64,000 nt of DNA from Pseudolabrys sp. (GTDB taxonomy: Bacteria > Pseudomonadota > Alphaproteobacteria > Rhizobiales > Xanthobacteraceae), in assembly GCA_035718275.1 (NCBI GenBank), contig DASTHI010000046.1:54348-118347 (forward strand), in the 5' to 3' direction. The notes below the pieces were generated by a model. It had not been told where the DNA came from. It saw nothing but the letters and a program-made list of their open reading frames with translations, and did no database searches. How positions within the stretch are numbered: the stretch's first letter is position 1; the number at the start of each line of letters is the position of its first letter. A program made the position numbers and the translations under genes. Positions 1-64,000 of this stretch are shown here, piece after piece.

Positions 1-84
1 GGCGTCACTGATGTCCGGCGCAAGGAGGAAAAGATCCGCCGAGGTGACCGCGTCATTGCAGGCAGGCAACCTACTGTCGGATAG
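1..84 (+). CDS. 3' end of an unidentified CDS running in from the left edge (GVTDVRRKEEKIRRGDRVIAGRQPTVG*)
   Basis: Frame 1 is open from base 1 to TAG at 82-84 and is followed by an AT-rich promoter region. Too short to identify. Confidence 0.3.
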   Translation, partial: GVTDVRRKEEKIRRGDRVIAGRQPTVG

Positions 85-119
85 CAAAGGCTCGGCCTTA
101 ATCAATTCGCGACACTTAC

Positions 120-133
120 TTGATTTTGATCAA
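120..133 (+). promoter_or_regulatory. FNR/FixK-type box TTGAT-TTTG-ATCAA
   Basis: Perfect TTGAT-N4-ATCAA upstream of the 239..691 CDS. Confidence 0.85.
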
Positions 134-238
134 ATCCGAAAGACAGGTTGAGTCTTATATAAAATATGCCATTTCGCGCTGGCGCGCGGCGGTCTACGGC
201 CGGACGAAGTTGTGCATCCGAGCGTGATGGAGATCAAC

Positions 239-691
239 ATGGCCTATCAGCACCAACAATCCCATCACCCTGCGCCCTCGATGATGAATGCCGTTGCAGA
301 TTGGATAACGCGGTATCGCACTGCCGTGAACCAGGAGAGGGAGCTCGCACAGATCGGCCCGAATGAAGTGGCTGCCATAGCAAAGGATATTGGCATATCG
401 AGTCTTGAACTTCACGAGCTCGCGCACAAGGGAGCGAAAGCGGGCGCACTTTTGAAGGAGCTGCTTGTTGCACTGGGCGTCGACCCGGAGGCTCTCGCGA
501 AAATGGATCGGCGCATCGCGCGCGACATGCAATGGCTGTGCATTCATTGCGAAAACTCAAGACGGTGCAGGCACGAGCTTTCAGCCGGGACAGCCGCTGG
601 CAACTTCCGGGCATATTGTCCCAATGCGATCACGATCGAGGAGGTTTTCGGCCTTGAGAATCCTTCGGGTGGACCGACGGTAAAGAGCTAA
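239..691 (+). CDS. DUF6455-like Cys-rich protein
   Basis: ATG 239 with GGAG SD. The C-terminal C-x2-C-x5-C...CPN pattern (CIHCENSRRC...YCPN) matches my recollection of the alphaproteobacterial DUF6455 family. Confidence 0.65.
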   Translation: MAYQHQQSHHPAPSMMNAVADWITRYRTAVNQERELAQIGPNEVAAIAKDIGISSLELHELAHKGAKAGALLKELLVALGVDPEALAKMDRRIARDMQWLCIHCENSRRCRHELSAGTAAGNFRAYCPNAITIEEVFGLENPSGGPTVKS

Positions 692-712
692 AGAAGGCAC
701 CAAACTGACCCT

Positions 713-2059
713 CTAAACGGCGACAGAGTGACGTGCGCGGGCCTCTGTCAAATATTCATCAAAAGCCGCCGCGATCAGGCGCAAATACGGACGCCCCTTC
801 TCATTGACCCGGATGTGGTTCTCCTCGATACGGACAAGGTCATCCGAGACAAAGGGCGCGAGGCCGCCGAGTGCGGGCTCGAAGTATTCCTGCGAATAGT
901 TGTATTCGTCGGCGATCGAGCCGACATCGCAATCAAGATGGCACATCAGTTCTTCGATGACTCGGCCGCGCGCGCGATCGGCAAGTGAAAGCTCAAGTCC
1001 GCGCACGGTAGCCAGACGATTGGATGTGATGGCGCGCGAGTATCCCGCCGTATCGGCGGCATTCTGCACGAAGCCTTGTGGCAGACGACCGATCGCCGAT
1101 GCACCGCACCCGATCAAGGCGTCGGCATCATCGGTCGTATAACCCTGAAAATTCCGATGCAGCTTGCGCCTCCGTACGGCCTCGGCCAAGCTATCGGAGG
1201 GTGCCGCGTAATGATCGAGCCCGATCGGCTCGTATCCCAGCGCAGTCAACGTATCATGAGCTGCAATGGCCTGGGCGAACCGGGCAGTGGAGTCGGGCAA
1301 AGACGACTGGTCGAGAAGCCTCTGATGATGCTTGAGCCAGGGGACATGAGCATAGCCAAAGACGGCAAGGCGTTGCGGTTCAAGTTCATGTACAAGTGCT
1401 ACGCTTCGGCGAATGTCGTCCACTGTCTGATTCGGCAGTCCATACATGAGATCGATATTGATATCGCGAATACCGGCTTCGCGTAGACTGCTGACGGCGT
1501 TGCGAACGATCGAAAACGGCTGGACGCGGCCGATTGCCTGCTGGACATGCGCAGACAGATCCTGAACGCCAAGACTTGCCCGGGTCACACCGATCTCGGC
1601 CAGCGCGCTCACGAGTTCTGTTGTGACGTAGCGCGGGTCGAGCTCGAATGCATGCTCTTCCAATGAGGTCAGGTCAAACCGGACATCGAGTTGCGTCACG
1701 AGATCGCGCAGGCGCTCCGGACCGGCGATCGACGGAGTACCGCCACCCCAGTGAAGATGAACGATCCGCCGACAGCCCATATTGTCCGCGAGCAGATCGA
1801 TTTCCTTAAGCAGCACGTCGACGTAAGCATCGACCGGCGCGAACCGGCGAGTCGCCTTCGTGTGGCACCCGCAATAGAGACATATCTCCTTGCAGAACGG
1901 GACATGAAAGTAGAGCGACACCGTGTCTGATTTCGACAGGTGGCCGAGCCAGGATGCGTATGTGCGCTCGCCTACCGAGGAAACGAAGTGCGGCGCCGTC
2001 GGATAGGACGTGTATCGCGGCACGGCCTTTTGGACAGAGGCGCTGATGTTCGGAAGCAT
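713..2059 (-). CDS. hemN: Oxygen-independent coproporphyrinogen III oxidase (radical SAM)
   Basis: 448 aa. Motifs PRYTSYPTAP, LYFHVPFCKEICLYCGC (CxxxCxxC), HWGGGTPS, DLMYGLP, RNFQGY. Confidence 0.95.
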   Translation of the reverse strand: MLPNISASVQKAVPRYTSYPTAPHFVSSVGERTYASWLGHLSKSDTVSLYFHVPFCKEICLYCGCHTKATRRFAPVDAYVDVLLKEIDLLADNMGCRRIVHLHWGGGTPSIAGPERLRDLVTQLDVRFDLTSLEEHAFELDPRYVTTELVSALAEIGVTRASLGVQDLSAHVQQAIGRVQPFSIVRNAVSSLREAGIRDINIDLMYGLPNQTVDDIRRSVALVHELEPQRLAVFGYAHVPWLKHHQRLLDQSSLPDSTARFAQAIAAHDTLTALGYEPIGLDHYAAPSDSLAEAVRRRKLHRNFQGYTTDDADALIGCGASAIGRLPQGFVQNAADTAGYSRAITSNRLATVRGLELSLADRARGRVIEELMCHLDCDVGSIADEYNYSQEYFEPALGGLAPFVSDDLVRIEENHIRVNEKGRPYLRLIAAAFDEYLTEARARHSVAV

Positions 2060-2092
2060 AAAATACTTATGCGGGTCGCCAGGAACCGTTCA

Positions 2093-2106
2093 TTGATCAA
2101 AATCAA
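2093..2106 (-). promoter_or_regulatory. FNR/FixK-type box TTGAT-CAAA-ATCAA upstream of hemN
   Basis: Perfect consensus, centred about 40.5 nt upstream of the hemN ATG. Confidence 0.9.
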
Positions 2107-2173
2107 CTTGGAATACAAAGCGCGAACGGTGACGCCGTTTTAGTCGCGCGCATCAATCGTGCGCTGGCGCGCC

Positions 2174-2356
2174 TCACACTCTTTTGTCGCTGGGGAAAAC
2201 GCCCTGCGTAATTTCAATGCGACGAAGCTCATCAGCCTTTCGCATGTATTGATCGCCCTTTTCGCGCAATTTTTCGCTCACGTCAGGATTTGAGACCCGA
2301 TTGGACTCTGCGTAGCAAGTCTTCGCAAGCTCAAATAGCTCCCTGACTTTCAGCAT
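2174..2356 (-). CDS. Small (60 aa) helical hypothetical protein
   Basis: ATG with a purine-rich upstream sequence, protein-like composition and its own FNR box at 2416-2429. Confidence 0.65.
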   Translation of the reverse strand: MLKVRELFELAKTCYAESNRVSNPDVSEKLREKGDQYMRKADELRRIEITQGVFPSDKRV

Positions 2357-2415
2357 GGCTCAGCTTCCATAAACGTCAGCCAAAGCCATGTTCGGACTGC
2401 CCTTCGGCTGCGGCC

Positions 2416-2429
2416 TTGATCCAAATCAA
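2416..2429 (-). promoter_or_regulatory. FNR/FixK-type box TTGAT-CCAA-ATCAA
   Basis: Perfect consensus. Class II spacing (-41.5) gives a TSS near 2381, 25 nt before ATG 2356. Confidence 0.85.
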
Positions 2430-2480
2430 TCGAAAGCGTTTTCGACCAGTACGGAGTCCAGTCCGGAATATTGAGCCCTC

Positions 2481-2494
2481 TTGATTTTGCTCAA
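2481..2494 (+). promoter_or_regulatory. FNR/FixK-type box TTGAT-TTTG-CTCAA (1 mismatch)
   Basis: Near-consensus box about 41 nt upstream of a two-hairpin non-coding element. Confidence 0.65.
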
Positions 2495-2528
2495 TGCCGT
2501 CCGTTGCCATGGACGTTAGTTGTTAACC

Positions 2529-2622
2529 CAGCCTGGAGCTTTTCCGAAGCGTCCTCTCCGCTCCAGGTCGCCAATGACTGGACCCTGGCCGAATCTTCAA
2601 GGCTCGGCCGGGGTCTTTTTTT
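2529..2622 (+). ncRNA. Candidate FNR/FixK-activated small RNA (~94 nt)
   Basis: Starts at class II distance from the FNR box. 8-bp stem CCTGGAGC(2532-2539)/GCTCCAGG(2560-2567) with a loop carrying anti-SD-like CCTCTCC, then a 12-bp terminator stem and T7. No plausible CDS here. Confidence 0.55.
2581..2622 (+). terminator. Rho-independent terminator
   Basis: GACCCTGGCCGA(2581-2592)/TCGGCCGGGGTC(2604-2615), one G-U pair, followed by 7 T. Confidence 0.8.
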
Positions 2623-2650
2623 GTCGCGCAAGCCTTCCACTCGGCCAATC

Positions 2651-2664
2651 TTGACTTTGATCAA
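2651..2664 (+). promoter_or_regulatory. FNR/FixK-type box TTGAC-TTTG-ATCAA
   Basis: Near-consensus box upstream of the hemerythrin ATG 2730. Confidence 0.75.
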
Positions 2665-2729
2665 GGATCACAAAATCGCATTGCCTTTACTCGGCGCAGA
2701 ACAGCAGGCAAAAAAATCGGATTTGGCGG

Positions 2730-3158
2730 ATGCGCAGCGTGATCGTCAGGCCATTCAGACAAAGGCTTCTGCCGGAGCGTCTCGGGCATGAGGTGATTGA
2801 CTCTGATCATATGGAAATTTCGGACTGCTGGTTTCGCCTCGTCAACTGCGCACCTCTCCAGTTCCCATTCCTTATCGCCCGCATGAAGAGGCTCATGGAG
2901 AAACATTTCGCGCGCGAAGCGGAAGTGATGAAGATTTTCGACAGAACTCTATGTGTGTGTCATCAGAGAGAGCATGACGCCCTCCTTCGATTTTGCGACA
3001 GCGCTGCGAAGGCAAGCTCACACGATTGGAAACGTTCACAAGCCATGTTGCGTCACGATTTCCCCAGACAAGTTCGCGAGCACATCATCTGCAGGGATCA
3101 ACTCCTGGTTCTGTGCGTCAATACGGATGGCGGCATAGCGTCGTGCGGAACGGCTTGA
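2730..3158 (+). CDS. Single-domain bacteriohemerythrin
   Basis: All seven di-iron ligands are in register: IDSDH, HFARE (HxxxE), HQREH (HxxxH), HIICRD (HxxxxD). Confidence 0.85.
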   Translation: MRSVIVRPFRQRLLPERLGHEVIDSDHMEISDCWFRLVNCAPLQFPFLIARMKRLMEKHFAREAEVMKIFDRTLCVCHQREHDALLRFCDSAAKASSHDWKRSQAMLRHDFPRQVREHIICRDQLLVLCVNTDGGIASCGTA

Positions 3159-3205
3159 GCCGAAGTTGAAAGGCGGCACTCCGGCGAGACATCGAGCTTC
3201 CTAGC

Positions 3206-3219
3206 TTGATCTACATCAA
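3206..3219 (+). promoter_or_regulatory. FNR/FixK-type box TTGAT-CTAC-ATCAA
   Basis: Perfect consensus upstream of the cytochrome b561 gene. Confidence 0.85.
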
Positions 3220-3394
3220 GGCCACCCAACCGCTCTCGTTTAACGAAAGCGAAGAACAAAGACTGACTAGGCCTTCGCGGCAGAGCGATTGCACTGTGTT
3301 CTTCTGCCGTTCAATCTGCTTACATGTCCATGGGAATCCCTAAAAGAATTTCTATCCGATAGAGAGACCTGCACTGCCAACGCCGGCAGACCGT

Positions 3395-4135
3395 TTGGAT
3401 GCACCTGAAATAGACAAAATGAATCCCGCTCAATCGCACATTCCCACGGAGGTTTATTTTGATTTTCTGGGCGGCGCGATTCCAATTCATTGGAATTATC
3501 ACGCCCTACTGATGGTCGGGATCTGGCTCGTTCTCGTTCCAATCTGCATCATCACCATCAGATACGGCAAGCCGAGACCTACTCCCTTCGGCATTAGAAA
3601 GGAGATCCGGCTCAGGCATATCGAATGGTGGTGGTTCAGTGTTCACAAATTCGGCTTCTATATAGCAATCGGCCTGTCGCTCGCCGGCGGGGCTGTCGCA
3701 TTGGCCGTTAGTCGAGGCTTCAGCGGCTCCGTGCACTCAATATTTGGTATTGCGACGATCGCCCTGGGATGCCTGCAGATTGTCTCTGCCTGGCTGCGCG
3801 GTACGCACGGCGGCAGATATTACTTCAAAGCCGATCCCAATGATCCCTCTACGTGGCGTGGCGATCACTTCGACATGACCCCGCGCCGGCGAAAGTTCGA
3901 GGCCTATCATAAGACTGCAGGATATTTCGCCGGCTTTTTCGCGGTGGGTGCGATGGCGTCCGGTTTGATGCAGTACCCTATGCCAATTCTGGCGGGAGTC
4001 ATTTTCGTGGCTGCATTCGTCATTGTTGGCGTGTGCATCTTTCTTGAATACAAGGGTTTGCGATACGACGGTTATCGTGCCGCCTTCGGCAATAATCCGG
4101 ATCACCCGTACAACAAAGCCCGCAGGGATCTGTAA
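3395..4135 (+). CDS. Cytochrome b561 family di-heme membrane protein (start uncertain, possibly ATG 3419)
   Basis: Multiple TM segments with four His in b561 register: HALLM, FSVHK, SVHSIFG, AYHKTAG. Confidence 0.75.
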   Translation: MDAPEIDKMNPAQSHIPTEVYFDFLGGAIPIHWNYHALLMVGIWLVLVPICIITIRYGKPRPTPFGIRKEIRLRHIEWWWFSVHKFGFYIAIGLSLAGGAVALAVSRGFSGSVHSIFGIATIALGCLQIVSAWLRGTHGGRYYFKADPNDPSTWRGDHFDMTPRRRKFEAYHKTAGYFAGFFAVGAMASGLMQYPMPILAGVIFVAAFVIVGVCIFLEYKGLRYDGYRAAFGNNPDHPYNKARRDL

Positions 4136-4295
4136 GCTGCGGCATCGCCGCTGCCCACATGCTCCGGGGCGGCGCCGTACAACTTATGTTCATGCCCGAA
4201 ATGCCGTGGAGGCGCTTGCGGTCGGCGCCATGAAGCTTTAAGCCCGCCCGAACAGGCTACGAGCGAGCAGGATCCGAACATTTGCACGCGGGATC

Positions 4296-5510
4296 ATGAC
4301 GAAGACGAAATCCTCCTCACCCGCCGGTTCCAGCACATCCTGGGTAGAACCCAAGCCGACGGCACTTCTGGTGCTGGCCGACGGCACCGTGCTTGAGGGT
4401 TTTGGACTTGGCGCAACGGGGCATGCGGTCGGAGAGGTCTGCTTCAATACGGCGATGACCGGCTATGAGGAAATCCTCACCGATCCGTCCTATGCGGGGC
4501 AGATCATCACATTCACCTTCCCCCATATCGGCAATGTCGGCACCAACGAGGAAGACATCGAAACCGTCAATATGGCGGCCACGCCCGGTGCGCGCGGGGT
4601 GATTATGCACAGCGCGATCACCGCCCCCTCGAACTACCGTGCTACGCGCCATCTCAATGACTGGCTGAAGGCACGCGGCATCATCGGGCTCGGCGGCATT
4701 GATACGCGCGCATTGACTTCGCTGATCCGCGTCAAGGGTATGCCGAACGCGGTCATCGCACATGAGCCATCGGGGAAATTCGACCTGCCCGCCCTCAAAA
4801 AGGAAGCGAAGGACTGGCCGGGACTCGTCGGTATGGATCTCGTGCCGATGGTGACGAGCGGCCAACGCTTCACTTGGGATGAGATGCCCTGGGTGTGGAA
4901 CGAAGGTTATTCACGTCAGACCAATCCGGAATTCCATGTCGTCGCGATCGATTACGGCATCAAGCGCAACATCCTGCGCCTGCTGGCCGCCACCGGCTGC
5001 AGGGTGACCGTCGTGCCGGCGAAGACCACGGCGGATGAGATCATGGCCCTCAAGCCGGACGGCGTGTTCTTATCCAACGGGCCGGGCGACCCGGCGGCCA
5101 CCGGCGAATACGCAGTCCCGGTCATAAAAAAGCTGATCGACTCCGGCACCCCGACCTTCGGTATTTGCCTAGGTCACCAGATGCTCGGCATCGCGCTCGG
5201 TGGCAAGACCATCAAGATGCATCAGGGCCATCACGGCGCCAATCATCCGGTCAAGGATCTCACAACCGGCAAGGTCGAGATCACCTCGATGAATCACGGC
5301 TTCGCAATCGATAAGAATACGTTGCCCAAGAACGTCGAGCAGACGCATATCTCGTTGTTCGATGGATCGAATTGCGGACTAGCGTTGAACGACAAGCCGG
5401 TGTTCTCGGTACAGTACCATCCTGAAGCGTCGCCCGGGCCCCGCGATAGTCATTATCTCTTTACTCGCTTTACCGAGATGATGCGGCGGGCCAAACAGAA
5501 GATTGCGTAG
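4296..5510 (+). CDS. carA: Carbamoyl-phosphate synthase small subunit
   Basis: GEVCFNTAMTGY, LSNGPGDP, FGICLGHQ (catalytic Cys), QYHPEASPGP. Confidence 0.97.
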   Translation: MTKTKSSSPAGSSTSWVEPKPTALLVLADGTVLEGFGLGATGHAVGEVCFNTAMTGYEEILTDPSYAGQIITFTFPHIGNVGTNEEDIETVNMAATPGARGVIMHSAITAPSNYRATRHLNDWLKARGIIGLGGIDTRALTSLIRVKGMPNAVIAHEPSGKFDLPALKKEAKDWPGLVGMDLVPMVTSGQRFTWDEMPWVWNEGYSRQTNPEFHVVAIDYGIKRNILRLLAATGCRVTVVPAKTTADEIMALKPDGVFLSNGPGDPAATGEYAVPVIKKLIDSGTPTFGICLGHQMLGIALGGKTIKMHQGHHGANHPVKDLTTGKVEITSMNHGFAIDKNTLPKNVEQTHISLFDGSNCGLALNDKPVFSVQYHPEASPGPRDSHYLFTRFTEMMRRAKQKIA

Positions 5511-5542
5511 CACGGTCGACGGCCACAAACCTGTTCACGTTT

Positions 5543-5568
5543 GGAACCGATCGTGATCGTCCTAGGTT
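5543..5568 (+). promoter_or_regulatory. Putative EcfG/RpoE2-type general stress promoter GGAAC-N18-GTT
   Basis: GGAAC at 5543-5547 and GTT at 5566-5568, just upstream of the cupin start. Confidence 0.45.
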
Positions 5569-5580
5569 TGTCGTTTGCTC

Positions 5581-6096
5581 ATGTCGATGCCTCTCGCCTT
5601 CATGTTCAAGGACGACGGCAAGGTGCCGAATAATCCGGTGCTGCCGGCACTCATCTACAAGGCCGCGATTGCGTTGAGCGCGCAAGATCCTGCCAGCACT
5701 ATCGAAAATATCTTTGCGAAGAACGGCTGGGGCCGTGGCCAGTGGCGCAACGGCATCTACCCTTTCGTGCACTACCATTCGATGATCCACGAGGCGCTCG
5801 GCATCGCGCGCGGGCGGGTGCGGGTGCAACTCGGCGGCCTTGCCGGCGAGACGTTCGATTTCGCGGCCGGGGATGTCGCCGTGCTACCTGCTGGCACCGG
5901 ACATCAGCGCCTGTCAGGGAGCCCTGATCTCCTGGTGATCGGAGCCTATCCCGCCGAGGGCACATATAACCTCTGCCGCGGCGATAATCCGGCCGATCGC
6001 GAGAAGGCACTCGTGACGATTCCAAGAGTGCCGGTACCTACCAGCGATCCGGTGCTCGGCAAGGACGGCGATCTGCCGAAGGCGTGGCGACGATAG
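5581..6096 (+). CDS. Cupin domain protein (YjlB-like)
   Basis: PNNP.LP, HYHS..HEALG, GD...LPAGTGH and GAYP motifs. Confidence 0.8.
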   Translation: MSMPLAFMFKDDGKVPNNPVLPALIYKAAIALSAQDPASTIENIFAKNGWGRGQWRNGIYPFVHYHSMIHEALGIARGRVRVQLGGLAGETFDFAAGDVAVLPAGTGHQRLSGSPDLLVIGAYPAEGTYNLCRGDNPADREKALVTIPRVPVPTSDPVLGKDGDLPKAWRR

Positions 6097-6109
6097 CGCA
6101 CCCGTTACT

Positions 6110-6201
6110 CCGTCATTCCCGCGCAATAGGAATCTCCCCTGTCCGATCGACAATCATCTCGATGTCTGCTCCTCGGTGCCCGCTTTCGCGGGGATGGACG
6201 G
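6110..6201. repeat. CGTC-tagged REP-like palindromic element (degenerate)
   Basis: CCGTCATTCCCGCG at 6110-6123 pairs with CGCGGGGATGGACGG at 6187-6201, with internal CCCGCTTTCGCGGG. It resembles the GTCATTCCCGCG...GCGGGAATGAC repeat family. Confidence 0.55.
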
Positions 6202-6256
6202 ATACTGTGCTAATACCGCCCAAGTCTGCACGATAGAAAGCGCCAGCGAGCGAGCC

Positions 6257-6955
6257 ATGAGCGACTGGGTCAACTTCTACGACTTCAAGCATTCGGTGAT
6301 CTATGTGAATGCACGTCACCGCGACGTGCACTATCGAACGATTGCCGAGGACATCCGCGCCTATGTGCCGTCATCGGACGCATATGTGCTGGACTATGGA
6401 TGCGGCGAGGCGACATCGGCCGATCTCGTCGCCGACGCATGTGCCCAATTGGTGCTGGTAGAAGCGGCGCCCAACGTGCGCGCCTCACTCACCATGCGCT
6501 ATGCGGGGAATCCGAAAATCACGGTCGTCGCCGCCGAGCAGGCTGCGGGCCTGCCGAGGTCTTCGTTCGATCTTATTGTCATGCATTCGGTCGCGCAGTA
6601 CCTGACGCCAGCAGAACTCGATCGCCTGCTTGCGATCTTCCACACGCTACTCAAGCCGGATGGACTCTTTATTCTCGGCGATGTCGTGCCGCCGCATCTT
6701 GCGGCACCAGCCGCCGCGCTGTCGCTGCTGCGCTTCGGCGCTGCCAACGGCTTCTTTTGGGCCGCGGCTTTCGGGCTGGCGCGAATCTTCGCTTCCGACT
6801 ACCTGCGCCTGAAAAAAACGGCGGGGCTGTCACATTATACCGAGGCCGCCGCGCTCGAACGTTTGCGCAAAGCCGACTTCAGGGCCAGGCGTGCAGAGCG
6901 GAATATCGGCCATAACCAGTGGCGCATGACCTTTCTTTGTCGGGCATCCGCCTAA
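6257..6955 (+). CDS. Class I SAM-dependent methyltransferase
   Basis: VLDYGCGEA motif I and FDLIVMHSVAQY. ATG 6257 is preferred because the longer start lies inside the REP. Confidence 0.85.
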   Translation: MSDWVNFYDFKHSVIYVNARHRDVHYRTIAEDIRAYVPSSDAYVLDYGCGEATSADLVADACAQLVLVEAAPNVRASLTMRYAGNPKITVVAAEQAAGLPRSSFDLIVMHSVAQYLTPAELDRLLAIFHTLLKPDGLFILGDVVPPHLAAPAAALSLLRFGAANGFFWAAAFGLARIFASDYLRLKKTAGLSHYTEAAALERLRKADFRARRAERNIGHNQWRMTFLCRASA

Positions 6956-7020
6956 TGAAGGTCGGGCAGAACCGCTGACTGCTCGGCCAGCCGTCAGACA
7001 AAAAATTTTCCCTGATCACC

Positions 7021-7066
7021 CAACTAGACGTTGACTAGCGGAAGCCGCCTCGCACTAAATGTAGAT
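7021..7066 (+). promoter_or_regulatory. Tandem NrdR boxes overlapping a sigma70 promoter (TTGACT-N17-ACTAAA)
   Basis: Cores CTAGACGTTG (7024-7033) and CTAAATGTAG (7055-7064) are 31 bp apart, the typical NrdR tandem spacing, and cover the -35 and -10. Confidence 0.7.
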
Positions 7067-7067
7067 G

Positions 7068-7245
7068 TCACGGTCTCTCGATTCTGGTCGAGAGCTAAGA
7101 GGGAAACCGGTGAGCTGACGGCAAAGCCGGTGCTGCCCCCGCAACTGTAAGCGGCGAGTGTCTGCCATCATTGTCACTGGTGCGCGAATGCACCGGGAAG
7201 GCCCGGCAGACGCAGCGACCCGCGAGCCAGGAGACCTGCCGTGAT
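7068..7245 (+). ncRNA. Cobalamin (AdoCbl) riboswitch
   Basis: Hallmark segments AAGAGGGAAACCGGTG, GCCGGTGCTGCCCCCGCAACTGTAAG, GTCACTG, CCGGGAAGG, GAGCCAGGAGACCTGCC, located upstream of a B12-independent RNR. Confidence 0.95.
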
Positions 7246-7355
7246 CGAACGAACGTCCTCGGGCGGGGTGCCTGGTGGGTCGCTTGCCGCCGAGGTGCGC
7301 TCGGTTTCCTGCAAGTCATCCACTAGGCCCGTGCCCCAACATCGCGGGGTTGCCG

Positions 7356-9317
7356 ATGTCATTGTCTTACGATTTCGATCTTCATGGTCATCTCGTTTCC
7401 GGAAGCTTGCCGCGGAAAAAGACGCAGGCAAAGCAAGACCCACCGAAACTGCATGTGGTGCCCCCCGCACGTGAAGCCGCCGCGTCCAAAGCGGTTAGGT
7501 CTCCGCTTCCGGCGCCGCTCTTGCCGCCACCACGGCCCTCGGATCTCGTTTTGGATCGCCGCCGCGACGACCTTCTGACGGCGTTCGGCAAGCTCACGCT
7601 CTCGGATCGTTACTTGCTGGCGGGCGAAAACTTCCAGGACATGTTTGCGCGCGTGTCGTGCGCTTTCGCTGACGACGTTGCGCACGCCCAACGCTTGTAC
7701 GACGCCATGTCTCGGCTCTGGTTCATGCCGGCCACGCCTGTGTTGTCCAATGGCGGCACGACGCGCGGACTGCCGATTTCCTGCTTTCTGAATTCCGTTT
7801 CCGACTCGCTGAAGGGAATTGTCGACACCTGGAATGAGAATGTCTGGCTTGCATCAAACGGCGGCGGCATCGGTACATTCTGGGGGCGCGTGCGCTCGAT
7901 TGGCGAGAAAGTGAAGGGCGGCGTGACATCCGGCATCATCCCCTTCATTCACGTCATGGATGGTCTGACGCTCGCGATCAGCCAGGGATCCCTGAGGCGC
8001 GGTTCGGCTGCCGTCTATCTCGACATCCACCATCCGGAGATCGAGGAGTTTCTGGAAATTCGCAAAGCCTCCGGTGACTTCAATCGCAAGAGCCTGAATC
8101 TGCACCATGGCATCAACGTCACCGATGAATTCATGCAGGCTGTGGGTGCAGGCACCAAATTCGCCCTGCGAAGCCCTAAGGACGGCGAGGTGATCCGCCA
8201 AATCGATGCTCGGCAGCTCTGGCAGCGCATTCTTGAAACGCGCCTACAGACGGGGGAGCCATATCTCCTGTTCATCGACACTGTGAATCGTGCCTTGCCC
8301 AAGCATCAACGCGAGCTTGGCCTCACAGTCACGACATCCAACCTGTGCAGCGAAATCACTCTGCCTACGGGGCCTGATCATCGGGGCGAGGAACGAACGG
8401 CTGTCTGCTGTCTGTCTTCGCTCAATCTGGAAACCTGGGATCAATGGAAGGACGAGCAACTGTTTATCGAAGATGTAATGCGCTTCCTCGACAACATACT
8501 GACGCATTTTATTACGGTCGCGCCAAGTGAAATGAAGCGGGCGCGCTACGCCGCGCTGCGGGAGCGCTCGGTCGGTCTAGGCGTAATGGGATTTCATTCA
8601 TTCTTGCAAGGCAAGGGTGTTCCAATGGAAAGTGCCGCCGCCAAGGCGTTCAACCTGGCAATGTTCCGCAAAATCCGCCGCGACGCCGACGCAGCATCGA
8701 TCGCTCTGGCGCGTGAGCGCGGCCCCTGCCCCGACGCGCTGGAACGCGGCATCACGGCTCGCTTCAGCCACAAGATTGCTGTCGCGCCCACCGCCTCGAT
8801 CAGCATCATCTGTGGCGGCACGAGCGCCTGCGTCGAGCCGATCCCGGCCAACATCTATACGCACAAAACGTTGTCGGGTTCGATCTCGGTCCGCAATCCT
8901 CATCTCGCGAAGATTCTGGCCGACAAGGGGGCGGACAGTCAGGCTGTGTGGCAGTCCATCATTGAGCATGAAGGCTCAGTCGCTCATCTCGGTATGCTGT
9001 CGGAGCAGGAGAAGGCAGTGTTTCGCACGGCATTCGAAATAGATCAGCGTTGGATCGTTGAGCTTGCCGCCGACCGCGCTCCGTTCATTTGCCAAAGCCA
9101 GTCGATCAATCTCTATCTGCCGGCAGACATCGATAAATGGGACCTGCACATGCTGCATTGGACAGCGTGGAAGCGCGGGGTGAAGAGTCTTTACTATTGC
9201 CGCTCGAAGTCCATCTCGCGCGCCGGATTTGCAGGGAAAATCCCGAAGACAGAAGCCGCCAACCGACAATCCTCACTGTCTCGGACCGACTATGAGGAGT
9301 GCCTTGCATGCCAATAA
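7356..9317 (+). CDS. nrdA: Class Ia ribonucleotide reductase alpha subunit (short type, no ATP cone)
   Basis: PATPVLSN, LPISCF, GGGIG, SNLCSEI (thiyl Cys), APTASIS, SLYY, C-terminal ECLACQ. Confidence 0.93.
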   Translation: MSLSYDFDLHGHLVSGSLPRKKTQAKQDPPKLHVVPPAREAAASKAVRSPLPAPLLPPPRPSDLVLDRRRDDLLTAFGKLTLSDRYLLAGENFQDMFARVSCAFADDVAHAQRLYDAMSRLWFMPATPVLSNGGTTRGLPISCFLNSVSDSLKGIVDTWNENVWLASNGGGIGTFWGRVRSIGEKVKGGVTSGIIPFIHVMDGLTLAISQGSLRRGSAAVYLDIHHPEIEEFLEIRKASGDFNRKSLNLHHGINVTDEFMQAVGAGTKFALRSPKDGEVIRQIDARQLWQRILETRLQTGEPYLLFIDTVNRALPKHQRELGLTVTTSNLCSEITLPTGPDHRGEERTAVCCLSSLNLETWDQWKDEQLFIEDVMRFLDNILTHFITVAPSEMKRARYAALRERSVGLGVMGFHSFLQGKGVPMESAAAKAFNLAMFRKIRRDADAASIALARERGPCPDALERGITARFSHKIAVAPTASISIICGGTSACVEPIPANIYTHKTLSGSISVRNPHLAKILADKGADSQAVWQSIIEHEGSVAHLGMLSEQEKAVFRTAFEIDQRWIVELAADRAPFICQSQSINLYLPADIDKWDLHMLHWTAWKRGVKSLYYCRSKSISRAGFAGKIPKTEAANRQSSLSRTDYEECLACQ

Positions 9318-9328
9318 TCGATCTTTCC

Positions 9329-10414
9329 ATGATCGATCCTCGCACATTGATCGGCCAAGGCAGGGTCGGACTACTCGATTCAAGCGGGTCGTATGATGTC
9401 GATCGCTACGCGTGGGCTTATGAATTCTGGAAGCGACAACAACAAACCCATTGGATGGGTGAGGAGGTGCCACTTGGTGCCGACATCAAGGATTGGGCCT
9501 CAGATCGCGTTACGGCTAAAGAACGCGCACTCCTGACGCAGATCTTCCGCTTCTTTACGCAGTCCGATATCGAAGTTGGCGACAACTATCTCAAGCGCTA
9601 CATCCCCATTTTCCAGCCACTCACCGTACAGATGATGATGGCCGCCTTCACGAACATGGAGACCGTTCACATCGACGCGTACGCGCTGCTATTGAAGACG
9701 CTCGGGATGCCGAAAACGGAGTTCGAAGCGTTCCGCGACTATGCGGAGATGCGCGCCAAAGCCGACTATATGCACCAGTTCGGCGTTGACACAGTCGCCG
9801 ACGTGGCGCGAACGCTGGCCATGTTCGGCGCCTTCACAGAGGGCATGGCCCTGTTTGCAAGCTTCGCGATGCTGCTGAATTTCCCGCGCCATAACAAGAT
9901 GAACGGCATGGGTCAGATCGTGAGCTGGTCGGTTCGCGACGAGAGTCTGCACTGTGAGGGCGTGATTAAACTTTTCCATGAATGGAATCGCGAGACAGGT
10001 GCTGTCACCAAAGGAGTGCGACAAGACATCATCGATGTCGCCAAGATGATGGTGAAGCTGGAGGAAAGCTTTGTGGACCTGGCGTTTGGGCTGGGCGATG
10101 TCGAGGGGATGAACCCGGATCAGATTCACGCCTACGTCCGCTATGTCGCGGACTGGCGTCTGACGCAGCTCAAGCTACCGCCCGTATTCGGATATTTCGA
10201 GGAGGCGGAGGGTATTTACAAACAGGTAAAGCCTCATCCGTTGCCGTGGCTGGTTGAGATATTGAATGGCGTCGAGCACGCCAACTTTTTTGAGCAGCGG
10301 GCGACTGAATATTCAAAAGGCGCCAGCCGAGGATCATGGGATGGCGAGGAGGGCGTTTGGGCTGCCTTTTCCCGCTCTCAGCAAGAACTCCAATCTCCGA
10401 GAAAGGACGAATAG
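9329..10414 (+). CDS. nrdB: Class Ia ribonucleotide reductase beta subunit
   Basis: FFTQSDIEV, ETVHIDAY (radical Tyr present), FTEG, RDESLH, NFFEQRATEY. Confidence 0.93.
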   Translation: MIDPRTLIGQGRVGLLDSSGSYDVDRYAWAYEFWKRQQQTHWMGEEVPLGADIKDWASDRVTAKERALLTQIFRFFTQSDIEVGDNYLKRYIPIFQPLTVQMMMAAFTNMETVHIDAYALLLKTLGMPKTEFEAFRDYAEMRAKADYMHQFGVDTVADVARTLAMFGAFTEGMALFASFAMLLNFPRHNKMNGMGQIVSWSVRDESLHCEGVIKLFHEWNRETGAVTKGVRQDIIDVAKMMVKLEESFVDLAFGLGDVEGMNPDQIHAYVRYVADWRLTQLKLPPVFGYFEEAEGIYKQVKPHPLPWLVEILNGVEHANFFEQRATEYSKGASRGSWDGEEGVWAAFSRSQQELQSPRKDE

Positions 10415-10677
10415 GGTGTGCGCGACGGTGCCATGCTGGTGCGCATCTACCGCACGCACCACGAAGCCTGGTAATCGTGGACTCGATCTTCGAAAAGCCC
10501 GCAGCAGCGATCGCAGCAGACCGGGTGGACAGGACCTGAAAATGTGGGTTTGACGAGGTTTGCTCGAAAATTCGGGCGTTTTCCGTCCACCCTTTATGCG
10601 CTGGCATCCCTTCCCTACCTGCCGAATCTGGTCTAAAGACCCGCTCGCGCGCGAGGCCCGACCTCGGCGCCGGTCCA

Positions 10678-10705
10678 GGGACGCGCACCAGCGCGCCCTT
10701 TTTTT
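10678..10705 (+). terminator. Terminator-like hairpin about 80 nt upstream of carB
   Basis: GGGACGCGC-ACCA-GCGCGCCC followed by T7. Confidence 0.55.
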
Positions 10706-10782
10706 GTGTGTTGTTCTTTATTCCCCAAAGGGGAGACGTCGGGGTGACAGGCATCAGAGCGTGAGTGGACATTTTACATAGA

Positions 10783-13700
10783 ATGCCGAAGCGAACCGAC
10801 ATCAAATCCATCCTGATCATCGGCGCGGGACCAATCGTCATTGGTCAGGCCTGCGAGTTCGACTACTCCGGCACCCAGGCGTGCAAGGCGCTCAAGGAAG
10901 AGGGCTACCGAATCGTCCTGGTGAACTCAAACCCGGCGACGATCATGACCGACCCCGATCTCGCCGACGCGACTTACGTCGAGCCGATTACGCCGGAAAT
11001 CGTCGCCAAGATCATCGAACGCGAACGTCCCGACGCACTGCTGCCGACCATGGGTGGGCAGACTGCGCTCAACTGCGCGCTTTCGCTGCGCAAGATGGGT
11101 GTCCTGGAAAAATTTAACGTCACGATGATCGGCGCGACAGCGGACGCCATCGACAAGGCGGAAGACCGCGAGCTTTTCCGCGAGGCGATGAAAAGGATCG
11201 GCCTGCCGACTCCGCGGTCGCAGCAGGTCAAAACCCTGCCGCAGGCACTCGATGCTCTGGAGGATATCGGGCTGCCAGCGATTATCCGCCCGTCTTTCAC
11301 GCTTGGAGGCACTGGCGGCGGAATTGCCTACAACAAGTCCGAGTTCATCGAAATCGTCGAGCGCGGCATCGATGCCTCACCCACCAACGAGGTGCTGATC
11401 GAGGAATCGGTTCTCGGATGGAAAGAATTCGAAATGGAGGTGGTGCGAGACAAGCGGGACAACTGCATCATCATCTGCTCGATCGAGAATGTCGATCCGA
11501 TGGGCGTTCACACGGGGGACTCGATCACGATCGCGCCCGCCCTGACGCTGACCGATAAGGAATATCAGATCCTGCGTGACGCCTCGATCGCCGTGCTGCG
11601 CGAGATCGGTGTAGAGACCGGCGGTTCCAATGTGCAGTTTGCGATCAATCCCGCCGACGGGCGCCTGGTCGTGATCGAAATGAACCCGCGCGTATCGCGC
11701 TCCTCCGCCCTCGCGTCGAAGGCGACGGGTTTTCCGATTGCGAAGGTCGCCGCAAAGCTCGCCGTCGGCTACACGCTTGACGAAATCGCAAACGATATCA
11801 CCGGCGGCGCAACGCCCGCCTCTTTTGAGCCGACAATCGACTACGTGGTCACGAAAATCCCGCGCTTCGCCTTCGAGAAATTTCCGGGTGCCTCACCCGT
11901 TCTCACCACCTCGATGAAGTCGGTCGGCGAAGCGATGGCGATCGGCCGCACGTTTCAGGAAAGCCTGCAGAAGGCGCTCCGCTCGCTTGAAACGGGGCTC
12001 ACGGGACTCGATGAGATCACGCTGGAAGGATTCGATCCTGCCAAGGGGATCGATGATACGGATAATAAGGCCGCCATTCGCGCGGCGCTTGGCACGCCGA
12101 CGCCAGACCGGCTGCTGAAGGTTGCGCAGGCGATGCGCTTCGGCGCCAGCGACGAACTAATCCACAGCGCCTGCCGCATGGACCCTTGGTTTCTCGGCGA
12201 GATCCGCGGATTGGTCGAGGCTGAGGACGAAATTCGGGCGAAAGGCCTGCCGACCAGCCCCGGTGTGTTGCGCCGTCTCAAGAGCATGGGTTTTTCCGAC
12301 AGGCGGCTCGCGAAGCTAACCGGAAATGACAGCGAGGCGGTGACGGCGAAACGCCGGAAGCTTGGCGTGCGCCCTGTATTCAAGCGCATCGATACTTGCG
12401 CGGCCGAATTCGCCTCGCCGACCGCCTACATGTATTCGACTTACGAAATGCCGTTTGCGGGAAAAACTGCGGACGAATCCGCTCCCTCGCAAAACCGGAA
12501 AGTCATCATTCTTGGTGGCGGACCTAACCGCATAGGCCAGGGTATCGAGTTCGACTATTGCTGTTGTCACGCCGCCTTCGCCCTCAAGGAAGTCGGCTAC
12601 GAGACCATCATGGTCAACTGCAATCCGGAGACGGTGTCGACGGACTACGACACGTCTGACCGGCTTTATTTCGAACCGCTGACACCGGAAGACGTTCTGG
12701 AAATCATCGATACCGAGCGATCGAACGGGACGCTGCACGGCGTCATCGTCCAGTTCGGCGGACAGACACCGCTCAAGCTGGCCGAACCGCTGGAAAAAGC
12801 AAAAGTGCCGATCCTCGGAACCTCTCCCGATGCGATCGATCTCGCCGAAGATCGCGATCGCTTCAAGAAACTACTTGACAAGCTCAAGCTGCTGCAGCCG
12901 GAGAACGGCATCGCCACATCGCCTGGTGCCGCGCGCGCAATCGCCGACGAGATCGGTTACCCCGTGGTGATCCGTCCTTCTTACGTGCTTGGCGGCCGCG
13001 CCATGGAAATCGTGCGCGACGGCGCGCAGCTCGACCGCTATGTCTCCAAGCTTGCTGGGGATCTCGACCGGCCCAGCGAACTGGTGGTGTCGAAGAAGAG
13101 CCCGCTGCTCATCGACCGTTACCTATCGGACGCCACTGAAGTTGACGTCGATTGTCTCTGCGACGGAACCGACACCTTCATTGCCGGCATCATGGAGCAC
13201 ATAGAAGAAGCCGGCATTCATTCCGGCGACAGCGCATGCGCTTTGCCACCGCATTCCCTGGACGACAAGACGATTGACGATCTCGAGCGGCAGACCCGCG
13301 CACTTGCCCTTGCCCTGAACGTCGGGGGCCTGATGAACGTGCAGTACGCGATCAAGGACGGCAAAATCTACGTGCTGGAGGTCAATCCGCGGGCGTCGCG
13401 AACGGTGCCTTTCGTCGCGAAGGTCATCGGCTTGCCCGTCGCCAAGATCGCGGCGCGAATCATGGCCGGTGAAAAGCTCAAAAGTTTCGGCTTGCAGCGT
13501 GTGCGGCCCAGGCACCGCGCCGTGAAGGAAGCCGTGTTCCCCTTCGCCCGCTTCCCAGGGGTCGATACCGTCCTCGGGCCCGAAATGAAATCGACCGGAG
13601 AAGTCATGGGCATCGACGGGTCGTTCGAGATAGCTTTCGCCAAGAGTCAGATCGGCGGAGGAACCAGCCTGCCGCGTAGCGGGACCGTGTTCGTATCCGT

Positions 13701-14082
13701 GAAGGACGAGGACAAACCGCGTATCCTTCCGGCCGTAAAGCTGCTGGCATCCCTCGGATTCAAGACTATCGCAACGTCGGGAACCCAACGATACCTATCG
13801 GAGCAAGGCGTCGAAACCGCAAAAATCAACAAGGTTTTGGAGGGCAGGCCGCACATCGTCGACGCGATCAAAAACGGCGGTGTTCAGCTGGTTTTCAATA
13901 CCACCGAGGGGGCAGCAGCCCTTGCCGACAGCCGGTCTCTCCGCCATGCGGCCCTCTTGCATAAAGTGCCATACTACACCACTCTTTCAGGGGCCGTCGC
14001 CGCAGCGCAGGGCATAAAGGCTTACCTGGAGGGCGACCTCGAGGTGCACGCGCTGCAAAGCTACTACGGCGGCTCAGGCTGA
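10783..14082 (+). CDS. carB: Carbamoyl-phosphate synthase large subunit
   Basis: [30 protein letters not shown], duplicated ATP-grasp domains ([19 protein letters not shown]), C-terminal MGS domain. Confidence 0.98.
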
Positions 14083-14326
14083 GGGCCGTTCTGGCCAACC
14101 AGCCAGTCGACGGCACGAGTAAGGCCGAAAGGATACGGTCGCGGCATCAGGTGAGGCTGGCCGCGACGGGCTTTTTTGGCCGGCTCGTCACGGGTGACTC
14201 CGGATTTGCGGGAGACCGCGGCCGGAGTCGTATTACGAGTCGAATGAGCACGAGTGAGTTGAAAGGGCTTGGCGGCGTTAACGGTCGCTCAGGTTGTATC
14301 GGGCGCCCGCCAGGAGGAGATGAATC

Positions 14327-14800
14327 ATGGAGAAGATTCCGATGACCGCGGACGGCTATGCTGCGCTCGAGAACGAGCTCAAGCATTGCCAGCAGGTTGA
14401 GCGGCCCCGGATCATTCAGCAGATCACGGATGCGCGCACGCACGGCGACTTGTCCGAGAATGCCGAGTACCACGCCGCCAAGGAGGCGCAATCCCTTAAT
14501 GAAGGCCGCATTGCCGAGCTGGAAGATAAGCTCGCGCGAGCGGACGTCATCGATGTCTCGAAGCTATCGGGCGATACCATCACATTCGGTGCAACGGTCA
14601 CCCTGATTGACGAGGACACGGATGAGAAGAAGGTCTGGCAGATTGTCGGCGAGCCGGAAGCGGACGCGAAGAAAGGCCGCATCTCAATTACGTCGCCGAT
14701 CGCGCGAGCGCTAATCAACAAGAAAAAGGGCGAGACTGTCGAGGTCAATACCCCCGGAGGCGCCAAGGCCTATGAGATCAAGAAGATCGAGTGGAAGTAG
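14327..14800 (+). CDS. greA: Transcription elongation factor GreA
   Basis: [28 protein letters not shown]. Follows carB. Confidence 0.97.
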
Positions 14801-14877
14801 AAATATCGCTCTACGCACCGGCGATTTCTCCGTGGACCACAACCGACTGCGGCGAAACGAAGATGCCGTGCAGGTGG

Positions 14878-15273
14878 CTACTTAACCCACAATTTTAGTG
14901 GCAGCACGCGCTGGTCGGCGCAAGTCATCAGCCCGCTGTAGAAATCAGTCCGCCTTCCGCTGAAGGTGCATTCCACACCCGCGAGAAACATTACCGCATT
15001 CAGCCGGGTCGAAGATTCTGCGAGTTGAAAGCGAATTTCTCCGGTCCTTTTCTCTGGACCATCCTGCGTGCAAATGCCGACGTGGGTCATCGTGAGCGGG
15101 CCCGAGTATTCGCCCGCACGGCCGCGAGATTGGTCTTCGACGGTCGCCAGCAATTCCCATTCGCCGAGTTCGCCGGCGTAGCCGAAGATTTCACGCGGAG
15201 CGGCGTTGGCTGCGCCCGCAAAGGCGGCCAACGCCGCGACCGACAGACCATATCGCATGGCAGTCCGCATCAT
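14878..15273 (-). CDS. Small exported hypothetical beta-rich protein (4 Cys)
   Basis: Signal peptide (...AAFAGAANA). Start overlaps the stop of the upstream TPR gene (ATGA). Confidence 0.75.
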   Translation of the reverse strand: MMRTAMRYGLSVAALAAFAGAANAAPREIFGYAGELGEWELLATVEDQSRGRAGEYSGPLTMTHVGICTQDGPEKRTGEIRFQLAESSTRLNAVMFLAGVECTFSGRRTDFYSGLMTCADQRVLPLKLWVK

Positions 15274-16841
15274 TTGAGATGCGTGCGGGCGTCGGCTACC
15301 TCGGTGCGGCCCTCGTCGGCATTATCGGCAATCGAAACGATTTTGCGATAGTAGTCTTGAGCCTTGGCAGCATCTCCCGAGTTTTCGGCCGCCTTCGCCG
15401 CGCCCACATAGGCCGCAAGTCGGTTGGGCTCCTTTTTCAGCACTGCCTCGAATGCAACGACCGCATCCTTCGCGTGTCCGCGGGCGAGCAGCATCTCGCC
15501 GTAGAGCTCTCGCGCGGGCCTGGGCGCACCCGGCGTGACAGGATGTTTCTCGGTCCTGTCTTCGGCGTCGGCAGCTGCGCTCATCGCGGCGAGAGCTTCA
15601 TCGTATTTGCCCTCCCCATAAAGCAACCACGCGGAAGCAATCTGCGATTGGATGTCGACTTGCTCGAACCAGTAGGCGTCCTTGCCGCGCAGCGCCTCAC
15701 GCAATCCCAAGAGCTTGGCGATCTCGCTCTTGGCGGCTTCGGGGCTATTCGAGCGAGCCGCGCCGAGGGCTCGAGCAAAACGCGTGACCGCTTCTACCTG
15801 CGGCAAAAGAGTCGGACGGACCGGCAGCTCGGCTGCCGCTCTCCAATCTCCGCGATCGATCGCGTATCGCGCCGGAGATACGGCGAGTGCATACGGACCA
15901 ACCAGGAATGTCTCCGTGAACCCCGACACTGTTGTCATCTCGTCGAGAACAGCCTTGGCGTTCTTATCCTGTCCAAGCTGCAGGTAGGCATAAACCTGAT
16001 AGTCCATTGCGTGCAGCTGGTCGTGAAAGTCGGAGGCTTCTTTTGCGACGCGCTGCGCAACCTTGTTGGAATCGATCGATTCTTTCCAATAGCCGACGCG
16101 CGTGAAAATGTGTGACGGCATGTGTTGCGCGTGCGCTGCATCAGGCGCGATCTTGGCGTAGGCCCGAGCCGCGTTCAGGCCCTTCTCGGCGATCGGCGGA
16201 TAGTCATAGAGGTGGATAAGATAGTGCGCGACGCCAGGGTGCCTCGGCTGACGCGCAAAGATTGGTTCCAGGATCGCAGCACCCTTGAGCTGGTTGGCAT
16301 ATGTCTTGTCGGCGGGTGATGCCGACGTATTGAGCGCCAAAGCATAATGGATCTGCGCTTCGTCATCGTCCGGATAGCGCTGCGCAAGCTTTTCCATTGC
16401 CTTGGCATAGGCTTGCGTGCGTGGCCGATGCCCAATCTTGTCATGATCGACATAGATCACTGCGAGCGCGTCGATATAGTCGCGCTCGCGCTGCGTCTTG
16501 GCGCCCACGCGCTGACCATTGGCGATCGCTGCTGCTCCTTCGACGAGATTTTTCGCCGGCGTGGGCACGTGCGGGTTCAGCAGCTTACTCAGCGCGATGC
16601 CCCAATAGGCGATGCCGCATGAGGGATCGGCCTTCAACACCGCTTCAAACTCGTGCTGCGATGCGCGATACCAAAAAGAATGCTGATAGAGCATCGCCCG
16701 GTCGAAGAGCTTCTGGGCCTCTGATTGGCAGGACGTCTCGAAATGCACCCGCCCCAGCTTTTGATCGTCGTCTTGCGCCTTCGCTGCCTGGCTTATCAAG
16801 ATACCGGTGATCAGCGCGGCCGCTGCTGACATTCTCATCAT
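15270..16841 (-). CDS. Exported tetratricopeptide-repeat protein with His-rich central motifs
   Basis: Signal peptide (AKA-Q), TPR-like helices, motifs HPGVAHYLIH and HAQHMPSHIF. Confidence 0.85.
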   Translation of the reverse strand: MMRMSAAAALITGILISQAAKAQDDDQKLGRVHFETSCQSEAQKLFDRAMLYQHSFWYRASQHEFEAVLKADPSCGIAYWGIALSKLLNPHVPTPAKNLVEGAAAIANGQRVGAKTQRERDYIDALAVIYVDHDKIGHRPRTQAYAKAMEKLAQRYPDDDEAQIHYALALNTSASPADKTYANQLKGAAILEPIFARQPRHPGVAHYLIHLYDYPPIAEKGLNAARAYAKIAPDAAHAQHMPSHIFTRVGYWKESIDSNKVAQRVAKEASDFHDQLHAMDYQVYAYLQLGQDKNAKAVLDEMTTVSGFTETFLVGPYALAVSPARYAIDRGDWRAAAELPVRPTLLPQVEAVTRFARALGAARSNSPEAAKSEIAKLLGLREALRGKDAYWFEQVDIQSQIASAWLLYGEGKYDEALAAMSAAADAEDRTEKHPVTPGAPRPARELYGEMLLARGHAKDAVVAFEAVLKKEPNRLAAYVGAAKAAENSGDAAKAQDYYRKIVSIADNADEGRTEVADARTHLK

Positions 16842-16976
16842 GCGGAACTCCCGAACATTTGAGCGAAATTCTGGGTCGATGATCTCATCGCGGCTATGCG
16901 CTTTCCGCCTCGGTATGCAAAAAGCGCTGAATAGACTATTGTGCAGCGTGGACCCTCTTCGCCGAGAGGCGGGTCA

Positions 16977-18134
16977 ATGACGAGACCAGAAGAGGCCGAA
17001 GTTTCGGAGTCCTCGGCGGTATTGCCGGCGGACCTCGTACGTGCGCTGAGCTGGCTGCGCAGTCATCTATCTGACCCGGTTCAACTCGACACGCTTGCAC
17101 AGATCGCCGGTGTGCGGCCTCGCACACTGGAAACACATTTCAAGATCTTTCTCGGTACAACGCCGCTCGCTTGGGTACGACGCGCAAGACTCGCACGTGC
17201 TCGACAGCAATTGCTGAATGCCAGGCCGGAAGACACCGTAACGGAGATTGCACTCGCGAGCGGATTCAATCAGTTAGGCCGTTTTGCGGGCACCTATCGG
17301 AAAAGTTTTGGTGAACACCCGTCGACGACGATCGAGCGAACGCGACATTCGTGGCATCAAGATTTGGACTTCGACGAGGCTGCTCGCCTGACAATGAGCG
17401 CTTTGCCGCTGGCGTTCGCCGTTGCCCCAAAGCAGTGCAGCGAAGCCCTCGAGAGACTTAATCAGCCGCAGGAATTGGCGCCATCGTACGCGCTGCCGAA
17501 GGCCATCGCAGCATGGTGCTGGGGCCAACGCGCCGCGCATCACTTCAGCGCAACGCCTGACGCGGATCGAGTCAAAGCTCATCAACTCGCTGAACAGGCC
17601 GTCATGCTTGACCCAAACGACTCGATGACTCTGACTTTGAGCAGCGGTGCGCTCGTGCTGTTGCATCGTCTTGATGAAGCAGAGGGTCGGCTCGAGCGAG
17701 CGTTGGCGCTCGACCCGTGGCTCGCCTACGCGTGGATTCGTCGCGGCTGGATGTCGGCCTATTTAGGCGACAGCGACAGCGCACTCCGGGAATTGCGGAC
17801 CGCACTGCATTTAATGCCATTCGAGCCATTGCGGCACATAGCCTTCATCGGGATGGGCTGCGCGCATTTTGTCGCCGCGAGATACACGCGGGCGGCACTT
17901 TGGGTGCAGGGTGGTGTCGGGGCTTCACCGGGCTCGTTCTGGGCCGAAAGAATTAAGGTTGCTTCTGCGGCGCTTGCGGGCGAGCAAAGCGAAGCCCGTA
18001 GATCGGCGCGCAAATTAATGCGCAAGGATCCGGACCTGACGGTCGCCGAGGCGCGGCAGGCATGGCCGTTCACGCCAGACTTCATGGCGCGTCTCGGCGA
18101 TGGACTGGAGATTGCCGGCGTGCCGCGCGCCTGA
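16977..18134 (+). CDS. AraC-type HTH regulator fused to a C-terminal TPR domain
   Basis: N-terminal double HTH (LAQIAGVRPRTLETHF...IALASGFNQLGRFAGTY), then TPRs (ALALDP, ALHLMP) similar to those of TPR-containing adenylate cyclase/CadC-like proteins. Confidence 0.85.
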   Translation: MTRPEEAEVSESSAVLPADLVRALSWLRSHLSDPVQLDTLAQIAGVRPRTLETHFKIFLGTTPLAWVRRARLARARQQLLNARPEDTVTEIALASGFNQLGRFAGTYRKSFGEHPSTTIERTRHSWHQDLDFDEAARLTMSALPLAFAVAPKQCSEALERLNQPQELAPSYALPKAIAAWCWGQRAAHHFSATPDADRVKAHQLAEQAVMLDPNDSMTLTLSSGALVLLHRLDEAEGRLERALALDPWLAYAWIRRGWMSAYLGDSDSALRELRTALHLMPFEPLRHIAFIGMGCAHFVAARYTRAALWVQGGVGASPGSFWAERIKVASAALAGEQSEARRSARKLMRKDPDLTVAEARQAWPFTPDFMARLGDGLEIAGVPRA

Positions 18135-18140
18135 TCGCAG

Positions 18141-18608
18141 CTAGCCTTCCAGAGGCACCATCGCGGCATCTTTCGAGATGCGAAGCGTGAGCGAGGTCTT
18201 CACGTTGCGCACGTTCGGTGCCGCGGTCAGCTGCTCGACGAATGTCTGGAATGTCTTGAGATCGGGTGCCACGCATTTGAGCACAAAATCGATTTCACCC
18301 GACAGCATCCAGCACTCGCGCACAAGGGGCTGCGCCCTCACGAAATCCTCGAACTTGTTGAGATCGGCTTCCGCCTGGCTTGCCAGATGCACCATCGCGA
18401 AAACGGTCACTTCATAGCCGAGCTTCTTTTCATCGAGCAGCGCGCGGTAACCCTTGATGTAGCCCGCCTCTTCGAGCGCCCGCACCCGGCGCAGACACGG
18501 AGGCGCGGAGATGCCGACCCGGCTTGCCAGCTCCACATTTGTGATGCGGCCGTCATCTTGAAGCTCCTTCAAAATCTTGCGGTCGATCGCGTCCAGGCGG
18601 GCAGGCAC
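18141..18608 (-). CDS. lrp: Lrp/AsnC family transcriptional regulator
   Basis: LDAIDRKILKELQDDGRITNVELA...CLRRVRALEE, SGEIDFVLK. GTG start with GGAG SD. Confidence 0.92.
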   Translation of the reverse strand: MPARLDAIDRKILKELQDDGRITNVELASRVGISAPPCLRRVRALEEAGYIKGYRALLDEKKLGYEVTVFAMVHLASQAEADLNKFEDFVRAQPLVRECWMLSGEIDFVLKCVAPDLKTFQTFVEQLTAAPNVRNVKTSLTLRISKDAAMVPLEG

Positions 18609-18661
18609 CAAACGAACTCCAGAAAGCTGCTTGAATACTGGGTGCATTCATATCGCGAAAT

Positions 18662-18679
18662 ATTGTTTCGCGAAACAAT
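18662..18679. promoter_or_regulatory. Perfect 18-bp palindrome ATTGTTTCGCGAAACAAT in the lrp/trxB divergent intergenic region
   Basis: Direct reading of the sequence. The binding protein is unknown. Confidence 0.5.
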
Positions 18680-18740
18680 CTTGCTCGGGATCGGCTGCCC
18701 TCTCGCGAACTGTGGGCGGTGTATTGCGTATCTTGCATAG

Positions 18741-19808
<1,068 letters not shown>

Positions 19809-19811
19809 TAC

Positions 19812-20726
19812 ATGGGCGCTCCCAGCACCTCTATGGATTGGGACAAGTTGAAGGTGTTTCACGCGGCCGCAGAGGCCGGCTCCTTCACCCATGCCGGCGA
19901 AAGGCTCGGACTGTCACAATCCGCTGTGTCGCGGCAGGTATCCGCGCTCGAGGCAGAATTGGCGGTCTCGCTCTTTCACCGTCATGCGCGCGGATTGATC
20001 CTCACCGAACAGGGTGAACTGCTTTATCGCACTGCGCATGAAGTCTTCATGAAGCTGGAAGCGGCTCGCACTAAACTGACCGACAGCCGTGAACGGCCCA
20101 ATGGCGAACTGAAGGTCTCCACCACGCCGGGAATAGGCGTGCATTGGCTGACACCGCGACTCGGCGAGTTCCTCGATCTTTATCCTGATATCCACATCAC
20201 GCTGATTACGACGGATGAGGAGCTGGACCTTGCGATGCGGGAAGCCGATGTGGCAATCCGTTTGCGTCAGCCGACTCAGCCCGATTTGATACAGCGGAAG
20301 CTGTTTTCCGTGCATTCGCATGCTTATGCGTCACCGGATTATTTGAAGCGATTCGGCACTCCCCGGACGCATGAGGATCTCGACAATCACCGCATCATTC
20401 TGCTCGGGGGCGGTGTGGTTCCGGCACATCTGCAGAATCGGCGCTGGCTGCTCGAAATCAGCCGCGATGGGAAAGGACCGCGCACGCCCGATTTGACCGT
20501 GAACAACGTACTCGGCGTATTGCGGGCGTGCCAGCGCGGGCTGGGCATTGCAATGCTGCCCGACTACTTGGTCGAGGAAAACGGCGGACTGGTTCAACTC
20601 TTCGGCGAAGCCGACACCCTCGCCATGGACGCGTATTTTGTCTATCCGGAAGAACTAAAGTCGGTTGCGCGCATTCAGGTGTTTCGCGATTTTCTCGTTG
20701 CGAACGCGCAGCGCTGGCATTTTTAG
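19812..20726 (+). CDS. vtlR: LysR-type regulator, LsrB/VtlR ortholog by synteny
   Basis: MDWDKLKVF HTH. The lrp <- trxB-lysR -> AbcR-like arrangement matches my recollection of the lsrB/vtlR locus in rhizobia and Brucella. Confidence 0.75.
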   Translation: MGAPSTSMDWDKLKVFHAAAEAGSFTHAGERLGLSQSAVSRQVSALEAELAVSLFHRHARGLILTEQGELLYRTAHEVFMKLEAARTKLTDSRERPNGELKVSTTPGIGVHWLTPRLGEFLDLYPDIHITLITTDEELDLAMREADVAIRLRQPTQPDLIQRKLFSVHSHAYASPDYLKRFGTPRTHEDLDNHRIILLGGGVVPAHLQNRRWLLEISRDGKGPRTPDLTVNNVLGVLRACQRGLGIAMLPDYLVEENGGLVQLFGEADTLAMDAYFVYPEELKSVARIQVFRDFLVANAQRWHF

Positions 20727-20842
20727 TCGGTTTCACAGCGGTAAAATGTAGCAGCGAGGCGAGGCGCGGAACGCGGTGACCGCATTTGGTCGGCTTCCCA
20801 ACGATTTGCTGTTGCGGCATGGCTGGCATGCGAGTGTCGGCG

Positions 20843-20871
20843 TTGCCCGAACGGAGTTCGTTTCGCATAGT
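20843..20871 (+). promoter_or_regulatory. Sigma70-type promoter TTGCCC-N17-CATAGT for the sRNA, with upstream palindrome GCATG-N5-CATGC (20817-20831)
   Basis: 17-bp spacing. Predicted +1 near 20878, at the foot of the first sRNA hairpin. Confidence 0.6.
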
Positions 20872-20877
20872 GTTGTC

Positions 20878-21002
20878 TCGCTGTTGCGCCGGATGCGTAT
20901 CCTCCCAGAATCACCGGTGAACAGCATGTTCCCCTCTGGAAGTTGTTGTCGGCCCCCACGCCGACAATCCTGAACCGGGCCCTACAGGGGCCCGGTTTTT
21001 TT
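20878..21002 (+). ncRNA. abcR: AbcR/alpha-r15-like small RNA
   Basis: Three hairpins. Loop motif TCCTCCCAG (20900-20908) and GTTCCCCTCTGG (20928-20939) match the two anti-SD motifs I recall for AbcR1/2. Lies immediately downstream of the lsrB/vtlR-like gene and ends in a terminator. Confidence 0.75.
20973..21002 (+). terminator. Rho-independent terminator
   Basis: AACCGGGCCC/GGGCCCGGTT stem followed by a T run. Confidence 0.85.
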
Positions 21003-21091
21003 CGGACAATCAGAAAACGGGCTGGCCGGCAGACGCGGGCGCGTTGGTCGCAGCCGCTCATTGCGCGAAGGTCAACGTCAGGTCTGGCTGA

Positions 21092-22177
21092 TTAGCAGCG
21101 CCGATAGTGATAGGCCGTATCAACGACTTCAGATGCCAGTGCAACGATTCGCTCGTGTTCTGGCGACAACTGACAAACCGGATCTGCGGCTCGCGCATTA
21201 CCGGTAATCACGAATGCTTGACAGCGACAGCCACCGAAATCCTGATCGCGGCGCGAGCATGTTCGACACGGCTCTTCCATCCATTGATGGCCGCGGAAGG
21301 CGCAAAAAGCGGGTGAGTTGATCCAGATCTCGGCAAGCGGATGTTGGCGGACATTCCAGAACTCGAGCCCTGGTATGACTTCAGCAGCGTGACAGGGCAG
21401 CACCTTTCCAGAGGGCGTCACATTGAGCGATCGTCGGCCCCAACCGCCGACGCAAGCTTTCGGGAAGCGCGCGTGATAATCGGGCAGCACTGAGTCGATC
21501 ACGATTCGTCCGTAATGTGCTGCACGGAGGCGATCGACCAAAGCGACGGCTTCTTCGACCTGTTCACGCCTGGGCATGAGTGCGGCGCGATTCCGCAGCG
21601 CCCAGCCGTAATACTGCGCATGGGCGATCTCGATTCGGTTTGCGCCAAGGGAAATCGCGAACTCGATCATCTGCTCGATGCGACTGATGTTTGCGCGGTG
21701 CACCACCATATTGATGGTCAAGGGCAGGCCAAGGCGGACGACCTCCCCCGCAATGGCGCGCTTGCGCTGGAAAGCGCCTTTGTATCCGGAGATATGATCT
21801 GCTGCTGACTCGCTGCTGTCCTGAATCGAAATCTGCACGTGGTCGAGCCCAGCAACGGCCAGCGCTGCCAAGACATCCGAGGTCAGCCCCACCGCCGATG
21901 TGATCAGATTGCTGTAGAGGCCGGCCTGGCGTGAGGCATCGACGATTTCAGGCAAATCGCGGCGCGCCGCCGGCTCGCCACCCGAGAGATGGACCTGTAG
22001 TATGCCCATCGCGGCAGCTTCCTGGAACACGCGCGCCCAGGTCGCGACATCGAGCTCGTCGTCTCGATTGTCCAACTCGAGCGGATTGGAACAATATGGA
22101 CAGCCGAGTGGGCACCTGTGCGTGAGTTCGGCAAGCAGGCCGAGTGGCGCCGGCGGATCTGTCATCGTCTCAGGCAT
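21092..22177 (-). CDS. pqqE: PQQ biosynthesis radical SAM peptide cyclase
   Basis: [34 protein letters not shown]...PCH, CRCQA. Confidence 0.96.
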
Positions 22178-22261
22178 TGCCGGCCCGCGCTCCTATGATC
22201 GAGCTCGTTAGGAATCAGCGGTTCCGCTGTGCGCGGCGGATAGGCCGTTTTCTGCAGCAAT

Positions 22262-22561
22262 TCATCGTAGTTCGAGCAACCTCTTTCCCGCGAGCGATTG
22301 CAGAAGAGCAATCACGTCCGCACGAATACGATCGCGTGGCGCATCGGCAAATGATTTCGAGAGATCCTCGATGATGGAATTCACCGTCAACTCCCCGGTG
22401 CATCGCCGTAGAATTTCCACCGTGATCGCGTTGGTCCTGAATACGCGTTCGGGCGCGAGCAGCACCCAGCTGCCCTGTCCCTCGCTATACGTCAGCCGCA
22501 CGCCGTGCGGCAGCCGTGGACGCGCCGTATCCGTGATAGTTGTCGCCTCATCGACCATCAC
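22262..22561 (-). CDS. pqqD: PqqA peptide chaperone
   Basis: PRLPHGVRL, WVLLAPER. About 99 aa, between pqqC and pqqE. Confidence 0.93.
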   Translation of the reverse strand: MMVDEATTITDTARPRLPHGVRLTYSEGQGSWVLLAPERVFRTNAITVEILRRCTGELTVNSIIEDLSKSFADAPRDRIRADVIALLQSLAGKRLLELR

Positions 22562-23289
22562 GAATCCTCCGGCATGAATGCACCCGGCGGAACATGCCTC
22601 GGCGGCACGTAGGCATGCTCGAGCGCATCAAGCATGGCCCACAGAATGTCGCATTTGAATTCAAGCGCGGCTAACGCCGCATGCTGCTGTTGCGGCGTAT
22701 TTGCATTTCCCTTCACGTAGTTCAGCGCGAACTCGGCGTCACGCGCGGCCTGTGCCGGCCGCTGCTCGAAATAGCTCAATGTCTCACTGGTTATAAAGTC
22801 GTAGTTCGCCAGCATGGCCGCACTGCGGTCAGTGATGATCGCCGGTGAAAACAGTTCTGTCAGTGAAGACGCAACTGCTTCCAGTACTGTTTTCTCGCGG
22901 ACAAAATTGACATACGCATCTACGGCGAACCGCGTAGCCGGCAAGATGCCCTTTAAGGACGTCACGTATTCGCGACGCAGTCCGATGCCATCCGTCAGTC
23001 TAAGCCATCGTGCGATGCCACCTTCGCCCTCACGGTCGCCGTCATGGTCCACCAGGCGCAATCGCCACTCTCGGCGGAATGCTGGGTCGTCGCACCGCGC
23101 GATGAGGCTCGCGTCTTTTATAGGGATCATTGCCTGGTAGTAGTATCGGTTGAGCGCCCAGGCCTGCACCTCTGCCTTCGTGCATTTTCCTGCGCGCAAT
23201 CTCTCATGAAACGGGTGCAGGTGGTGATAGCGCCTTGCACCGACGTCGCGAATCGCTGCTTCCAATTCGGCCGCCGACATCAGCTTCAC
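22558..23289 (-). CDS. pqqC: Pyrroloquinoline-quinone synthase
   Basis: RYHHLHPFH, WALNRYYYQ, DHDG, TELFSP, FKCDILWAMLD. Confidence 0.96.
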   Translation of the reverse strand: MKLMSAAELEAAIRDVGARRYHHLHPFHERLRAGKCTKAEVQAWALNRYYYQAMIPIKDASLIARCDDPAFRREWRLRLVDHDGDREGEGGIARWLRLTDGIGLRREYVTSLKGILPATRFAVDAYVNFVREKTVLEAVASSLTELFSPAIITDRSAAMLANYDFITSETLSYFEQRPAQAARDAEFALNYVKGNANTPQQQHAALAALEFKCDILWAMLDALEHAYVPPRHVPPGAFMPEDS

Positions 23290-24185
23290 AGCACGATCTC
23301 CATGCCGTCCTCGGCAACTTGCCAGCCGGCAGCCTCGACCATGCGCCGCTGCGGAGAATCTTCGATCAGGATCGGATTAGTATTGTTGATATGAATGAGA
23401 ATGCGACGGCCCGACAGGTCGGCAAGTGCCCGCAATGAGCCCTCGTCACCGTCGAGCGGCATGTGTCCCATGCGTCGAGCGGTCTTGTGACCCGTGCCGG
23501 CGTGAATCATTTCGTCGTCACGGAACAGCGTTCCGTCGTAGAGAACTGCATCGGCCGCACGCAAGCGTGCCCACATTGCTTCAGTAATCGCAGCTGCAGC
23601 GGGAACGATAACGAGACGGGCATCCCGATATCGCATTTCGATCCCGACGTTCGCAGGAGTGTCGGCGCTCGTCTCGGGATCATCCCCTTCGAGATACAGC
23701 GGTGGCTTGCCCGGGACGGTGAAAAGTATTGCATCGATTCCTCCTGCAAGCCGGAACACCCGCCCTGGATCGATCGTGCGACGCACCATCGCGGTCATGG
23801 CGCCAAACACGGCGTTCGCCGAAACAGCGGCGTGAGTGGCCCGTGTCGCGTAGAGGGTAAAGGGCGTGCTCTCACGCAGGCACAGCAATCCTGCAATCTG
23901 GTCGATTTCGCCTCCCGTAAGGACGACCGCCTTGATCGGACTGCTCCGTAACCCTTGCTGCGGCTGCAGTGACGGAATCGCGCGAATTTGGGTCCCCAGA
24001 TCGGGCGAGGCGTTGATCAAGGTCCACTGACTGCCGTTCGCGGACACTGCGATTCCTGTCTGCGTCCGTGTTCGGACCCGCCGGTCACCGGCCCATGCCA
24101 GGGCACATGCCCGGCAGCGGCAATTCCACTGAGGAAATCCGCCCCCCGCCGCCGAGCCAAGGATAATGGCAGTCAGGCGCCTCAT
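23286..24185 (-). CDS. pqqB: PQQ biosynthesis protein B
   Basis: GSAAGGGFPQWNCRCRAC, RTQT, NASPD, GHMP, HINNTNP. Confidence 0.96.
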   Translation of the reverse strand: MRRLTAIILGSAAGGGFPQWNCRCRACALAWAGDRRVRTRTQTGIAVSANGSQWTLINASPDLGTQIRAIPSLQPQQGLRSSPIKAVVLTGGEIDQIAGLLCLRESTPFTLYATRATHAAVSANAVFGAMTAMVRRTIDPGRVFRLAGGIDAILFTVPGKPPLYLEGDDPETSADTPANVGIEMRYRDARLVIVPAAAAITEAMWARLRAADAVLYDGTLFRDDEMIHAGTGHKTARRMGHMPLDGDEGSLRALADLSGRRILIHINNTNPILIEDSPQRRMVEAAGWQVAEDGMEIVL

Positions 24186-24212
24186 TGGAGGGGTCGCAGA
24201 TGTCTCAAAAGC

Positions 24213-24290
24213 TTACATTTCCGCCGGCAAATAGCCGTTGATCTCAAGTCCAAGGCAGATTTCGACTAGAACCGGTGCAGTCCAAGACAT
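24213..24290 (-). CDS. pqqA: PQQ precursor peptide MSWTAPVLVEICLGLEINGYLPAEM (25 aa, not in the ORF track)
   Basis: Hand translation. Conserved E-x3-Y (EINGY), GAGG SD, directly upstream of pqqB. Confidence 0.95.
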   Translation of the reverse strand: MSWTAPVLVEICLGLEINGYLPAEM

Positions 24291-24624
24291 GACATTTTTT
24301 CCTCTCGTGGCTTCAGTCGCCACATCAGACCCGCCTCGGAAAACGCCGCAGGCCATCTTCAGGTCCGTCCTGGCTGCTCGGGCCAGAAGGATCCTGTGGC
24401 ACTCACGGAAAAGTCATGCTTTCCCACGTGAAATTGTCGCCGGAATCGACTAACCGGTATGCCGTTGCTGCCGAGGGTATGAAACCCCGTGCAAAATAGC
24501 CACAGTTTTGAACTGATCATGCTCGGGTATTGGGAAAAACGTAACGGGCTATGGACTATCAGCTAAACTGACGCCGAGTCACGAGAGGGCATTCGGCTGC
24601 CCGCCCCGACATCCAGGAGAAAAA

Positions 24625-26637
24625 GTGGTGAAAAGTGCTCGATTCGAACGGCTGCTGGCATCAACCTCGGTAGCCCTCGTTTTGGCCCTATCTGCCCAGG
24701 CCAGCATGGCCCAGCAGAGCGACAAGTCGATTGAGGCGGCCGTGCCGATGCCGGATACCACTCTTCCGGCACCACTGACTCTCAAGGATATCCAGCGTCC
24801 GGCAAAAGACACCACGAACACTGGCGTGTCGGAAGCCCAGCAGAACATCACCAGCCCTGCAGCTGACCCGGTAAAGGCCGCCGCTTCTACACCTGCGGCG
24901 GAAGTTACGCTTGCCGACAAGCTTCGGGAGTTCATCGGCGGCCGTCAGTTCGATCGCATGGTGCCGCGAAAGGCCGAACGGGCCGGAATTGAGTCATTCT
25001 ATGCGGCCCGCAATTACGCACCGCTCTGGATCAGCAACAACGGTCCAAACGAGCGCGCCAGTTCAGCCACCGCCTATCTGAGGCAGGCCGACAATGTCGG
25101 CCTCGATCCGAACGACTATCCCAGTCCGGATTTCAAATCAGCGGGGAACCTCGATAGCCTTGCGGAGGACGAGATCAGATTGACCGCTTCTGCGCTTACA
25201 TTTGCTCGGCACGCGCAGATCGGCCGAATCCATTTCACCCGAGTTGCTGCCGACATCCAATATGAGCTCAACGCTCCGGATCCGGCAGCTGTGCTCGGCA
25301 AGCTCGCTGAGAGCAATGACGCCGCCAGCGTGCTCGACGGTTTCAATCCGCCTCAGGCCGGCTTCAAGGCCCTCCGGGCCAAGCTGGCAGAACTGCGGAA
25401 GGGTGCCGCTAGTCCTGAACCCAAAGCTGAGAGCAAGCCGCAGCGACCGCGCGTCCATATCGCGGAAGGAAAAATTCTTCGCCCCGGCATGAAGGATGTT
25501 CGCGTTGCTGCTTTGCGTAAACGGCTGGACGTTCCGGGCGACAAGGACAGTCAACTATACGACGATGCCGTCCGTGACGCGGTCAAGACTTTCCAGACGG
25601 AAAATGAACTCTCGGTCGACGGCAATCTCGGACCGAACACTGTGCGCGCGCTCAATGGCGAGCAAAAGGAAGCACACAGGGCTCCGGCTCATCCCATCGA
25701 CACGGTCCTTGTGAATATGGAGCGCTGGCGGTGGTTGCCGCGCGATCTGGGCAATCCGCACGTGATCGTCAACGTGCCGGACTATACGCTTACGCTTTAC
25801 AACGATGGTAAAGTCTACTGGCACACCAAGATCGTGGTTGGGAAGCCCAATCTCGCGACGCCGATGGTCAGTGCCGATATGAAATTCATAACGGTAAATC
25901 CGACCTGGAACGTGCCGCCGTCTATCATTGAGAAAGAATATCTTCCGGCCCTCGAGCAGGATCCGCTGGCGCTCGAACGAATCGGGCTCAAGCTGACGCA
26001 GGATGCGGATGGCACCATTCACATTTCACAGCCCCCCGGCGCTGGAAACGCGCTTGGCCGCATTCGCTTTAACTTCCCGAACAAGTTCCTCGTCTATCAG
26101 CACGACACGCCGGACAAGTATCTCTTCGCGCGAGAAAAGCGTGCGTATAGCCACGGCTGTATGCGGGTGCAAAATCCGCTCACATACGGCGAGAAGCTGC
26201 TGTCGTTGGTATTGCCGAAGGAGCGTTATACCGAAGCGCGCCTGGAGAGCATGTTCGGCGGCAACGAAATCAACATCAATTTCCCGAAGCCCATTCCCGT
26301 CCATCTCACCTATCAGACTGCATTCGTGGACGACTCCGGGAAGCTGCAGTTTCGTGAAGACGTTTATGGACGCGATGCGAAGATGATCGCGATCCTAAAG
26401 AGCAACGAGCGCAAGGTGGCTGATATCGCGATTGAACGGCCGCCGAACACGTCATCCAAGCCCGTCCGCATGCCGGTGGGCATGTATGGCGGCAACGGCG
26501 GGTACAGTTATGGCGGCGGGTCGAACTTTTTCGATTGGCTGTTTAGCGGCCCGCAGGGAGGCTCACGCCCCTATCCGCCGCGCCCGATCCCGACCTATCC
26601 GCGCAGCAATGGGAACGGCCGCTACAGTTCCCGCTGA
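24625..26637 (+). CDS. Murein L,D-transpeptidase (YcbB/LdtD type) with a peptidoglycan-binding domain
   Basis: Signal peptide, PG-binding region (AVKTFQ...DGNLGPNT), VNVPDY, NPTWNVP, QHDTP, SHGCMRV. Confidence 0.92.
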   Translation: MVKSARFERLLASTSVALVLALSAQASMAQQSDKSIEAAVPMPDTTLPAPLTLKDIQRPAKDTTNTGVSEAQQNITSPAADPVKAAASTPAAEVTLADKLREFIGGRQFDRMVPRKAERAGIESFYAARNYAPLWISNNGPNERASSATAYLRQADNVGLDPNDYPSPDFKSAGNLDSLAEDEIRLTASALTFARHAQIGRIHFTRVAADIQYELNAPDPAAVLGKLAESNDAASVLDGFNPPQAGFKALRAKLAELRKGAASPEPKAESKPQRPRVHIAEGKILRPGMKDVRVAALRKRLDVPGDKDSQLYDDAVRDAVKTFQTENELSVDGNLGPNTVRALNGEQKEAHRAPAHPIDTVLVNMERWRWLPRDLGNPHVIVNVPDYTLTLYNDGKVYWHTKIVVGKPNLATPMVSADMKFITVNPTWNVPPSIIEKEYLPALEQDPLALERIGLKLTQDADGTIHISQPPGAGNALGRIRFNFPNKFLVYQHDTPDKYLFAREKRAYSHGCMRVQNPLTYGEKLLSLVLPKERYTEARLESMFGGNEININFPKPIPVHLTYQTAFVDDSGKLQFREDVYGRDAKMIAILKSNERKVADIAIERPPNTSSKPVRMPVGMYGGNGGYSYGGGSNFFDWLFSGPQGGSRPYPPRPIPTYPRSNGNGRYSSR

Positions 26638-26656
26638 GAGGGACCCGTTTAAACCG

Positions 26657-26685
26657 AAACGCCGGCGACAGCGCCGGCGTTTTTG
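26657..26685. terminator. Bidirectional terminator between the L,D-transpeptidase and tRNA-His
   Basis: AAACGCCGGCG-ACAG-CGCCGGCGTTTTT. Confidence 0.7.
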
Positions 26686-26713
26686 TGAGTCCAATTGCGT
26701 CGCTACTTGCGGA

Positions 26714-26790
26714 TGGTACAGGCGGGTGGACTCGAACCACCGACCTCTGGTTCCACAGACCAGCGCTCTAACCAACTGAGCTACGCCTGC
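26714..26790 (-). tRNA. tRNA-His(GUG)
   Basis: Reverse complement GCAGGCGTAGCTCAGTTGGTTAGAGCGCTGGTCTGTGGAACCAGAGGTCGGTGGTTCGAGTCCACCCGCCTGTACCA. Anticodon GTG, encoded CCA. Confidence 0.97.
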
Positions 26791-26886
26791 GCATGGGGAG
26801 ACGGGCGTTCAACTCCCGTCCACGTGGGCGGGAACCTAGGTGCCGATGATCTCTTTGGCAAGCGCTGTGTACGCAGCACGTCGATG

Positions 26887-26913
26887 AAAAAAGCCCGGAC
26901 GTGCCCGGGCTTT
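26887..26913 (-). terminator. Phasin terminator
   Basis: AAAGCCCGG/CCGGGCTTT stem followed by T6 on the minus strand. Confidence 0.7.
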
Positions 26914-26940
26914 CTCGTTCAGCGCACAATTTGGTTGGTC

Positions 26941-27435
26941 TCAGGCGGCATTCCTGAATCGTGCGCCGATACTCTCCTTGATCGGCTCGCAGGTCTCGAT
27001 CGCAACCTTCTGCGCGTGCTCGGAAAGCTCCTTGCCCTGCGCGATCACGGCCTCGAATTGTGTGCGCAAGTATTTGCCGTAGAGCTCGACAACTTCGGAA
27101 TATGACTTCGCGCCCGTCACTTCCGTCAGAAAATCGAAGGTTGTATCGGCATTCGTACGCGCGGCCTCAATCAATTTGCGGCCGTAGCTCGCATATCCCA
27201 TCGTGGCTTTTGAACACGTATCTTCCAGTACTTCGGTCACCTGTTCGGCTGCGCTCTTGACCTTGTCATAGTTTTCTTTTGCGCGCGCCACGCCCTGCTC
27301 GGCGAATTCCCGCAAGGCTGTCGGGACCTCAAATGTTGGCCCCGTCAGCTTCATGATGGCAGCTTCGGAAGAGGTTGCTCCGGCAGCGGCGGCCGGTTTC
27401 CTGGTTTTGGAGGGAGCAGATGTGTTTTCACCCAT
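26941..27435 (-). CDS. phaP: Phasin (PHA granule protein, rhizobial phasin-2 type)
   Basis: FEVPTALREFAEQGVARAKENY...ARTNADTTFDF...EVVEL...QGKEL pattern. ATG 27435. Confidence 0.85.
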   Translation of the reverse strand: MGENTSAPSKTRKPAAAAGATSSEAAIMKLTGPTFEVPTALREFAEQGVARAKENYDKVKSAAEQVTEVLEDTCSKATMGYASYGRKLIEAARTNADTTFDFLTEVTGAKSYSEVVELYGKYLRTQFEAVIAQGKELSEHAQKVAIETCEPIKESIGARFRNAA

Positions 27436-27580
27436 AAATTTTGATCCGTTTTTGTAAGGCGCATTGTCGCCCGCGTGAAATCTGGTTTCCGAACAAGACC
27501 TGTCACTCTGAGGTCTGGGATCGGCAAACCGCTTGATATTCAAATATTCATATTTTCGACCGCATTGCAACAAAAATTGA

Positions 27581-27592
27581 TGCGCTGCACAA
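27581..27592. promoter_or_regulatory. PhaR-type operator TGCGCTGCACAA upstream of phasin
   Basis: Exact match to the TGCRNYGCASMA consensus I recall for Bradyrhizobium PhaR. A degenerate copy CGCATTGCAACA lies at 27561-27572. Confidence 0.6.
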
Positions 27593-27769
27593 ATGTGCAT
27601 GGATTCGAGATAGCTCGGTTCCATCAGGATCGCCACCGGCTCCATGCGCTCAAAGTACCGGTGATCGAGAGCCGCTACCGAAGCTTCCACTGGATTGCGC
27701 CCGCGGCTCGTGGACGTTGGTGACCGGCAGCCGTAATAAGGTTCATTGAATTTCCATGGCGGTCCTACG

Positions 27770-30559
27770 ATGTCCGCTCCCGACCTTCAGGCTGGCTATC
27801 TGCGTGATCAGCGACTCGCCGCGCACGCACTCAGCCCAGCGCCCGTGTGGCTGTGGAGCCCGGACGGCCGACAGGTTCTCTGGGCAAATCCCAGTGGCGT
27901 CGCGGCTTTTCGTGCTGCATCTTTTGCAGAACTTTCCACACGCCGGTTCGACCCAGACCACAGAGCTTCGCTTCAAATTGTCCGCCTTGCAGCGAGCCTC
28001 CCGAGTCAGGGGAGCCCCAGGCTCGAGCGGTTGCGCGGCTTTGCCGGCGGTGTGGGAACCGCTTCGACTTGCCTTTGCTCCCGAATCGGGCTGACCGGCG
28101 GCAGTGAAGGCCTTCTCATCGTATCGGCCGAGCCCACACGATCGCAGCCAGACGTCTCCAAACAGGCCCGGCGATTACTCAACGACCTGCAAGCTCCGTC
28201 CGCGATCTTTACTGCCGAGGGAGATTTGATCGAAACTCAAGCGAGCGCGCGCGAGCAAATCGGCGGGCAAGCAAAACTCGCCGATATCGCGGGCGAAAAG
28301 CTTGCACGCGAAGCAAGGCTCAATGGCTTTGCGGAGGGCGACGTTCGGGCCGGACACGCGAGCGTGATCAGGCTCGGGACAGGCACTGCAGTTGCGCTGC
28401 TGGTCATCTTCGGCGCGCGCGCGCCGGCGCCTGCATCCGATCCTGCAAAAAATCCCATGAAAGCCGCGAGGACGCTCAAGGCAGGAGAGCCCGGCCCGCA
28501 TCCACAACACCTGCCGTTCCGGTTCGTGTGGCAGACAGATGCCGAGACTCGCTTCACGCTTGCAAATACTGAATTTGCAGATTTGGTTGGATCGAATATC
28601 GCCGCGTTGCTTGGCCGCAACTGGACAGATCTTGCCGCCGCCCTGAAATTAGATCCGGAGAATCTGATCGCGGATGCTCTTGCTCGTCGCGAGACCTTCA
28701 GCGGGATCCCCGTATCCTGGCCAGTCGAGCGGGTCGCGGATGAACTGCTGCGCGTCGAGATGTCAGGGTTGCCCATATTCGACCGCGAGCGTCATTTCCA
28801 GGGTTTCCGCGGCTTCGGGATCTGCCGTCAGACCGAACTGATCGCGCGGCTGCGAAATGGTTCGCACGCGGCCGGCAATCAGACAGAAGTTGCGACGCTC
28901 GCGGCGGGCCTTCCAACTCCCAAGCTCGATCCGCGCGAACACAGCGCATTTCGTGAACTTGCCCGCGAACTCAGCGAGCGGTTGAAAAGGCCCACGCCGA
29001 GGGGCAGCCGACCGACGCCCGACGAACCTCCTCCCGCGCGCTTCGTAGCTCCGCCAAAGCCGCCACAGCCCGACAAAACCGCGCGTGACGCGCAGGAGAA
29101 CCGGCCCATTTTCGACCGGTTGCCAATTGGCATTCTGATCTATCGGCTCAACAGTCTCATTTATGCCAATGAGGCATTTCTGGCATGGACGGGTCACGCA
29201 AGCCTCGACGAGTTGGCCGAAGCCGGTGGATTGGACAGCCTCTTCATCGAAGCGAGCGATAAACGATCAGACGGCCCCCCCGGATCGAAGTCACTGACCA
29301 TCGCCCCCGTCGGTGGCAGCCGGCAGCCAGTCGAAGGACGGCTGTTCAGCGTCACATGGAATGAGGAAAGCGCGCTTGCGCTTGTGCTCAGCACGCAAGG
29401 GCTCGAAAGCCCGGGCGGTGCACCAGGTTCGGTTCACCAGTTCGAAAAAGAGAATCTTGAGCTCAAGGCGATCCTGGACACCGCGATGGATGGCGTGCTG
29501 ATTTTGGATCGAACGGGGCGCATACTCTCTGCCAATCGGAGCGCGCAGGCACTTTTCGGCTACGAAGCACACGAGTTCGCTGAACTCACGATAGGCGATC
29601 TACTCGTTGCCGATGGACAATATGGCGTGCTCGAGCACGTGGAGCGGCTTGCACGCGAGGACAGCGCCGGCACTTTGCACGCGGGATTTGAAATGTCCGG
29701 GCGCGTGCAAAATGGCGGGCTTGTTCCGTTGCAGATTACAATCGGGCGGGTCGAGGATGGCGAAAAATTGTGCGCAGTGCTGCGCGACATTACGGCCTGG
29801 AAGCGCAATGAGCGTGAACTGATCGACGCGAAGCGGACGGCCGAGAAATCCGCAATGGAGAAGTCGGAATTTTTGGCGAAAATCAGCCATGAAATCCGAA
29901 TCCCTCTGAACTCGATCATCGGTTTTTCAGAGGTGATGATGGAGGAGCGCTTTGGCCCACTCGGAAACGAGCGCTACCGCGACTATGTCGAGGACATCCA
30001 CGCCTGCGGCGGGCACGTCATTGCGTTGCTTAACGAACTTCTCGATCTGTCCAAGATCGAGGCCGGAAAGCTCGATCTCAGCTTTGCCGGCGTCAATCTC
30101 AACGACTTGTTACAGCAATGCGTGGCGGTCATGCAGCAGCAGGCCAATCGACAGCGCGTCGTTATCCGCTTGGCGGTGCCCGCGAGTCTCCCCCAGGTCA
30201 TCGCGGACGCGCGCTCAATGCGTCAGGTCACGCTCAATCTGATTTCGAATTCGCTGAAGCACACGGGTGCAGGCGGGCAGGTGATCGTTTCCACTGCGCA
30301 GACGGATGAACACGAAGTTGTCCTCAGGGTGCGCGACACCGGGCCGGGGATGACGGAGAAACAATTGCGGGCCGCACTTGAGCCATTTCGCGATATAGCG
30401 ACAACCGCAGGGCGAAGCGTCAGTGATACCGGCTTCGGCCTGCCGATCACCAAGGCGCTCGCTGAGGCGAACCAGGCGCAATTCAGGATCCGCAGCGAAG
30501 TGGATCACGGAACCTTGGTCGAGATCATATTCCCGCCAGCGCGAGTGCTGGCGCAATAG
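27770..30559 (+). CDS. Cytoplasmic multi-PAS sensor histidine kinase, PdhS/PleC-DivJ family
   Basis: No TM segments, several PAS-like segments, FLAKISHEIRIPLNSIIGFSEVM H-box, NLISNSLK, RDTGPGM. Confidence 0.88.
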   Translation: MSAPDLQAGYLRDQRLAAHALSPAPVWLWSPDGRQVLWANPSGVAAFRAASFAELSTRRFDPDHRASLQIVRLAASLPSQGSPRLERLRGFAGGVGTASTCLCSRIGLTGGSEGLLIVSAEPTRSQPDVSKQARRLLNDLQAPSAIFTAEGDLIETQASAREQIGGQAKLADIAGEKLAREARLNGFAEGDVRAGHASVIRLGTGTAVALLVIFGARAPAPASDPAKNPMKAARTLKAGEPGPHPQHLPFRFVWQTDAETRFTLANTEFADLVGSNIAALLGRNWTDLAAALKLDPENLIADALARRETFSGIPVSWPVERVADELLRVEMSGLPIFDRERHFQGFRGFGICRQTELIARLRNGSHAAGNQTEVATLAAGLPTPKLDPREHSAFRELARELSERLKRPTPRGSRPTPDEPPPARFVAPPKPPQPDKTARDAQENRPIFDRLPIGILIYRLNSLIYANEAFLAWTGHASLDELAEAGGLDSLFIEASDKRSDGPPGSKSLTIAPVGGSRQPVEGRLFSVTWNEESALALVLSTQGLESPGGAPGSVHQFEKENLELKAILDTAMDGVLILDRTGRILSANRSAQALFGYEAHEFAELTIGDLLVADGQYGVLEHVERLAREDSAGTLHAGFEMSGRVQNGGLVPLQITIGRVEDGEKLCAVLRDITAWKRNERELIDAKRTAEKSAMEKSEFLAKISHEIRIPLNSIIGFSEVMMEERFGPLGNERYRDYVEDIHACGGHVIALLNELLDLSKIEAGKLDLSFAGVNLNDLLQQCVAVMQQQANRQRVVIRLAVPASLPQVIADARSMRQVTLNLISNSLKHTGAGGQVIVSTAQTDEHEVVLRVRDTGPGMTEKQLRAALEPFRDIATTAGRSVSDTGFGLPITKALAEANQAQFRIRSEVDHGTLVEIIFPPARVLAQ

Positions 30560-30583
30560 GGGCGAAATCGCTAGGCTGTCGAT

Positions 30584-31333
30584 ATGAGCCGCGCGTTCCG
30601 TTGCCTCATTCTGGCGCTTGTCCTCGCGATCGTATCGCCCGCCGGGCATGTCCGCGCCGCCGAGTCTGTCGATCTGCTCCTGGTGCTAGCGTCCGACGTG
30701 TCGAGGAGCGTCGACAATCAGAAATTTCAGCTCCAGCGGGAAGGCTACGCCGCCGCACTCGGAAATCCCGAAGTGCTTGAGGCCATTCGATCAGGACGGC
30801 ATGGTCGAATCGGGGTGCTTTTCCTGGAGTGGTCGGGATTCGGCAACCAGAAGGTCGTCATCGACTGGATGATGATCGATGGAGCGAATAGCGCTCAGAC
30901 CTTTGGCGACCGACTGTTGGAGTCCCCTCGATCCTTTGCTGATCGCACGTCCATCAGTGGCGGAATTGACGCGGCCATAGCGCAGTTTTCACGCGCACCA
31001 TTCACCGCGGCCCGGCGAACGATCGATGTTTCTGGGGATGGGACAAACAATGCCGGGCGCGACGTTGCTTTGGCGCGCGACGAAGCCCTCGCGGCCGGGA
31101 TCACGATCAATGGTTTAGTGATTCTGAGCGATAGGCCATTGCCGTGGAATCCCGAGCACACAAACCCCGCGGGCGGGCTTACCAAATATTATCGGGACAA
31201 CGTGATCGGTGGACCCGGCAGTTTCGTGATTGAGGCAAGCGATTTCGAATCTTTCGGCCAGGCCATAATCAAGAAGATGATCGCTGAAATCGCCGGGGCG
31301 ACCCCACGGCAGCACACGACCTTGTTGCGTTAA
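30584..31333 (+). CDS. DUF1194 family exported VWA-like protein
   Basis: Signal peptide, VDLLLVLASDVSRSVD (MIDAS-like DxSxS), IDVSGDGTNN, ITINGL. Confidence 0.85.
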   Translation: MSRAFRCLILALVLAIVSPAGHVRAAESVDLLLVLASDVSRSVDNQKFQLQREGYAAALGNPEVLEAIRSGRHGRIGVLFLEWSGFGNQKVVIDWMMIDGANSAQTFGDRLLESPRSFADRTSISGGIDAAIAQFSRAPFTAARRTIDVSGDGTNNAGRDVALARDEALAAGITINGLVILSDRPLPWNPEHTNPAGGLTKYYRDNVIGGPGSFVIEASDFESFGQAIIKKMIAEIAGATPRQHTTLLR

Positions 31334-31444
31334 GCTTGATTCCCCAGCCATGAAAGCGTCACAGACCCCGTCCATGGTTGGCCTGATCTGGGCCGATGCT
31401 ATAACCCGTTCGCATCCGACGCCGAAACAACCGGAAACTCGCAT

Positions 31445-33388
31445 TTGACAGCCGCCGCCGGCTTGAAACGCCTGGGTATAATACTGCTCGCCGCGGCTGC
31501 AGGCGGCCTTCTTGTGCTGACCATTGCCGGATATCTGATTTCGGCCGATTCCGTGCGCCAGCAAGTCCTCGGTGAGATCCGCAGCGTGACCGGCCTCGAA
31601 CCGGCTTTGCGCGGAAAAGCCAAAGTCTCCTTGTTTCCGAGCGGAAGCGTCACCTTCGATGACGTCGTTCTTGGGGACCTTGCTCAACCAGCCTTGTCGG
31701 CCGAGAGGCTGACTGCCCGGCTGCGCTTCTTCCCGCTCCTTCTCGGCCGCGTGGAAATTGCCGACGTCTCGCTCGATCGGCCGCGTATCGCCATCGATCT
31801 GCAGCGCAATGGCCAATCGAATTGGTCAGCCCTCATCGATGGATTTATACGCAACCAAACGGGCTCCCAACGTCTCGCGGCATTCTCCGAAATGCGCATC
31901 GACGACGGGACGATCGTGATCACGGATCGGTCGCGGAATATTTCCGAAACGTTGACAGGCGTCGAATTCTCGCTGGCCTGGCCCTCGATCTCCAAGACAT
32001 TCGGAGCGACGGGGCGCTTCATCTGGCGCGATGCACCAATAGATGCGAGCCTCACGCTCGCCGATCTGCCCTCTGCGCTCGCGGGTACCCGCACGGGCCT
32101 GAGACTGCGGATCGCCGGCGCGCCGATGAAGGCGGCCTTCGAAGGTGCAATCAGTTTCAAGCCCACGCTCAAAATTGAAGGAACGCTTGCCGCCGACTCT
32201 CCTTCACTGCGCAATGCATGGGTCTGGGCGGGGCAAAAGCCGTTGCCGGGCGGCGGCTTTCAGCGATTCGCCATCAAATCGCGAGCCAATGTAGTCGGCG
32301 GCACGATCAGCTTGTCGAGTGTGAATGTGGAGCTCGACGGCAATACTGCAGAAGGGGTGCTCACTTTTGCCACTGACGGGCGTCAGACCTTGCAGGGCAC
32401 ATTGGCCGCTGACACGCTCGACCTTACCCCCTATGTCTCGACCGTACGCCTGCTTACGGCCAACGACCGCTCGTGGAGCGACGGGCGCATCACGCTTGAG
32501 GGTCTTGCCGGGATTGAACTTGATCTGCGCCTCTCGGCAGCGAATGTCGTCATTTCGAATGCCAAGATCGGCCGCACGGCGGTCGCCGCAAACCTGCGGG
32601 GCGGACACCTGATGGTCACGGTCGGCGAAGCTCAGGCATATGGCGGCGTGATCAAAGGCTCTCTTGGCCTGTCCGAGCTTGACCATGGCGTCGACGTCAA
32701 ATCGGAGCTGCAATTCACGGATGTCGACCTAGAGACGTGTCTCGGTCAGCTGTTCGGAATCCGCAGGCTCGAAGGAAAAGGCAACATCGGCGTAGCCGTC
32801 GAGGGCAGCGGAGACAGCGTGCTTGGTGTGACCCGCACGTTGAACGGATCCGCGACGCTTGTCGGATCGAACGGAGCTCTGGCCGGACTCAATGTCGAGC
32901 AGCTGCTCCGACGTCTTGAAAGGCGCCCTCTCTCGGGTGGGGGAGAATTCCGCACCGGCCGGACTCCCTATGAAAAGATCAAGGTCGGACTCAAGATCAA
33001 CGAGGGTACGGTCAGTGTCGATGAGGTGACGATCGATGGCACGACCGTGAAACTGGCGCTTGCCGGCTCCGCATCCATTCCGGAGCGCGAACTCGATCTC
33101 AAGGGTACCGCCGCACTGGTCGCCCCGGCGCGTCCTGGTCTGCCGCCGTTCGAACTCCCCTTCATCGTGCAGGGCTCCTGGGATGACCCGATCATGCTCC
33201 CGGATCCGGAAGCACTGATCCGCCGCTCCGGAGCCGCCGCTCCCTTGCTCAATGCGATTCGGGAGCGCCGCGCACGCGATTCAGTTCGCTCAACGATCGA
33301 GCGATTGACCGGCGGGACGCCCGCGCCGGGCGCTCTTCCTGCCGCCGGGCAACCCGGCGTGTCCGAGCCCACAAAGACACCGGATTAG
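31445..33388 (+). CDS. asmA: AsmA family protein
   Basis: N-terminal TM anchor, SLFPSGSV, extended beta-taco repeats, C-terminal LPFIVQGSWDDP. TTG start. Confidence 0.88.
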   Translation: MTAAAGLKRLGIILLAAAAGGLLVLTIAGYLISADSVRQQVLGEIRSVTGLEPALRGKAKVSLFPSGSVTFDDVVLGDLAQPALSAERLTARLRFFPLLLGRVEIADVSLDRPRIAIDLQRNGQSNWSALIDGFIRNQTGSQRLAAFSEMRIDDGTIVITDRSRNISETLTGVEFSLAWPSISKTFGATGRFIWRDAPIDASLTLADLPSALAGTRTGLRLRIAGAPMKAAFEGAISFKPTLKIEGTLAADSPSLRNAWVWAGQKPLPGGGFQRFAIKSRANVVGGTISLSSVNVELDGNTAEGVLTFATDGRQTLQGTLAADTLDLTPYVSTVRLLTANDRSWSDGRITLEGLAGIELDLRLSAANVVISNAKIGRTAVAANLRGGHLMVTVGEAQAYGGVIKGSLGLSELDHGVDVKSELQFTDVDLETCLGQLFGIRRLEGKGNIGVAVEGSGDSVLGVTRTLNGSATLVGSNGALAGLNVEQLLRRLERRPLSGGGEFRTGRTPYEKIKVGLKINEGTVSVDEVTIDGTTVKLALAGSASIPERELDLKGTAALVAPARPGLPPFELPFIVQGSWDDPIMLPDPEALIRRSGAAAPLLNAIRERRARDSVRSTIERLTGGTPAPGALPAAGQPGVSEPTKTPD

Positions 33389-33431
33389 ACGCAGAACCGG
33401 AGCGGCAGAGGATCACACAGGGTGATCCGTT

Positions 33432-34247
33432 TCAGACCGGAAGGCCCAATTCCGCAGCTTCACGTCGTCGGGCGCCGCTCTTTGTTATCAATGAGGAGAC
33501 GATCGTGGCAATCGCCACGACAGCAATCATGATGGTGCATATCGCATTGATTTCAGGTTTCACGCCAAGTCGCACCTCCGAATAGATTCGGATGGGAAGC
33601 GTGGTCGCACCCGGACCGGTCGTGAAGCTTGCAATCACCAGATCATCGAGAGACAAAGAAAAGGCGAGCATCCAGCCGGCGGCAATTGCCGGTGCAATGA
33701 GCGGAAGCGTGATCGTCACGAAAGTCTTGAATGGCGGAGCTCCCAGGTCCATGGCGGCTTCTTCAAGGCTCCGATCGAATCCAATGAGGCGCGACTGAAC
33801 GATTATCGTGACAAAACACATGGTCAACGTCGTATGCGCGATGACCACCGTCCAGAACCCGCGATCGATATTGATTGCTACAAAAAGGAGCAGCAGCGAC
33901 AGCCCGGTAATGACTTCGGGCATAACCAGCGGAGCATAGATCATCCCCGAGAACAGAGCGCGACCACGAAAGCGGCCGTAACGAGTCAGCGCAATCGCGG
34001 CAAGGGTGCCGAGCACGGTTGCGGCCGTGGCTGAAATGAGGGCTACGCGCAGGCTGATCCACGCCGCCTGCAGTACGGCGCCGTCGCGCAGAAGCTGCCG
34101 ATACCATTCGAGTGACCAGCCGCCCCATACCGTAACCAACCGCGAGGCATTGAACGAATAGATAACGAGAATCGCTATCGGCAGATAAAGAAAAGCCAGG
34201 CCAAGCGCGACTGACACAATGTTGAACAGGGAAGCGCCTCTCTTCAC
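33432..34247 (-). CDS. potI: Polyamine ABC transporter permease (PotI/PotC)
   Basis: FLYLPI..LVIYSFN, PLVMPEVITG, EEAAMDLGA, SLDD. Confidence 0.88.
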   Translation of the reverse strand: MKRGASLFNIVSVALGLAFLYLPIAILVIYSFNASRLVTVWGGWSLEWYRQLLRDGAVLQAAWISLRVALISATAATVLGTLAAIALTRYGRFRGRALFSGMIYAPLVMPEVITGLSLLLLFVAINIDRGFWTVVIAHTTLTMCFVTIIVQSRLIGFDRSLEEAAMDLGAPPFKTFVTITLPLIAPAIAAGWMLAFSLSLDDLVIASFTTGPGATTLPIRIYSEVRLGVKPEINAICTIMIAVVAIATIVSSLITKSGARRREAAELGLPV

Positions 34248-35170
34248 TGCCGCCCTCCTTCAAGACTGCGCTGCTGGAGGCGCTCATAGAACAGGATGGG
34301 CACCAGGAGGATGGCGAGAAGAGCGACCGCAATTGCAGACGCAACCGGCCAATCACGATTTGAAAAAAATTCCGTCCACAAGGTCTGACCGATCATCTGC
34401 GTCTCGGAGCCGCCAAGCAGATCGGGTATGACGAATTCGCCGACGATCGGAATGAACGAGAGCAACGCCCCGGCAGCGGCGCCCGGAAGCGACATTGGAA
34501 CCGTGACCAGCCAGAAAGACTTCCATCGAGGGCATCCGAGATCGGCGGCCGCTTCAAGCAGCGATTCATCCATTTTTTCCAGGCTTGCGTAGAGCGGAAG
34601 CACCATGAACGGCAAATACGAATAGATCACGCCGATATAGATGGCCGTGTCGGTAGACAGCCATCCGACCGGAGAATCGATGATGTGCAGCCGCGTCAGC
34701 AAGCCATTAAGAAGACCATCGCGCTGCAGGATATTTATCCACGCGTAGACCCGGATGAGAAATGAAGTCCAGAACGGCAGTACAACTGCTATCACCAGCA
34801 GAGGACGCCACTCTTGGGGAGTACGCGCGATGCCATAGGCAATCGGATAGCCGATGAGCAACAGAACAAGAGTTGAAATGGCGGCAATCTCGAGACTCCT
34901 GAGATATGAAAACAGGTAGAGCAAATCCGATGAAAGCAGCCGGTATGAATCGAGCGTTAGTTGCGAGAAAAAACTTCTGATCCCTTCCCATCCGGCGGCA
35001 AAGTCGATCACGGGCAGGTAGGGCGGCTGCGCCAGCGCGGTCTGGGAGAAACTGATCTTCAGCACGAGAACAAACGGAGCCAGGAAAAAAACGGCAAGCC
35101 AAAGATATGGAGCGAGTAGGACGATCCGCCTGCCCCAGCCCTGCTCTGCCTTCCCATTGCGATTTTTCAT
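34244..35170 (-). CDS. potH: Polyamine ABC transporter permease (PotH/PotB)
   Basis: PFWTSFLIRVYAW, YLPFMVLPLY, LEAAADLG, GEFVIPDLLGG. Confidence 0.88.
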   Translation of the reverse strand: MKNRNGKAEQGWGRRIVLLAPYLWLAVFFLAPFVLVLKISFSQTALAQPPYLPVIDFAAGWEGIRSFFSQLTLDSYRLLSSDLLYLFSYLRSLEIAAISTLVLLLIGYPIAYGIARTPQEWRPLLVIAVVLPFWTSFLIRVYAWINILQRDGLLNGLLTRLHIIDSPVGWLSTDTAIYIGVIYSYLPFMVLPLYASLEKMDESLLEAAADLGCPRWKSFWLVTVPMSLPGAAAGALLSFIPIVGEFVIPDLLGGSETQMIGQTLWTEFFSNRDWPVASAIAVALLAILLVPILFYERLQQRSLEGGRQ

Positions 35171-36276
35171 TTCGTCAACACCACGCCAGCTTGCGGCGGC
35201 CAGGATAGCCACACCGTATTGCGTGGCTCGAACCTTGCTCTTGCGCGTGCGTCCACATTGGCGACGGCAACCTTCATTAGCGATCGGTCGGAGAGTCGCA
35301 CCTTGTAGATCGAGACATCGCCTCGATAGCCGACTTCAAAGACCGTCCCCACGACCGCGTTGACATCTCCGCCTGGGCGATGCTCACTCATGGTGATTTT
35401 TTCTGGTCGCAAGGCGATCCACGCGGTCTGACCGGGCGCAATGTCGGTGTCAGAGACCCCGATTCGTCCCAGCGCTGTTGCCATCGCATCACGCGCTACC
35501 GCGCGCCCCTCGATGATCGTGACGTCGCCGATAAACTCGGCGACCCAGCGTGAGTTTGGCGATTCGTATATTTCCGCAGGGGGGCCGACCTGCACAATGC
35601 GGCCGCGATCCATAACGGCGATCCGATCGGCAACGATCATCGCTTCTTCCTGATCATGGGTCACGATGATGAAGGTCATGCCCAGCTTGCGTTGCACTTC
35701 CATCAATTCGAATTGCGTTTCAGCGCGCAGCTTCTTGTCCAGGGCGGCAAGGGGCTCGTCGAGCAGAAGCACGCGTGGCTGCTTGATCAGGGAGCGGGCC
35801 AATGCCACCCGCTGACGCTGACCGCCGGAAAGCTGCTGTATCCGCCGCTTTTCAAAACCTTGGAGACGCGTGAGCGTCAACATATCTCCCACCCGCTGCG
35901 AGATCTCCGCGCGACTCGCCCTATCCTGGCGAAGGCCGAACGCAATATTGCCCTCGACCGTGAGATGGGGAAAAAGCGCATAATTCTGGAACATCATGTT
36001 GATGGGCCGACGATGCGGCGGCACATCAACGATATCGTCGCCATCGAGGAGGATGCGTCCTTCGGTGGGCGTTTCGAAGCCTGCAAGCATGCGCAGGAGC
36101 GTCGTCTTGCCGCATCCGGAAGGCCCAAGCAGCGCGAAGAACTCACCCTGTGCAATGTCGAGCGTAAGCGATTCAACCGCGGTAAACGAGCCAAAGCGCT
36201 TCGTGACCGTGTCGAAACGGACAAGCATAGGCGTGTTGTCGGTGGCGACAGACTCTCGTTTTTCCTCACTCATCAT
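35167..36276 (-). CDS. potG: Polyamine ABC transporter ATP-binding protein (PotG/PotA)
   Basis: GPSGCGKTT, FQNYALFPHL, LSGGQRQR, LLDEPL, VTHDQEEA, TOBE domain. Confidence 0.9.
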   Translation of the reverse strand: MMSEEKRESVATDNTPMLVRFDTVTKRFGSFTAVESLTLDIAQGEFFALLGPSGCGKTTLLRMLAGFETPTEGRILLDGDDIVDVPPHRRPINMMFQNYALFPHLTVEGNIAFGLRQDRASRAEISQRVGDMLTLTRLQGFEKRRIQQLSGGQRQRVALARSLIKQPRVLLLDEPLAALDKKLRAETQFELMEVQRKLGMTFIIVTHDQEEAMIVADRIAVMDRGRIVQVGPPAEIYESPNSRWVAEFIGDVTIIEGRAVARDAMATALGRIGVSDTDIAPGQTAWIALRPEKITMSEHRPGGDVNAVVGTVFEVGYRGDVSIYKVRLSDRSLMKVAVANVDARARARFEPRNTVWLSWPPQAGVVLTK

Positions 36277-36333
36277 CTTTCAACTTGCAAACCTGTAACT
36301 GGACGCAAAGCACACGGCCGTTCGTTCCATGTG

Positions 36334-37836
36334 CTAACTCGGACGGGCAGTCAAAGTGCGCCGTACTGCGTCTTTCCATGCCAGATACTTTTGAGTGCGG
36401 CGCTTGTCACCCATGCGGGGCTCAAAACGACGATCGACTTGCCATCGCAGGAAAAACTCGCTTGGATCGGGACAAACTCCCGCGGCATAGCCGGCGAGAT
36501 ACGCCGCACCAAGCGCCGTCGTTTCCGGAACGGCCGGCCGATCCACTGCGCATGCGAGCATATCGGCCAGAAATTGCATGGTGAAATCGCTGGCGCTCAT
36601 TCCGCCATCCACCCGCATCACCGTTCCGGATTCATGAGCCGCCGGCCAGTCGGCATGCATCGCCTCGAGCAACTCTCGGGTCTGATACCCGACAGCCTCG
36701 AGCGCGGCGCGAGCAATTTCAGGCGCCCCTGAGCTGCGGGTCAGTCCGAGAATGGCTGCGAGGGCTTCGGCATCCCAATACGGCGCGCCGAGACCGACGA
36801 AGGCGGGGACGAGATATACCTGGGCGGCTGGATCGGCCCTCATCGCCAGTTCGTCGGCATCCGAATACGCAGAGATGATCTTCAGCCCATCCCGCAACCA
36901 TTGCACCGAAGCTCCCGCAACGAAGATAGCGCCTTCGAGAGCAAAGGTGCGCTTGCCATCGAGCTGATAGGCGATGGTTGTGAGAAGGCGATTCCGCGAG
37001 GTGACGCGCTCTGAGCCGGTGTTGAGGAGGGCGAAACAGCCGGTGCCGATCGTCGACTTCACCATTCCAGGCCGAAAACAGCATTGCCCCACGGTGGCCG
37101 CCTGCTGGTCTCCGGCGACACCCAGAATCGGAATCGACCCGCCAAACAGGCCGGGCGCGGTGTGCCCGAAGTCCCCGGCACAGTCGCGGACCTCGGGCAG
37201 CAATTCCCAAGGGACTCCAAACATTCTGCACAGCTCGGGATCCCAATCGCCCGTCCCGATGTCGAAAAGCAACGTGCGGCAAGCATTCGTCGCATCGGTT
37301 ACGTGCATCTTCCCTTCGGTGAGCCGCCACAACAGAAAGGAATCAACTGTGCCGAATGCAAGTTTTCCGGCTGCCGCTGCGGCGCGGGCGCCGTCCACCC
37401 GGTCAAGCAACCAGGCAATTTTTGTGGCGGAAAAGTACGGATCGAGCAACAGGCCGGTTTTGCGGATGATGTCAGGCTCATAACCTGCCCGCCGAAGTGA
37501 CTCGCACAGCTGACTCGTACGACGATCCTGCCAGACGATCGCATTGTGTATCGGCCGGCCGGATTGACGGTCCCAGAGCACCGTGGTTTCGCGCTGATTC
37601 GTAATCCCGATGCCGGCAACATCTTGTGCGGCCAAACCCAGCTCGGTCATGACCGAACCGACGGTCGCGACAACCGCTGTCCAGATATCCTCGGGATCGT
37701 GTTCGACCTGCCCGGGTCCCGGATAGATCTGGCGCAGTTCGCGTCGGCTCGTTGCAAGCGGCCGCAGCTCCGTATCGAATGCTATTGCACGTGTCGATGT
37801 CGTGCCCTGATCGATGGCAATGAGAGCGGATGGCAA
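36334..37836 (-). CDS. glpK: Glycerol kinase
   Basis: [34 protein letters not shown]. Confidence 0.96.
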
Positions 37837-37908
37837 TTGAGTGATCCAATATGCGGAGGCCGAGGGGAGGGTCGCACCATAAGCGTGGTGAAGGTTTATC
37901 GGAAGACT

Positions 37909-39405
37909 TCAGCGAACATGGGCGGGCTTCAGCGCCGCGATACAACGATCGATTGCTGCTACCTCTTCGGCGGTGGCAACGAGGCCGAGTTTGCTCCGCC
38001 GCCAGAGAACATCTTCGGCCGTCTGGGCCCATTCAGTTTCCACAAGGTACCGGACTTCGGCTTCCGTAAGCCCGCCAGCAAATCGTTGACCGAGGTCGGA
38101 AAACTTGCGTGCATCTCCGAGAAACCGTTCGGCTCGAAGTCCGTAGCTGCGAATCAGGCGATCGGCGTGCGCTGGAGAGAGAAACGGCCATCGCCGAATG
38201 GCATCGCCGACCTGCACATCCAAAGCGGCGGGAGAAAACTCGCCGCCGGGAAGCCGCGAGTCTGCCGTCCAGCGAGGCCGGGCCTGAAAATACTTTCCGA
38301 TACGGTGCATGGCTGCGTCGGCCAATTTCCGGTGAGTGGTAATCTTGCCGCCATACACGGTGAGCAACGGGGCCTCGCCTGCGCGCTCGTCCAGCATCAG
38401 TTCGTAGTCTCGAGTGACGTCTTCCGGCCGCCCGGCACCATCATCGTATAGCGCGCGCACGCCCGAAAAGGACCAGACGAGTTCATCGGGCGTGACGACT
38501 TCCCGGAAATATGCGTTCACGACATTGCAAAGATAGTCGATTTCGCTCCCTTCTGGAGCAAGCGCGTTCAGATCGCCGACAAAGTTGCGATCGGTTGTGC
38601 CGATCAGCGTGAAATCATGCGCGAACGGCAAAACAAAGACCACGCGCCGATCCTGCGCCTGTAGAATGTATCCGTGCTCGTGCGCGAATCGCCTGCGCAC
38701 GACGATATGACTGCCCTTGATGAGCCTGGCCGGGCGCCGCAACGGCTGACGGATGACATTGTCGGCCACCTCCCCGATCCACGGACCTGCCGCATTGACC
38801 AGCACGCGCGCAGTTTTCACCTGGCGACGCCCGTGCGTGTTGAGCACGAGCTCCCATTCTCCGCGCCTTTCCGCTCGCAGACAGCGGGTCCGCGTGCGAA
38901 TGACAGCGCCACGTTCCGCGGCATCCAACGCGTTAAGGACGACCAATCGCGAATCGTCGACCCAGCAGTCCGAGTATTCGAAGCCATAGCGATATTCCCG
39001 CTTCAAAGGCTCGCCTACCGGATGATGCGTCAGATCCACGGTACGGGATGGCGGCAGCAATTTTCTCGCGCCGAGCAGATCATAGAGAACCAGGCCCACC
39101 CGAAGCATCAAAGGCGAACGTAACCCGGGTGCTGCCGGCAGCATGAGGCGCATCGGCCGGACAAGGTGCGGCGCCATCCGAAGGAGCACCTCGCGTTCGC
39201 GCAGGGCCTCGCGAACAAGGCGAAAGGCGCCATGCTCCAGATATCGTAGACCTCCGTGGATCAGCTTGCTGGAGGCGGACGATGTACCCGAACCGAGATC
39301 ATTCATTTCAACGAGCAGCACGCGAACGCCGCGTCCCGCCGCGTCTCGGGCGAGACCCGTCCCATTGATTCCGCCGCCGATAATGGCGAGGTCGAAGTCT
39401 GCCAT
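37909..39405 (-). CDS. glpD: Glycerol-3-phosphate dehydrogenase (FAD)
   Basis: DLAIIGGGING, SSKLIHGGLRYLE, GGKITT.R. ATG 39405. Confidence 0.95.
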   Translation of the reverse strand: MADFDLAIIGGGINGTGLARDAAGRGVRVLLVEMNDLGSGTSSASSKLIHGGLRYLEHGAFRLVREALREREVLLRMAPHLVRPMRLMLPAAPGLRSPLMLRVGLVLYDLLGARKLLPPSRTVDLTHHPVGEPLKREYRYGFEYSDCWVDDSRLVVLNALDAAERGAVIRTRTRCLRAERRGEWELVLNTHGRRQVKTARVLVNAAGPWIGEVADNVIRQPLRRPARLIKGSHIVVRRRFAHEHGYILQAQDRRVVFVLPFAHDFTLIGTTDRNFVGDLNALAPEGSEIDYLCNVVNAYFREVVTPDELVWSFSGVRALYDDGAGRPEDVTRDYELMLDERAGEAPLLTVYGGKITTHRKLADAAMHRIGKYFQARPRWTADSRLPGGEFSPAALDVQVGDAIRRWPFLSPAHADRLIRSYGLRAERFLGDARKFSDLGQRFAGGLTEAEVRYLVETEWAQTAEDVLWRRSKLGLVATAEEVAAIDRCIAALKPAHVR

Positions 39406-39585
39406 TGCGTGCTCGATTCGCTTTTCTTGCAGGATGGGTGGCTTACGCTGCATGCTCAAGAAGAGGCCGCGCAATAGGCCGGGTTTTTGGCGATAAAATT
39501 GCTTTGCGATTGAAAAAATACGCTTGAAATATCATATGAACGGCAGCTGCTCCTGCATTTTCGGTATTCCCAAACCCGCAAGCCA

Positions 39586-40452
39586 ATGCCCTCACCCCGC
39601 CTGCTTGTTGTGGAAGGCAATTCACCCCAGACCATGGCGGAGCACGTCGCGGTCGGCGGCATCGTTGCCAGCAAAGGCTATTCGGACCTGCTACGTGAAA
39701 TCCTTCCGGGAGCAGTGGTCGACATCTGCTACCCCGGTGACCCATCCGCCTTGCTTCCAGACGGGTCCTCTCTCGAGGGCTATGACGGGATCGCCATCAC
39801 TGGTTCGGGCCTTCATGTTTACAATCTCGACCCCGAGGTCACGCGACAGGTTGAGCTAGTGCGGGCGGCGCTCGGGACCGGCACTCCCTTGTTCGGCTCG
39901 TGCTGGGGTTTGCAGGTAATTACTGTTGCCGCCGGCGGTGCCGTGCGCAAGAATCCGAACGGTCGGGAGATCGGGTTCGGCCGCGGAATCCGGCTTACCA
40001 GCGAAGGACGCAAGCACCCCATGTATGTGGGCAAGCTTGATGTCTTCAATGCACCGACAGTCCATCTTGACGAAGTGGCGACGATCGCCCCCGGCACTTC
40101 GGTTCTCGCCAGCAATGCCATTTCAGACGTACAGAGCGCGGAAATTCGGACTAACGGATCTGTCGCTTGGGCAGTGCAGTATCATCCGGAATATCCGTTG
40201 CGAGAAATCGCTGCAATCGTGCGCCGCATAGGGCCCCGTTTGATCAATGAAGGCTTTTTTGCTGATCAGGCCGACATCAAGAGCTTCGCTCAGGATCTGG
40301 ACGCACTCGATCGGGATCCGGATTGCAAGCGGCTGGCCTGGAGGCATGGCGTAAGCAAAAATGTCCTCGACAAGAAAATGCGGATCAAGGAAGTCTCCAA
40401 CTGGGTAGAATTTCAAGTGCTGCCGACACGGGCGAAGCGAGGGCGTGGCTGA
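39586..40452 (+). CDS. Type 1 glutamine amidotransferase (GMP-synthase-like)
   Basis: ITGSG, FGSCWGLQ nucleophile elbow, QYHPE. Confidence 0.88.
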   Translation: MPSPRLLVVEGNSPQTMAEHVAVGGIVASKGYSDLLREILPGAVVDICYPGDPSALLPDGSSLEGYDGIAITGSGLHVYNLDPEVTRQVELVRAALGTGTPLFGSCWGLQVITVAAGGAVRKNPNGREIGFGRGIRLTSEGRKHPMYVGKLDVFNAPTVHLDEVATIAPGTSVLASNAISDVQSAEIRTNGSVAWAVQYHPEYPLREIAAIVRRIGPRLINEGFFADQADIKSFAQDLDALDRDPDCKRLAWRHGVSKNVLDKKMRIKEVSNWVEFQVLPTRAKRGRG

Positions 40453-40517
40453 TGACGGTCTTCTTTCCACAAGAGCAGCGTAGGCATCATCGCCGGCGTT
40501 CATAGGCGAGAGGTCGA

Positions 40518-41219
40518 ATGCACTTTTCCGGCAAGCATGTGGTCATCACCGGCGGCACGGGTGCGCTAGGCACTGCCGTCGTCAATGCGCTGGTTGGCGC
40601 GGGGGCGCTTTGCACCGTACCATACGTGCACGAAGACAGTGCTCGGACCTCGATGCTTCGGGATCAGCCCAATGTAAAGCTGGTCAAGATCGGCAGCCTT
40701 GCCGACGAAGGTGACGTGGCGAAGGTGTACTCGCCATCATCGTTGCCGCTTTGGGCTTCGATCCACATTGCCGGCGGTTTCGCGGCAGGCAAAATTACCG
40801 AGATCGATAAGCACGCCCTGATGGCGCAGATCGACACCAATCTCACCTCGTGCTTTCTCTGTTGCCGGGCCGCAGTGAGATCGATGGTTGGGAAAGAAGG
40901 CGGCCGTATCGTCAATGTGGCCGCTCGCCCCGCGCTCGAATGGCGAAATGGAGCCGGAATGACGGCCTACGCCGTGGCCAAGGCCGGCGTGGCAGCTCTC
41001 ACCGCCGCGCTCGCCCAAGAAGTCGCGACCAACCATATCCTTGTCAACGCGGTGGCGCCATCGATCATGGATACTCCGGCCAATCGGAGCGCGATGCCTA
41101 AGGCGAATTACGACGCGTGGCCAAAAGTCGACGAGGTCGCCACAACAATCCTGTTTCTCGCATCGCCGGACAACAAGGTCACGCGCGGCGCAGTCGTTCC
41201 GGTTTACGGCAGATCATAG
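40518..41219 (+). CDS. SDR family oxidoreductase
   Basis: TGGTGALG, YAVAK (YxxxK), NAVAPSIMDT. Confidence 0.92.
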   Translation: MHFSGKHVVITGGTGALGTAVVNALVGAGALCTVPYVHEDSARTSMLRDQPNVKLVKIGSLADEGDVAKVYSPSSLPLWASIHIAGGFAAGKITEIDKHALMAQIDTNLTSCFLCCRAAVRSMVGKEGGRIVNVAARPALEWRNGAGMTAYAVAKAGVAALTAALAQEVATNHILVNAVAPSIMDTPANRSAMPKANYDAWPKVDEVATTILFLASPDNKVTRGAVVPVYGRS

Positions 41220-41230
41220 CCTCCGCCGGG

Positions 41231-42589
41231 TCAGCCCGCGATCGGCACCAATTCGAGCGGCGGTCGAAGCAGTCGCTGTACTGCGTTGGAGGCAACGACC
41301 GTCCGCCCTTCCGCGTAGGCTTCATGATTCTTTTCGATCTCAGCCGGATCGTAAAGGTAATTCACCATCAGTCCGTATGCCTGACTCATGGCGCGTTCGG
41401 AAGTATCAGCCAGCCAATTGATGCGCTCAAGTCGGGCGCCGTTTCCGAGATGGAAGCGGGCCACTGGGTCAATCGGCAGGCCGCGCTCGTTGCGCACGCG
41501 GAGGAAGTAGCATGCTGCGGCCCGCATCACTGCATCCCGCAATGGCCCGACCGACTCCTCCTCGCGCCACCACTCCGGCTGGTCGAGCGCGGACAGAACG
41601 GCTTTGTCAGTATCGGTGAGCACGGTCGACGTTTCGGCGGAGCGCTCGCGCTTCAGCCATGTGGCAAAACCAGGCACTGGCGACAGCGTGACGAAAGTGG
41701 ACAGGGTCGGTATTTCGCGACTCACTTCCTCCACAACCTGCTTGATCAGGAAATTCCCGAACGACACGCCGGCAAGACCTCGCTGGCAATTCGAGATCGA
41801 ATAAAAGGTTGCCGTTCGCCTTTTATCGGCTTCGGTCGTCTCGCGATTTTTCGCCAGGATCGGCATGATGGCACCGGGAATATCGCGAGTCAGCGCCACT
41901 TCAACGAATATCAACGGCTCGTCCACGAGTGCCGGATGAAAGAAGGCGTAGCACCGGCGATCAGGCGGATCGATGCGGCGACGAAGATCGTCCCAGTCAT
42001 GAATTTCGTGCACGGCTTCGTAGCGGATGATCTTCTCCAGCACGATGGCTGGTGTGGACCAGTCGATCCTGCGCAGAACGAGAAAACCGCGATTAAACCA
42101 TGATGAAAACAGGTGCACGAAATCGGCGTCGACTGCACGCAGATCGCTCCGGTGATCGAGAGAGTCCATCACCTGCTCGCGCATCCGCACCAGCGCTGCA
42201 GTACCTCCGGGTGCAAGGTTCAGGCGGCGGAAGAGTTCCTGACGACGCGGCTCGGAAGCTGCGTGCACTTCGGCAGCAGCCGTTTCGGAAGGATTGGCGC
42301 GCCATGATTCGATCGCGCGTTCCAGGCGCGCGGCGTCGATACCAAATCGCTGCGCCAGGGCTTCGAAAAAAGCGATGCGCGGCCCTGTCGTCAGCGACGC
42401 ATAACGGGTCAGAATCTCACGTGCCAGAGCCACGCCCGAGGCTTCACCTCGGCCGGACAGCAGATCTTCGCATAACTCGACCAGGCTTTCGGAACGGGCC
42501 GATGCCTCCCCCCTTCTGTCCCGGGCAAGCAAGGCACGACCGCGATCGGAAATCGCCTGCAGCAGCTCTCCCAAAAATGAGGTGTTCAT
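41231..42589 (-). CDS. matA: Malonyl-CoA decarboxylase
   Basis: HLFSSWFNRGFL, YEAVH, DRRCYAFFHP, FYSISNCQ.GL.GVSFGNFLIK, TLSP, DPVARFHL.NGA, MVNY.Y. Confidence 0.95.
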   Translation of the reverse strand: MNTSFLGELLQAISDRGRALLARDRRGEASARSESLVELCEDLLSGRGEASGVALAREILTRYASLTTGPRIAFFEALAQRFGIDAARLERAIESWRANPSETAAAEVHAASEPRRQELFRRLNLAPGGTAALVRMREQVMDSLDHRSDLRAVDADFVHLFSSWFNRGFLVLRRIDWSTPAIVLEKIIRYEAVHEIHDWDDLRRRIDPPDRRCYAFFHPALVDEPLIFVEVALTRDIPGAIMPILAKNRETTEADKRRTATFYSISNCQRGLAGVSFGNFLIKQVVEEVSREIPTLSTFVTLSPVPGFATWLKRERSAETSTVLTDTDKAVLSALDQPEWWREEESVGPLRDAVMRAAACYFLRVRNERGLPIDPVARFHLGNGARLERINWLADTSERAMSQAYGLMVNYLYDPAEIEKNHEAYAEGRTVVASNAVQRLLRPPLELVPIAG

Positions 42590-43911
42590 CTCGACCCTGG
42601 CGCAACGCCCATGAGATAGTTCGGCAGCCATGTGGCGATTTCGGGAAAGATACACAAGATCACGATCGCCAGCATCATGCAGATCACATAGGGTAAAGTG
42701 CCCCACATCACCTTGGCGAGAGGCACGTCCGGCGCGATTGCGTTAACGATATATATGTTTAACCCCACCGGCGGATGTATGAGCCCGATTTCCATATTGA
42801 TGGTCAGGATCACTCCGAACCAAACCGGGTCAAATCCCGCCGCAGTTATGATCGGCAACAGGATCGGGCTGGTCATCAGGATGATGGCGGCCGGTGGAAT
42901 GAAAAACCCGCATACCAGCAAGAAGATGTTGATGAGGAACATCAGGGCCCATTTGTTGGCGTGCATGTCGGCGATCGCCTGCGCCAGCGTTTGGGTGAGA
43001 TAAAGAGAGGTGAGCATGTACCCGAACAGGACGGCCGTCGCGATGATGGTCAGGATCATCACGGATTCGCGCATCGTATCGCGCAGAATCAGCCAGACCT
43101 GTTCCGCCTTCCAAAGGCGATAGATCAGAATCGCCAGAAAGAGACATAAAGCCGCGCCCACGCCGGCCGCTTCCGACGGTGTCGTAACGCCGCCGTACAA
43201 TGCATACATCACGCCAACAATGATGAAGACGAATGGTGCGATCTTCGGCACCGATTGGAATTTTTCCTTCCAAGTGTAGCGAAAATCGATGGCGTGCGAG
43301 CGGAACCCGCGCTTCCAGATGATGAATATCGTCCACAATATGAACATGCCCGTCAGCATGAGGCCGGGCATCACGCCGGCGATAAATAACCGTCCGATCG
43401 AGGTTTCGGTCGCGATTCCATAAAGGATGAAGGTAACCGACGGCGGGATCAGAATGCCGAGGGTGCCGCCTGCGCAGATTGAGCCCGTGGCCACATCGTC
43501 GGGGTAGCCGCGACGCCGCATTTCAGGAATTCCCATCTTGCCGATGGCGGCGCAGCAGGCCGGCGAGGATCCGGTGAGCGCGGCGAAAATGGCGCACGCG
43601 CCGATGTTGGAAATGACCAGACCGCCAGGCAGGCGATAAAGCCAGCGGTCGAGTGCCTCGTAGAGATCCTTCCCGGCAGGAGACGAGCCGATGGCCGCAC
43701 CCATCATCACGAACATGGGGATGGCGACGAGCGTGAACTCATCGAGCCCCGACCAGAACGTCTCCGCGACGACATTGAGCGAGTCGAATCCCTGAAACAG
43801 AACCAGGAAAGCGATCGCAATCGCGCCAAGGCCGAAGGCGACCGGTATTCCGGATATCAGCATCAGGAGGGTCACAACGAGGACGATCCCCCCTTGGGTG
43901 GTGGGCGTCAT
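42586..43911 (-). CDS. TRAP transporter large permease (DctM; MatM-like)
   Basis: AIPMFVMMG, GTLGILIPPS, HPPVG. Stop overlaps the matA start. Confidence 0.93.
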   Translation of the reverse strand: MTPTTQGGIVLVVTLLMLISGIPVAFGLGAIAIAFLVLFQGFDSLNVVAETFWSGLDEFTLVAIPMFVMMGAAIGSSPAGKDLYEALDRWLYRLPGGLVISNIGACAIFAALTGSSPACCAAIGKMGIPEMRRRGYPDDVATGSICAGGTLGILIPPSVTFILYGIATETSIGRLFIAGVMPGLMLTGMFILWTIFIIWKRGFRSHAIDFRYTWKEKFQSVPKIAPFVFIIVGVMYALYGGVTTPSEAAGVGAALCLFLAILIYRLWKAEQVWLILRDTMRESVMILTIIATAVLFGYMLTSLYLTQTLAQAIADMHANKWALMFLINIFLLVCGFFIPPAAIILMTSPILLPIITAAGFDPVWFGVILTINMEIGLIHPPVGLNIYIVNAIAPDVPLAKVMWGTLPYVICMMLAIVILCIFPEIATWLPNYLMGVAPGSR

Positions 43912-44474
43912 GGCGCATCACCCAGAGCTTCGCGGGCGAGTGCGCGCGCTACTTCTTCCGCGTCCTGCTGGTCTCGAATCCCGAATGGCGCCGCCCGTCC
44001 TGTCAGCAAGGCGAGCGTCTCAGCCACATATTGCAGGAGGAGCAATCCGAGTCCGACCGGCATTGAAAGATAGGGAATCCAAAGCCGTGCGCGCCACACG
44101 GTGTTTGAAAGCCAGTTATTGGAATAGGCCTCGTACCAGTAGGCAGTACAGAGAACGAAAATCACCAGACAGAATGCGAGCGCCAGCAAGTTGGTGCCAA
44201 GAGCAAGCCAGAAGCGAAAGCGCGGCCCGGCGTGCAACGGCAGAATGTCCACATTGACGTGTCCGCGCGTCATGAGGACGTAGGCGCTGCCCACGAAAGT
44301 TGCTCCGACAATGCAGTAGGTGACAACGTCGATCTGCCAGATCGTCGTAAGGTTCAGGATATAACGCTCCACGACGATGTCGCAGATCACTAAAACGGCG
44401 ATGGCAATGAGAAATGCCGCAACCACACCGGCGACTTGCGACAGAAAGGTCACAGCCCGAATGTAGATATCCAT
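43908..44474 (-). CDS. TRAP transporter small permease (DctQ; MatQ-like)
   Basis: Four TM segments, RGHVNVD motif. Confidence 0.92.
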   Translation of the reverse strand: MDIYIRAVTFLSQVAGVVAAFLIAIAVLVICDIVVERYILNLTTIWQIDVVTYCIVGATFVGSAYVLMTRGHVNVDILPLHAGPRFRFWLALGTNLLALAFCLVIFVLCTAYWYEAYSNNWLSNTVWRARLWIPYLSMPVGLGLLLLQYVAETLALLTGRAAPFGIRDQQDAEEVARALAREALGDAP

Positions 44475-44572
44475 GGGCCTATCGTTTTTGTTTTCCGAAG
44501 AAATGCGCGCATCGCAATGCGCGGTGGAATGGCAGGCCGGCGAGCCGCGGGCCCGCCGGCCGCGTTGTTTGG

Positions 44573-45568
44573 CTATTTCACTGCAAGCGCTTCATCGATC
44601 AGTTTCTGCCCGTTGGGCACTTCCTTGGCGAACTTGGCGTAGGAACTCTTCTTCGCCACTTCGAGCCATGCCTTGTAATCATCGTCAGAGAGCGTGACGA
44701 CCTTGACCTTGTGGTCCTCGAAAGCCTTGATGGATTCCTGGTTTACGGCTTCTGCCTTACCTTCATAGTAGGCCTGCGCTTTCTTGCCGGCCGCAATCAG
44801 GGCATCCTTCTGCTGCTTGCTCAGCTTGTCGAAGCTCTTCTTCGACATAAGCACCGGCTCGTACATGAACCACAGGGCATTGTTGCCCGGCGCAGTAAGG
44901 CAGTCGGTCACCTCATACAGCCGCATCGACTGGAACGTGCCAAGGCTCGTATCGGTGCCGTTCACGACACCGCTCTGGAACGCATTGTAGATTTCGTTCG
45001 ATGGCGGGCTGACAATGCTTGCACCAGCGGTTTCCCACATTCCCGCAAACGTCGGACCAGCGGAACGGAATTTTCGCCCTTTCATGTCCTCGGGCTTCAC
45101 GATGCAACCACCCTTGGCTGCCATCCCGCCGGCGAACCAGGCGTCGGAGAGCACGATGACGCCGTGCTTTTCGATTTCGGCGCGTATGTCCTTCATGAAT
45201 TGCGAATCGTTGACCCGCTTCGCGCGTTCCTGACTCCGGATCAATCCCGGCATCAGCGTGGCGCTGAAGGTACGCACCTTGCCGCTGGCGTAGTCGAGCG
45301 GAAACAGCGAGAGGTCGAGCTGGCCATTCACCATGGCGTTCCACTGATCGTTGGGCTTGAACAGCGAAGCGCCCGGATACACCTGGATGTCGAGACCGAC
45401 ATTGGCGGCCTTAACTTCCTTCGCGATCATCTGCACCATGTCGTCGCGGACGTCCCCCTTGCCGCCCGGGAACTGGTGGGATGCCTTCATCGTAACCTGC
45501 GCGTGCGCCGACGCCGAGAAAACGACGGCCGCAGCGGCACTGACAAGCAATATCGAGAGTCTTTTCAT
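44573..45568 (-). CDS. TRAP substrate-binding protein (DctP; MatP-like)
   Basis: Signal peptide, KASHQFP, PEDMKGRKFR, EIYNAFQSGVVNG. GGAGG SD before ATG 45568. Confidence 0.92.
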   Translation of the reverse strand: MKRLSILLVSAAAAVVFSASAHAQVTMKASHQFPGGKGDVRDDMVQMIAKEVKAANVGLDIQVYPGASLFKPNDQWNAMVNGQLDLSLFPLDYASGKVRTFSATLMPGLIRSQERAKRVNDSQFMKDIRAEIEKHGVIVLSDAWFAGGMAAKGGCIVKPEDMKGRKFRSAGPTFAGMWETAGASIVSPPSNEIYNAFQSGVVNGTDTSLGTFQSMRLYEVTDCLTAPGNNALWFMYEPVLMSKKSFDKLSKQQKDALIAAGKKAQAYYEGKAEAVNQESIKAFEDHKVKVVTLSDDDYKAWLEVAKKSSYAKFAKEVPNGQKLIDEALAVK

Positions 45569-45815
45569 CGTGTAGTCCTCCATGGGGTTCTTTTTCCGGC
45601 AAATGCCGCCGCCTCTGATCGGCGCCGAAACAATAGCCAAAATTTTCCCCTTGCACGCAACTTCACATTACCCGCCGAGCTGGCCAAGCACCATAGGTCC
45701 GACGGCAAAAGGCCGCCATAACCTTCGATAACAAAATGGAAATTGCCTCTATAGTCAGTTTACCTTGATGCCTCTATAAAACCCCGCATTACGCTCTTCC
45801 TTGGAGTCTTCTCAC

Positions 45816-46985
45816 ATGCCGAAGCCATTGGCGGGCCTCCGCGTCCTCGAACTTGCCCGCATCCTTGCTGGTCCCTGGGCTGGTCAAATCCTCGCCGACC
45901 TCGGTGCCGACGTCATCAAAGTCGAGCGCAAAGGATCGGGAGACGACACGCGCGTCTGGGGACCGCCCTTCGTGGAGGGTATCGACGGCAGCCACATCGG
46001 TTCGGCCTATTTTCATGCGGCGAACCGGGGTAAACGGTCGATAGAGCTCGACTTTGAAGGCGCTGACGGCCAGCGCATCGTTCGCAAGCTCGCATCGCGT
46101 TCGGACGTGCTGATTGAAAATTTCAAGGTCGGCGGGCTGTCCAAATTCGGACTGGACTACAAGAGCATCGCGCCTGATTGCCCCAGACTGATCTATTGCT
46201 CAGTGACCGGTTTCGGTCAGGACGGTCCCTATGCCAAGCGCGCCGGCTACGATCTCATGGCGCAGGGGATGGGAGGCATCATGGATTTGACCGGAATGCC
46301 CGACGGCGAGCCGACTCGCATTGGCATCCCGGTTTCCGATATTTTCACCGGCGTCTATTCGGTAGTCGGGATTCTCGCCGCGCTGGCGCAGCGCGAGAAG
46401 ACAGGCAAGGGCTGCTATGTCGATACGGCACTCGTCGATTCGACGGTTGGCGTTCTTTCCAACCAAGCCATGAACTATCTCGTTTCTGGAAATGTGCCGA
46501 AGCGCATCGGAAACGCGCACGCAAACATCGTCCCCTACCAGGTATTCCCTGTTGCCGATGGTCACGTGATCGTCGCAACAGGCAACGACAATCAGTATGT
46601 GAAGTTCTGCAACGTCCTTGGCGCTCCCGAGCTGGCGCAGAATCCCGCCTACAAAGATAACGTCGGCAGGCTCAAGCATCGCGAGGAGCTGGTGGGGAAA
46701 CTGTCGCGATTGACTGCGCAGATGAAGCGCGGCGAGCTGCTCGAAAAGCTCGAAATGCAGCAGGTGCCGGCAGGTCCGATCAACGACCTGCAGCAAGTCT
46801 TCAATGATCCGCAGGTGATCCACCGGGGCATGAAGCTCTCGCTCAGGAGTCGAGCCGCCAAAGGGGGCTCGATCCCAGGCGTGCGGACGCCGATCGTCAT
46901 CGACGGCTGGAAGGCGGCATCAGAGAATCCCGCTCCATTGCTCGGTGAGCACACCGCCGAAATCCTGCGCGAGATCGGGGAATGA
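45816..46985 (+). CDS. Family III (CaiB/BaiF) CoA-transferase
   Basis: LAGLRVLEL...LAGPW..Q.LADLGADVIKVE, GDDTR, NRGKRS, ENFK, GYDL, SDIFTG, GNAH. Confidence 0.93.
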   Translation: MPKPLAGLRVLELARILAGPWAGQILADLGADVIKVERKGSGDDTRVWGPPFVEGIDGSHIGSAYFHAANRGKRSIELDFEGADGQRIVRKLASRSDVLIENFKVGGLSKFGLDYKSIAPDCPRLIYCSVTGFGQDGPYAKRAGYDLMAQGMGGIMDLTGMPDGEPTRIGIPVSDIFTGVYSVVGILAALAQREKTGKGCYVDTALVDSTVGVLSNQAMNYLVSGNVPKRIGNAHANIVPYQVFPVADGHVIVATGNDNQYVKFCNVLGAPELAQNPAYKDNVGRLKHREELVGKLSRLTAQMKRGELLEKLEMQQVPAGPINDLQQVFNDPQVIHRGMKLSLRSRAAKGGSIPGVRTPIVIDGWKAASENPAPLLGEHTAEILREIGE

Positions 46986-46998
46986 TCGGCGCCTGACG

Positions 46999-48702
46999 TC
47001 AAGTCACCGCGGTCGGCGCAAGCTCTTCGATGTCGGTCACGATATCCAGGACTGCGGGGCGCTTGGCCGCCACCGCGCTGGCAAGCGCTGGGGCGATGTC
47101 GATGGGTTTTTCGACCCGGATGCCGAGAGCGCCCATGTCCTCTGCCAGTCTGGCGAAATCCATTTTGTTGTAGGTCCACAGTTCGCGCGCCTTAGCCGTC
47201 TGTTCACCGCCATATGCGCGATCGAACCCGCGCTTGGATTGGTTGCCGCCGCCGTTATTGTTGACGATAGTCACGGACGCGATGTTCCAGCGGACGGCCG
47301 TTTCGACTTCTGCGATGTGATACCAGAAGCCGGCATCGCCAGTGAAAACGACGACGGGACGATCCGGACACGCCGCCTTTGCCCCGATGCCGGCGGGAAA
47401 GGCCCACCCAAGATGTCCGGCGCTGCGCATGTAGCTCTGTGAGGGCGTACGAAGGTCGTACATGCCGCCCATCCACATCCCCGCATGGCCGGTGTCGGCC
47501 ACCACGATCGCGTCATCGGGCATATGCTTCGTCAATTCGCTGCAAATGCGTGCCGGATGAATTGGGATATTGTCGGATTCGAGCATGGCCCGGTATTTCG
47601 CATACCACTCGGTGCGCAACGCGGTGACTTCCCGGATCCAGGCGGCACGTCTCGCGGCGGTCGACTTGTCGATCTGCCCCAGCATCCGCACAAGGACGTT
47701 CTTCGCATCGCCCAGCACGCTTGCTTGCAGCGGATAGTTTCGCCCCAGCGCCTCGGGGTCGATATCGATCTGAATCGCCGGCGTGCCGATAGGCGGAACG
47801 GCCCAGAAATGCGTCGTCATGCCGCCTGTCTCGGTGCCGATGAAGCAGACGAGGTCCGCCGTGTTGACGGCCCGGTTGGCGCATTCACGTGAATAAGTGC
47901 CGACAACTCCCACCGACAGCGCGTGTGTGCCGGGTATCACGTCCTTGCCGTTGAGCGAGGTTGCAACCGGTATCTGGAGCGCTTCAGCAAGCGCGACGAG
48001 TTCCTTTCCCGCGCCTGATATGCGAGCACCTCCACCGGCAACGATGATCGGCCGCTGCGACCTCTGCAGCAATTCGAGTGCCGCCTTCACATGCGCCGCT
48101 TCGGGCTCCGGCCGGAACGGCGGAATGCGGGAGAATTGCGGCTCGACGAGCGGCTCCATCTCCGCCTCCTCAATGTCGATTTGGCCTTCGTTGCCGCGAA
48201 ACTGGAGGTGGACCGGGCCCGGCGCGCCGGTTGTTGCCGTGCGAAATGCCTGACGCAGCATGTCCGGAATACGAGAGACGTCGTCGACGGTCACATTCAA
48301 CTTGGTGACAGGCTCGAATGCCGGAATGTCGTCGACCTCCTGGTACACTCTTCGAAACTTCGTTTTCGGATCGCGCCCCCCCGTCATCGCGATCACCGGA
48401 GAATGAGCAAGACAGGCGTCGCGCAGCCCGGCGGCAAGATTGAGAGCACCGATCACCTGCGCCATGCACACGCCGGGCTTTCCTGACGCTCGAGCGTAGC
48501 CGTCAGCCATGTACGCCGCCGATTTTTCGCCATGGCAATGCACGCGCGCTATTGCGGTTCGCCGTTCCATTTCAGCGAAGGTGCGTCGCAACACGGCCGG
48601 CACCATGAACACGTGCGTGACCCCGTAACCCGCCAGCATGTCGGCAAGAACTTCAGCGCCGGTACGTTTCGTATTGTGTCCGATCGCGGGCATACTGCTC
48701 AT
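46999..48702 (-). CDS. Thiamine diphosphate-dependent enzyme (acetolactate synthase-like family)
   Basis: HGEKSAAYMADGYAR, TGDAGF...NN ThDP motif, PAVLDIV. Confidence 0.9.
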   Translation of the reverse strand: MSSMPAIGHNTKRTGAEVLADMLAGYGVTHVFMVPAVLRRTFAEMERRTAIARVHCHGEKSAAYMADGYARASGKPGVCMAQVIGALNLAAGLRDACLAHSPVIAMTGGRDPKTKFRRVYQEVDDIPAFEPVTKLNVTVDDVSRIPDMLRQAFRTATTGAPGPVHLQFRGNEGQIDIEEAEMEPLVEPQFSRIPPFRPEPEAAHVKAALELLQRSQRPIIVAGGGARISGAGKELVALAEALQIPVATSLNGKDVIPGTHALSVGVVGTYSRECANRAVNTADLVCFIGTETGGMTTHFWAVPPIGTPAIQIDIDPEALGRNYPLQASVLGDAKNVLVRMLGQIDKSTAARRAAWIREVTALRTEWYAKYRAMLESDNIPIHPARICSELTKHMPDDAIVVADTGHAGMWMGGMYDLRTPSQSYMRSAGHLGWAFPAGIGAKAACPDRPVVVFTGDAGFWYHIAEVETAVRWNIASVTIVNNNGGGNQSKRGFDRAYGGEQTAKARELWTYNKMDFARLAEDMGALGIRVEKPIDIAPALASAVAAKRPAVLDIVTDIEELAPTAVT

Positions 48703-49097
48703 GCGGGGTCGAACTTCAGTGCGACGCCGTTTATGCAGTAGCGCAGATGCGTGGGTGGAGGCCCGTCGTCGAAGACGTGTCCGAGGTGGCTTCCGCAGCG
48801 GCTGCAGTGGACTTCGTCGCGGACCATGCCGTGCCTGCGGTCGGATTCCGTTTCAAGCGCGCCGGGGATCGGATCGTTGAAGCTGGGCCAGCCGGTGCCA
48901 CTCTCAAACTTCGTTTTCGACACGAACAGCGGCTGGTCGCACGCGGCGCATCGAAACGTGCCCGCCCGCTTCTCGGCCAGCAACGCACAGCTCCCCGGCA
49001 TCTCCGTCCCATGCTCGCGCATGATCTTGTACTGCTCGGGTGTAAGCAGTTTGCGCCATTCGGCTTCTGTGTGGGAGACGGGGTATTCCATGGCCAT
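48699..49097 (-). CDS. msrB: Peptide-methionine (R)-S-oxide reductase
   Basis: GTE, CxxC zinc pairs, GTGWPSF, HLGHVF.DGP, RYCIN. Confidence 0.96.
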   Translation of the reverse strand: MAMEYPVSHTEAEWRKLLTPEQYKIMREHGTEMPGSCALLAEKRAGTFRCAACDQPLFVSKTKFESGTGWPSFNDPIPGALETESDRRHGMVRDEVHCSRCGSHLGHVFDDGPPPTHLRYCINGVALKFDPA

Positions 49098-49126
49098 GGT
49101 TTCATTACTCCAGCGCGTGGATTGCG

Positions 49127-50095
49127 CTACTTGATTGCCAGTGGATTCACCGGTGAGCCGACGGCGCCGGTGATTGGTAACGCGGGCGCGACAAAGAGAA
49201 ATTCATACACTTTGTCCTGCTCGCAATCATCAGCGAGCTCCTTGACCTGAAAGATCTCGCCCATGGTCATTCCCATGATCGGGATCGTAATCCAGTGCCA
49301 AGGCTGATTGATGCCCTCTTCGCTTTCGTTGGGCCTCACCTCGCAGCCCCAGGTATCGCTGGCAAGTGCCGCGAGTTGTGTTTCCTTCACGAAATCGAGG
49401 GTCTCGAATGAGAAGCCCGGTGCATCCCCACCCGGATAGCCATCCCAGCTTCCTGCCTTCTGGCAGCGCTCCATCATGCCTGTCCGCACGATAACGTAAT
49501 CACCGCGCTTGAGCTCGACCTTCTGCTTCCTCGCCGTCCCGTACAGATCGTCGTTGGTGATGCCATATCCGTCCGCGAGCGACTCGACACCCTTGTAGCG
49601 TGCCACGTCGAGAAAAACGCCGCGGCCCACCATTTTGTTCTTCGTCTTTTCGATGCCGCACTTCTGAGCGCCGGCGCTTGTCACTTCGCGGCAATCGTAG
49701 CCATTCCACATGTAGTTTTCATAGAACACATGTCCAAGGCCATCCCACTGCGTACCGCATTGGAGCGGCATTGTGACCATGTCATCGGCGGCGCGGATGC
49801 CGCGCTTGTCCAGAACTCCCGAATAAGCGTCGGTGCCGGTACGCAGCATGGTGTGAATGGGATTGGTCCGCCCCATCGCCGGGTATTTGCTTTTCGCGCC
49901 TTGCGGTCCCGTATGGTCAAAATTGAGCGCGAGCGAGATGACCTTTCCTTTCTTCACCAGGCGGGTGGCAGCAACGATATCTTCCGCCGTGGTGTAATTG
50001 AGGGTGCCGATTTCATCGTCGGGTCCCCATTTGCCCCAATTCTTGTACTTCTCCGCTGCGTCCCGAATGTCCTGGCGGGTGATCTTGCGAATCAT
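49127..50095 (-). CDS. Cyclase family metal-dependent hydrolase (kynurenine formamidase-like)
   Basis: NWGKWGPDDEIGTLN, QCGTQWDGLGH, GRGVFLDV, GD.VIVRTG, GEIF, GSPVNPLAI. ATG 50095. Confidence 0.9.
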   Translation of the reverse strand: MIRKITRQDIRDAAEKYKNWGKWGPDDEIGTLNYTTAEDIVAATRLVKKGKVISLALNFDHTGPQGAKSKYPAMGRTNPIHTMLRTGTDAYSGVLDKRGIRAADDMVTMPLQCGTQWDGLGHVFYENYMWNGYDCREVTSAGAQKCGIEKTKNKMVGRGVFLDVARYKGVESLADGYGITNDDLYGTARKQKVELKRGDYVIVRTGMMERCQKAGSWDGYPGGDAPGFSFETLDFVKETQLAALASDTWGCEVRPNESEEGINQPWHWITIPIMGMTMGEIFQVKELADDCEQDKVYEFLFVAPALPITGAVGSPVNPLAIK

Positions 50096-50217
50096 TGAAT
50101 TTCCTCTGACGAAAATGACGGAGAAGATCGGCGAATACACCCTGCGGACAGCGCTGACGCAAGCCCTACTGGCGCCGCTCTTGTGCAATGCTACGATGTG
50201 GAAAACGGGAGGCATTC

Positions 50218-51198
50218 ATGCGTTCGCGTCATACTCCGTTCGTCATCGCTCTCACGCTCCTTGCAGCGTTGGTCGGCTTTTCGCCTGCAGAGGCGGCGGG
50301 CTATCCCGAGAAGTCCGTGAAGATCGTTGTGCCGTTCGCGCCAGCTGGTCCGACGGATGTGATGGCCCGCTTGATCGCGCAGAAACTGTCGGAAAGCCTG
50401 AAACAGCAGTTCTATGTCGAAAATCATCCGGGCGCCGGCGGCAATATTGGCATGACGCAGGTCGCCAAGGCCGCACCCGACGGTTACACGATCCTGGTTG
50501 CCAGCTCGAGCTATGTCGTGAACCCGAGCCTTTATGCGAGGAATCCTTACGACCCGTTCAAGGATTTCGCCCCGGTCACGCTCGCTGCGGCTTCGCCCAA
50601 CATTCTCGTTGTGCACACGGATTTCCCGGCAAAATCGGTCAAGGAGCTTGTCGAACTGATCAAGAAGGAGCCGGGCAAGTACAATTACGCAATGCCGGGC
50701 ACGGGCACGACACCGCATTTGGCGGGGGAGCTGTTCAAACTCACCTTCAAGCTCGATCTTGCGACAGTTCCGTTTAGCGGTGCGGGCCCTGCGATCCAGT
50801 CGGCCGTCGCCGGTCATACGCCCATCGCATTTACGGCATTGCCGCCGACGGCGCCGCAAGTCCAGGCTGGCAAGCTTCGCGGACTGGCGGTCACATCTGC
50901 CAAGCGATCCGCCGCATTGCCCGGCGTTCCGACGATGGCGGAAGCCGGCGTCAGCGGACAGGAATCGGAGACGATGCAGGGCATCCTTGTGCCTGCCGGA
51001 ACACCGAAAGAAATCGTCGATCTGCTCAACCGTGAAATCGCAAAGGCCATGGCCTTGCCCGATGTGAAGCAGAAATCCGCACAGCTCGGCTTCGATGTAG
51101 TCGCCAACAAGCCGGATGAATTTGCGGCTTACATCAAGAAGGAAGTCGACAAGTGGAACAAGGTGATCAAGGACGCGAAGATCCCGCAGATCCAGTGA
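50218..51198 (+). CDS. Bug/TctC tripartite tricarboxylate transporter substrate-binding protein
   Basis: VPFAPAGPTD, ENHPGAGGNIG, PDGYT, VPFSGAGPA, PTMAEAG. GGGAGG SD. Confidence 0.92.
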   Translation: MRSRHTPFVIALTLLAALVGFSPAEAAGYPEKSVKIVVPFAPAGPTDVMARLIAQKLSESLKQQFYVENHPGAGGNIGMTQVAKAAPDGYTILVASSSYVVNPSLYARNPYDPFKDFAPVTLAAASPNILVVHTDFPAKSVKELVELIKKEPGKYNYAMPGTGTTPHLAGELFKLTFKLDLATVPFSGAGPAIQSAVAGHTPIAFTALPPTAPQVQAGKLRGLAVTSAKRSAALPGVPTMAEAGVSGQESETMQGILVPAGTPKEIVDLLNREIAKAMALPDVKQKSAQLGFDVVANKPDEFAAYIKKEVDKWNKVIKDAKIPQIQ

Positions 51199-51275
51199 TT
51201 GTCACCATCCTTGCAAAGCTGCGCAGCTGAGTCGCCCCTTTCGGTGGTTCAGAGCATCTCTGCACAAAGATCGTT

Positions 51276-52445
51276 ATGCGCATCGTCGATATCCGCGAGA
51301 CTGCAATTCCGCTGCGCTCGACGCTTGCCAATTCGAGCTTCGATTTCAGCGAGATGACGACTTCGGTCGTCGCGGTAATTACGGATGTCATCCGTGGCGG
51401 AAAGCCCGTCTGCGGATTCGCGTTCAACTCGACCGGGCGCTACGCCTGCGGCGCGCAAATGCGATCCCGATTTATTCCTCGTGTCCTTGCAGCAACACCG
51501 CAGTCGCTCCTCGACGATAGCGGCAGCAATCTCGATCCGGGGAAGATTGTCGCCTGCATGATGCGCAGGGAAAAGGCAGGCGGACACTCCGAGCGATCGA
51601 TCGCAATCGGCAGCATCGAGGTCGCAATATGGGACGCTGTCGCCAAGATTGCCGACAAGCCGCTGCACGCTTTGCTGGCGGAGCGATTCAACGGCGGCAA
51701 CGTGCCGCGCAAAGTCTTCTGCTACGTAGGCGGCGGCTGGTACTGGCCCGGTCAAACGACCAAGGATCTGCAGGATGAAATGCGCCGCCATCTCGATGCC
51801 GGATACACGATGGTGAAGATGAAGGTCGGCGGGCTGCCGCTCGATGAAGATCTTCGACGCATCGAAGCGGTGCTCGAGATCGTCGGCTCGGGAGAGCATC
51901 TCGCCGTGGATGCAAATTGCAAATTCGGACACGCGGAGGCTTCTGCCTATGCAGTGGCACTCTCGCCTTATCGGCTGCGCTGGTTTGAAGAACCCTGCGA
52001 TCCTCTCGATTTTTCGCTGTTTGCCGATCTTGCCACGATCTATGGGGCTCCGCTCGCCACCGGCGAAAATCTTTATTCGACCCAAGACGTGCTCAACCTC
52101 GTGCGTTTTGGGGGGCTCCGGCCGGACCGCGACATTATCCAGGTCGACCCGCCGCAGGCCTACGGAATCGGCCAATACGTGAACACGATCGAGGCGCTTT
52201 CAAACCGAGGATGGCGGCGCGCATCGTTCTTTCCGCATGGTGGCAACCAGATGTCGCTCGCTATTGCCGCCGGACTGGGCCTTGGCGGGGCCGAATCCTA
52301 TCCGGGCGTGTTCGGCGAATTCGGCGGCTTTGCCGATGATGCGAAGATTGAAAACGGAGCGGTATCCTTGTCGAGCCGACCCGGCATTGGCTTCGAGGGC
52401 CAATCAAAGCTGTTCGCCATCATGCGCAAACTGGCCGGACTGTGA
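51276..52445 (+). CDS. Mandelate racemase-family enolase, D-tartrate dehydratase (TarD)-like
   Basis: KMK, VDAN, EEP, TGEN, HGG. Closely parallels my recollection of B. japonicum TarD (TTSVVAV.TD, GGH.ERS, GLGG.ESYP, PGIGFEG). Confidence 0.8.
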   Translation: MRIVDIRETAIPLRSTLANSSFDFSEMTTSVVAVITDVIRGGKPVCGFAFNSTGRYACGAQMRSRFIPRVLAATPQSLLDDSGSNLDPGKIVACMMRREKAGGHSERSIAIGSIEVAIWDAVAKIADKPLHALLAERFNGGNVPRKVFCYVGGGWYWPGQTTKDLQDEMRRHLDAGYTMVKMKVGGLPLDEDLRRIEAVLEIVGSGEHLAVDANCKFGHAEASAYAVALSPYRLRWFEEPCDPLDFSLFADLATIYGAPLATGENLYSTQDVLNLVRFGGLRPDRDIIQVDPPQAYGIGQYVNTIEALSNRGWRRASFFPHGGNQMSLAIAAGLGLGGAESYPGVFGEFGGFADDAKIENGAVSLSSRPGIGFEGQSKLFAIMRKLAGL

Positions 52446-52601
52446 CCGCGTCCAGGCTCCATTTTCCGTCCCATCCCGGCGGGTAAAGATTTGTAAACGC
52501 TGTCGGACAAACTTCGCTTAACGCGACTGTGGGACATTGGCCCGCTTCAAGCCTTTTGTCGAAGCCAATTCGCCGGGCGCCCGCAGGACCGCCGATTCAG
52601 C

Positions 52602-53642
52602 ATGACCGCCGCCAATACACCGATTATCGCGTTCGTTATCCCCTGCTACAACGAGCAGGCCGGAATCCAGCACACGCTCGGATGCTTACTGGCGGACCTT
52701 GGCAGGCTCGAAAAGCAAAAAGCCATTTCCGCGAAAAGCTATGTTCTGCTCGTCGATGACGGCAGCACGGATCGAACCTGGCCGCTCATCGAAAAGATTT
52801 CGCGCGCGAATCCAAAGCGCGTCCGCGCTATCAAGCTCTCACGCAATGTGGGGCACCAGAATGCGCTGCTTGCGGGACTGATGACACAAATCGGCAAGGC
52901 TGATGCCGTGATCTCCCTTGACGCGGACATGCAGGACGACATGTCGGTGGCGGAAAAAATGATCGCCCATTTCAGCGATGGCGCGGAGATCGTCTTTGCG
53001 GTCCGCAGGACGCGTGCAAATGACAGCCGCTTCAAGCGCGGCACTGCCGATCTCTTCTATCGCACGCTCAAGTGGCTTGGCGCCGAGATCATCCCGCACC
53101 ATGCCGATTTCCGCCTGATGAGCGATCGTGCCCTGCGGGCGCTTTCTCTGTATGGCGAGAGTCACGTGTTTCTGCGCGGGCTTGTCATGCAGCTCGGCTT
53201 CAAAACTGCCATTGTTACCTACGACCGTCTTCCGCGCCTGCACGGGGAAACGAAATACACGCTCGCCAAAATGGTGGCTTTGGCTGTCGACGGCATCACG
53301 TCACTGTCGGTTCGGCCGATCCGCATGATCGCGCTGATGGGAATTGTTCTGTTCATCGTCTTCCTTGGCATGAGCATCTGGGTACTCGGTACCTGGGCTG
53401 CCGGTCAGACGATCCAGGGATGGACGTCGGTCATGCTGCTCTTCCTTCTGATTGCCTCTTTCCAGACCTTCGCCATCGCGGTGATCGGCGAATATGTGGG
53501 CAAAATTTACTTCGAGACAAAATCGCGCCCGCGCTACATCGTCGACCAGGAGATCGACGCTGCGGCCTTTACTGAAGGCGCTCATTCGCAGAGCGGCACA
53601 GACGCGCTGGCGAGAAATGAGTATTCGCGCGCGGTATCCTGA
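52602..53642 (+). CDS. GT2 glycosyltransferase, GtrB/YkcC-like (polyprenol-phosphate sugar transferase)
   Basis: VIPCYNE, VDDGSTD, LSRNVGHQ.AL, DADMQD, DFRLM, two C-terminal TM segments, GEYVGKIY.E.K.RP.Y. Confidence 0.92.
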   Translation: MTAANTPIIAFVIPCYNEQAGIQHTLGCLLADLGRLEKQKAISAKSYVLLVDDGSTDRTWPLIEKISRANPKRVRAIKLSRNVGHQNALLAGLMTQIGKADAVISLDADMQDDMSVAEKMIAHFSDGAEIVFAVRRTRANDSRFKRGTADLFYRTLKWLGAEIIPHHADFRLMSDRALRALSLYGESHVFLRGLVMQLGFKTAIVTYDRLPRLHGETKYTLAKMVALAVDGITSLSVRPIRMIALMGIVLFIVFLGMSIWVLGTWAAGQTIQGWTSVMLLFLLIASFQTFAIAVIGEYVGKIYFETKSRPRYIVDQEIDAAAFTEGAHSQSGTDALARNEYSRAVS

Positions 53643-53693
53643 TCGGGTATCCTGCATCCGCACCTGCAGCTTGCCCGATTCCAGCCGCCCCCG

Positions 53694-54134
53694 ATGGACA
53701 ACGAAGCCCTGCGCCGTCTGCATTACGCTGCCGCCATTGCCTGCGGCGTGTTCGCAGCTTTGATCGTCCATATTCTCTTGACGGTATTCGGCATCGGACT
53801 CGACGCCGTCCTCCGTGACAGCACCGGTACGCGGCGCCAGTTCATTTCGGCCGTAGCCTGGTGGGCGATTGCCGGCGCGGGCTTTGCGGGCGGCTGGGGG
53901 GCGGGTGCATACTTGATTGCCGCCGCCCGCGGGCGCGAGACGATCTATCGCCTGGCGCAGGCTGCCCTGATTGCGCTCGTTTTCCTTGCTGCCACGGGAG
54001 GTGGCATTATGAGCAAGACCGGCAGCCTCGGCGGTACCGTCGATGTCATCGCCGGGCTTGCGGCGCTCGCTTTGGGATTGATTTGTGCGTTCTGTGGAGC
54101 GCGGCTCGCTTATTTGAACGCGGAGCAGGTCTAG
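53694..54134 (+). CDS. Small 4-TM membrane protein, unknown function
   Basis: Four hydrophobic Gly/Ala-rich segments. Confidence 0.75.
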   Translation: MDNEALRRLHYAAAIACGVFAALIVHILLTVFGIGLDAVLRDSTGTRRQFISAVAWWAIAGAGFAGGWGAGAYLIAAARGRETIYRLAQAALIALVFLAATGGGIMSKTGSLGGTVDVIAGLAALALGLICAFCGARLAYLNAEQV

Positions 54135-54303
54135 CGTCGCTGCTGTTGTCTTCCGCTCGATCGCCGGCACCATTTGCTCGCGAATGCAGCATTCGCAGCA
54201 TTATTCTGCTGATTGTCGCATCCGCTATTCAAGCTATACTTGTATCAACAGGCCTGGAGCCAACCGGCCGGGGGAGACGTGCAGTTCATGGGAGGACAAA
54301 CCT

Positions 54304-55536
54304 ATGCTCAAGAGCGCAAGGATTGCGAGCGTCTTGGCAGCGGCCGCGCTCGCCTGTGCACCGGCAGCAACGAAAGCGCAGACTTGTGAGGATTTGATCC
54401 TCGGCGCCGCGCTTTCAGCCACCGGGATCTATGCAGCCAACGGAAAGAACACCAGGAACGGTTACGAATTCGCCGTAAAGAAAGTGAACGATGCCGGAGG
54501 CATCAAGATCGATGGCAAATGCTATCATCTCAAAATCAAGTACTATGATGACGAATCCACGCCCGCGCGCGCAGCGCAGCTGGTCGAACGGCTGATTGAT
54601 CAGGATAACGTCAAGTTCATGCTGGGGCCGTACGGCTCCCCACTGACAAAAGCCATTCTTCCCGTCACTGAAAAATACAAGGTTCCGCTGGTCCAGGGCG
54701 AAGCGGCATCACGCTCGCTCTTCACGCAAGGCTACAAGTATCAATTCGGAATCGTCGCAACCTCCGAGAAGTACCTGACGCCCGTCATCGACATGGCTGC
54801 CGATCTCGCCAAGAAGGCGGGAAAGAATCCATCCGCGGTCAAAGTGGCTATGATCTACCAGGACGATGCATTTTCGCTCGACGTTCGGCAGGGCGTCGTC
54901 GAGCAAATCAAGAAATACAAGATGCAGACTGTCATTGACGACCGCATGCCGAAGGACCTCAATGACATCACCACCTTCTTCACGAAGGTGAAGGCTTTGC
55001 AGCCCGATGTCCTGCTGATCTCGGGGCACGAAAAAGGCGCCGCGACTGCCGCCCGGCAGATGGGCGAATTCAAGACCTCGGTGCCACTGATCGGCCTGAC
55101 GCACTGCGAAGCCGCAAAAATCGTCAATGATTTTCCGAAGATTGCGGAAGGTCTGGTCTGTCCGACGCAGTGGGATGAGACCATGAAGGCAAGCGACCCG
55201 TTGTTCGGCTCTGCCGCCGACTACAACAAGGCCATGCGTGCCGCATATCCCGAATACAAGGTGGTGCCTTACCAGACTGCCCAGGCATCGGCCGCAGTTT
55301 ATGTCTGGGCCGATGCGTTCAAGCGGGCTAATTCCCTCGATCCGGAAAAAGTACGCGAGGCGCTGACCAAGACCGATCTCCCGACGTTCTATGGCGGAGT
55401 GAAATTCGCCGAGGACGGCAGCAACCCCGGCAAGGAGATCGTGATGCGGCAGATACAGGGCGGCAAGTATGTCGTCGTTTCGCCGGTCGAAGTTGCAGCT
55501 GCATCTCTGAACTATCCGCGGGACGCTCATTACTGA
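54304..55536 (+). CDS. Branched-chain amino acid-type ABC substrate-binding protein (LivJ/K-like)
   Basis: Signal peptide, GAALSATG, YDDESTP, MLGPYGS. Strong GGAGG SD. Confidence 0.92.
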   Translation: MLKSARIASVLAAAALACAPAATKAQTCEDLILGAALSATGIYAANGKNTRNGYEFAVKKVNDAGGIKIDGKCYHLKIKYYDDESTPARAAQLVERLIDQDNVKFMLGPYGSPLTKAILPVTEKYKVPLVQGEAASRSLFTQGYKYQFGIVATSEKYLTPVIDMAADLAKKAGKNPSAVKVAMIYQDDAFSLDVRQGVVEQIKKYKMQTVIDDRMPKDLNDITTFFTKVKALQPDVLLISGHEKGAATAARQMGEFKTSVPLIGLTHCEAAKIVNDFPKIAEGLVCPTQWDETMKASDPLFGSAADYNKAMRAAYPEYKVVPYQTAQASAAVYVWADAFKRANSLDPEKVREALTKTDLPTFYGGVKFAEDGSNPGKEIVMRQIQGGKYVVVSPVEVAAASLNYPRDAHY

Positions 55537-55544
55537 GCGGCGAG

Positions 55545-55571
55545 GGAAGCGGGCACGCTGTGCCCGCTTCC
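55545..55571 (+). other. Perfect 12-bp intercistronic hairpin after the SBP gene
   Basis: GGAAGCGGGCAC-GCT-GTGCCCGCTTCC with no U-tail. Confidence 0.6.
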
Positions 55572-55632
55572 GGGGGCGCCGATCACCGCTTCTGTCGCGG
55601 CCGCGACGGGAGCGACCGGCTTTTAAGTCTGC

Positions 55633-56565
55633 ATGCGGCCTGGGATCTCCGCGATGGAACAGGTCATCGGCAATATTTCGGTTCTGGCGGCAATGCCGAT
55701 CTTCAATCTCGGCTTGCTGATCGACGGACTGCTCGTCGGATCGATCTTCGCCCTTGCCGCCTATGGTCTGGCGCTGGTCTGGGGCGTGATGAACGTCAAA
55801 AATCTCGCGCAAGGCGACTTCATCATGATCGGCGGCTATCTCACGTGGACGCTCGGTCGTTTCGGATTCGATCCGCTCCTCGGCGTCCCGGTCGCGATTG
55901 TCGTCCTCTGGGGAATCGGCTGGGTGCTCTATCGGACCGTTATCAGCAAGGTGATCACGCGCGATCTCTTCACCTCGCTGCTCGCAACATTCGGCATCGC
56001 TATCGTCATCCAGCAGGGACTTAATCTGCTTTTCGGCCCCGATACGCAGTCGGCGCACTCCGACCTCCCCACTCTTTCTTTCGCGAATGGACTGATCACC
56101 ATCGCCTCGACGCGCATCGTGGGATTTGCCTGTGCGATCATGCTGGCCGTGGCAGTGATCCTGTTCATGAAAAAGACCCGGATGGGACAGGCCATCCGCG
56201 CGACGGCGCAGGATTCCAGGGCGGCGCGCGTGCTCGGGATCGACACCGAAAAAATCTATTCGTTCACATTCTGCCTCAACGCTGCGATCTGCGGAGCAGC
56301 CGGCGCGCTTGTAGCGGTGGTCTGGAATGTCCAGCCGTTTCTCGGGACCACATACTCGATCCGACTGTTCGTCATCGTGACCGCCGCAGGGTTCGGCAAC
56401 CTCCCTGGTGTCATCGCGTCCGGCTTCGGTATGGGCGTATTCGAGCAGTTCGGCGGATTCGTGCTCGGCGCCCAATTCCAGCAGGCGCTCATCGTGCTGC
56501 TGCTGCTAGCTGTCCTTGCAGTCCGGCAGTTGCAGCAATTGCGCGTGCGGCAGGCCGTGCAATGA
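55633..56565 (+). CDS. livH: ABC permease, LivH-like (start uncertain)
   Basis: GSIFALAAYGLALVWGVM...NLAQGDF, G.AIRATAQD, GFGNLPG. Confidence 0.88.
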   Translation: MRPGISAMEQVIGNISVLAAMPIFNLGLLIDGLLVGSIFALAAYGLALVWGVMNVKNLAQGDFIMIGGYLTWTLGRFGFDPLLGVPVAIVVLWGIGWVLYRTVISKVITRDLFTSLLATFGIAIVIQQGLNLLFGPDTQSAHSDLPTLSFANGLITIASTRIVGFACAIMLAVAVILFMKKTRMGQAIRATAQDSRAARVLGIDTEKIYSFTFCLNAAICGAAGALVAVVWNVQPFLGTTYSIRLFVIVTAAGFGNLPGVIASGFGMGVFEQFGGFVLGAQFQQALIVLLLLAVLAVRQLQQLRVRQAVQ

Positions 56566-57644
56566 ACCGCGCCTCGCTGCATCCCCTGACCGCCGGCGTG
56601 CTGCTGCTCGTCGGGGTCGCTTTGCCGCTTCTCTTCCCGGACTACACCAATCAGATCGCCGTTCTTTGGCTGATGGTGGTGTTCGCATCGACATGGGACG
56701 TGATCGGCGGCCAGATGGGCTACAACTCGCTGGGCAATATCTTCTTTTTCGGCGCCGGGATGTACACCTCGGCCGTCGTGCAGATTGGGCTTTTCTACGA
56801 CGTCGGCATGTACACGTCGGGGGCGCGCACGACGCATATCGTATTTACCAACGCGCAGTACTTCACCGGCTTCGCGATCGGAGTAATTGCGGCCGGAATT
56901 GCGGCAGCGCTGCTCGCGGTCGCGACCTCGTGGGTCGTCTTCGGGCTGCGCGGACCGTATTTTGCGATTGGCACTCTCGGCGTTGCGGTCGCCGGCGCCG
57001 AGTTGGTGGCATCCTGGGAATGGGTGGGAGCCGCCGCCGGAATTTCCATGCCGGTGTTCCCGGGAGCACCCGAGACGCAGAAGCTGTTCTTTTACTTCCT
57101 GCTGTTCGGCCTCGCCTTTGCCCTGCTCGTGTTTCTTCGCTGGCTCTATTCGACGAATTTCGGATTGGCAATAAACGCTATTCGTGACGACGAGGAAAAA
57201 GCCGAGGCGATGGGGCTGCACACGCGCCGCTACAAGCGAACCGCATGGGTGATCTCCGCATTCTTTCTCGGCATTGCCGGCGCCATTTTCGGCAACATGA
57301 CCGGCTTTATCGAGCCGCGCGACATCGCCTTTCCCACCACCACCTTCAACATCTTCATGATCCTGATGGTGCTGCTAGGCGGAAAGGGCACGTTCTGGGG
57401 TCCCGTGGTCGGCGCCGTCATCTTCCAAATCATCAAGGAGGTCACCTGGACGTATTTCCTCGGCTGGCAGTTCGTGGCGCTGGGACTGCTGATCGTGATC
57501 ATCATCGTGTACTTCCAGCAGGGGATCGTCGGCTGGCTGATGGAGAAATATCCCGACTGGTTCGGCGTCCGCTCGGCGCCGAAGAAAGAGGAGCAGCCGG
57601 CACCCGCCATTGGTCTTCAGCCGCATCCCGAGGGTGCCGAATGA
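56562..57644 (+). CDS. livM: ABC permease, LivM-like
   Basis: WDVIGGQMGY.SLG, LRGPYFAI.TL, GLAINAIRDDE, LGGKGT..GP. Confidence 0.88.
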   Translation: MNRASLHPLTAGVLLLVGVALPLLFPDYTNQIAVLWLMVVFASTWDVIGGQMGYNSLGNIFFFGAGMYTSAVVQIGLFYDVGMYTSGARTTHIVFTNAQYFTGFAIGVIAAGIAAALLAVATSWVVFGLRGPYFAIGTLGVAVAGAELVASWEWVGAAAGISMPVFPGAPETQKLFFYFLLFGLAFALLVFLRWLYSTNFGLAINAIRDDEEKAEAMGLHTRRYKRTAWVISAFFLGIAGAIFGNMTGFIEPRDIAFPTTTFNIFMILMVLLGGKGTFWGPVVGAVIFQIIKEVTWTYFLGWQFVALGLLIVIIIVYFQQGIVGWLMEKYPDWFGVRSAPKKEEQPAPAIGLQPHPEGAE

Positions 57645-58387
57645 ACAACGCCATCATCGAACTGGCGAATGTCACGAAAACATTCGGTGGCGTAGTGGCC
57701 AACCGCAACGTGTCGCTGACGGTGGAGCGCGGGCGCATCACCGGCCTCATCGGCCCCAACGGCTCCGGCAAGACGACACTGTTCAGCTCGATCGTCGGAT
57801 ATCATCCGATCGATTCCGGTTCGATCCGCTTCGAAGGCAAGGAAATCTCCAGACTGCGCGTGCAGGAGATTGCGCGGCTGGGCTTGCTGCGCACGTTCCA
57901 GACCACGCGTATCTACGGGAAGATGAGCTGTCTGCAGAACATGCAGATTTCGATTCCGCACCGGAAGGCGTCGTTTCTCGACATGTTTGCCTATGAACGC
58001 GCCGGGGTGATCGAAAAGGCCGAACAGCTGCTTTCGTTCGTTGGCCTTTACGAGAAGCGGCACCTGCGCGCCGGCAGCCTTTCCTTCGGCCAACAGAAGT
58101 TGCTGGAATTTGCGATGGCGCTCATGAACGAGCCCACGGTACTTCTGCTCGACGAGCCGACGGCGGGAATCAACCCGACCCTCATTAACGGTCTCATCGA
58201 CCGCCTCAAGCGCGCCAATTCCGAGTTCGGCATCACGATGCTGATCATCGAGCACAATATGCGCGTCATCATGAACATGGCCGACAGGATCTACTGTCTC
58301 GCCCATGGTGAGATGCTGGCGTCGGGCGCACCCGCCGAAATCCAGGGGAACCAGGCCGTCGTCGACGCCTATCTCGGAGCGCATTGA
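57641..58387 (+). CDS. livG: ABC ATP-binding protein, LivG-like
   Basis: GPNGSGKTT, RTFQ, LSFGQQK, LLDEPTAG, IEH. ATG 57641 overlaps the livM stop. Confidence 0.9.
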   Translation: MNNAIIELANVTKTFGGVVANRNVSLTVERGRITGLIGPNGSGKTTLFSSIVGYHPIDSGSIRFEGKEISRLRVQEIARLGLLRTFQTTRIYGKMSCLQNMQISIPHRKASFLDMFAYERAGVIEKAEQLLSFVGLYEKRHLRAGSLSFGQQKLLEFAMALMNEPTVLLLDEPTAGINPTLINGLIDRLKRANSEFGITMLIIEHNMRVIMNMADRIYCLAHGEMLASGAPAEIQGNQAVVDAYLGAH

Positions 58388-59247
58388 TGGCGGACCACAT
58401 GCCGACGGGAACCTATCACGATAGTGTCGGCGCCGTGATCTCCGTCGAGGAGGTTGCGCGCCAGGCCCTCGAAATCGCACGCGATGTCGATGTCAATGAA
58501 CTCGACAGTCTTTCCGGCGGCGCGCCGCACCTGCGCATCGATGATCTCAACGCCGGCTATGGGCAGATGGAGATATTGCATAACTTCAATCTCCGCGTCG
58601 GACGCGGGCAGTCGCTTTGCCTGATCGGACCGAACGGCGCCGGCAAGTCGACCGTACTTCACTCGATCTTCGGCTTTACGAACATCTTCTCGGGACGCGT
58701 CTGCGTCGGGAGAGACGGCAGGATGCTTGACGTGACCGGGTTGTCCTCGAACGAGAAACTTCAGTCTGCCGGCATCGCCTACATCCTGCAGGATAAGTCG
58801 GTATTTCCGGGCATGACCGTGGAGGAGAATCTGTGGCTCGGCGCCTACCTGATGGACAGGAAATCGGCGAGGCGGGCCGCCGATAAAATCTTCGAGAAAT
58901 ATCCTCGCCTCGCAGCGCGCCGGAAGCATCCCGCCAAGGTTCTCTCTGGCGGAGAGCGGCGGCTCCTCGAAATCTGCCGCGCCCTCGTCATGGATCCGCA
59001 GGTGCTGCTCGTGGATGAGCCCTCGATCGGACTCGAGCCGCGCTTCATCAATGCGGTTTTCGACATCCTCGGCGACCTGCAGCACGGCGAAGGAAAGACC
59101 ATCGTCATGGTCGAGCAGAACGCGAAAAAGGGACTCGAGTTCTCCGATATCGGCTATGTGCTCGTTTCAGGACGCCTCGCGCTCGCAGGTCCCGCGCGCG
59201 ATCTGCTCATGGACCAGGACGTCGGGCGGCTCTTCCTGGGCGGGTAG
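58387..59247 (+). CDS. livF: ABC ATP-binding protein, LivF-like, with an N-terminal extension of about 40 aa
   Basis: GPNGAGKST, LSGGERR, DEPSIGL, VEQN. Confidence 0.9.
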   Translation: MADHMPTGTYHDSVGAVISVEEVARQALEIARDVDVNELDSLSGGAPHLRIDDLNAGYGQMEILHNFNLRVGRGQSLCLIGPNGAGKSTVLHSIFGFTNIFSGRVCVGRDGRMLDVTGLSSNEKLQSAGIAYILQDKSVFPGMTVEENLWLGAYLMDRKSARRAADKIFEKYPRLAARRKHPAKVLSGGERRLLEICRALVMDPQVLLVDEPSIGLEPRFINAVFDILGDLQHGEGKTIVMVEQNAKKGLEFSDIGYVLVSGRLALAGPARDLLMDQDVGRLFLGG

Positions 59248-59399
59248 CCGAAGGCTCGCGCGGGCGCGGAGCCAACCGACTGGCTTTCCAATAGCAGCCG
59301 ACCGCCATTCTGCCGCCAATTTTTCACCCCGGAACGCTCACGAAAAGAGCCCCATTCCTGTGCCAAGTCCGAGGCTTGCGAATGCGGGGACACTCACAA

Positions 59400-60428
59400 A
59401 TGCGTCGGGCAGCCGTTCTGCTTATGCTCGCTGTTGTCGTCGGGGTCCTTGGTTGCCAGGCGGCAGTCGCCAAGGCGCCCGACTTCTACTCATCTGCAGA
59501 GATCCTGAAATGGATCAACGATTACCGGACCGCGCCCAATCCGGAACGCGCGGCCGATGCGATCCATAGGCTGAGCAAGCTCGGGGAGCTGCGGAATCCG
59601 GAATCAGCCGGCGTCTATCTCGGATTCGCCGCCGGCATTCTCGCCGCCAATCCCGGCAAGGCGGACGCGCTGGTCGCGAAGATGTTGCCCATGCCGGCGG
59701 AAGATCAATGGTTCGTTGTTCGCGCCGTCGCCTATTCCGGCGTCCCGCGATGGCGTTTCGTGCTGGCCCGCATCCGTCCGCGCGTTCCGGCGCGGGCCGC
59801 GATGCTGCAGAAATATCTCAAAGGCTCCCTGCCCGTTCTGGCGCAATACCGACTCGAAGCCGAGAAGCCGGGCTGGTTTTCGCGAAATTTCTCGTTCGGG
59901 AAACAGAAGGCAAAGCCGGTCGTGCTCGAGGCGAGCCCGGACCTTCTCGACACGTTCTGGGGCTATTACTACGCCACGGGCGCGCGAATGCCGGTCGAAA
60001 ACATCATCGGCATGCTGACCTGGTCGGAAAATAAGGACGACACCGAGAAGCTCACTCTCGGCGGCATGGCGAAATACACGCTCGCCTCGAATGCATCGCG
60101 CGATCCGGCATTGCTGGCGATGATTAAGGCGATCCAGCCCTCGCAGCCCAAGGACGTGCAGCCCCCCTTGAAGGAGGTCATCGAGGCGGCCGATGATGTG
60201 AATGTCTCGCGCATCCGGCGCGACATGCTCGCTTCGCTCGACACATTGCGGCGTAACGGACCGCAAAGCCGGCGCAATATCAGCTGGTGGGGCCATGTCG
60301 GCGAAGGCGCGCTTGCCGCCGGCTGCATCGCCGCAGCGATCGCCGGACAGATACAACTTGGCATTCCCTGCGTCGTCGGCGGTGCCGTCGCAAGCGGCGG
60401 GTTGAAGCTCTGGTCGACGTCCGAGTGA
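59400..60428 (+). CDS. Conserved exported hypothetical protein
   Basis: Signal peptide, long helical body, hydrophobic Gly/Ala-rich C-terminus with two Cys. Confidence 0.75.
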   Translation: MRRAAVLLMLAVVVGVLGCQAAVAKAPDFYSSAEILKWINDYRTAPNPERAADAIHRLSKLGELRNPESAGVYLGFAAGILAANPGKADALVAKMLPMPAEDQWFVVRAVAYSGVPRWRFVLARIRPRVPARAAMLQKYLKGSLPVLAQYRLEAEKPGWFSRNFSFGKQKAKPVVLEASPDLLDTFWGYYYATGARMPVENIIGMLTWSENKDDTEKLTLGGMAKYTLASNASRDPALLAMIKAIQPSQPKDVQPPLKEVIEAADDVNVSRIRRDMLASLDTLRRNGPQSRRNISWWGHVGEGALAAGCIAAAIAGQIQLGIPCVVGGAVASGGLKLWSTSE

Positions 60429-60446
60429 CTCGATCGGCCTGAATGA

Positions 60447-62780
60447 TCAGAACAGCCCGAATCCGAAATGCAGTCGCTGCGTGACGTCGTAAGGACCCTT
60501 GGTGAGCGGATACGCGTAATCCACGCGCAGCGGACCCAGAATCGAATCCCAGACCAGCCCCACGCCTATCGACGAGCGGATCGCGCGTGAGTTGCTGACC
60601 TGAAGCGATTGCGCGAGTGCCGGGCCGTAGGACGCGCTTCCGCGTCCCCACAGACTGCCGGCATCGGCAAAGACTGCGCCCTTTAGGCCAAACTCCGGCG
60701 GCACCATCGGCAGCGGCGCCTGAATCTCCTGGCTCGTCGCCCAATAAACGGTGCCACCGATGTTATCCATCGTCGTTCCAGACGTGATGTCGCGCGGCCC
60801 GAAACCGTTGGGGGCAAAGCCGCGGACGAGTTGCGGGCCGCCGAAGAAGCCGTTGAGCAGCGGAAGCTCCTGACCGCCCCATGGCACGACATAGCCGGAC
60901 TGCACGCGGCTCATGCTCGTGAGATATTCGTTGAGCGGTTGATAATATTTCAGATCGTTGGTGTTACGGTAAAACTTTACGTCGCCGCCGAAGCCGGCGA
61001 TGTCGTTGTTCGCGCGCGCCAGAATGCCCTTCGACGGATGCCGATCATCATCCAGCGTATTGTACGTTGCCGTTGCACCGACGGTTGACACCCACTGCGA
61101 TCCAGCAGCCGCGGCCTGCTGGATGGGAATGGACGCCTTGCCTAGCGCAGGGTCGAGCTGCAGCGATTGATTGGCCAACGCGTAGTGCAGGTTCAAGCCC
61201 ATCTCGTCGGTCAGCGGAAGTCCGAAACCGATCTTTCCGCCATAGCTGGTGCTCGTGTAGGACTGGTTGCTGTTCGCGTCGCTTTGCCTTGCGAAAAGGT
61301 TGAGGCCGAGCGCGACCTTCTGTCCGAACAGATAAGGCTCGGTGTATCCGACGTTGAATCCCTTGACGTATTGTCCGTAATCCAGCGACACGACTACGCC
61401 CCGCCCGCTGCCGAAAGCGTTGCGTTCGCCCAGCGTGACATTCGCGACCGCGCCATCGACGTCGGAATAGCCGCCCGCGATGGTGAACTGTCCCGTCTCC
61501 TGCTCCTCGACCTTGAGATCGAGCACGACGCGGTCGGGAGCCGAGCCATCCTTCCGAGTGATGGTGACGTTCTTGAAAAAGCCGAGCTTCTTCAAATGTC
61601 GTTCGCTGGCGTGAACGAGCGCCTTGTTGTACGGGCTGCCTTCCCCGAATGTGAGCTCGCGCCGGATCACGTTCTCCCGTGTCTTGGCGTTGCCATGGAC
61701 ATCGATACGCTCGACATAAAGCCGCGGCCCGTTTTCTATTCGATAGACGAGATCGACAATCTGCTTGCCATCGACCCGCCGCGTCTCAGGCTTCACCGCC
61801 GCGAACGGTTCACCGCGCCGCGCGAGCCTTGCCAGCAATGTATCGACCGTTCTCTCGATAGCGTCGGCGTCATAGACGTCGCCGGTGCGCGTCTCCAGCA
61901 GGCGATCAAGGGATTTCGCGTCAATTCCCTTGACATTGGATGTCACCGCCACATCACCGAACCGGTGACGCATGCCCTCGCTGATCGTGAAGGTCAGGAC
62001 GAGCACTTTCTTTTCGGGCTCATATCGCGGCTCCGCCGAGGTCACCTGGACGTCGGGATAGCCGTGCGCGCGATAGAACTGGAGCAGCAGCTTGCGGTCG
62101 TTTTCCACTTTTTCCGGATCGTAGAAATCATTGTCGAGAAGGAAGCTGAGAAGATTCGTCTCGCCCGTCTTGATGATGCCTTTGAGCTTGCTTCGCCCAT
62201 AGGCGCCGTTCCCTTTGAACTCGATCTTCGTTATACCGGTCCGCGGGCCTTCCGCGATTTCGTAGACGAGACTGGCGCGATGGTCGCCATGAGCGATCGT
62301 CTTGGGAGTAATCTTCGCGTCGAACCGGCCACGTCGGCGGTAAACCGTGGTCATGAGCGCGATGTCATCGTGAACGAGTGCCGAGGACAGCGGACCTTTC
62401 TCCTTGGACGTGACCAGCGACCGCAGTTCCTTGTCCTTGATTGCCTTGTTGCCCTCGAAGGCGATGGCGTCGATCGTGGGGTTCTCGACGACCTGGATGT
62501 GAAGACTGGAACCAGAGCGCCAGACTTTCACGTCGCTGAAGAGATGCGTCGCGTAGAGCGCCTTGAGCGTGGCGTCGACATCCTCCCCGAATGCAGCTGA
62601 ATCCTTGCTCAGCCTGACATGCGCCTTGATCGCGGCGGGATCCACGTGCCGGTTGCCAGACACGATGATCGACGCCTGATCTGAATCACCGGCCTGCGCG
62701 CGGGCAGGTGCAGGCAGGATGGCACCCGCGCAGAGGAGAAAAAGGCCGGAAAGACCAGCGGCTTGCAGGCGGACAGACAT
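60447..62780 (-). CDS. bamA: Omp85/BamA family outer membrane protein (stand-alone paralog)
   Basis: Signal peptide, five POTRA repeats (GN.., TRENVIRREL), VRGF loop-6 motif, GPLRVDYAYP, C-terminal Phe. Confidence 0.9.
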   Translation of the reverse strand: MSVRLQAAGLSGLFLLCAGAILPAPARAQAGDSDQASIIVSGNRHVDPAAIKAHVRLSKDSAAFGEDVDATLKALYATHLFSDVKVWRSGSSLHIQVVENPTIDAIAFEGNKAIKDKELRSLVTSKEKGPLSSALVHDDIALMTTVYRRRGRFDAKITPKTIAHGDHRASLVYEIAEGPRTGITKIEFKGNGAYGRSKLKGIIKTGETNLLSFLLDNDFYDPEKVENDRKLLLQFYRAHGYPDVQVTSAEPRYEPEKKVLVLTFTISEGMRHRFGDVAVTSNVKGIDAKSLDRLLETRTGDVYDADAIERTVDTLLARLARRGEPFAAVKPETRRVDGKQIVDLVYRIENGPRLYVERIDVHGNAKTRENVIRRELTFGEGSPYNKALVHASERHLKKLGFFKNVTITRKDGSAPDRVVLDLKVEEQETGQFTIAGGYSDVDGAVANVTLGERNAFGSGRGVVVSLDYGQYVKGFNVGYTEPYLFGQKVALGLNLFARQSDANSNQSYTSTSYGGKIGFGLPLTDEMGLNLHYALANQSLQLDPALGKASIPIQQAAAAGSQWVSTVGATATYNTLDDDRHPSKGILARANNDIAGFGGDVKFYRNTNDLKYYQPLNEYLTSMSRVQSGYVVPWGGQELPLLNGFFGGPQLVRGFAPNGFGPRDITSGTTMDNIGGTVYWATSQEIQAPLPMVPPEFGLKGAVFADAGSLWGRGSASYGPALAQSLQVSNSRAIRSSIGVGLVWDSILGPLRVDYAYPLTKGPYDVTQRLHFGFGLF

Positions 62781-62989
62781 GAGCCCGGAGCCAAGCCGGC
62801 CCCGGAGGCAAAACGAAGTCCACATCCGGAAGAATTCAGGGACTGCCGCCGCGATTTTGCCGCAACCGTGGCTTCCGCCGTCTCTGGTATCAGGACCGCG
62901 CCTGAATGAGGCGCACCTGCAGCTTGGGCGTTTCTCAAGATGGGATCGAGCCCGCCCGCTCGACCGAATACAATGTGACCCACGAAAAA

Positions 62990-64000
62990 ATGAGGCACGC
63001 GATCGACCAGCAATCACCCGCAGGGAGCGCCGCGCCCGTCATATTGCCGGAAAACCCGCATGCCCTGCCTGTGGCTGAGGTGCTGCGGCGGCTTCAGGTG
63101 TTTCCTGCCGAGGGACTCTCCGAAGCCGAGGTGGGCGAGCGGCGAAAACGCTTCGGACCGAACTTGATAGGGTCGCGTCGCACCGCCAGCGCGATCGGCC
63201 TCCTCCTGCACCAGTTCAAGAGCCCGGTCGTCTATCTGCTGGGTGCCGCAGCCGGGCTGGCGTTCTATTTCGGCGAGCTGGAAGAAGGCAGCGCCATCGT
63301 TGCGGTGCTCGCTATCAATGCCCTGATCGGCTTCGTGACCGAATTGAAGGCGGCACGCTCGATCGAGGCTTTGCGTGCGCTGGGTGCGCGCACCGCCCGC
63401 GTCCGGCGGGAGGGTCACGTTCGAATCGTGCCCGCCGAGGAGCTCGTTCCGGGCGACATCGTAGTGCTGGATGCAGGCGATTCGTTATCGGCCGATGTCC
63501 GCCTGATCGAGAGTTCACGCATATCAGCCGACGAATCCACACTTACCGGCGAGTCGGTCGCCGTCGAGAAGCAGACGCGCCCCGTCAGTGCAGACGCCCG
63601 CCTCGGCGATCGTGCGTCGATGCTGTTCAAGGGCACCGCCCTCACGCGCGGCAGCGGCACGGGCGTTGTCGTCGCGACCGGACTTGCCACCGAGCTTGGA
63701 CAAGTGACGCAGCTCGTCCTCGAAGCCGATCCGGGAAGCTCGCCGCTCGAACGCAAGCTCGCGCGGCTGTCGGCGCAGCTCGTGTGGGTGACGATCGCCG
63801 TTGCGGCCGTGGTCGGCGCCGTTGGTCTCATCGCCGGAGAAGACCCTTTCCTCATGATCGAGGCGGCGATTGCACTCGCGGTCGCTGCCGTTCCCGAGGG
63901 CCTTCCGATCGTTGCCACGCTTGCGCTCGCCCGCGGCATGTGGCGCATGGCACAGCAGAACGCGCTGATCGAGCGCCTGTCCGTAGTCGAGACGCTCGGG
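62990..64000 (+). CDS. Cation-transporting P-type ATPase (type II, Ca2+-ATPase-like), 5' partial, runs off the window end
   Basis: Hand translation from ATG 62990: GLSEAEV.ERRKRFGPN, LVPGDIV, ADVRL, LTGES, MLFKGT, AVPEGLP. Confidence 0.92.
   Translation, partial: MRHAIDQQSPAGSAAPVILPENPHALPVAEVLRRLQVFPAEGLSEAEVGERRKRFGPNLIGSRRTASAIGLLLHQFKSPVVYLLGAAAGLAFYFGELEEGSAIVAVLAINALIGFVTELKAARSIEALRALGARTARVRREGHVRIVPAEELVPGDIVVLDAGDSLSADVRLIESSRISADESTLTGESVAVEKQTRPVSADARLGDRASMLFKGTALTRGSGTGVVVATGLATELGQVTQLVLEADPGSSPLERKLARLSAQLVWVTIAVAAVVGAVGLIAGEDPFLMIEAAIALAVAAVPEGLPIVATLALARGMWRMAQQNALIERLSVVETLG

Follow-up and report, generated by a model that had tools for sequence, protein, structure and literature searches.

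Introduction

Low-oxygen control of gene expression in rhizobia and their relatives has been described almost wholly as a matter of transcription, with FixLJ-FixK, FnrN and NifA as the regulators. Small RNAs that add to such a response are described from other bacteria. FnrS of Escherichia coli and Salmonella (RF01796) is a short RNA that is transcribed in anaerobiosis from an FNR-dependent promoter and ends at an intrinsic terminator; it is Hfq-dependent and represses many mRNAs that are dispensable without oxygen (PMC8139620). Rhodobacter sphaeroides has PcrZ, whose induction at low oxygen requires PrrA and FnrL and which, together with genes belonging to the same regulon, makes up an incoherent feed-forward loop (PMC8139620). 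As a kind, activator-dependent, Hfq-type small RNAs that act on Shine-Dalgarno sequences are already well known. In AbcR1/2, NfeR1 and the alpha-r families, CU-rich loop motifs pair with ribosome-binding sites, often those of mRNAs for ABC-transporter binding proteins. A search of full-text literature, the coverage of which was incomplete, returned no small RNA linked with a FixK box, either in Bradyrhizobium or in other alphaproteobacteria.

The unit described here occupies positions 2481-2622 of the window, by which is meant the whole 64,000-nucleotide stretch of Pseudolabrys sp. DNA that was analysed; the genome assembly comprises 53 contigs and 4.14 Mb and is 99.8% complete. The unit is known from sequence alone, and its proposed logic and its size are those of FnrS, but the two differ in lineage and genomic context and have no match in sequence or structure (Rfam, E up to 10). 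The proposed activator is FixK-like or FtrB-like, in contrast to the iron-sulphur FNR of the FnrS system, and the proposed seed is a CU tract borne on a loop, unlike that of FnrS. Since it does not match the RF01796 model, the unit is not of the FnrS family and is likened to it in its proposed working only. PcrZ is alphaproteobacterial, as is the window unit, for which low-oxygen induction is predicted only. Control of PcrZ by FnrL may be indirect, whereas the window unit has a box at the class II position; additionally, the targets of PcrZ are photosynthesis genes, with which the present case is not concerned, and the window unit has no Rfam match. With AbcR, NfeR1 and the alpha-r families the unit has the CU loop in common, and three genes for periplasmic binding proteins and one for a permease are found among its best seed matches. 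However, it matches none of their models, has a single CU loop rather than two or three, and has a different regulator.

The original prediction had recognised no known alphaproteobacterial family in the unit, and this was borne out by Rfam release 15 (4,227 families, including AbcR, the alpha-r families and PcrZ), in which the unit had no match at E up to 10. The Infernal comparison that had been proposed as a check gave no match to a cis-element either. Across window positions 1-8000 the same search returned only a cobalamin riboswitch, and a second scan of the unit's own locus (L020) and of related units, again at E up to 10, found no match. The riboswitch itself lies at 7054-7257 (+) and is a full-length RF00174 element of 134.5 bits against a gathering score of 31.5.

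Results and discussion

Architecture of the unit

The unit reads along the plus strand from a FixK/FNR-type box (box 2; 2481-2494, +; TTGATTTTGCTCAA) to a run of U residues. An FNR-like box had been predicted at 2481-2494, and the sequence there is indeed a perfect TTGA-N6-TCAA dyad, the proposed activator site of the small RNA. The centre of the box falls at 2487.5, and adding the 41.5 bp typical of class II FNR/CRP-type promoters gives position 2529, two bases ahead of hairpin 1; on this spacing the transcription start is predicted at 2527-2530 (+). Hairpin 1 would thus begin where a class II FNR-type promoter with its box centred at -41.5 should start transcription, or a few bases past that point. 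A candidate -10 element, TTAGTT (2516-2521, +), is suggested by the sequence 22-27 nt past the end of box 2, and TTATAT, TTTACT and TTTAAC stand at the equal position relative to the boxes at 120, 2651 and 3206. The small-RNA promoter is accordingly a putative one, deduced from box 2 and its spacing.

Hairpin 1 (2531-2568, +), as defined by folding and alignment, has a 9-pair stem and a 20-nt loop. Its arms, GCCUGGAGC (2531-2539) and GCUCCAGGU (2560-2568), form eight Watson-Crick pairs and a terminal G-U pair. An earlier description of this stem as a perfect 8-bp GC stem was right as to the eight Watson-Crick pairs, but two of these are A-U and only six G-C, and the G-U pair is additional. The loop (2540-2559) has GCGUCCUCUCC as its 3' end. 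Within its conserved 3' half lies the pyrimidine-rich tract UCCUCUCC (2552-2559, +), the proposed anti-Shine-Dalgarno seed. A single-stranded linker follows (2569-2579, +; ACUCAAU in most homologues) and may serve as an Hfq site. The unit ends in an intrinsic terminator (2580-2622, +), for which folding gives a 13-pair stem, some of the pairs being wobble pairs, and a 3-pair tip, followed by U7 (stem-loop 2580-2616, T7 2616-2622). A 12-bp terminator with T7 had been expected; the terminator and T7 were both found, and the stem proved to have 13 pairs and the tip a further three.

Folding of the RNA from 2520 to 2625 yielded -44.1 kcal/mol (z = -4.1), a value matched by none of 200 dinucleotide shuffles. 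A simple terminator scan picked up the inner part of the terminator only, and it is no proof by itself, because it counted no more terminators in the region than in shuffled sequence. When the genome was searched for a box combined with a strong terminator, this unit was the sole convincing result, and the other two matches look spurious.

Overall, positions 2481-2622 are best explained as an independent gene that encodes a non-coding RNA of about 90-95 nt (approximately 2529 to 2622, +). At low oxygen, an activator of FixK/FNR type would bind the box about 41.5 bp upstream of the start and recruit RNA polymerase; the transcript would begin just ahead of hairpin 1 and stop at the terminator, which would act constitutively. 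The released RNA would display the pyrimidine-rich tract in its large hairpin loop, while its short single-stranded linker and U tail would suit Hfq. Pairing of the tract with the purine-rich ribosome-binding sites of other mRNAs would then lower their translation, so that a repressing, post-transcriptional arm would be added to the low-oxygen regulon. Transcription and its start site, the activator, the oxygen response, Hfq dependence, action in trans and the targets are all predictions. Judged on its features, the unit most likely represents a new family of FixK/FNR-type-activated anti-Shine-Dalgarno small RNA.

Conservation and covariation

Nucleotide BLAST of the unit against 60 relatives returned no copy, and a covariance model was needed. 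Homologues were located by tracing the hemerythrin-like gene that lies downstream: the unit was present at the matching place in genome G008, in a Pseudolabrys metagenome-assembled genome, and in 11 of 12 metagenome contigs. The hemerythrin-like proteins of these loci are 68-76% identical to that of the window (70% in G008 and 75% in the metagenome-assembled genome).

A structural alignment of eleven sequences comprises two helices. In RNAalifold these 11 sequences form hairpin 1 and the terminator, with 21 pairs, five of which have changed on both sides; the shuffle mean was 1.1, and the observed number exceeded that of all 500 shuffles. Of the aligned cells, 97% are paired (96.6% in hairpin 1, 98.3% in the terminator), and pairing falls to 56-58% if the partners are slid by one column. 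Covariation resides almost wholly in the terminator, where 4 of 11 pairs have changes on both sides, and hairpin 1 changes only from C-G to U-G. The covariance analysis of homologues that had been suggested as a check therefore revealed compensatory changes above the shuffled level, nearly all of them in the terminator and almost none in hairpin 1. As its changes are wobble changes only, with almost no true covariation, the conservation of hairpin 1 could reflect a constraint on sequence rather than on structure. The G-U pairs and the U run fit the plus strand only, and the plus strand folds better by 4.5 kcal/mol on average.

Conservation is distributed unevenly along the unit. In a comparison of three genomes, the boxes are 79-100% identical and the 3' arm of hairpin 1 is 78-100% identical, and the terminator is also conserved. 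Within the loop, identity is 78-100% in the 3' half and 9-36% in the 5' half, and the linker and the spacers reach 27-45% and 27-51%, respectively (39-51% for the spacers beside box 2). The tract in the loop varies by exchange of C and U only (CCUCUCC, CCUUCCC, CCUUCUC, CUUCCCU and CUUCUCCC), and the loop as a whole spans from about 12 to 25 nt among the homologues, its other half being variable in length. Hairpin 1 is predicted in all ten homologues folded. A loop exposing a pyrimidine-rich tract had been proposed, in agreement with which most of the ten predicted folds place the CU-rich tract in the loop of hairpin 1, although it is partly paired in some of the minimum-energy folds. Taken together, it is very probable that the unit is a conserved structured RNA element under selection.

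Could the transcript instead be the mRNA of a small protein? Four homologues have an ATG in the loop, opening frames of MSF(P/S)LQD-like or MSSLLQE type. The ATG is missing from the window and from five other homologues, however, and no ribosome-binding site precedes the frames, which extend across the terminator and are not maintained. Loop-length differences are not multiples of three, and one homologue (L008) has stops in most frames and no frame of more than eight codons. A small protein-coding mRNA was rejected on these grounds and is an exceedingly improbable reading; with neither a conserved ATG nor a kept frame among the homologues, the earlier statement that the unit has no credible ORF holds. 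A repeat or mobile element was likewise rejected, the unit being single-copy in the genome.

The putative promoter and the low-oxygen island

All 10 distinct homologues have TTGAT as the left half-site of box 2. The right half-site is TCAA in two, GCAA in five, GTAA in two and ATAA in one, such that it departs from TCAA in 8/10 and is neither TCAA nor GCAA in 3/10. TTGA-N6-GCAA fits the consensus of Bradyrhizobium FixK2, whereas right halves GTAA and ATAA do not. In every homologue hairpin 1 begins 33-37 nt after the end of the box. With regard to a class II FixK/FNR promoter, the predicted dyad is present, and FixK-like and FtrB-like proteins with an E--SR recognition helix are encoded in the genome. 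The former scores 248 bits against the FixK model and has a box upstream of its own gene; the latter scores 283 bits, above the cut-off. Ten more Crp/Fnr-type proteins and Hfq (113 bits) are encoded as well. A Crp/Fnr-type regulator with a box of its own is found on the same contig, 36 kb upstream of the low-oxygen island described below.

Across the whole genome (4.14 Mb) there are 79 TTGA-N6-TCAA dyads, compared with about 26 expected from composition, and 12 of these are on this contig. The 64-kb window has six against 0.85 expected, all in its first 3.3 kb, and none of 100 shuffles of the window reached six. These six FixK/FNR-type boxes, between positions 120 and 3219, are crowded into 3.1 kb, where they serve five or more genes that are small or unknown. 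Judged from its boxes, the segment 120-3219 is a compact low-oxygen island. Box 120 precedes a DUF6455-like frame (212-691), box 2093 precedes hemN (713-2059, -), and box 3206 precedes a gene for a membrane protein of 246 aa (3395-4135). The hemN ATG is 34 nt from its box (TTGATCAAAATCAA, 2093-2106) and thus at the expected class II transcription start, so the hemN mRNA may be leaderless.

The unit had been placed between two other FNR-controlled units, and both were found. Upstream and divergent, as the constant neighbour on that side, is a 60-aa frame without a family match (2174-2356, -), behind box 1 (2416-2429, TTGATCCAAATCAA; TTGAGCAAAATCAA and similar forms in relatives). Box 1 lies 54-89 bp upstream of box 2 in the relatives. 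Used as a query against the genome contigs, the 60-aa protein found no relatives. The constant downstream neighbour is the hemerythrin-like gene (2730-3158, +; 142 aa), behind box 3 (TTGACTTTGATCAA, 2651-2664, +), which is its proposed promoter site. Its product scores 20.2 bits against Pfam Hemerythrin and E = 7e-9 against the NCBIfam hemerythrin domain, both below the cut-off.

Two further features of these neighbours were observed. In five loci of relatives (L004, at about 1030-1135, -; L006; L007; L008; and L016), the divergent transcript carries, ahead of the 60-aa frame and overlapping with it, a frame for a hydrophobic peptide of about 33 aa (MRQPELHLAVRLIILGIPVAFILASMFLHRRQC). The window, L010, L011 and L014 lack this peptide frame and retain no more than a remnant of its 3' end. 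The hemerythrin-like gene, for its part, is without a canonical Shine-Dalgarno sequence (2700-2732 and the homologous loci). Its AUG is abutted in 9 of 10 loci by GGYUYCYYYCA, a conserved CU-rich tract like that of the small-RNA loop, and the window deviates here with GGAUUUGGCGG.

Such dense packing admits an explanation without any functional RNA, in which the hairpins insulate or terminate between adjoining FixK promoters and box 2 is auxiliary to a neighbour's promoter. The boxes are 54-89 bp apart and palindromic, and FixK promoters are thus potentially bidirectional; it is the terminator and not hairpin 1 that has the strongest covariation. However, insulation alone leaves unexplained the conserved hairpin 1, the loop tract that varies by transitions only and the constant spacing of 33-37 nt, as well as an orphan sibling unit in another genus (see below), and it is considered rather improbable. 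A discrete small RNA expressed from its own promoter is, by comparison, probable.

Relationship to the hemerythrin-like gene

On a cis-acting reading, the unit would be a leader that tunes the hemerythrin-like gene: some of the transcription that starts at box 2 would pass the terminator and enter the gene, with or without release of a small RNA. Wherever the unit occurs in the window's genus, that gene follows it directly on the same strand. Furthermore, the L008/G142 lineage has lost the box of the hemerythrin-like gene, the ATG of which comes about 45 nt after the terminator, and for want of its own box the gene must there rely on read-through or on an unseen promoter. The loss of this box, together with the strict linkage of the module, keeps a cis role or a dual role alive. 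There is reportedly a precedent for an attenuator-derived small RNA in rnTrpL of Sinorhizobium, which derives from a leader.

In contrast, in all other distinct unit-bearing loci a perfect box still stands ahead of the gene, downstream of the terminator. No fold competes with the strong terminator, and the loop pairs with the start region of the gene no better than shuffles do. The gene also occurs without the unit, both in L015 (68% identity), where it has its own box, and in G095 and G098, the homologues of which are 53-54% identical. Additionally, the sibling unit of the other genus faces a convergent gene. A cis-acting leader is therefore regarded as unlikely. An earlier reservation was that the hairpins might belong to the 5' UTR of the hemerythrin gene; the gene's own box in most loci and the lack of an antiterminator go against it, and the L008/G142 lineage, without that box, and the strict linkage to the module leave it some room.

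Two narrower versions of such a role were rejected. The first was an attenuator or riboswitch: in 9/10 homologues hairpin 1 is unchanged when the 3' arm of the terminator is blocked, and with that arm withheld the 5' arm is essentially unpaired, at a cost of 20-29 kcal/mol. As the homologues have no competing antiterminator fold, an attenuator reading fails. The second was an obligatory part of the hemerythrin gene, given that the gene mostly has its own box and that L015, G095 and G098 lack the unit.

Search for targets

Action in trans by the loop tract was examined with several pairing tests. Duplexes between the loop and the hemerythrin-like start regions of 10 loci were no better than those of shuffles. 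Nor did the divergent mRNA behave like a target that co-evolves with the loop: cognate combinations did not outperform non-cognate ones (p = 0.67), and a 9-nt identity between the 5' arm of the G008 small RNA and the divergent 5' UTR (GTCTTGGAG) did not generalise. In a genome-wide duplex screen of 5,367 candidate start regions, the real loop was indistinguishable from shuffled loops, with 35% of the start regions at or below -14 kcal/mol for the real loop and 35-49% for shuffled ones. The best seed matches were to three periplasmic binding-protein genes, a branched-chain permease gene, an HbpS-like gene and a glycosyltransferase gene; these predicted matches are leads only and are statistically the same as chance. 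A site in hemF was rejected as a target, since it falls inside the coding region. The exact seed varies from species to species, contrary to what is usual where the targets of a regulator are conserved.

One lead of another kind concerns the non-conserved half of the loop, UUUUCCGAAGCGUC, to which the start region (-18 to -5) of a hisC-like aminotransferase gene outside the window (contig C18:38204-39307, -) is complementary over 14 nt, with one G-U pair. By a rough estimate, chance alone would produce about 0.06 such matches, and this match is a lead only.

A structured RNA that acts in some other way would agree with the absence of a genome-wide target signal. It might sequester, as a decoy or sponge, a protein or RNA with affinity for pyrimidine-rich tracts, or it might regulate the two linked genes only. 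Its strict co-inheritance with the module points in the same direction, as does the presence of the similar CU-rich tract GGYUYCYYYCA 5' of a hemerythrin-like AUG that has no canonical Shine-Dalgarno sequence. There is, however, no known partner, the pairing tests were negative for both linked mRNAs, and the anatomy is that of ordinary base-pairing small RNAs; a decoy or module-bound regulator is thus quite unlikely. As to the self-contained architecture of a trans-acting small RNA that had been claimed for this locus, the self-contained part was upheld, in that the unit is conserved whole and without a reading frame, but target prediction was no better than in controls. The full mechanism, namely a trans-acting, anti-Shine-Dalgarno small RNA that is activated by a FixK/FNR-type protein and probably works with Hfq, is given an even chance from the features of the unit and its homologues.

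Distribution and a sibling unit

With the covariance model, the unit was detected in 4 of 201 species genomes of the genus, together with one unrelated weak match. The carriers besides the window's genome are G008, G142 and G153, and the four are exactly those genomes of the genus whose hemerythrin-like protein is at least 70% identical to that of the window. Only weak matches were obtained in 401 genomes of the family. A degenerate pattern scan of all species genomes gave chance hits in GC-rich genomes only, and the first 80 of these had no model match.

A sibling unit was identified in 7 of 151 genomes of one uncultured Xanthobacteraceae genus (loci L041-L047 and L075; 1508-1655, +, in L041). 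Like the window's unit, it has a perfect box (TTGATCCATATCAA) spaced about 33 nt from a hairpin, a hairpin loop that is mostly CU-rich, of CCUCCC type (AAUCCUCCCUG), and a terminator of similar sequence (GGCCUUGACCGAACC). Unlike the window's unit, it has the stem CGGCUC/GAGCCG, almost no linker and no adjoining hemerythrin gene, and it scores only 32-34 bits against the covariance model of the window's family. The sibling unit sits between a histidine-kinase gene and a convergent LigD-like gene, and because the latter faces it, it is not a 5' leader. By analogy, this orphan shows that units of such architecture can stand alone. Its terminator module is repeat-like and present in four or five copies per genome, and part of the similarity may therefore not be due to common descent.

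If the unit is expressed as predicted, the FixK cascade gains a repressing post-transcriptional output. A broader proposal is that this is the first small RNA to be placed directly in a FixK-type regulon, that it is an anti-Shine-Dalgarno riboregulator with its seed on a loop, which arose within a three-part, horizontally patchy low-oxygen module (small protein, RNA and hemerythrin-like protein), and that together with the sibling it points to a recurrent post-transcriptional arm of FixLJ-FixK in soil alphaproteobacteria. This proposal is put forward tentatively, as somewhat less likely to be right than wrong. The unit itself has a limited reach, being confined to a few, mostly uncultured Pseudolabrys-like lineages, and if expressed as predicted it would constitute a compact promoter-RNA cassette for study.

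A different small-RNA-like unit was observed in another genome of the window's genus (G156; locus L023, 1498-1600, -). Two of its hairpin loops contain CCUCCC, and its terminator ends in U7; it is without a box and scores 30.6 bits against Rfam ErsA, below the gathering score of 50.

Follow-up and report, generated by a model that had tools for sequence, protein, structure and literature searches.

The plus-strand segment 20878-21002 of the window (the whole 64,000-nucleotide stretch of Pseudolabrys DNA analysed here) very probably encodes a trans-acting small RNA (sRNA) of ~125 nt, the AbcR1 (alpha-r15 family) ortholog of Pseudolabrys. Judged from its sequence, this is a conserved stand-alone gene with its own promoter and terminator, located directly 3' of lsrB, and its two seed motifs, M1 and M2, are identical to functional AbcR motifs. 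Transcript, RNA ends and LsrB dependence are predictions throughout. AbcR1 RNAs silence nutrient-uptake genes in rhizobia, Agrobacterium and Brucella, and published accounts (PMC3346310, PMC3712013) treat alpha-r15/AbcR as a multi-copy group of genes found in Rhizobiaceae and Brucellaceae. Pseudolabrys is placed in the Xanthobacteraceae (Hyphomicrobiales) by NCBI, in agreement with the first-pass annotation, which had proposed an AbcR-like locus in a genome that did not look like one of the Rhizobiaceae; its AbcR1-type reading of the locus is supported by the analysis reported below. Our literature search found no paper joining AbcR1 with Xanthobacteraceae.

The locus behind trxB-lsrB and its promoter

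The sRNA unit follows a pair of plus-strand genes. The first, trxB (18843-19808), encodes a thioredoxin-disulfide reductase (TIGR01292, 420.9 bits, cut-off 343); the second (19812-20726) encodes a LysR-type protein, the presumed activator of the sRNA. Over its full length this protein is 55-62% identical to the LysR proteins that precede AbcR in Rhizobiaceae and Stappiaceae loci, and it is the best match in the genome to the Agrobacterium and Sinorhizobium LsrB queries, at 359-366 bits against 87-93 bits for the runner-up. By these sequence matches, it is a clear LsrB/VtlR ortholog. The sRNA occupies the spacer between the lsrB stop at 20726 and the end of pqqE at 21092 (21092-22177, minus strand; TIGR02109, 534 bits). 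Because pqqE is convergent on the sRNA terminator, the unit is not the leader of a downstream gene.

The position of the unit, in the intergenic region directly 3' of lsrB/vtlR with trxB upstream, is the one that marks AbcR1 orthologs. A search for exact matches to the two seeds, with one genome per species, retrieved loci from Rhizobium, Sinorhizobium, Agrobacterium, Neorhizobium, Shinella and Hoeflea, and also from Roseibium, Stappia, Pseudovibrio, Cohaesibacter, Pseudolabrys and Xanthobacteraceae MAGs. Most of these loci have the same-strand order trxB-LysR-sRNA, which was seen in Rhizobium, Sinorhizobium, Agrobacterium, Hoeflea, Roseibium, Stappia, Pseudovibrio and Cohaesibacter. The position behind trxB-lsrB, pointed out in the first-pass annotation, is shared with the Rhizobium, Sinorhizobium, Agrobacterium and Hoeflea loci.

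Within the genus, a DNA search found the sRNA unit in 22 of 24 Pseudolabrys genomes. An lsrB gene (90-96% identical) lies upstream of it in all 19 relatives compared, two of these loci giving a partial match only, and a downstream pqqE is shared by a single one of the 19. The unit thus travels with its regulator gene, and the region 3' of the sRNA is a recombination-prone boundary.

Upstream of the sRNA, alignments and the published consensus both point to an LsrB/VtlR box in the palindrome GCATGGCTGGCATGC (GCATG-N5-CATGC; 20817-20831, plus strand). In the S. meliloti abcR1 promoter the LsrB/VtlR consensus, GCAT-N3-TG-N3-T, occupies -61 to -49, and promoter activity is abolished by deleting either the box or lsrB (PMC8844928, PMC7486931). 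The window box GCATGGCTGGCAT (20817-20829) reads GCAT-GGC-TG-GCA-T and fits this consensus. It is followed by a sigma-70-type promoter (20843-20871, plus strand) recognised by its conservation, with TTGCCC as the -35 hexamer (20843-20848), a 17-nt spacer and CATAGT as the -10 hexamer (20866-20871). We placed the start of the sRNA at 20878, 7 nt past the -10 hexamer, guided also by alignment with S. meliloti AbcR1, whose mapped 5' end we worked out from probe coordinates given in PMC3346310. Relative to this putative start the box lies at exactly -61 to -49, as in S. meliloti abcR1, so that the predicted arrangement is that of an AbcR1 ortholog: a box ~50-60 bp upstream of the start and a promoter of sigma-70 rather than RpoH type. 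GCATG-N5-CATGC palindromes number two in the 64-kb window, where 0.23 would be expected. The other one, GCATGTGTCCCATGC at 23459-23473, falls within a 299-aa minus-strand ORF, part of a run of such ORFs upstream of pqqE; it does not fit GCAT-N3-TG-N3-T and is probably due to chance.

A different origin of the RNA has to be weighed here. The sRNA could lack a promoter of its own and be the processed 3' end of a trxB-lsrB operon transcript, its terminator serving as the operon terminator. No convincing terminator separates the lsrB stop at 20726 from the sRNA unit, which makes read-through from lsrB likely, and the sRNA promoter is a weak consensus match, fitting 8 of 12 positions of a consensus that is itself of E. 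coli type. A consensus scan of 20600-21200 for promoters and terminators flagged neither; its criteria are stricter than the elements conserved in the alignments, and we do not read this result as absence. Against an origin by processing, the elements of the promoter are held under constraint: among 20 aligned genus sequences the box core CATGGCnGnCATGCG is nearly invariant, as are the -35 TTG and the -10 CATA, at fixed spacing, while the sequence between box, -35 and -10 varies. The -35 TTG and -10 CATA/T positions are conserved across families as well. The promoter region, box included, also aligns, column for column, with that of AbcR1, the copy next to lsrB, in the Sinorhizobium terangae locus, and promoter and box align further with the Hoeflea, Agrobacterium and Stappiaceae loci, which relates them to the abcR1 promoter whose LsrB dependence was established by experiment; AbcR2, the other Sinorhizobium copy, has no box, and the window promoter is unlike that of AbcR2. 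Finally, the unit can stand apart from lsrB. In one genus relative the sRNA, complete with box and promoter, lies ~1.2 kb away from lsrB, and another genus of the family has an inserted gene that separates lsrB from its box-carrying sRNA. We therefore consider a processed operon end very improbable, and the preferred reading remains that of an sRNA gene with its own, predicted LsrB-dependent promoter.

RNA fold and relationship to AbcR1

The 133-nt stretch that holds the unit folds at -57.1 kcal/mol (z = -4.93), and none of 200 shuffles folds as well. RNAalifold, run on 28 distinct transcript sequences of the Pseudolabrys type, returned three hairpins, in which 95.9% of cells are paired, against 30-49% after sliding the partners, and compensatory double changes occur at 13 of 33 pairs, against 4.4 +/- 1.4 in shuffles (0/500 reach this count). 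Hairpin 1 (20880-20925, plus strand) has 14 pairs, 6 of them with compensatory changes, and 93.8% of its cells are paired; its loop TCCTCCCAGA is invariant in the 28 sequences and holds seed M1, UCCUCCCAG / TCCTCCCAG, at 20900-20908. Seed M2, GUUCCCCUCUGG / GTTCCCCTCTGG (20928-20939, plus strand), lies in a stretch, GTTCCCCTCTG, that is invariant in the 28 genus sequences and unpaired in the consensus structure. Hairpin 2 (20945-20968, plus strand) is G+C-rich and shows compensatory changes at 5 of its 7 stem pairs. Its loop CCCCAC (20954-20959) is invariant across the genus, one CUCCAC excepted, while the stem covaries. The intrinsic terminator (20975-21002, plus strand) consists of CCGGGCCC-TACAG-GGGCCCGG (20975-20995) followed by T7 (20996-21002); it has 12 pairs, 2 with compensatory changes, and 97.6% of its cells are paired. 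AbcR RNAs have this architecture of three stem-loops that ends in a U-tailed Rho-independent terminator. A similar C-rich loop, CCUCAC, is seen in the Bradyrhizobium homolog described below.

Across the 20 aligned genus sequences, little or no variation is seen in the box, the -35/-10 core positions, the two seeds and the CCCCAC loop, while the spacers and stems are variable. Covarying stems combined with fixed single-stranded motifs indicate that selection acts on RNA structure and goes beyond the DNA sites. We do not regard the 15-codon ORF lying within the RNA (ATG at 20926) as coding: its ATG is unconserved (CTTG or CAAG in relatives) and indels shift its frame. Each part of the unit that had been listed in the first-pass annotation (palindrome, promoter, hairpin 1, single-stranded stretch, hairpin 2 and terminator) was thus recovered at the expected place.

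The seeds were defined in Brucella and Agrobacterium, and mutagenesis in Brucella showed that AbcR regulation runs through CUCCCA (M1) in the hairpin-1 loop and GUUCCC (M2) in the stretch linking the first two hairpins (PMC5461406). In the window sRNA, CUCCCA is exposed in the loop of the 5' hairpin and invariant in 28 sequences, and GUUCCC is single-stranded between hairpins 1 and 2 and likewise invariant; the seeds claimed for this locus are therefore arranged as published. The M2 seed occurs once in the window against 0.15 occurrences expected with one mismatch allowed. The only other exact GCATGGCnGnCATGC in the genome falls within a 667-aa ORF and was set aside as a coding-sequence coincidence.

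The match to the existing family model is weak and complete at the same time. The Rfam ar15 model (RF02345) aligns full-length, over positions 1-112 of 112, to 20879-21000, with 18.1 bits against a gathering score of 40, which is an operational and not a biological criterion. In this alignment the hairpin-2 region takes up 26 nt against 15 in the model. Infernal with the ar15 model had been proposed as a check of the locus, and its outcome is divided: the structural alignment was obtained, and the score stayed below the cut-off. The sRNA locus is nevertheless the top ar15 match in the 4.14-Mb genome (E = 0.53), and we estimate the chance that the top match would land in this 365-bp spacer at ~1e-4. 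The second ar15 match (C31:102215-102338, 13.1 bits) was discarded as due to chance, as it lies within an apparent ABC ATPase coding region on the opposite strand, where our own model R1 (below) is silent. With its score below the cut-off, the sRNA is missed by standard Rfam annotation, as had been anticipated from its divergent scaffold; a scan of the window at the gathering threshold did not report it, its sole matches being a cobalamin riboswitch (7054-7257, 134.5 bits) and a tRNA gene (26717-26790), both of which reach the Rfam thresholds.

To place these scores, the AbcR1 copies of Rhizobiaceae and Aminobacter reach 96-112 bits with ar15, one second copy reaching 65, and among the loci tested only those of Rhizobiaceae and Aminobacter pass the threshold. 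Roseibium, Stappia, Pseudovibrio and Cohaesibacter (L041, L070, L061 and L064) and all Xanthobacteraceae loci tested fall below it. The annotation gap is thus wider than Pseudolabrys, given that the syntenic copies of these four genera are sub-threshold too.

Model R1, built from Pseudolabrys sequences, matches the window at 20876-21002 with 130.9 bits. It also aligns full-length to canonical AbcR copies with 22-32 bits, a score that is partly built in because the comparison loci were chosen by exact seed matches; chance co-occurrences of the seed pair in unrelated phyla give at most 17.5 bits, or nothing. An order-wide alignment of 30 sequences, canonical AbcR1 included, has 87% of cells paired, a figure to be read with the caveat that the alignment was fitted to the model, and compensatory changes at 33 of 33 pairs. 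By ar15, R1 and the seed pattern, the sRNA unit is single-copy in the 4.14-Mb genome, which bears out the earlier claim of a single copy.

Compared with AbcR1 as known from S. meliloti (SmrC16/SmelC412) and A. tumefaciens, the window sRNA shares the same-strand site behind trxB-lsrB, the box at ~-61 to -49, the sigma-70 promoter, the U-tailed terminator and the three hairpins with M1 in loop 1 and M2 between hairpins 1 and 2, and its predicted preference matches the AbcR1 target class (mRNAs of ABC-transporter binding proteins). It differs from AbcR1 in being single-copy, with neither a tandem AbcR2 nor extra copies on other replicons, in the stem sequence of hairpin 1, in a hairpin 2 that is a separate, larger G+C-rich stem with the invariant CCCCAC loop, and in its setting, in which LsrB lacks the Cys144/Cys273 pair. 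Multiple AbcR copies per genome are the rule in Rhizobiaceae and Brucellaceae (PMC3712013), and the single copy found here departs from that rule, which describes the known members and is no functional requirement. The AbcR1 and AbcR2 RNAs of Brucella abortus have the same six-nucleotide M1 and M2, and likewise a VtlR-type regulator and a box; in Brucella, however, the two genes are far apart and abcR2 is activated by VtlR (PMC5461406), whereas the one copy of the window adjoins its regulator gene. GcvB of enterobacteria is a functional analogue, Hfq-dependent and repressing many mRNAs of amino-acid and peptide ABC transporters (PMC3712013), but its sequence is unrelated, its seeds are G/U-rich, it has other regulators and its phylum-level distribution is different.

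The low ar15 score raises the question of whether a real sRNA has been assigned to the wrong family. An unrelated anti-Shine-Dalgarno RNA beside lsrB could have acquired C/U-rich seeds by convergence: such seeds recur in many sRNA families (PMC3927594), and the stems of hairpins 1 and 2 have little sequence in common with those of canonical AbcR1. Convergence would nonetheless have to account for a 9-nt UCCUCCCAG and a 12-nt GUUCCCCUCUGG that are both identical to AbcR, in the same order and the same structural context, for a promoter box, spacing and flanking genes equal to those of AbcR1 loci, and for intermediate forms in Stappiaceae, Cohaesibacter and other families of the order. We find this slightly less plausible still than a processed operon end, and very improbable. 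That the segment contains no functional RNA gene at all, and is a conserved LsrB operator plus terminator serving, for instance, lsrB autoregulation or insulation from the convergent pqq genes, is the least credible possibility: the terminator does sit between convergent genes, but covarying stems next to unchanging seeds and an unchanging hairpin-2 loop show selection on an RNA, and the unit stays beside lsrB when the downstream gene changes.

Predicted targets and mode of action

As an AbcR1 ortholog, the sRNA would be expected to act on uptake systems, and its seeds were scored against each gene's translation-initiation region (TIR), taken as -40 to +20 relative to the start codon. Genes were called crudely, as ORFs of at least 100 aa with GC3 bias (3,975 kept), and the scores are simple duplex energies with neither accessibility nor conservation terms. 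Of the 33 genes for LivK-type binding proteins located via PF13458, 31 are in this gene set. Against the 3,944 other TIRs, the 31 LivK-type TIRs pair more strongly with M1 (-12.7 vs -7.8 kcal/mol, p = 7e-14) and with M2 (-16.2 vs -12.2 kcal/mol, p = 6e-9). When the genes were matched on pairing with the 16S anti-Shine-Dalgarno sequence, a difference of -3.3 kcal/mol persisted for M1 (p = 1.4e-7) and of -2.4 kcal/mol for M2 (p = 6e-4). The CCCCAC loop, treated as a third seed, gave no LivK-type TIR enrichment after Shine-Dalgarno correction (p = 0.57), and no discrimination was obtained when the seed segments were long and the gene filter was strict.

The 20 best-ranked predictions among the 3,975 genes comprise four LivK-type binding proteins (hypergeometric p = 1.3e-5) and two more binding proteins, of the NMT1-type ABC class, one of which (C14:52734-53735) matches loop 1 perfectly over 12 nt; a permease for branched-chain amino acids and a TctB protein are also among these 20. 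One LivK-type gene lies in the window itself (PF13458; 54304-55536), shows TGGGAGGA, which matches loop 1 over 8 nt, at the ribosome-binding site, and ranks 9th of 3,975. These target predictions, taken as predictions only, fit an AbcR-type repression of uptake systems.

Put together, the elements would compose the following circuit. LsrB/VtlR, encoded next door, would bind GCATGGCTGGCAT at ~-61 to -49 and activate the sigma-70 promoter of the sRNA. Hfq, whose gene is present in the genome, would stabilise the RNA; AbcR RNAs are Hfq-bound and ~110-125 nt long. The exposed anti-Shine-Dalgarno seeds may then anneal to the ribosome-binding regions of transcripts encoding periplasmic ABC-transporter substrate-binding proteins, LivK-type proteins foremost, and this pairing would block translation and promote mRNA decay, so that nutrient uptake is tuned.

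The signal that enters this putative circuit may differ from that in Rhizobiaceae. In A. tumefaciens LsrB, Cys144 and Cys273 form a conserved, functionally important redox pair (PMC11975290). The local LsrB has Val at both positions and keeps a single Cys, at position 240, and with this redox pair absent its input signal may differ. The pair is also absent from the Roseibium, Stappia, Pseudovibrio, Bradyrhizobium and Xanthobacteraceae MAG orthologs examined, and so may be specific to Rhizobiaceae.

Relatives across the order and what they imply

In a set of 401 genomes from 149 genera of the order, R1 has matches (E <= 0.001) in 64 genomes and 34 genera, and 17 of 30 loci examined (the window's own included) have an lsrB ortholog within 1.5 kb. 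Two Bradyrhizobium matches (L173:2512-2642 and L175:1866-2002; R1 31-35 bits) lie behind trxB-lsrB. This Bradyrhizobium sRNA shares with the window sRNA the family (Xanthobacteraceae), the site, the box (CGCATGACTGACATGCGG) and the three-hairpin layout, but its seeds have diverged, with CCCCCUCCUCCAG in loop 1 and AAUCCCUCUUGGAAGG replacing GUUCCCCUCUGGAAG. Its 21-nt loop sequence occurs exactly in at least 120 loci, and most of the matches listed are Bradyrhizobium. No description of an lsrB-linked sRNA of Bradyrhizobium was found in those parts of the literature that were available to the search, and the papers treating AbcR1 and Bradyrhizobium together, as far as their text was accessible, describe no homolog. 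A further variant is found in another genus of the family (L174, G150:C4:303500-308000), where the sRNA keeps the box and M2 but not M1, its loop having no CCUCCC motif; here lsrB and the sRNA are ~750 bp apart, with an opposite-strand ORF between them.

One extension of the AbcR1 reading can be offered as a tentative idea, which we regard as possible and rather unlikely: lsrB-abcR1 would be an old regulator-sRNA module, order-wide or wider, whose inputs and outputs have been rewired in Xanthobacteraceae. On the input side, an LsrB devoid of its presumed redox-sensing thiol pair may answer a different signal. On the output side, the invariant CCCCAC loop would be a gained third constrained element, which may address other targets, or another protein partner, than canonical AbcR1 does.

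Altogether, the analysis extends the known range of the lsrB-abcR1 circuit with a single-copy, box-bearing AbcR1 ortholog in Pseudolabrys, very probably correctly assigned, which has syntenic relatives in Bradyrhizobium, Stappiaceae, Cohaesibacter and many further genera of the order and which shows lineage-specific features: the single copy, the hairpin-2 loop and an LsrB that lacks the cysteine pair. It enlarges a known family, and introduces neither a new principle nor a new kind of element. Because ar15 recognised none of the syntenic copies tested outside Rhizobiaceae and Aminobacter, Rfam-based annotation will leave this regulator unreported in common soil bacteria. What is gained in practice is an improved family model, together with a testable circuit, in which LsrB would activate the sRNA and the sRNA would in turn adjust amino-acid uptake, in a little-studied lineage that has cultured members.

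Follow-up and report, generated by a model that had tools for sequence, protein, structure and literature searches.

We report a locus of the soil bacterium Pseudolabrys in which a malonate transporter (matPQM) and malonyl-CoA decarboxylase (MCD, matA) are encoded beside a divergent family III CoA-transferase, in a genome where searches for the malonyl-CoA synthetase MatB gave no match above cut-off. Judged from the sequence, the neighbouring CoA-transferase probably does the job of MatB. The fuller reading, to which we give an even chance, is that the locus is a malonate-utilisation module derived from matR-matPQM-matA-matB by loss of matB and matR, with the transferase activating malonate. 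Malonate, an acid common in plants and soil, inhibits respiration. Textbooks assign its breakdown either to MatB/MatA or to the Mdc complex.

The matPQM-matA locus

The window is the whole 64,000-nucleotide stretch of Pseudolabrys sp. DNA that was analysed. Its genes were assigned to families by Pfam and NCBIfam profile searches:

40518-41219, plus strand: SDR gene (PF00106, 5e-28), conserved beside matA across the genus (66-70% identity)
41231-42589, minus strand: matA, malonyl-CoA decarboxylase, 452 aa (PF17408, MCD_N, 2e-30; PF05292, MCD, 1.5e-107)
42586-43911, minus strand: matM, TRAP large permease, DctM (PF06808, 1e-96; TIGR00786, 370 bits, above cut-off)
43908-44474, minus strand: matQ, TRAP small permease, DctQ (PF04290, 5e-22)
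44573-45568, minus strand: matP, TRAP solute-binding protein, DctP, 331 aa from the ATG at 45568 (PF03480, 2e-44)
45569-45815, no strand: intergenic region of 247 bp separating matP from the divergent CoA-transferase gene, read from the sequence
45816-46985, plus strand: family III (CaiB/BaiF) CoA-transferase of the SUGCT/CaiB-like clade, 389 aa (PF02515, CoA_transf_3, 1e-125)

Together matPQM-matA span 41231-45568 on the minus strand, and the CoA-transferase is transcribed divergently. The coordinates of an earlier, sequence-only reading of this DNA hold apart from the choice of start codons. Within its open reading frame (41231-42706, minus), matA has its likely start codon, an ATG, at 42589. 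This codon and the dctM stop overlap as ATGA, and translation of matA is coupled to that of matM. matQ overlaps the matM start by 4 nt. The matP frame (44573-45640, minus) likely starts at 45568, with GGAGGA ahead of it, and in the transferase frame (45801-46985, plus) the ATG at 45816 is preceded by GGAG. The same reading had the operon end at matA with the SDR gene converging on it, and had the CaiB/BaiF transferase share the upstream region. Both features were seen, the former with a gap of 11 bp and the latter as divergence from matP across the 247 bp. The SDR gene marks the spot where matB would be.

The two transcription units may be co-regulated. A promoter scan of 45569-45815 gave one promoter-like site (plus strand, 45728-45755), a count at chance level. 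In a comparison of the intergenic regions of five genus loci, which are too diverged, no shared operator was recognised; the only recurring element was a -10-like CTATAA/TTATAA upstream of the transferase.

Synteny identifies the TRAP genes as true orthologs of matPQM. More than 20 genomes of the order, spread over many families, encode MatP homologs with 42-60% identity within matPQM-matA-matB clusters, and MatM shares 59-66% identity with DctM proteins from other mat clusters. matA is the sole MCD gene in the whole genome (G000). With an orthologous malonate transporter and matA coupled to matM, imported malonate needs an activating enzyme.

Conceivably, matPQM-matA is a remnant which does not serve growth on malonate. 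The TRAP system would then import another dicarboxylate, or MatA would trim endogenous malonyl-CoA or detoxify traces, and a dedicated activating enzyme would not exist. About 20 of the sampled genomes of the order do have an MCD gene that stands alone, with neither MatB nor mat transporters, two genus genomes (G290, G274) kept MCD when the TRAP genes were lost, and MatR is absent. Against this, the frames of matP, matQ, matM and matA are all intact in the genus locus used for comparison (L040), with 71-86% identity. MCD is present in 40 of the 41 genus genomes, free of stops except in G283 (fragmented) and G271 (split). Through the ATGA overlap between matM and matA, import is tied to decarboxylation, and MatP orthologs elsewhere are consistently found in mat clusters. 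We consider a remnant improbable.

Searches for MatB, MatR and MdcA

The sequence-only reading had noted that matB is lacking and that a GntR regulator of the MatR type is not adjacent. Both points were borne out when the search was widened to the genome, which is 99.83% complete. The model for malonyl-CoA synthase (NF005702) scored at best 285 bits against a cut-off of 558, and tblastn of the genome with a real MatB query returned identities of at most 33%. The genome encodes about 19 AMP-binding enzymes. As a hidden MatB these were rejected: the top models of the eight best candidates were fatty-acid, benzoate or MTP-CoA ligase, never malonyl-CoA synthase. MatB was found in none of the 41 sampled Pseudolabrys genomes and in all seven other sampled genomes of the family. 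A MatR-type GntR gene was absent from the window, its contig and the genus loci; the closest genomic match, on a different contig (C1), has 34% identity. MdcA (PF16957) had no match anywhere in the genome.

The CoA-transferase belongs to the SUGCT/CaiB-like clade

The transferase is covered fully by PF02515 (profile positions 1-366 of 366, 1.3e-125). Its best NCBIfam model is NF052585 (succinate--glutarate CoA-transferase) with 548.8 bits, below the cut-off of 750; relatives from lysine operons likewise stay under this cut-off, at 590-620 bits. Among solved structures, 4ED9 and human SUGCT, 9BR6, come closest (alignment to the latter 1e-102). D175 falls in the column of the conserved catalytic Asp in an alignment with 24 of 24 homologs and also matches the SDI/TDL motif in 9BR6 and 4ED9; this family III residue is Asp169 in Frc and Asp212 in SUGCT. 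In a maximum-likelihood tree the Pseudolabrys clade (100/100) lies inside a SUGCT-like group (97/97) together with sequences from G046, G069, G160, G143 and G139, and its stem branch is not unusually long. By these criteria the window enzyme is classed as a SUGCT/CaiB-type, predicted succinyl-CoA:dicarboxylate transferase. Ser174, beside the catalytic Asp, and a Thr in the GN(D) loop were considered as genus-specific determinants and dismissed. At the same places SUGCT has Thr and 4ED9 has Cys, thus nothing on specificity can be drawn from them.

Is this simply the succinyl-CoA:glutarate CoA-transferase of the genus, working in lysine/glutarate catabolism as CaiB or GcdG do? It would then lie beside matPQM-matA by descent, and malonate would be activated, for example, by a promiscuous acyl-CoA synthetase or another family III transferase. 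The nested position and the unremarkable branch length are in line with this. Relatives with 60-65% identity are encoded in lysine-catabolic operons with amaB, an acyl-CoA dehydrogenase, the CoA-transferase and a ThDP enzyme. The genome itself keeps AmaB (797 bits, above cut-off) and a PRK08199 ThDP protein, and the window gene is its sole SUGCT-like transferase. Consequently, a glutarate role alone would explain the gene. The roughly 19 AMP-binding enzymes also speak for this explanation, whereas the lack of a MatB-like ligase among them speaks against it.

The remaining gene content of the genome was inspected as well. It has five other family III genes, one of them a true Frc. A YfdE-like transferase of the type found in mat operons (see below) was not found elsewhere in the genome; the best match was the window gene itself, at 41%. 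The neighbouring ThDP enzyme was rejected as a partner comparable to those in the CoA-transferase-ThDP operons of G046 and G069, as it is only 26% identical, convergent and a different gene. BioZ was considered as a possible reason for requiring glutaryl-CoA; the second FabH-like gene is part of the lipid A cluster, and bioB is isolated.

Linkage of the transferase to matA

The transferase is found in 39 of the 41 genus genomes with 74-90% identity. Of the 39 genomes that have both genes, 36 carry it 1.5-7.7 kb from matA on the same contig. Transferase and MCD are directly divergent in G290 and G274, where the TRAP genes are absent; the pairing is also kept in genus loci where another transporter operon replaces the TRAP genes, and in two genus genomes the transferase is the last gene of an Opp-type ABC operon. 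That the pairing survives three different locus rearrangements argues against a purely glutarate-related enzyme left in place by descent. However, linkage in one genus is a single evolutionary event, the SDR neighbour is conserved to the same degree, and the neighbouring ThDP enzyme gene is syntenic too.

Outside the genus the picture differs. In 250 order-level and 400 class-level genomes a transferase of the window-type clade was never next to MCD, with the exception of G127, where the transferase is 49% identical and the genome has MatB. Nor was the clade enriched in MCD-positive, MatB-negative genomes of the order (13 of 25 versus 123 of 251 overall). The co-occurrence of matA with this CaiB clade in matB-less genomes, suggested earlier as a check, is seen within the genus; beyond it the clade shows neither a positional link to matA nor enrichment in such genomes. 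The absence of an MCD link in these about 650 genomes is what a glutarate enzyme would lead one to expect. On the other hand, the clade is absent, at this level of similarity, from Bradyrhizobium-like family members which keep MatB. This fits a gain of the transferase in the lineage losing MatB.

Family III transferases in other MatB-less mat operons

Other Alphaproteobacteria without MatB carry a different, YfdE-like family III transferase within the mat operon, often fused to the decarboxylase in one protein of roughly 850-900 aa. In MatB-less G236 and G001 the mat operon carries such a fusion with MCD, and fused transferase-MCD proteins make up at least 70 clusters (e.g. L049:7910-10462, 850 aa). 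In Virgifigura the transferase is divergent from matPQM-matA, the layout seen in Pseudolabrys. The same family of MatR regulators flanks MatB-type and transferase-type clusters. These transferases share their genomic role with the window enzyme, i.e. a family III transferase in a MatB-less mat cluster; yet they are only 39-41% identical to it, form a separate clade with NF008511 instead of NF052585 as best model, and their clusters keep MatR.

Replacement of MatB by a family III transferase is thus supported, at the level of comparative genomics, by independent mat operons with the transferase in the operon or fused to MatA. None of the papers in the library searched credits a family III gene with activating malonate or reports the fused protein. 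Tentatively, and a little short of an even chance, two unrelated family III clades were independently recruited in place of MatB: a YfdE-like one, often fused to MatA, and a SUGCT-like one in Pseudolabrys which now serves malonate too. Both would be the first genes for the orphan malonate CoA-transferase, and the pathway would be cheaper. Given these analogous clusters, together with the evidence above, we regard an exclusive glutarate role of the window enzyme, with malonate activated elsewhere, as rather unlikely.

Proposed pathway

In the module as proposed, malonate would be imported by MatPQM and converted to malonyl-CoA by CoA transfer through the divergent SUGCT/CaiB-type transferase; MatA would then form acetyl-CoA and CO2. 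The ancestral glutarate activity of the transferase is probably retained. The sequence-only reading had acetyl-CoA as donor, i.e. an ATP-free activation. Replacement of MatB gained backing from the other mat operons, while the choice of donor has shifted: since the transferase is of the SUGCT/CaiB type with its nearest relatives in lysine/glutarate operons, succinyl-CoA is the likelier donor and acetyl-CoA a possible one. With succinyl-CoA the activation would cost one thioester, compared with ATP to AMP and PPi for MatB, so that the process would be cheaper and yet not ATP-free. With acetyl-CoA a catalytic cycle would yield acetate and CO2, following the logic of formyl-CoA transferase and oxalyl-CoA decarboxylase.

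The initial claim that no family III enzyme had been described with such activation is too strong in view of biochemistry reportedly done in the 1990s and of work on the human enzyme. SUGCT-type enzymes are promiscuous and accept C3-C8 dicarboxylates including malonate, and for human SUGCT an interaction with malonate was seen in vitro (PMC10871334). CaiB of Agrobacterium works with succinyl-CoA and acetyl-CoA (PMC7645780).

If correct, the CoA-transferase route would supply genes for an activity that is known from biochemistry only (EC 2.8.3.3-like) and would lower the energetic cost of malonate use. Pathway calls would change, as matA-positive, matB-less genomes now count as incomplete. In Pseudolabrys, moreover, a glutarate transferase of broad specificity may have been co-opted. 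The fused transferase-decarboxylase proteins are attractive candidates for single-polypeptide malonate decarboxylases, for biochemistry as well as for engineering malonyl-CoA supply.

Comparison with known systems

With the matPQMAB/matR systems of Sinorhizobium and Rhizobium the locus shares the orthologous transporter, MatA, the order matP-Q-M-A and the tight coupling. It differs in that locus and genome are without MatB and MatR and that a family III transferase is divergent from matP. The biotin-independent malonate decarboxylase Mdc acts on an ACP prosthetic group, and its MdcA is absent from the Pseudolabrys genome. SUGCT, Agrobacterium CaiB (Atu2127) and Pseudomonas GcdG belong to the same family III clade as the window enzyme and the catalytic Asp is conserved; the window gene, however, is located beside matPQM-matA in a lineage without MatB and not in a lysine/glutarate operon.

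Dehning and Schink are said to have described in 1994 a malonate CoA-transferase (EC 2.8.3.3) together with malonyl-CoA decarboxylase in Sporomusa malonica, Klebsiella oxytoca and Rhodobacter capsulatus, reportedly demonstrating the cycle of CoA transfer and malonyl-CoA decarboxylation biochemically, without genes. The chemistry proposed here is alike, acyl exchange followed by a decarboxylation which regenerates the acetyl thioester. EC 2.8.3.3 has no gene or sequence assigned in KEGG (PMC8307300).

Frc or YfdE with oxalyl-CoA decarboxylase differs from the window system in substrate (C2 versus C3), in the decarboxylase (ThDP-dependent versus MCD) and in clade, the window transferase being outside the Frc/YfdE clade. 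MCD has a GNAT-like fold. Enzyme superfamily and proposed logic are the same: in oxalate catabolism the dicarboxylate receives its CoA by transfer, and decarboxylation of the product regenerates a CoA thioester (PMC3720670).

Organization of the mat locus

Five genes form a tight cluster in this region: matP, matQ and matM for the TRAP importer, matA for malonyl-CoA decarboxylase (MCD) and a gene for a family III CoA-transferase. Near-identical proteins carry source names that assign the genome to Pseudolabrys.

Genes of the mat locus and the adjacent SDR gene (window coordinates, strand)
40518-41219, opposite to matA: SDR gene, convergent with matA
41231-42589, minus: matA, last mat gene, 11 bp from the end of the SDR gene
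42586-43911, minus: matM, stop overlapped by the matA ATG as ATGA
43908-44474, minus: matQ, 4-nt overlap with matM
44573-45568, minus: matP, first of the mat gene order
45816-46985, opposite to matP: family III CoA-transferase, 389 amino acids, 247-bp gap to matP

The coordinates and the 11-bp and 247-bp gaps bear out what the sequence-only reading had described, i.e. an operon ending at matA, a convergent SDR gene and a CoA-transferase across a shared upstream region. Because of the ATGA overlap, synthesis of the decarboxylase is coupled to that of the transporter. The matP-matQ gap (98 bp) contains a GC-rich stem-loop (44506-44523, minus strand), which might control how much binding protein is made relative to permease. 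A cyclase, msrB and ThDP-enzyme operon (46999-50215, minus strand) converges with its ThDP gene on the 3' end of the transferase gene at a distance of 13 bp.

Homologs of the window DctP (42-60% identity) occurred in 50 of 250 order genomes. In more than 20 of these, from many families, the gene order was matP-Q-M-A-B, with MCD and MatB encoded directly downstream of the transporter (e.g. loci L044, L055 and L056). Judged by this gene order, the Pseudolabrys operon is a conserved mat operon truncated after matA. In a MatB-less genome, G063, the matPQM ortholog is directly followed by a class II aldolase/adducin-family gene (L050:7066-10943); its MCD is on a separate small contig.

MatB and MatR are missing

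The proposed absence of matB was upheld by a search of the window's own genome (assembly completeness 99.83%). Its best score against the malonyl-CoA synthase model NF005702 (NCBIfam) was 285 bits at a cut-off of 558, the eight best AMP-ligases all had top matches to other families, and a genuine MatB of a relative used as query gave no match above 33% identity. MdcA was not found in this genome either. Among 41 sampled genomes of the genus none had MatB over cut-off and 40 had MCD; the seven further family members in the sample, from outside the genus, all had MatB. The absence of an adjacent GntR-type MatR was likewise confirmed: such GntR/FCD regulators adjoin mat clusters in other lineages, none was found at the Pseudolabrys loci, and the best match in the window's genome (34% identity) is on another contig, C1. 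It lies about 3 kb from a true formyl-CoA transferase gene (C1:76252-77415, L140; 726 bits, over cut-off); therefore, the two likely belong to an oxalate module.

Linkage of transferase and matA

Transferase orthologs (74-90% identity) were present in 39 of 41 genus genomes, the window's own included. In 36 of the 39 genomes with both genes, transferase and matA were 1.5-7.7 kb apart on one contig; in the remaining three, fragmented assemblies, they were on different contigs. G290 and G274 have lost the TRAP genes, and matA and the transferase gene diverge directly from each other; in G264 and G260 the two are separated by an Opp-type ABC operon, which has the transferase as its last gene. The pairing thus survives rearrangements of the locus. 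As it is seen in one genus, it counts as a single evolutionary event, and the SDR neighbour of matA is likewise conserved. The ABC operons of G264 and G260 (L041:5836-12755 and L042), of the Opp/Dpp type, replace the TRAP genes divergently from matA and encode a fused ATPase, a family 5 binding protein, two permeases and the CoA-transferase.

The clade of the window's transferase (at least 45% identity) was common among both the 250 genomes sampled from the order and the 400 from the class. It was not found beside MCD in these genomes, except for a 49%-identical protein in G127, which has three MatB genes. As to the suggested co-occurrence of matA with this clade in matB-less genomes, the clade was not enriched where MCD was present and MatB absent. 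MCD often stood alone, lacking both MatB and mat transporters, so the absence of MatB alone requires no replacement; what calls for one is the retained importer. In about 20 MatB-less Hyphomicrobiales genomes the 10 kb around MCD contained neither MatB nor a mat transporter nor a family III transferase, and in Bradyrhizobium-like genomes with MatB elsewhere MCD was similarly alone (stand-alone loci L013-L031, L035-L037, L045-L046).

Identity of the transferase

The best model was succinate--glutarate CoA-transferase (NF052585; 549 bits, under the cut-off of 750), and the nearest solved structures were the Brucella CaiB/BaiF protein 4ED9 and human SUGCT. Alignment placed the catalytic Asp at D175. 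In the tree the Pseudolabrys clade was nested, with a stem of ordinary length, among 60-65% identical proteins of other families, two of them in lysine-catabolic operons (L-piperidine-6-carboxylate dehydrogenase, acyl-CoA dehydrogenase, PRK08199 ThDP protein). These lysine genes are present but scattered in the window's genome and a second SUGCT-like transferase was not found there; therefore, the enzyme likely keeps a glutarate role. SUGCT-type enzymes are promiscuous; when human SUGCT was assayed, malonate acted as a competitor (PMC10871334). Agrobacterium CaiB uses succinyl-CoA or acetyl-CoA as donor (PMC7645780).

The closest relatives outside the genus (L143:4605-10756 in G046, L146:7619-10458 in G069) are co-transcribed with the PRK08199 'thiamine pyrophosphate protein', in G046 also with L-piperidine-6-carboxylate dehydrogenase and acyl-CoA dehydrogenase, which points to a role of the unnamed PRK08199 ThDP family in lysine/2-oxoadipate catabolism. 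The window's ThDP enzyme is just 26% identical to these PRK08199 partners.

YfdE-like transferases fused to MCD

Of the MatB-less order genomes that retain a MatP ortholog, G236 and G001 have matP-Q-M followed by one open frame (850 and about 900 amino acids) joining a family III transferase to MCD_N and MCD. Scanning genome contigs with a mat-associated transferase of this type uncovered the same fusion in three more Hyphomicrobiales MAGs and adjacent, unfused genes in further genomes. In a Virgifigura locus, arranged like that of the window, matR and the transferase run divergently to matA-M-Q-P. The protein database contained no fewer than 70 clusters of fused proteins under automatic names only, e.g. 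'CoA:oxalate CoA-transferase', and one fused protein is encoded behind DctP and a fused DctQM. These fusions argue strongly for MCD being fed by a family III transferase. However, the mat-associated enzymes are YfdE-like (about 397 bits with NF008511, under the cut-off of 522) and just 39-41% identical to the window's transferase; the fusions concern these enzymes and are no demonstration for the SUGCT-like enzyme of Pseudolabrys.

Fused proteins have 840-960 amino acids, usually behind matPQM (L049:7910-10462, plus; L053:952-3762, minus; L057, L058, L059, L152:7001-9727). Biochemical work has described CoA-transfer-dependent malonate decarboxylation in Sporomusaceae. A Sporomusaceae MAG (L110) and Anaerospora hongkongensis (L114) have homologs 56% identical to a mat-associated YfdE-like transferase; no MCD was found within 7 kb of either.

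Energetics and known systems

Established biochemistry allows the following considerations. With acetyl-CoA as donor, transferase and MatA would form a catalytic cycle yielding acetate and CO2, and acetate would still require activation for assimilation. With succinyl-CoA, one thioester would be spent and acetyl-CoA gained, roughly half of what activation by MatB consumes (ATP to AMP and PPi). The acetyl-CoA cycle of the sequence-only reading is conceivable; given these costs, its term ATP-free overstates the case. Overall, its observation stood and its interpretation was partly supported; that the window's transferase activates malonate in vivo we hold to be evenly balanced. A biochemical precedent for CoA-transfer malonate chemistry, EC 2.8.3.3, was reportedly provided by Dehning and Schink in 1994. 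Neither the transferase-MCD fusion nor family III enzymes of mat operons were the subject of any paper found in our literature search. EC 2.8.3.3 is without an assigned gene in KEGG (PMC8307300). A close analogue of the proposed chemistry is the oxalate pathway (PMC3720670).
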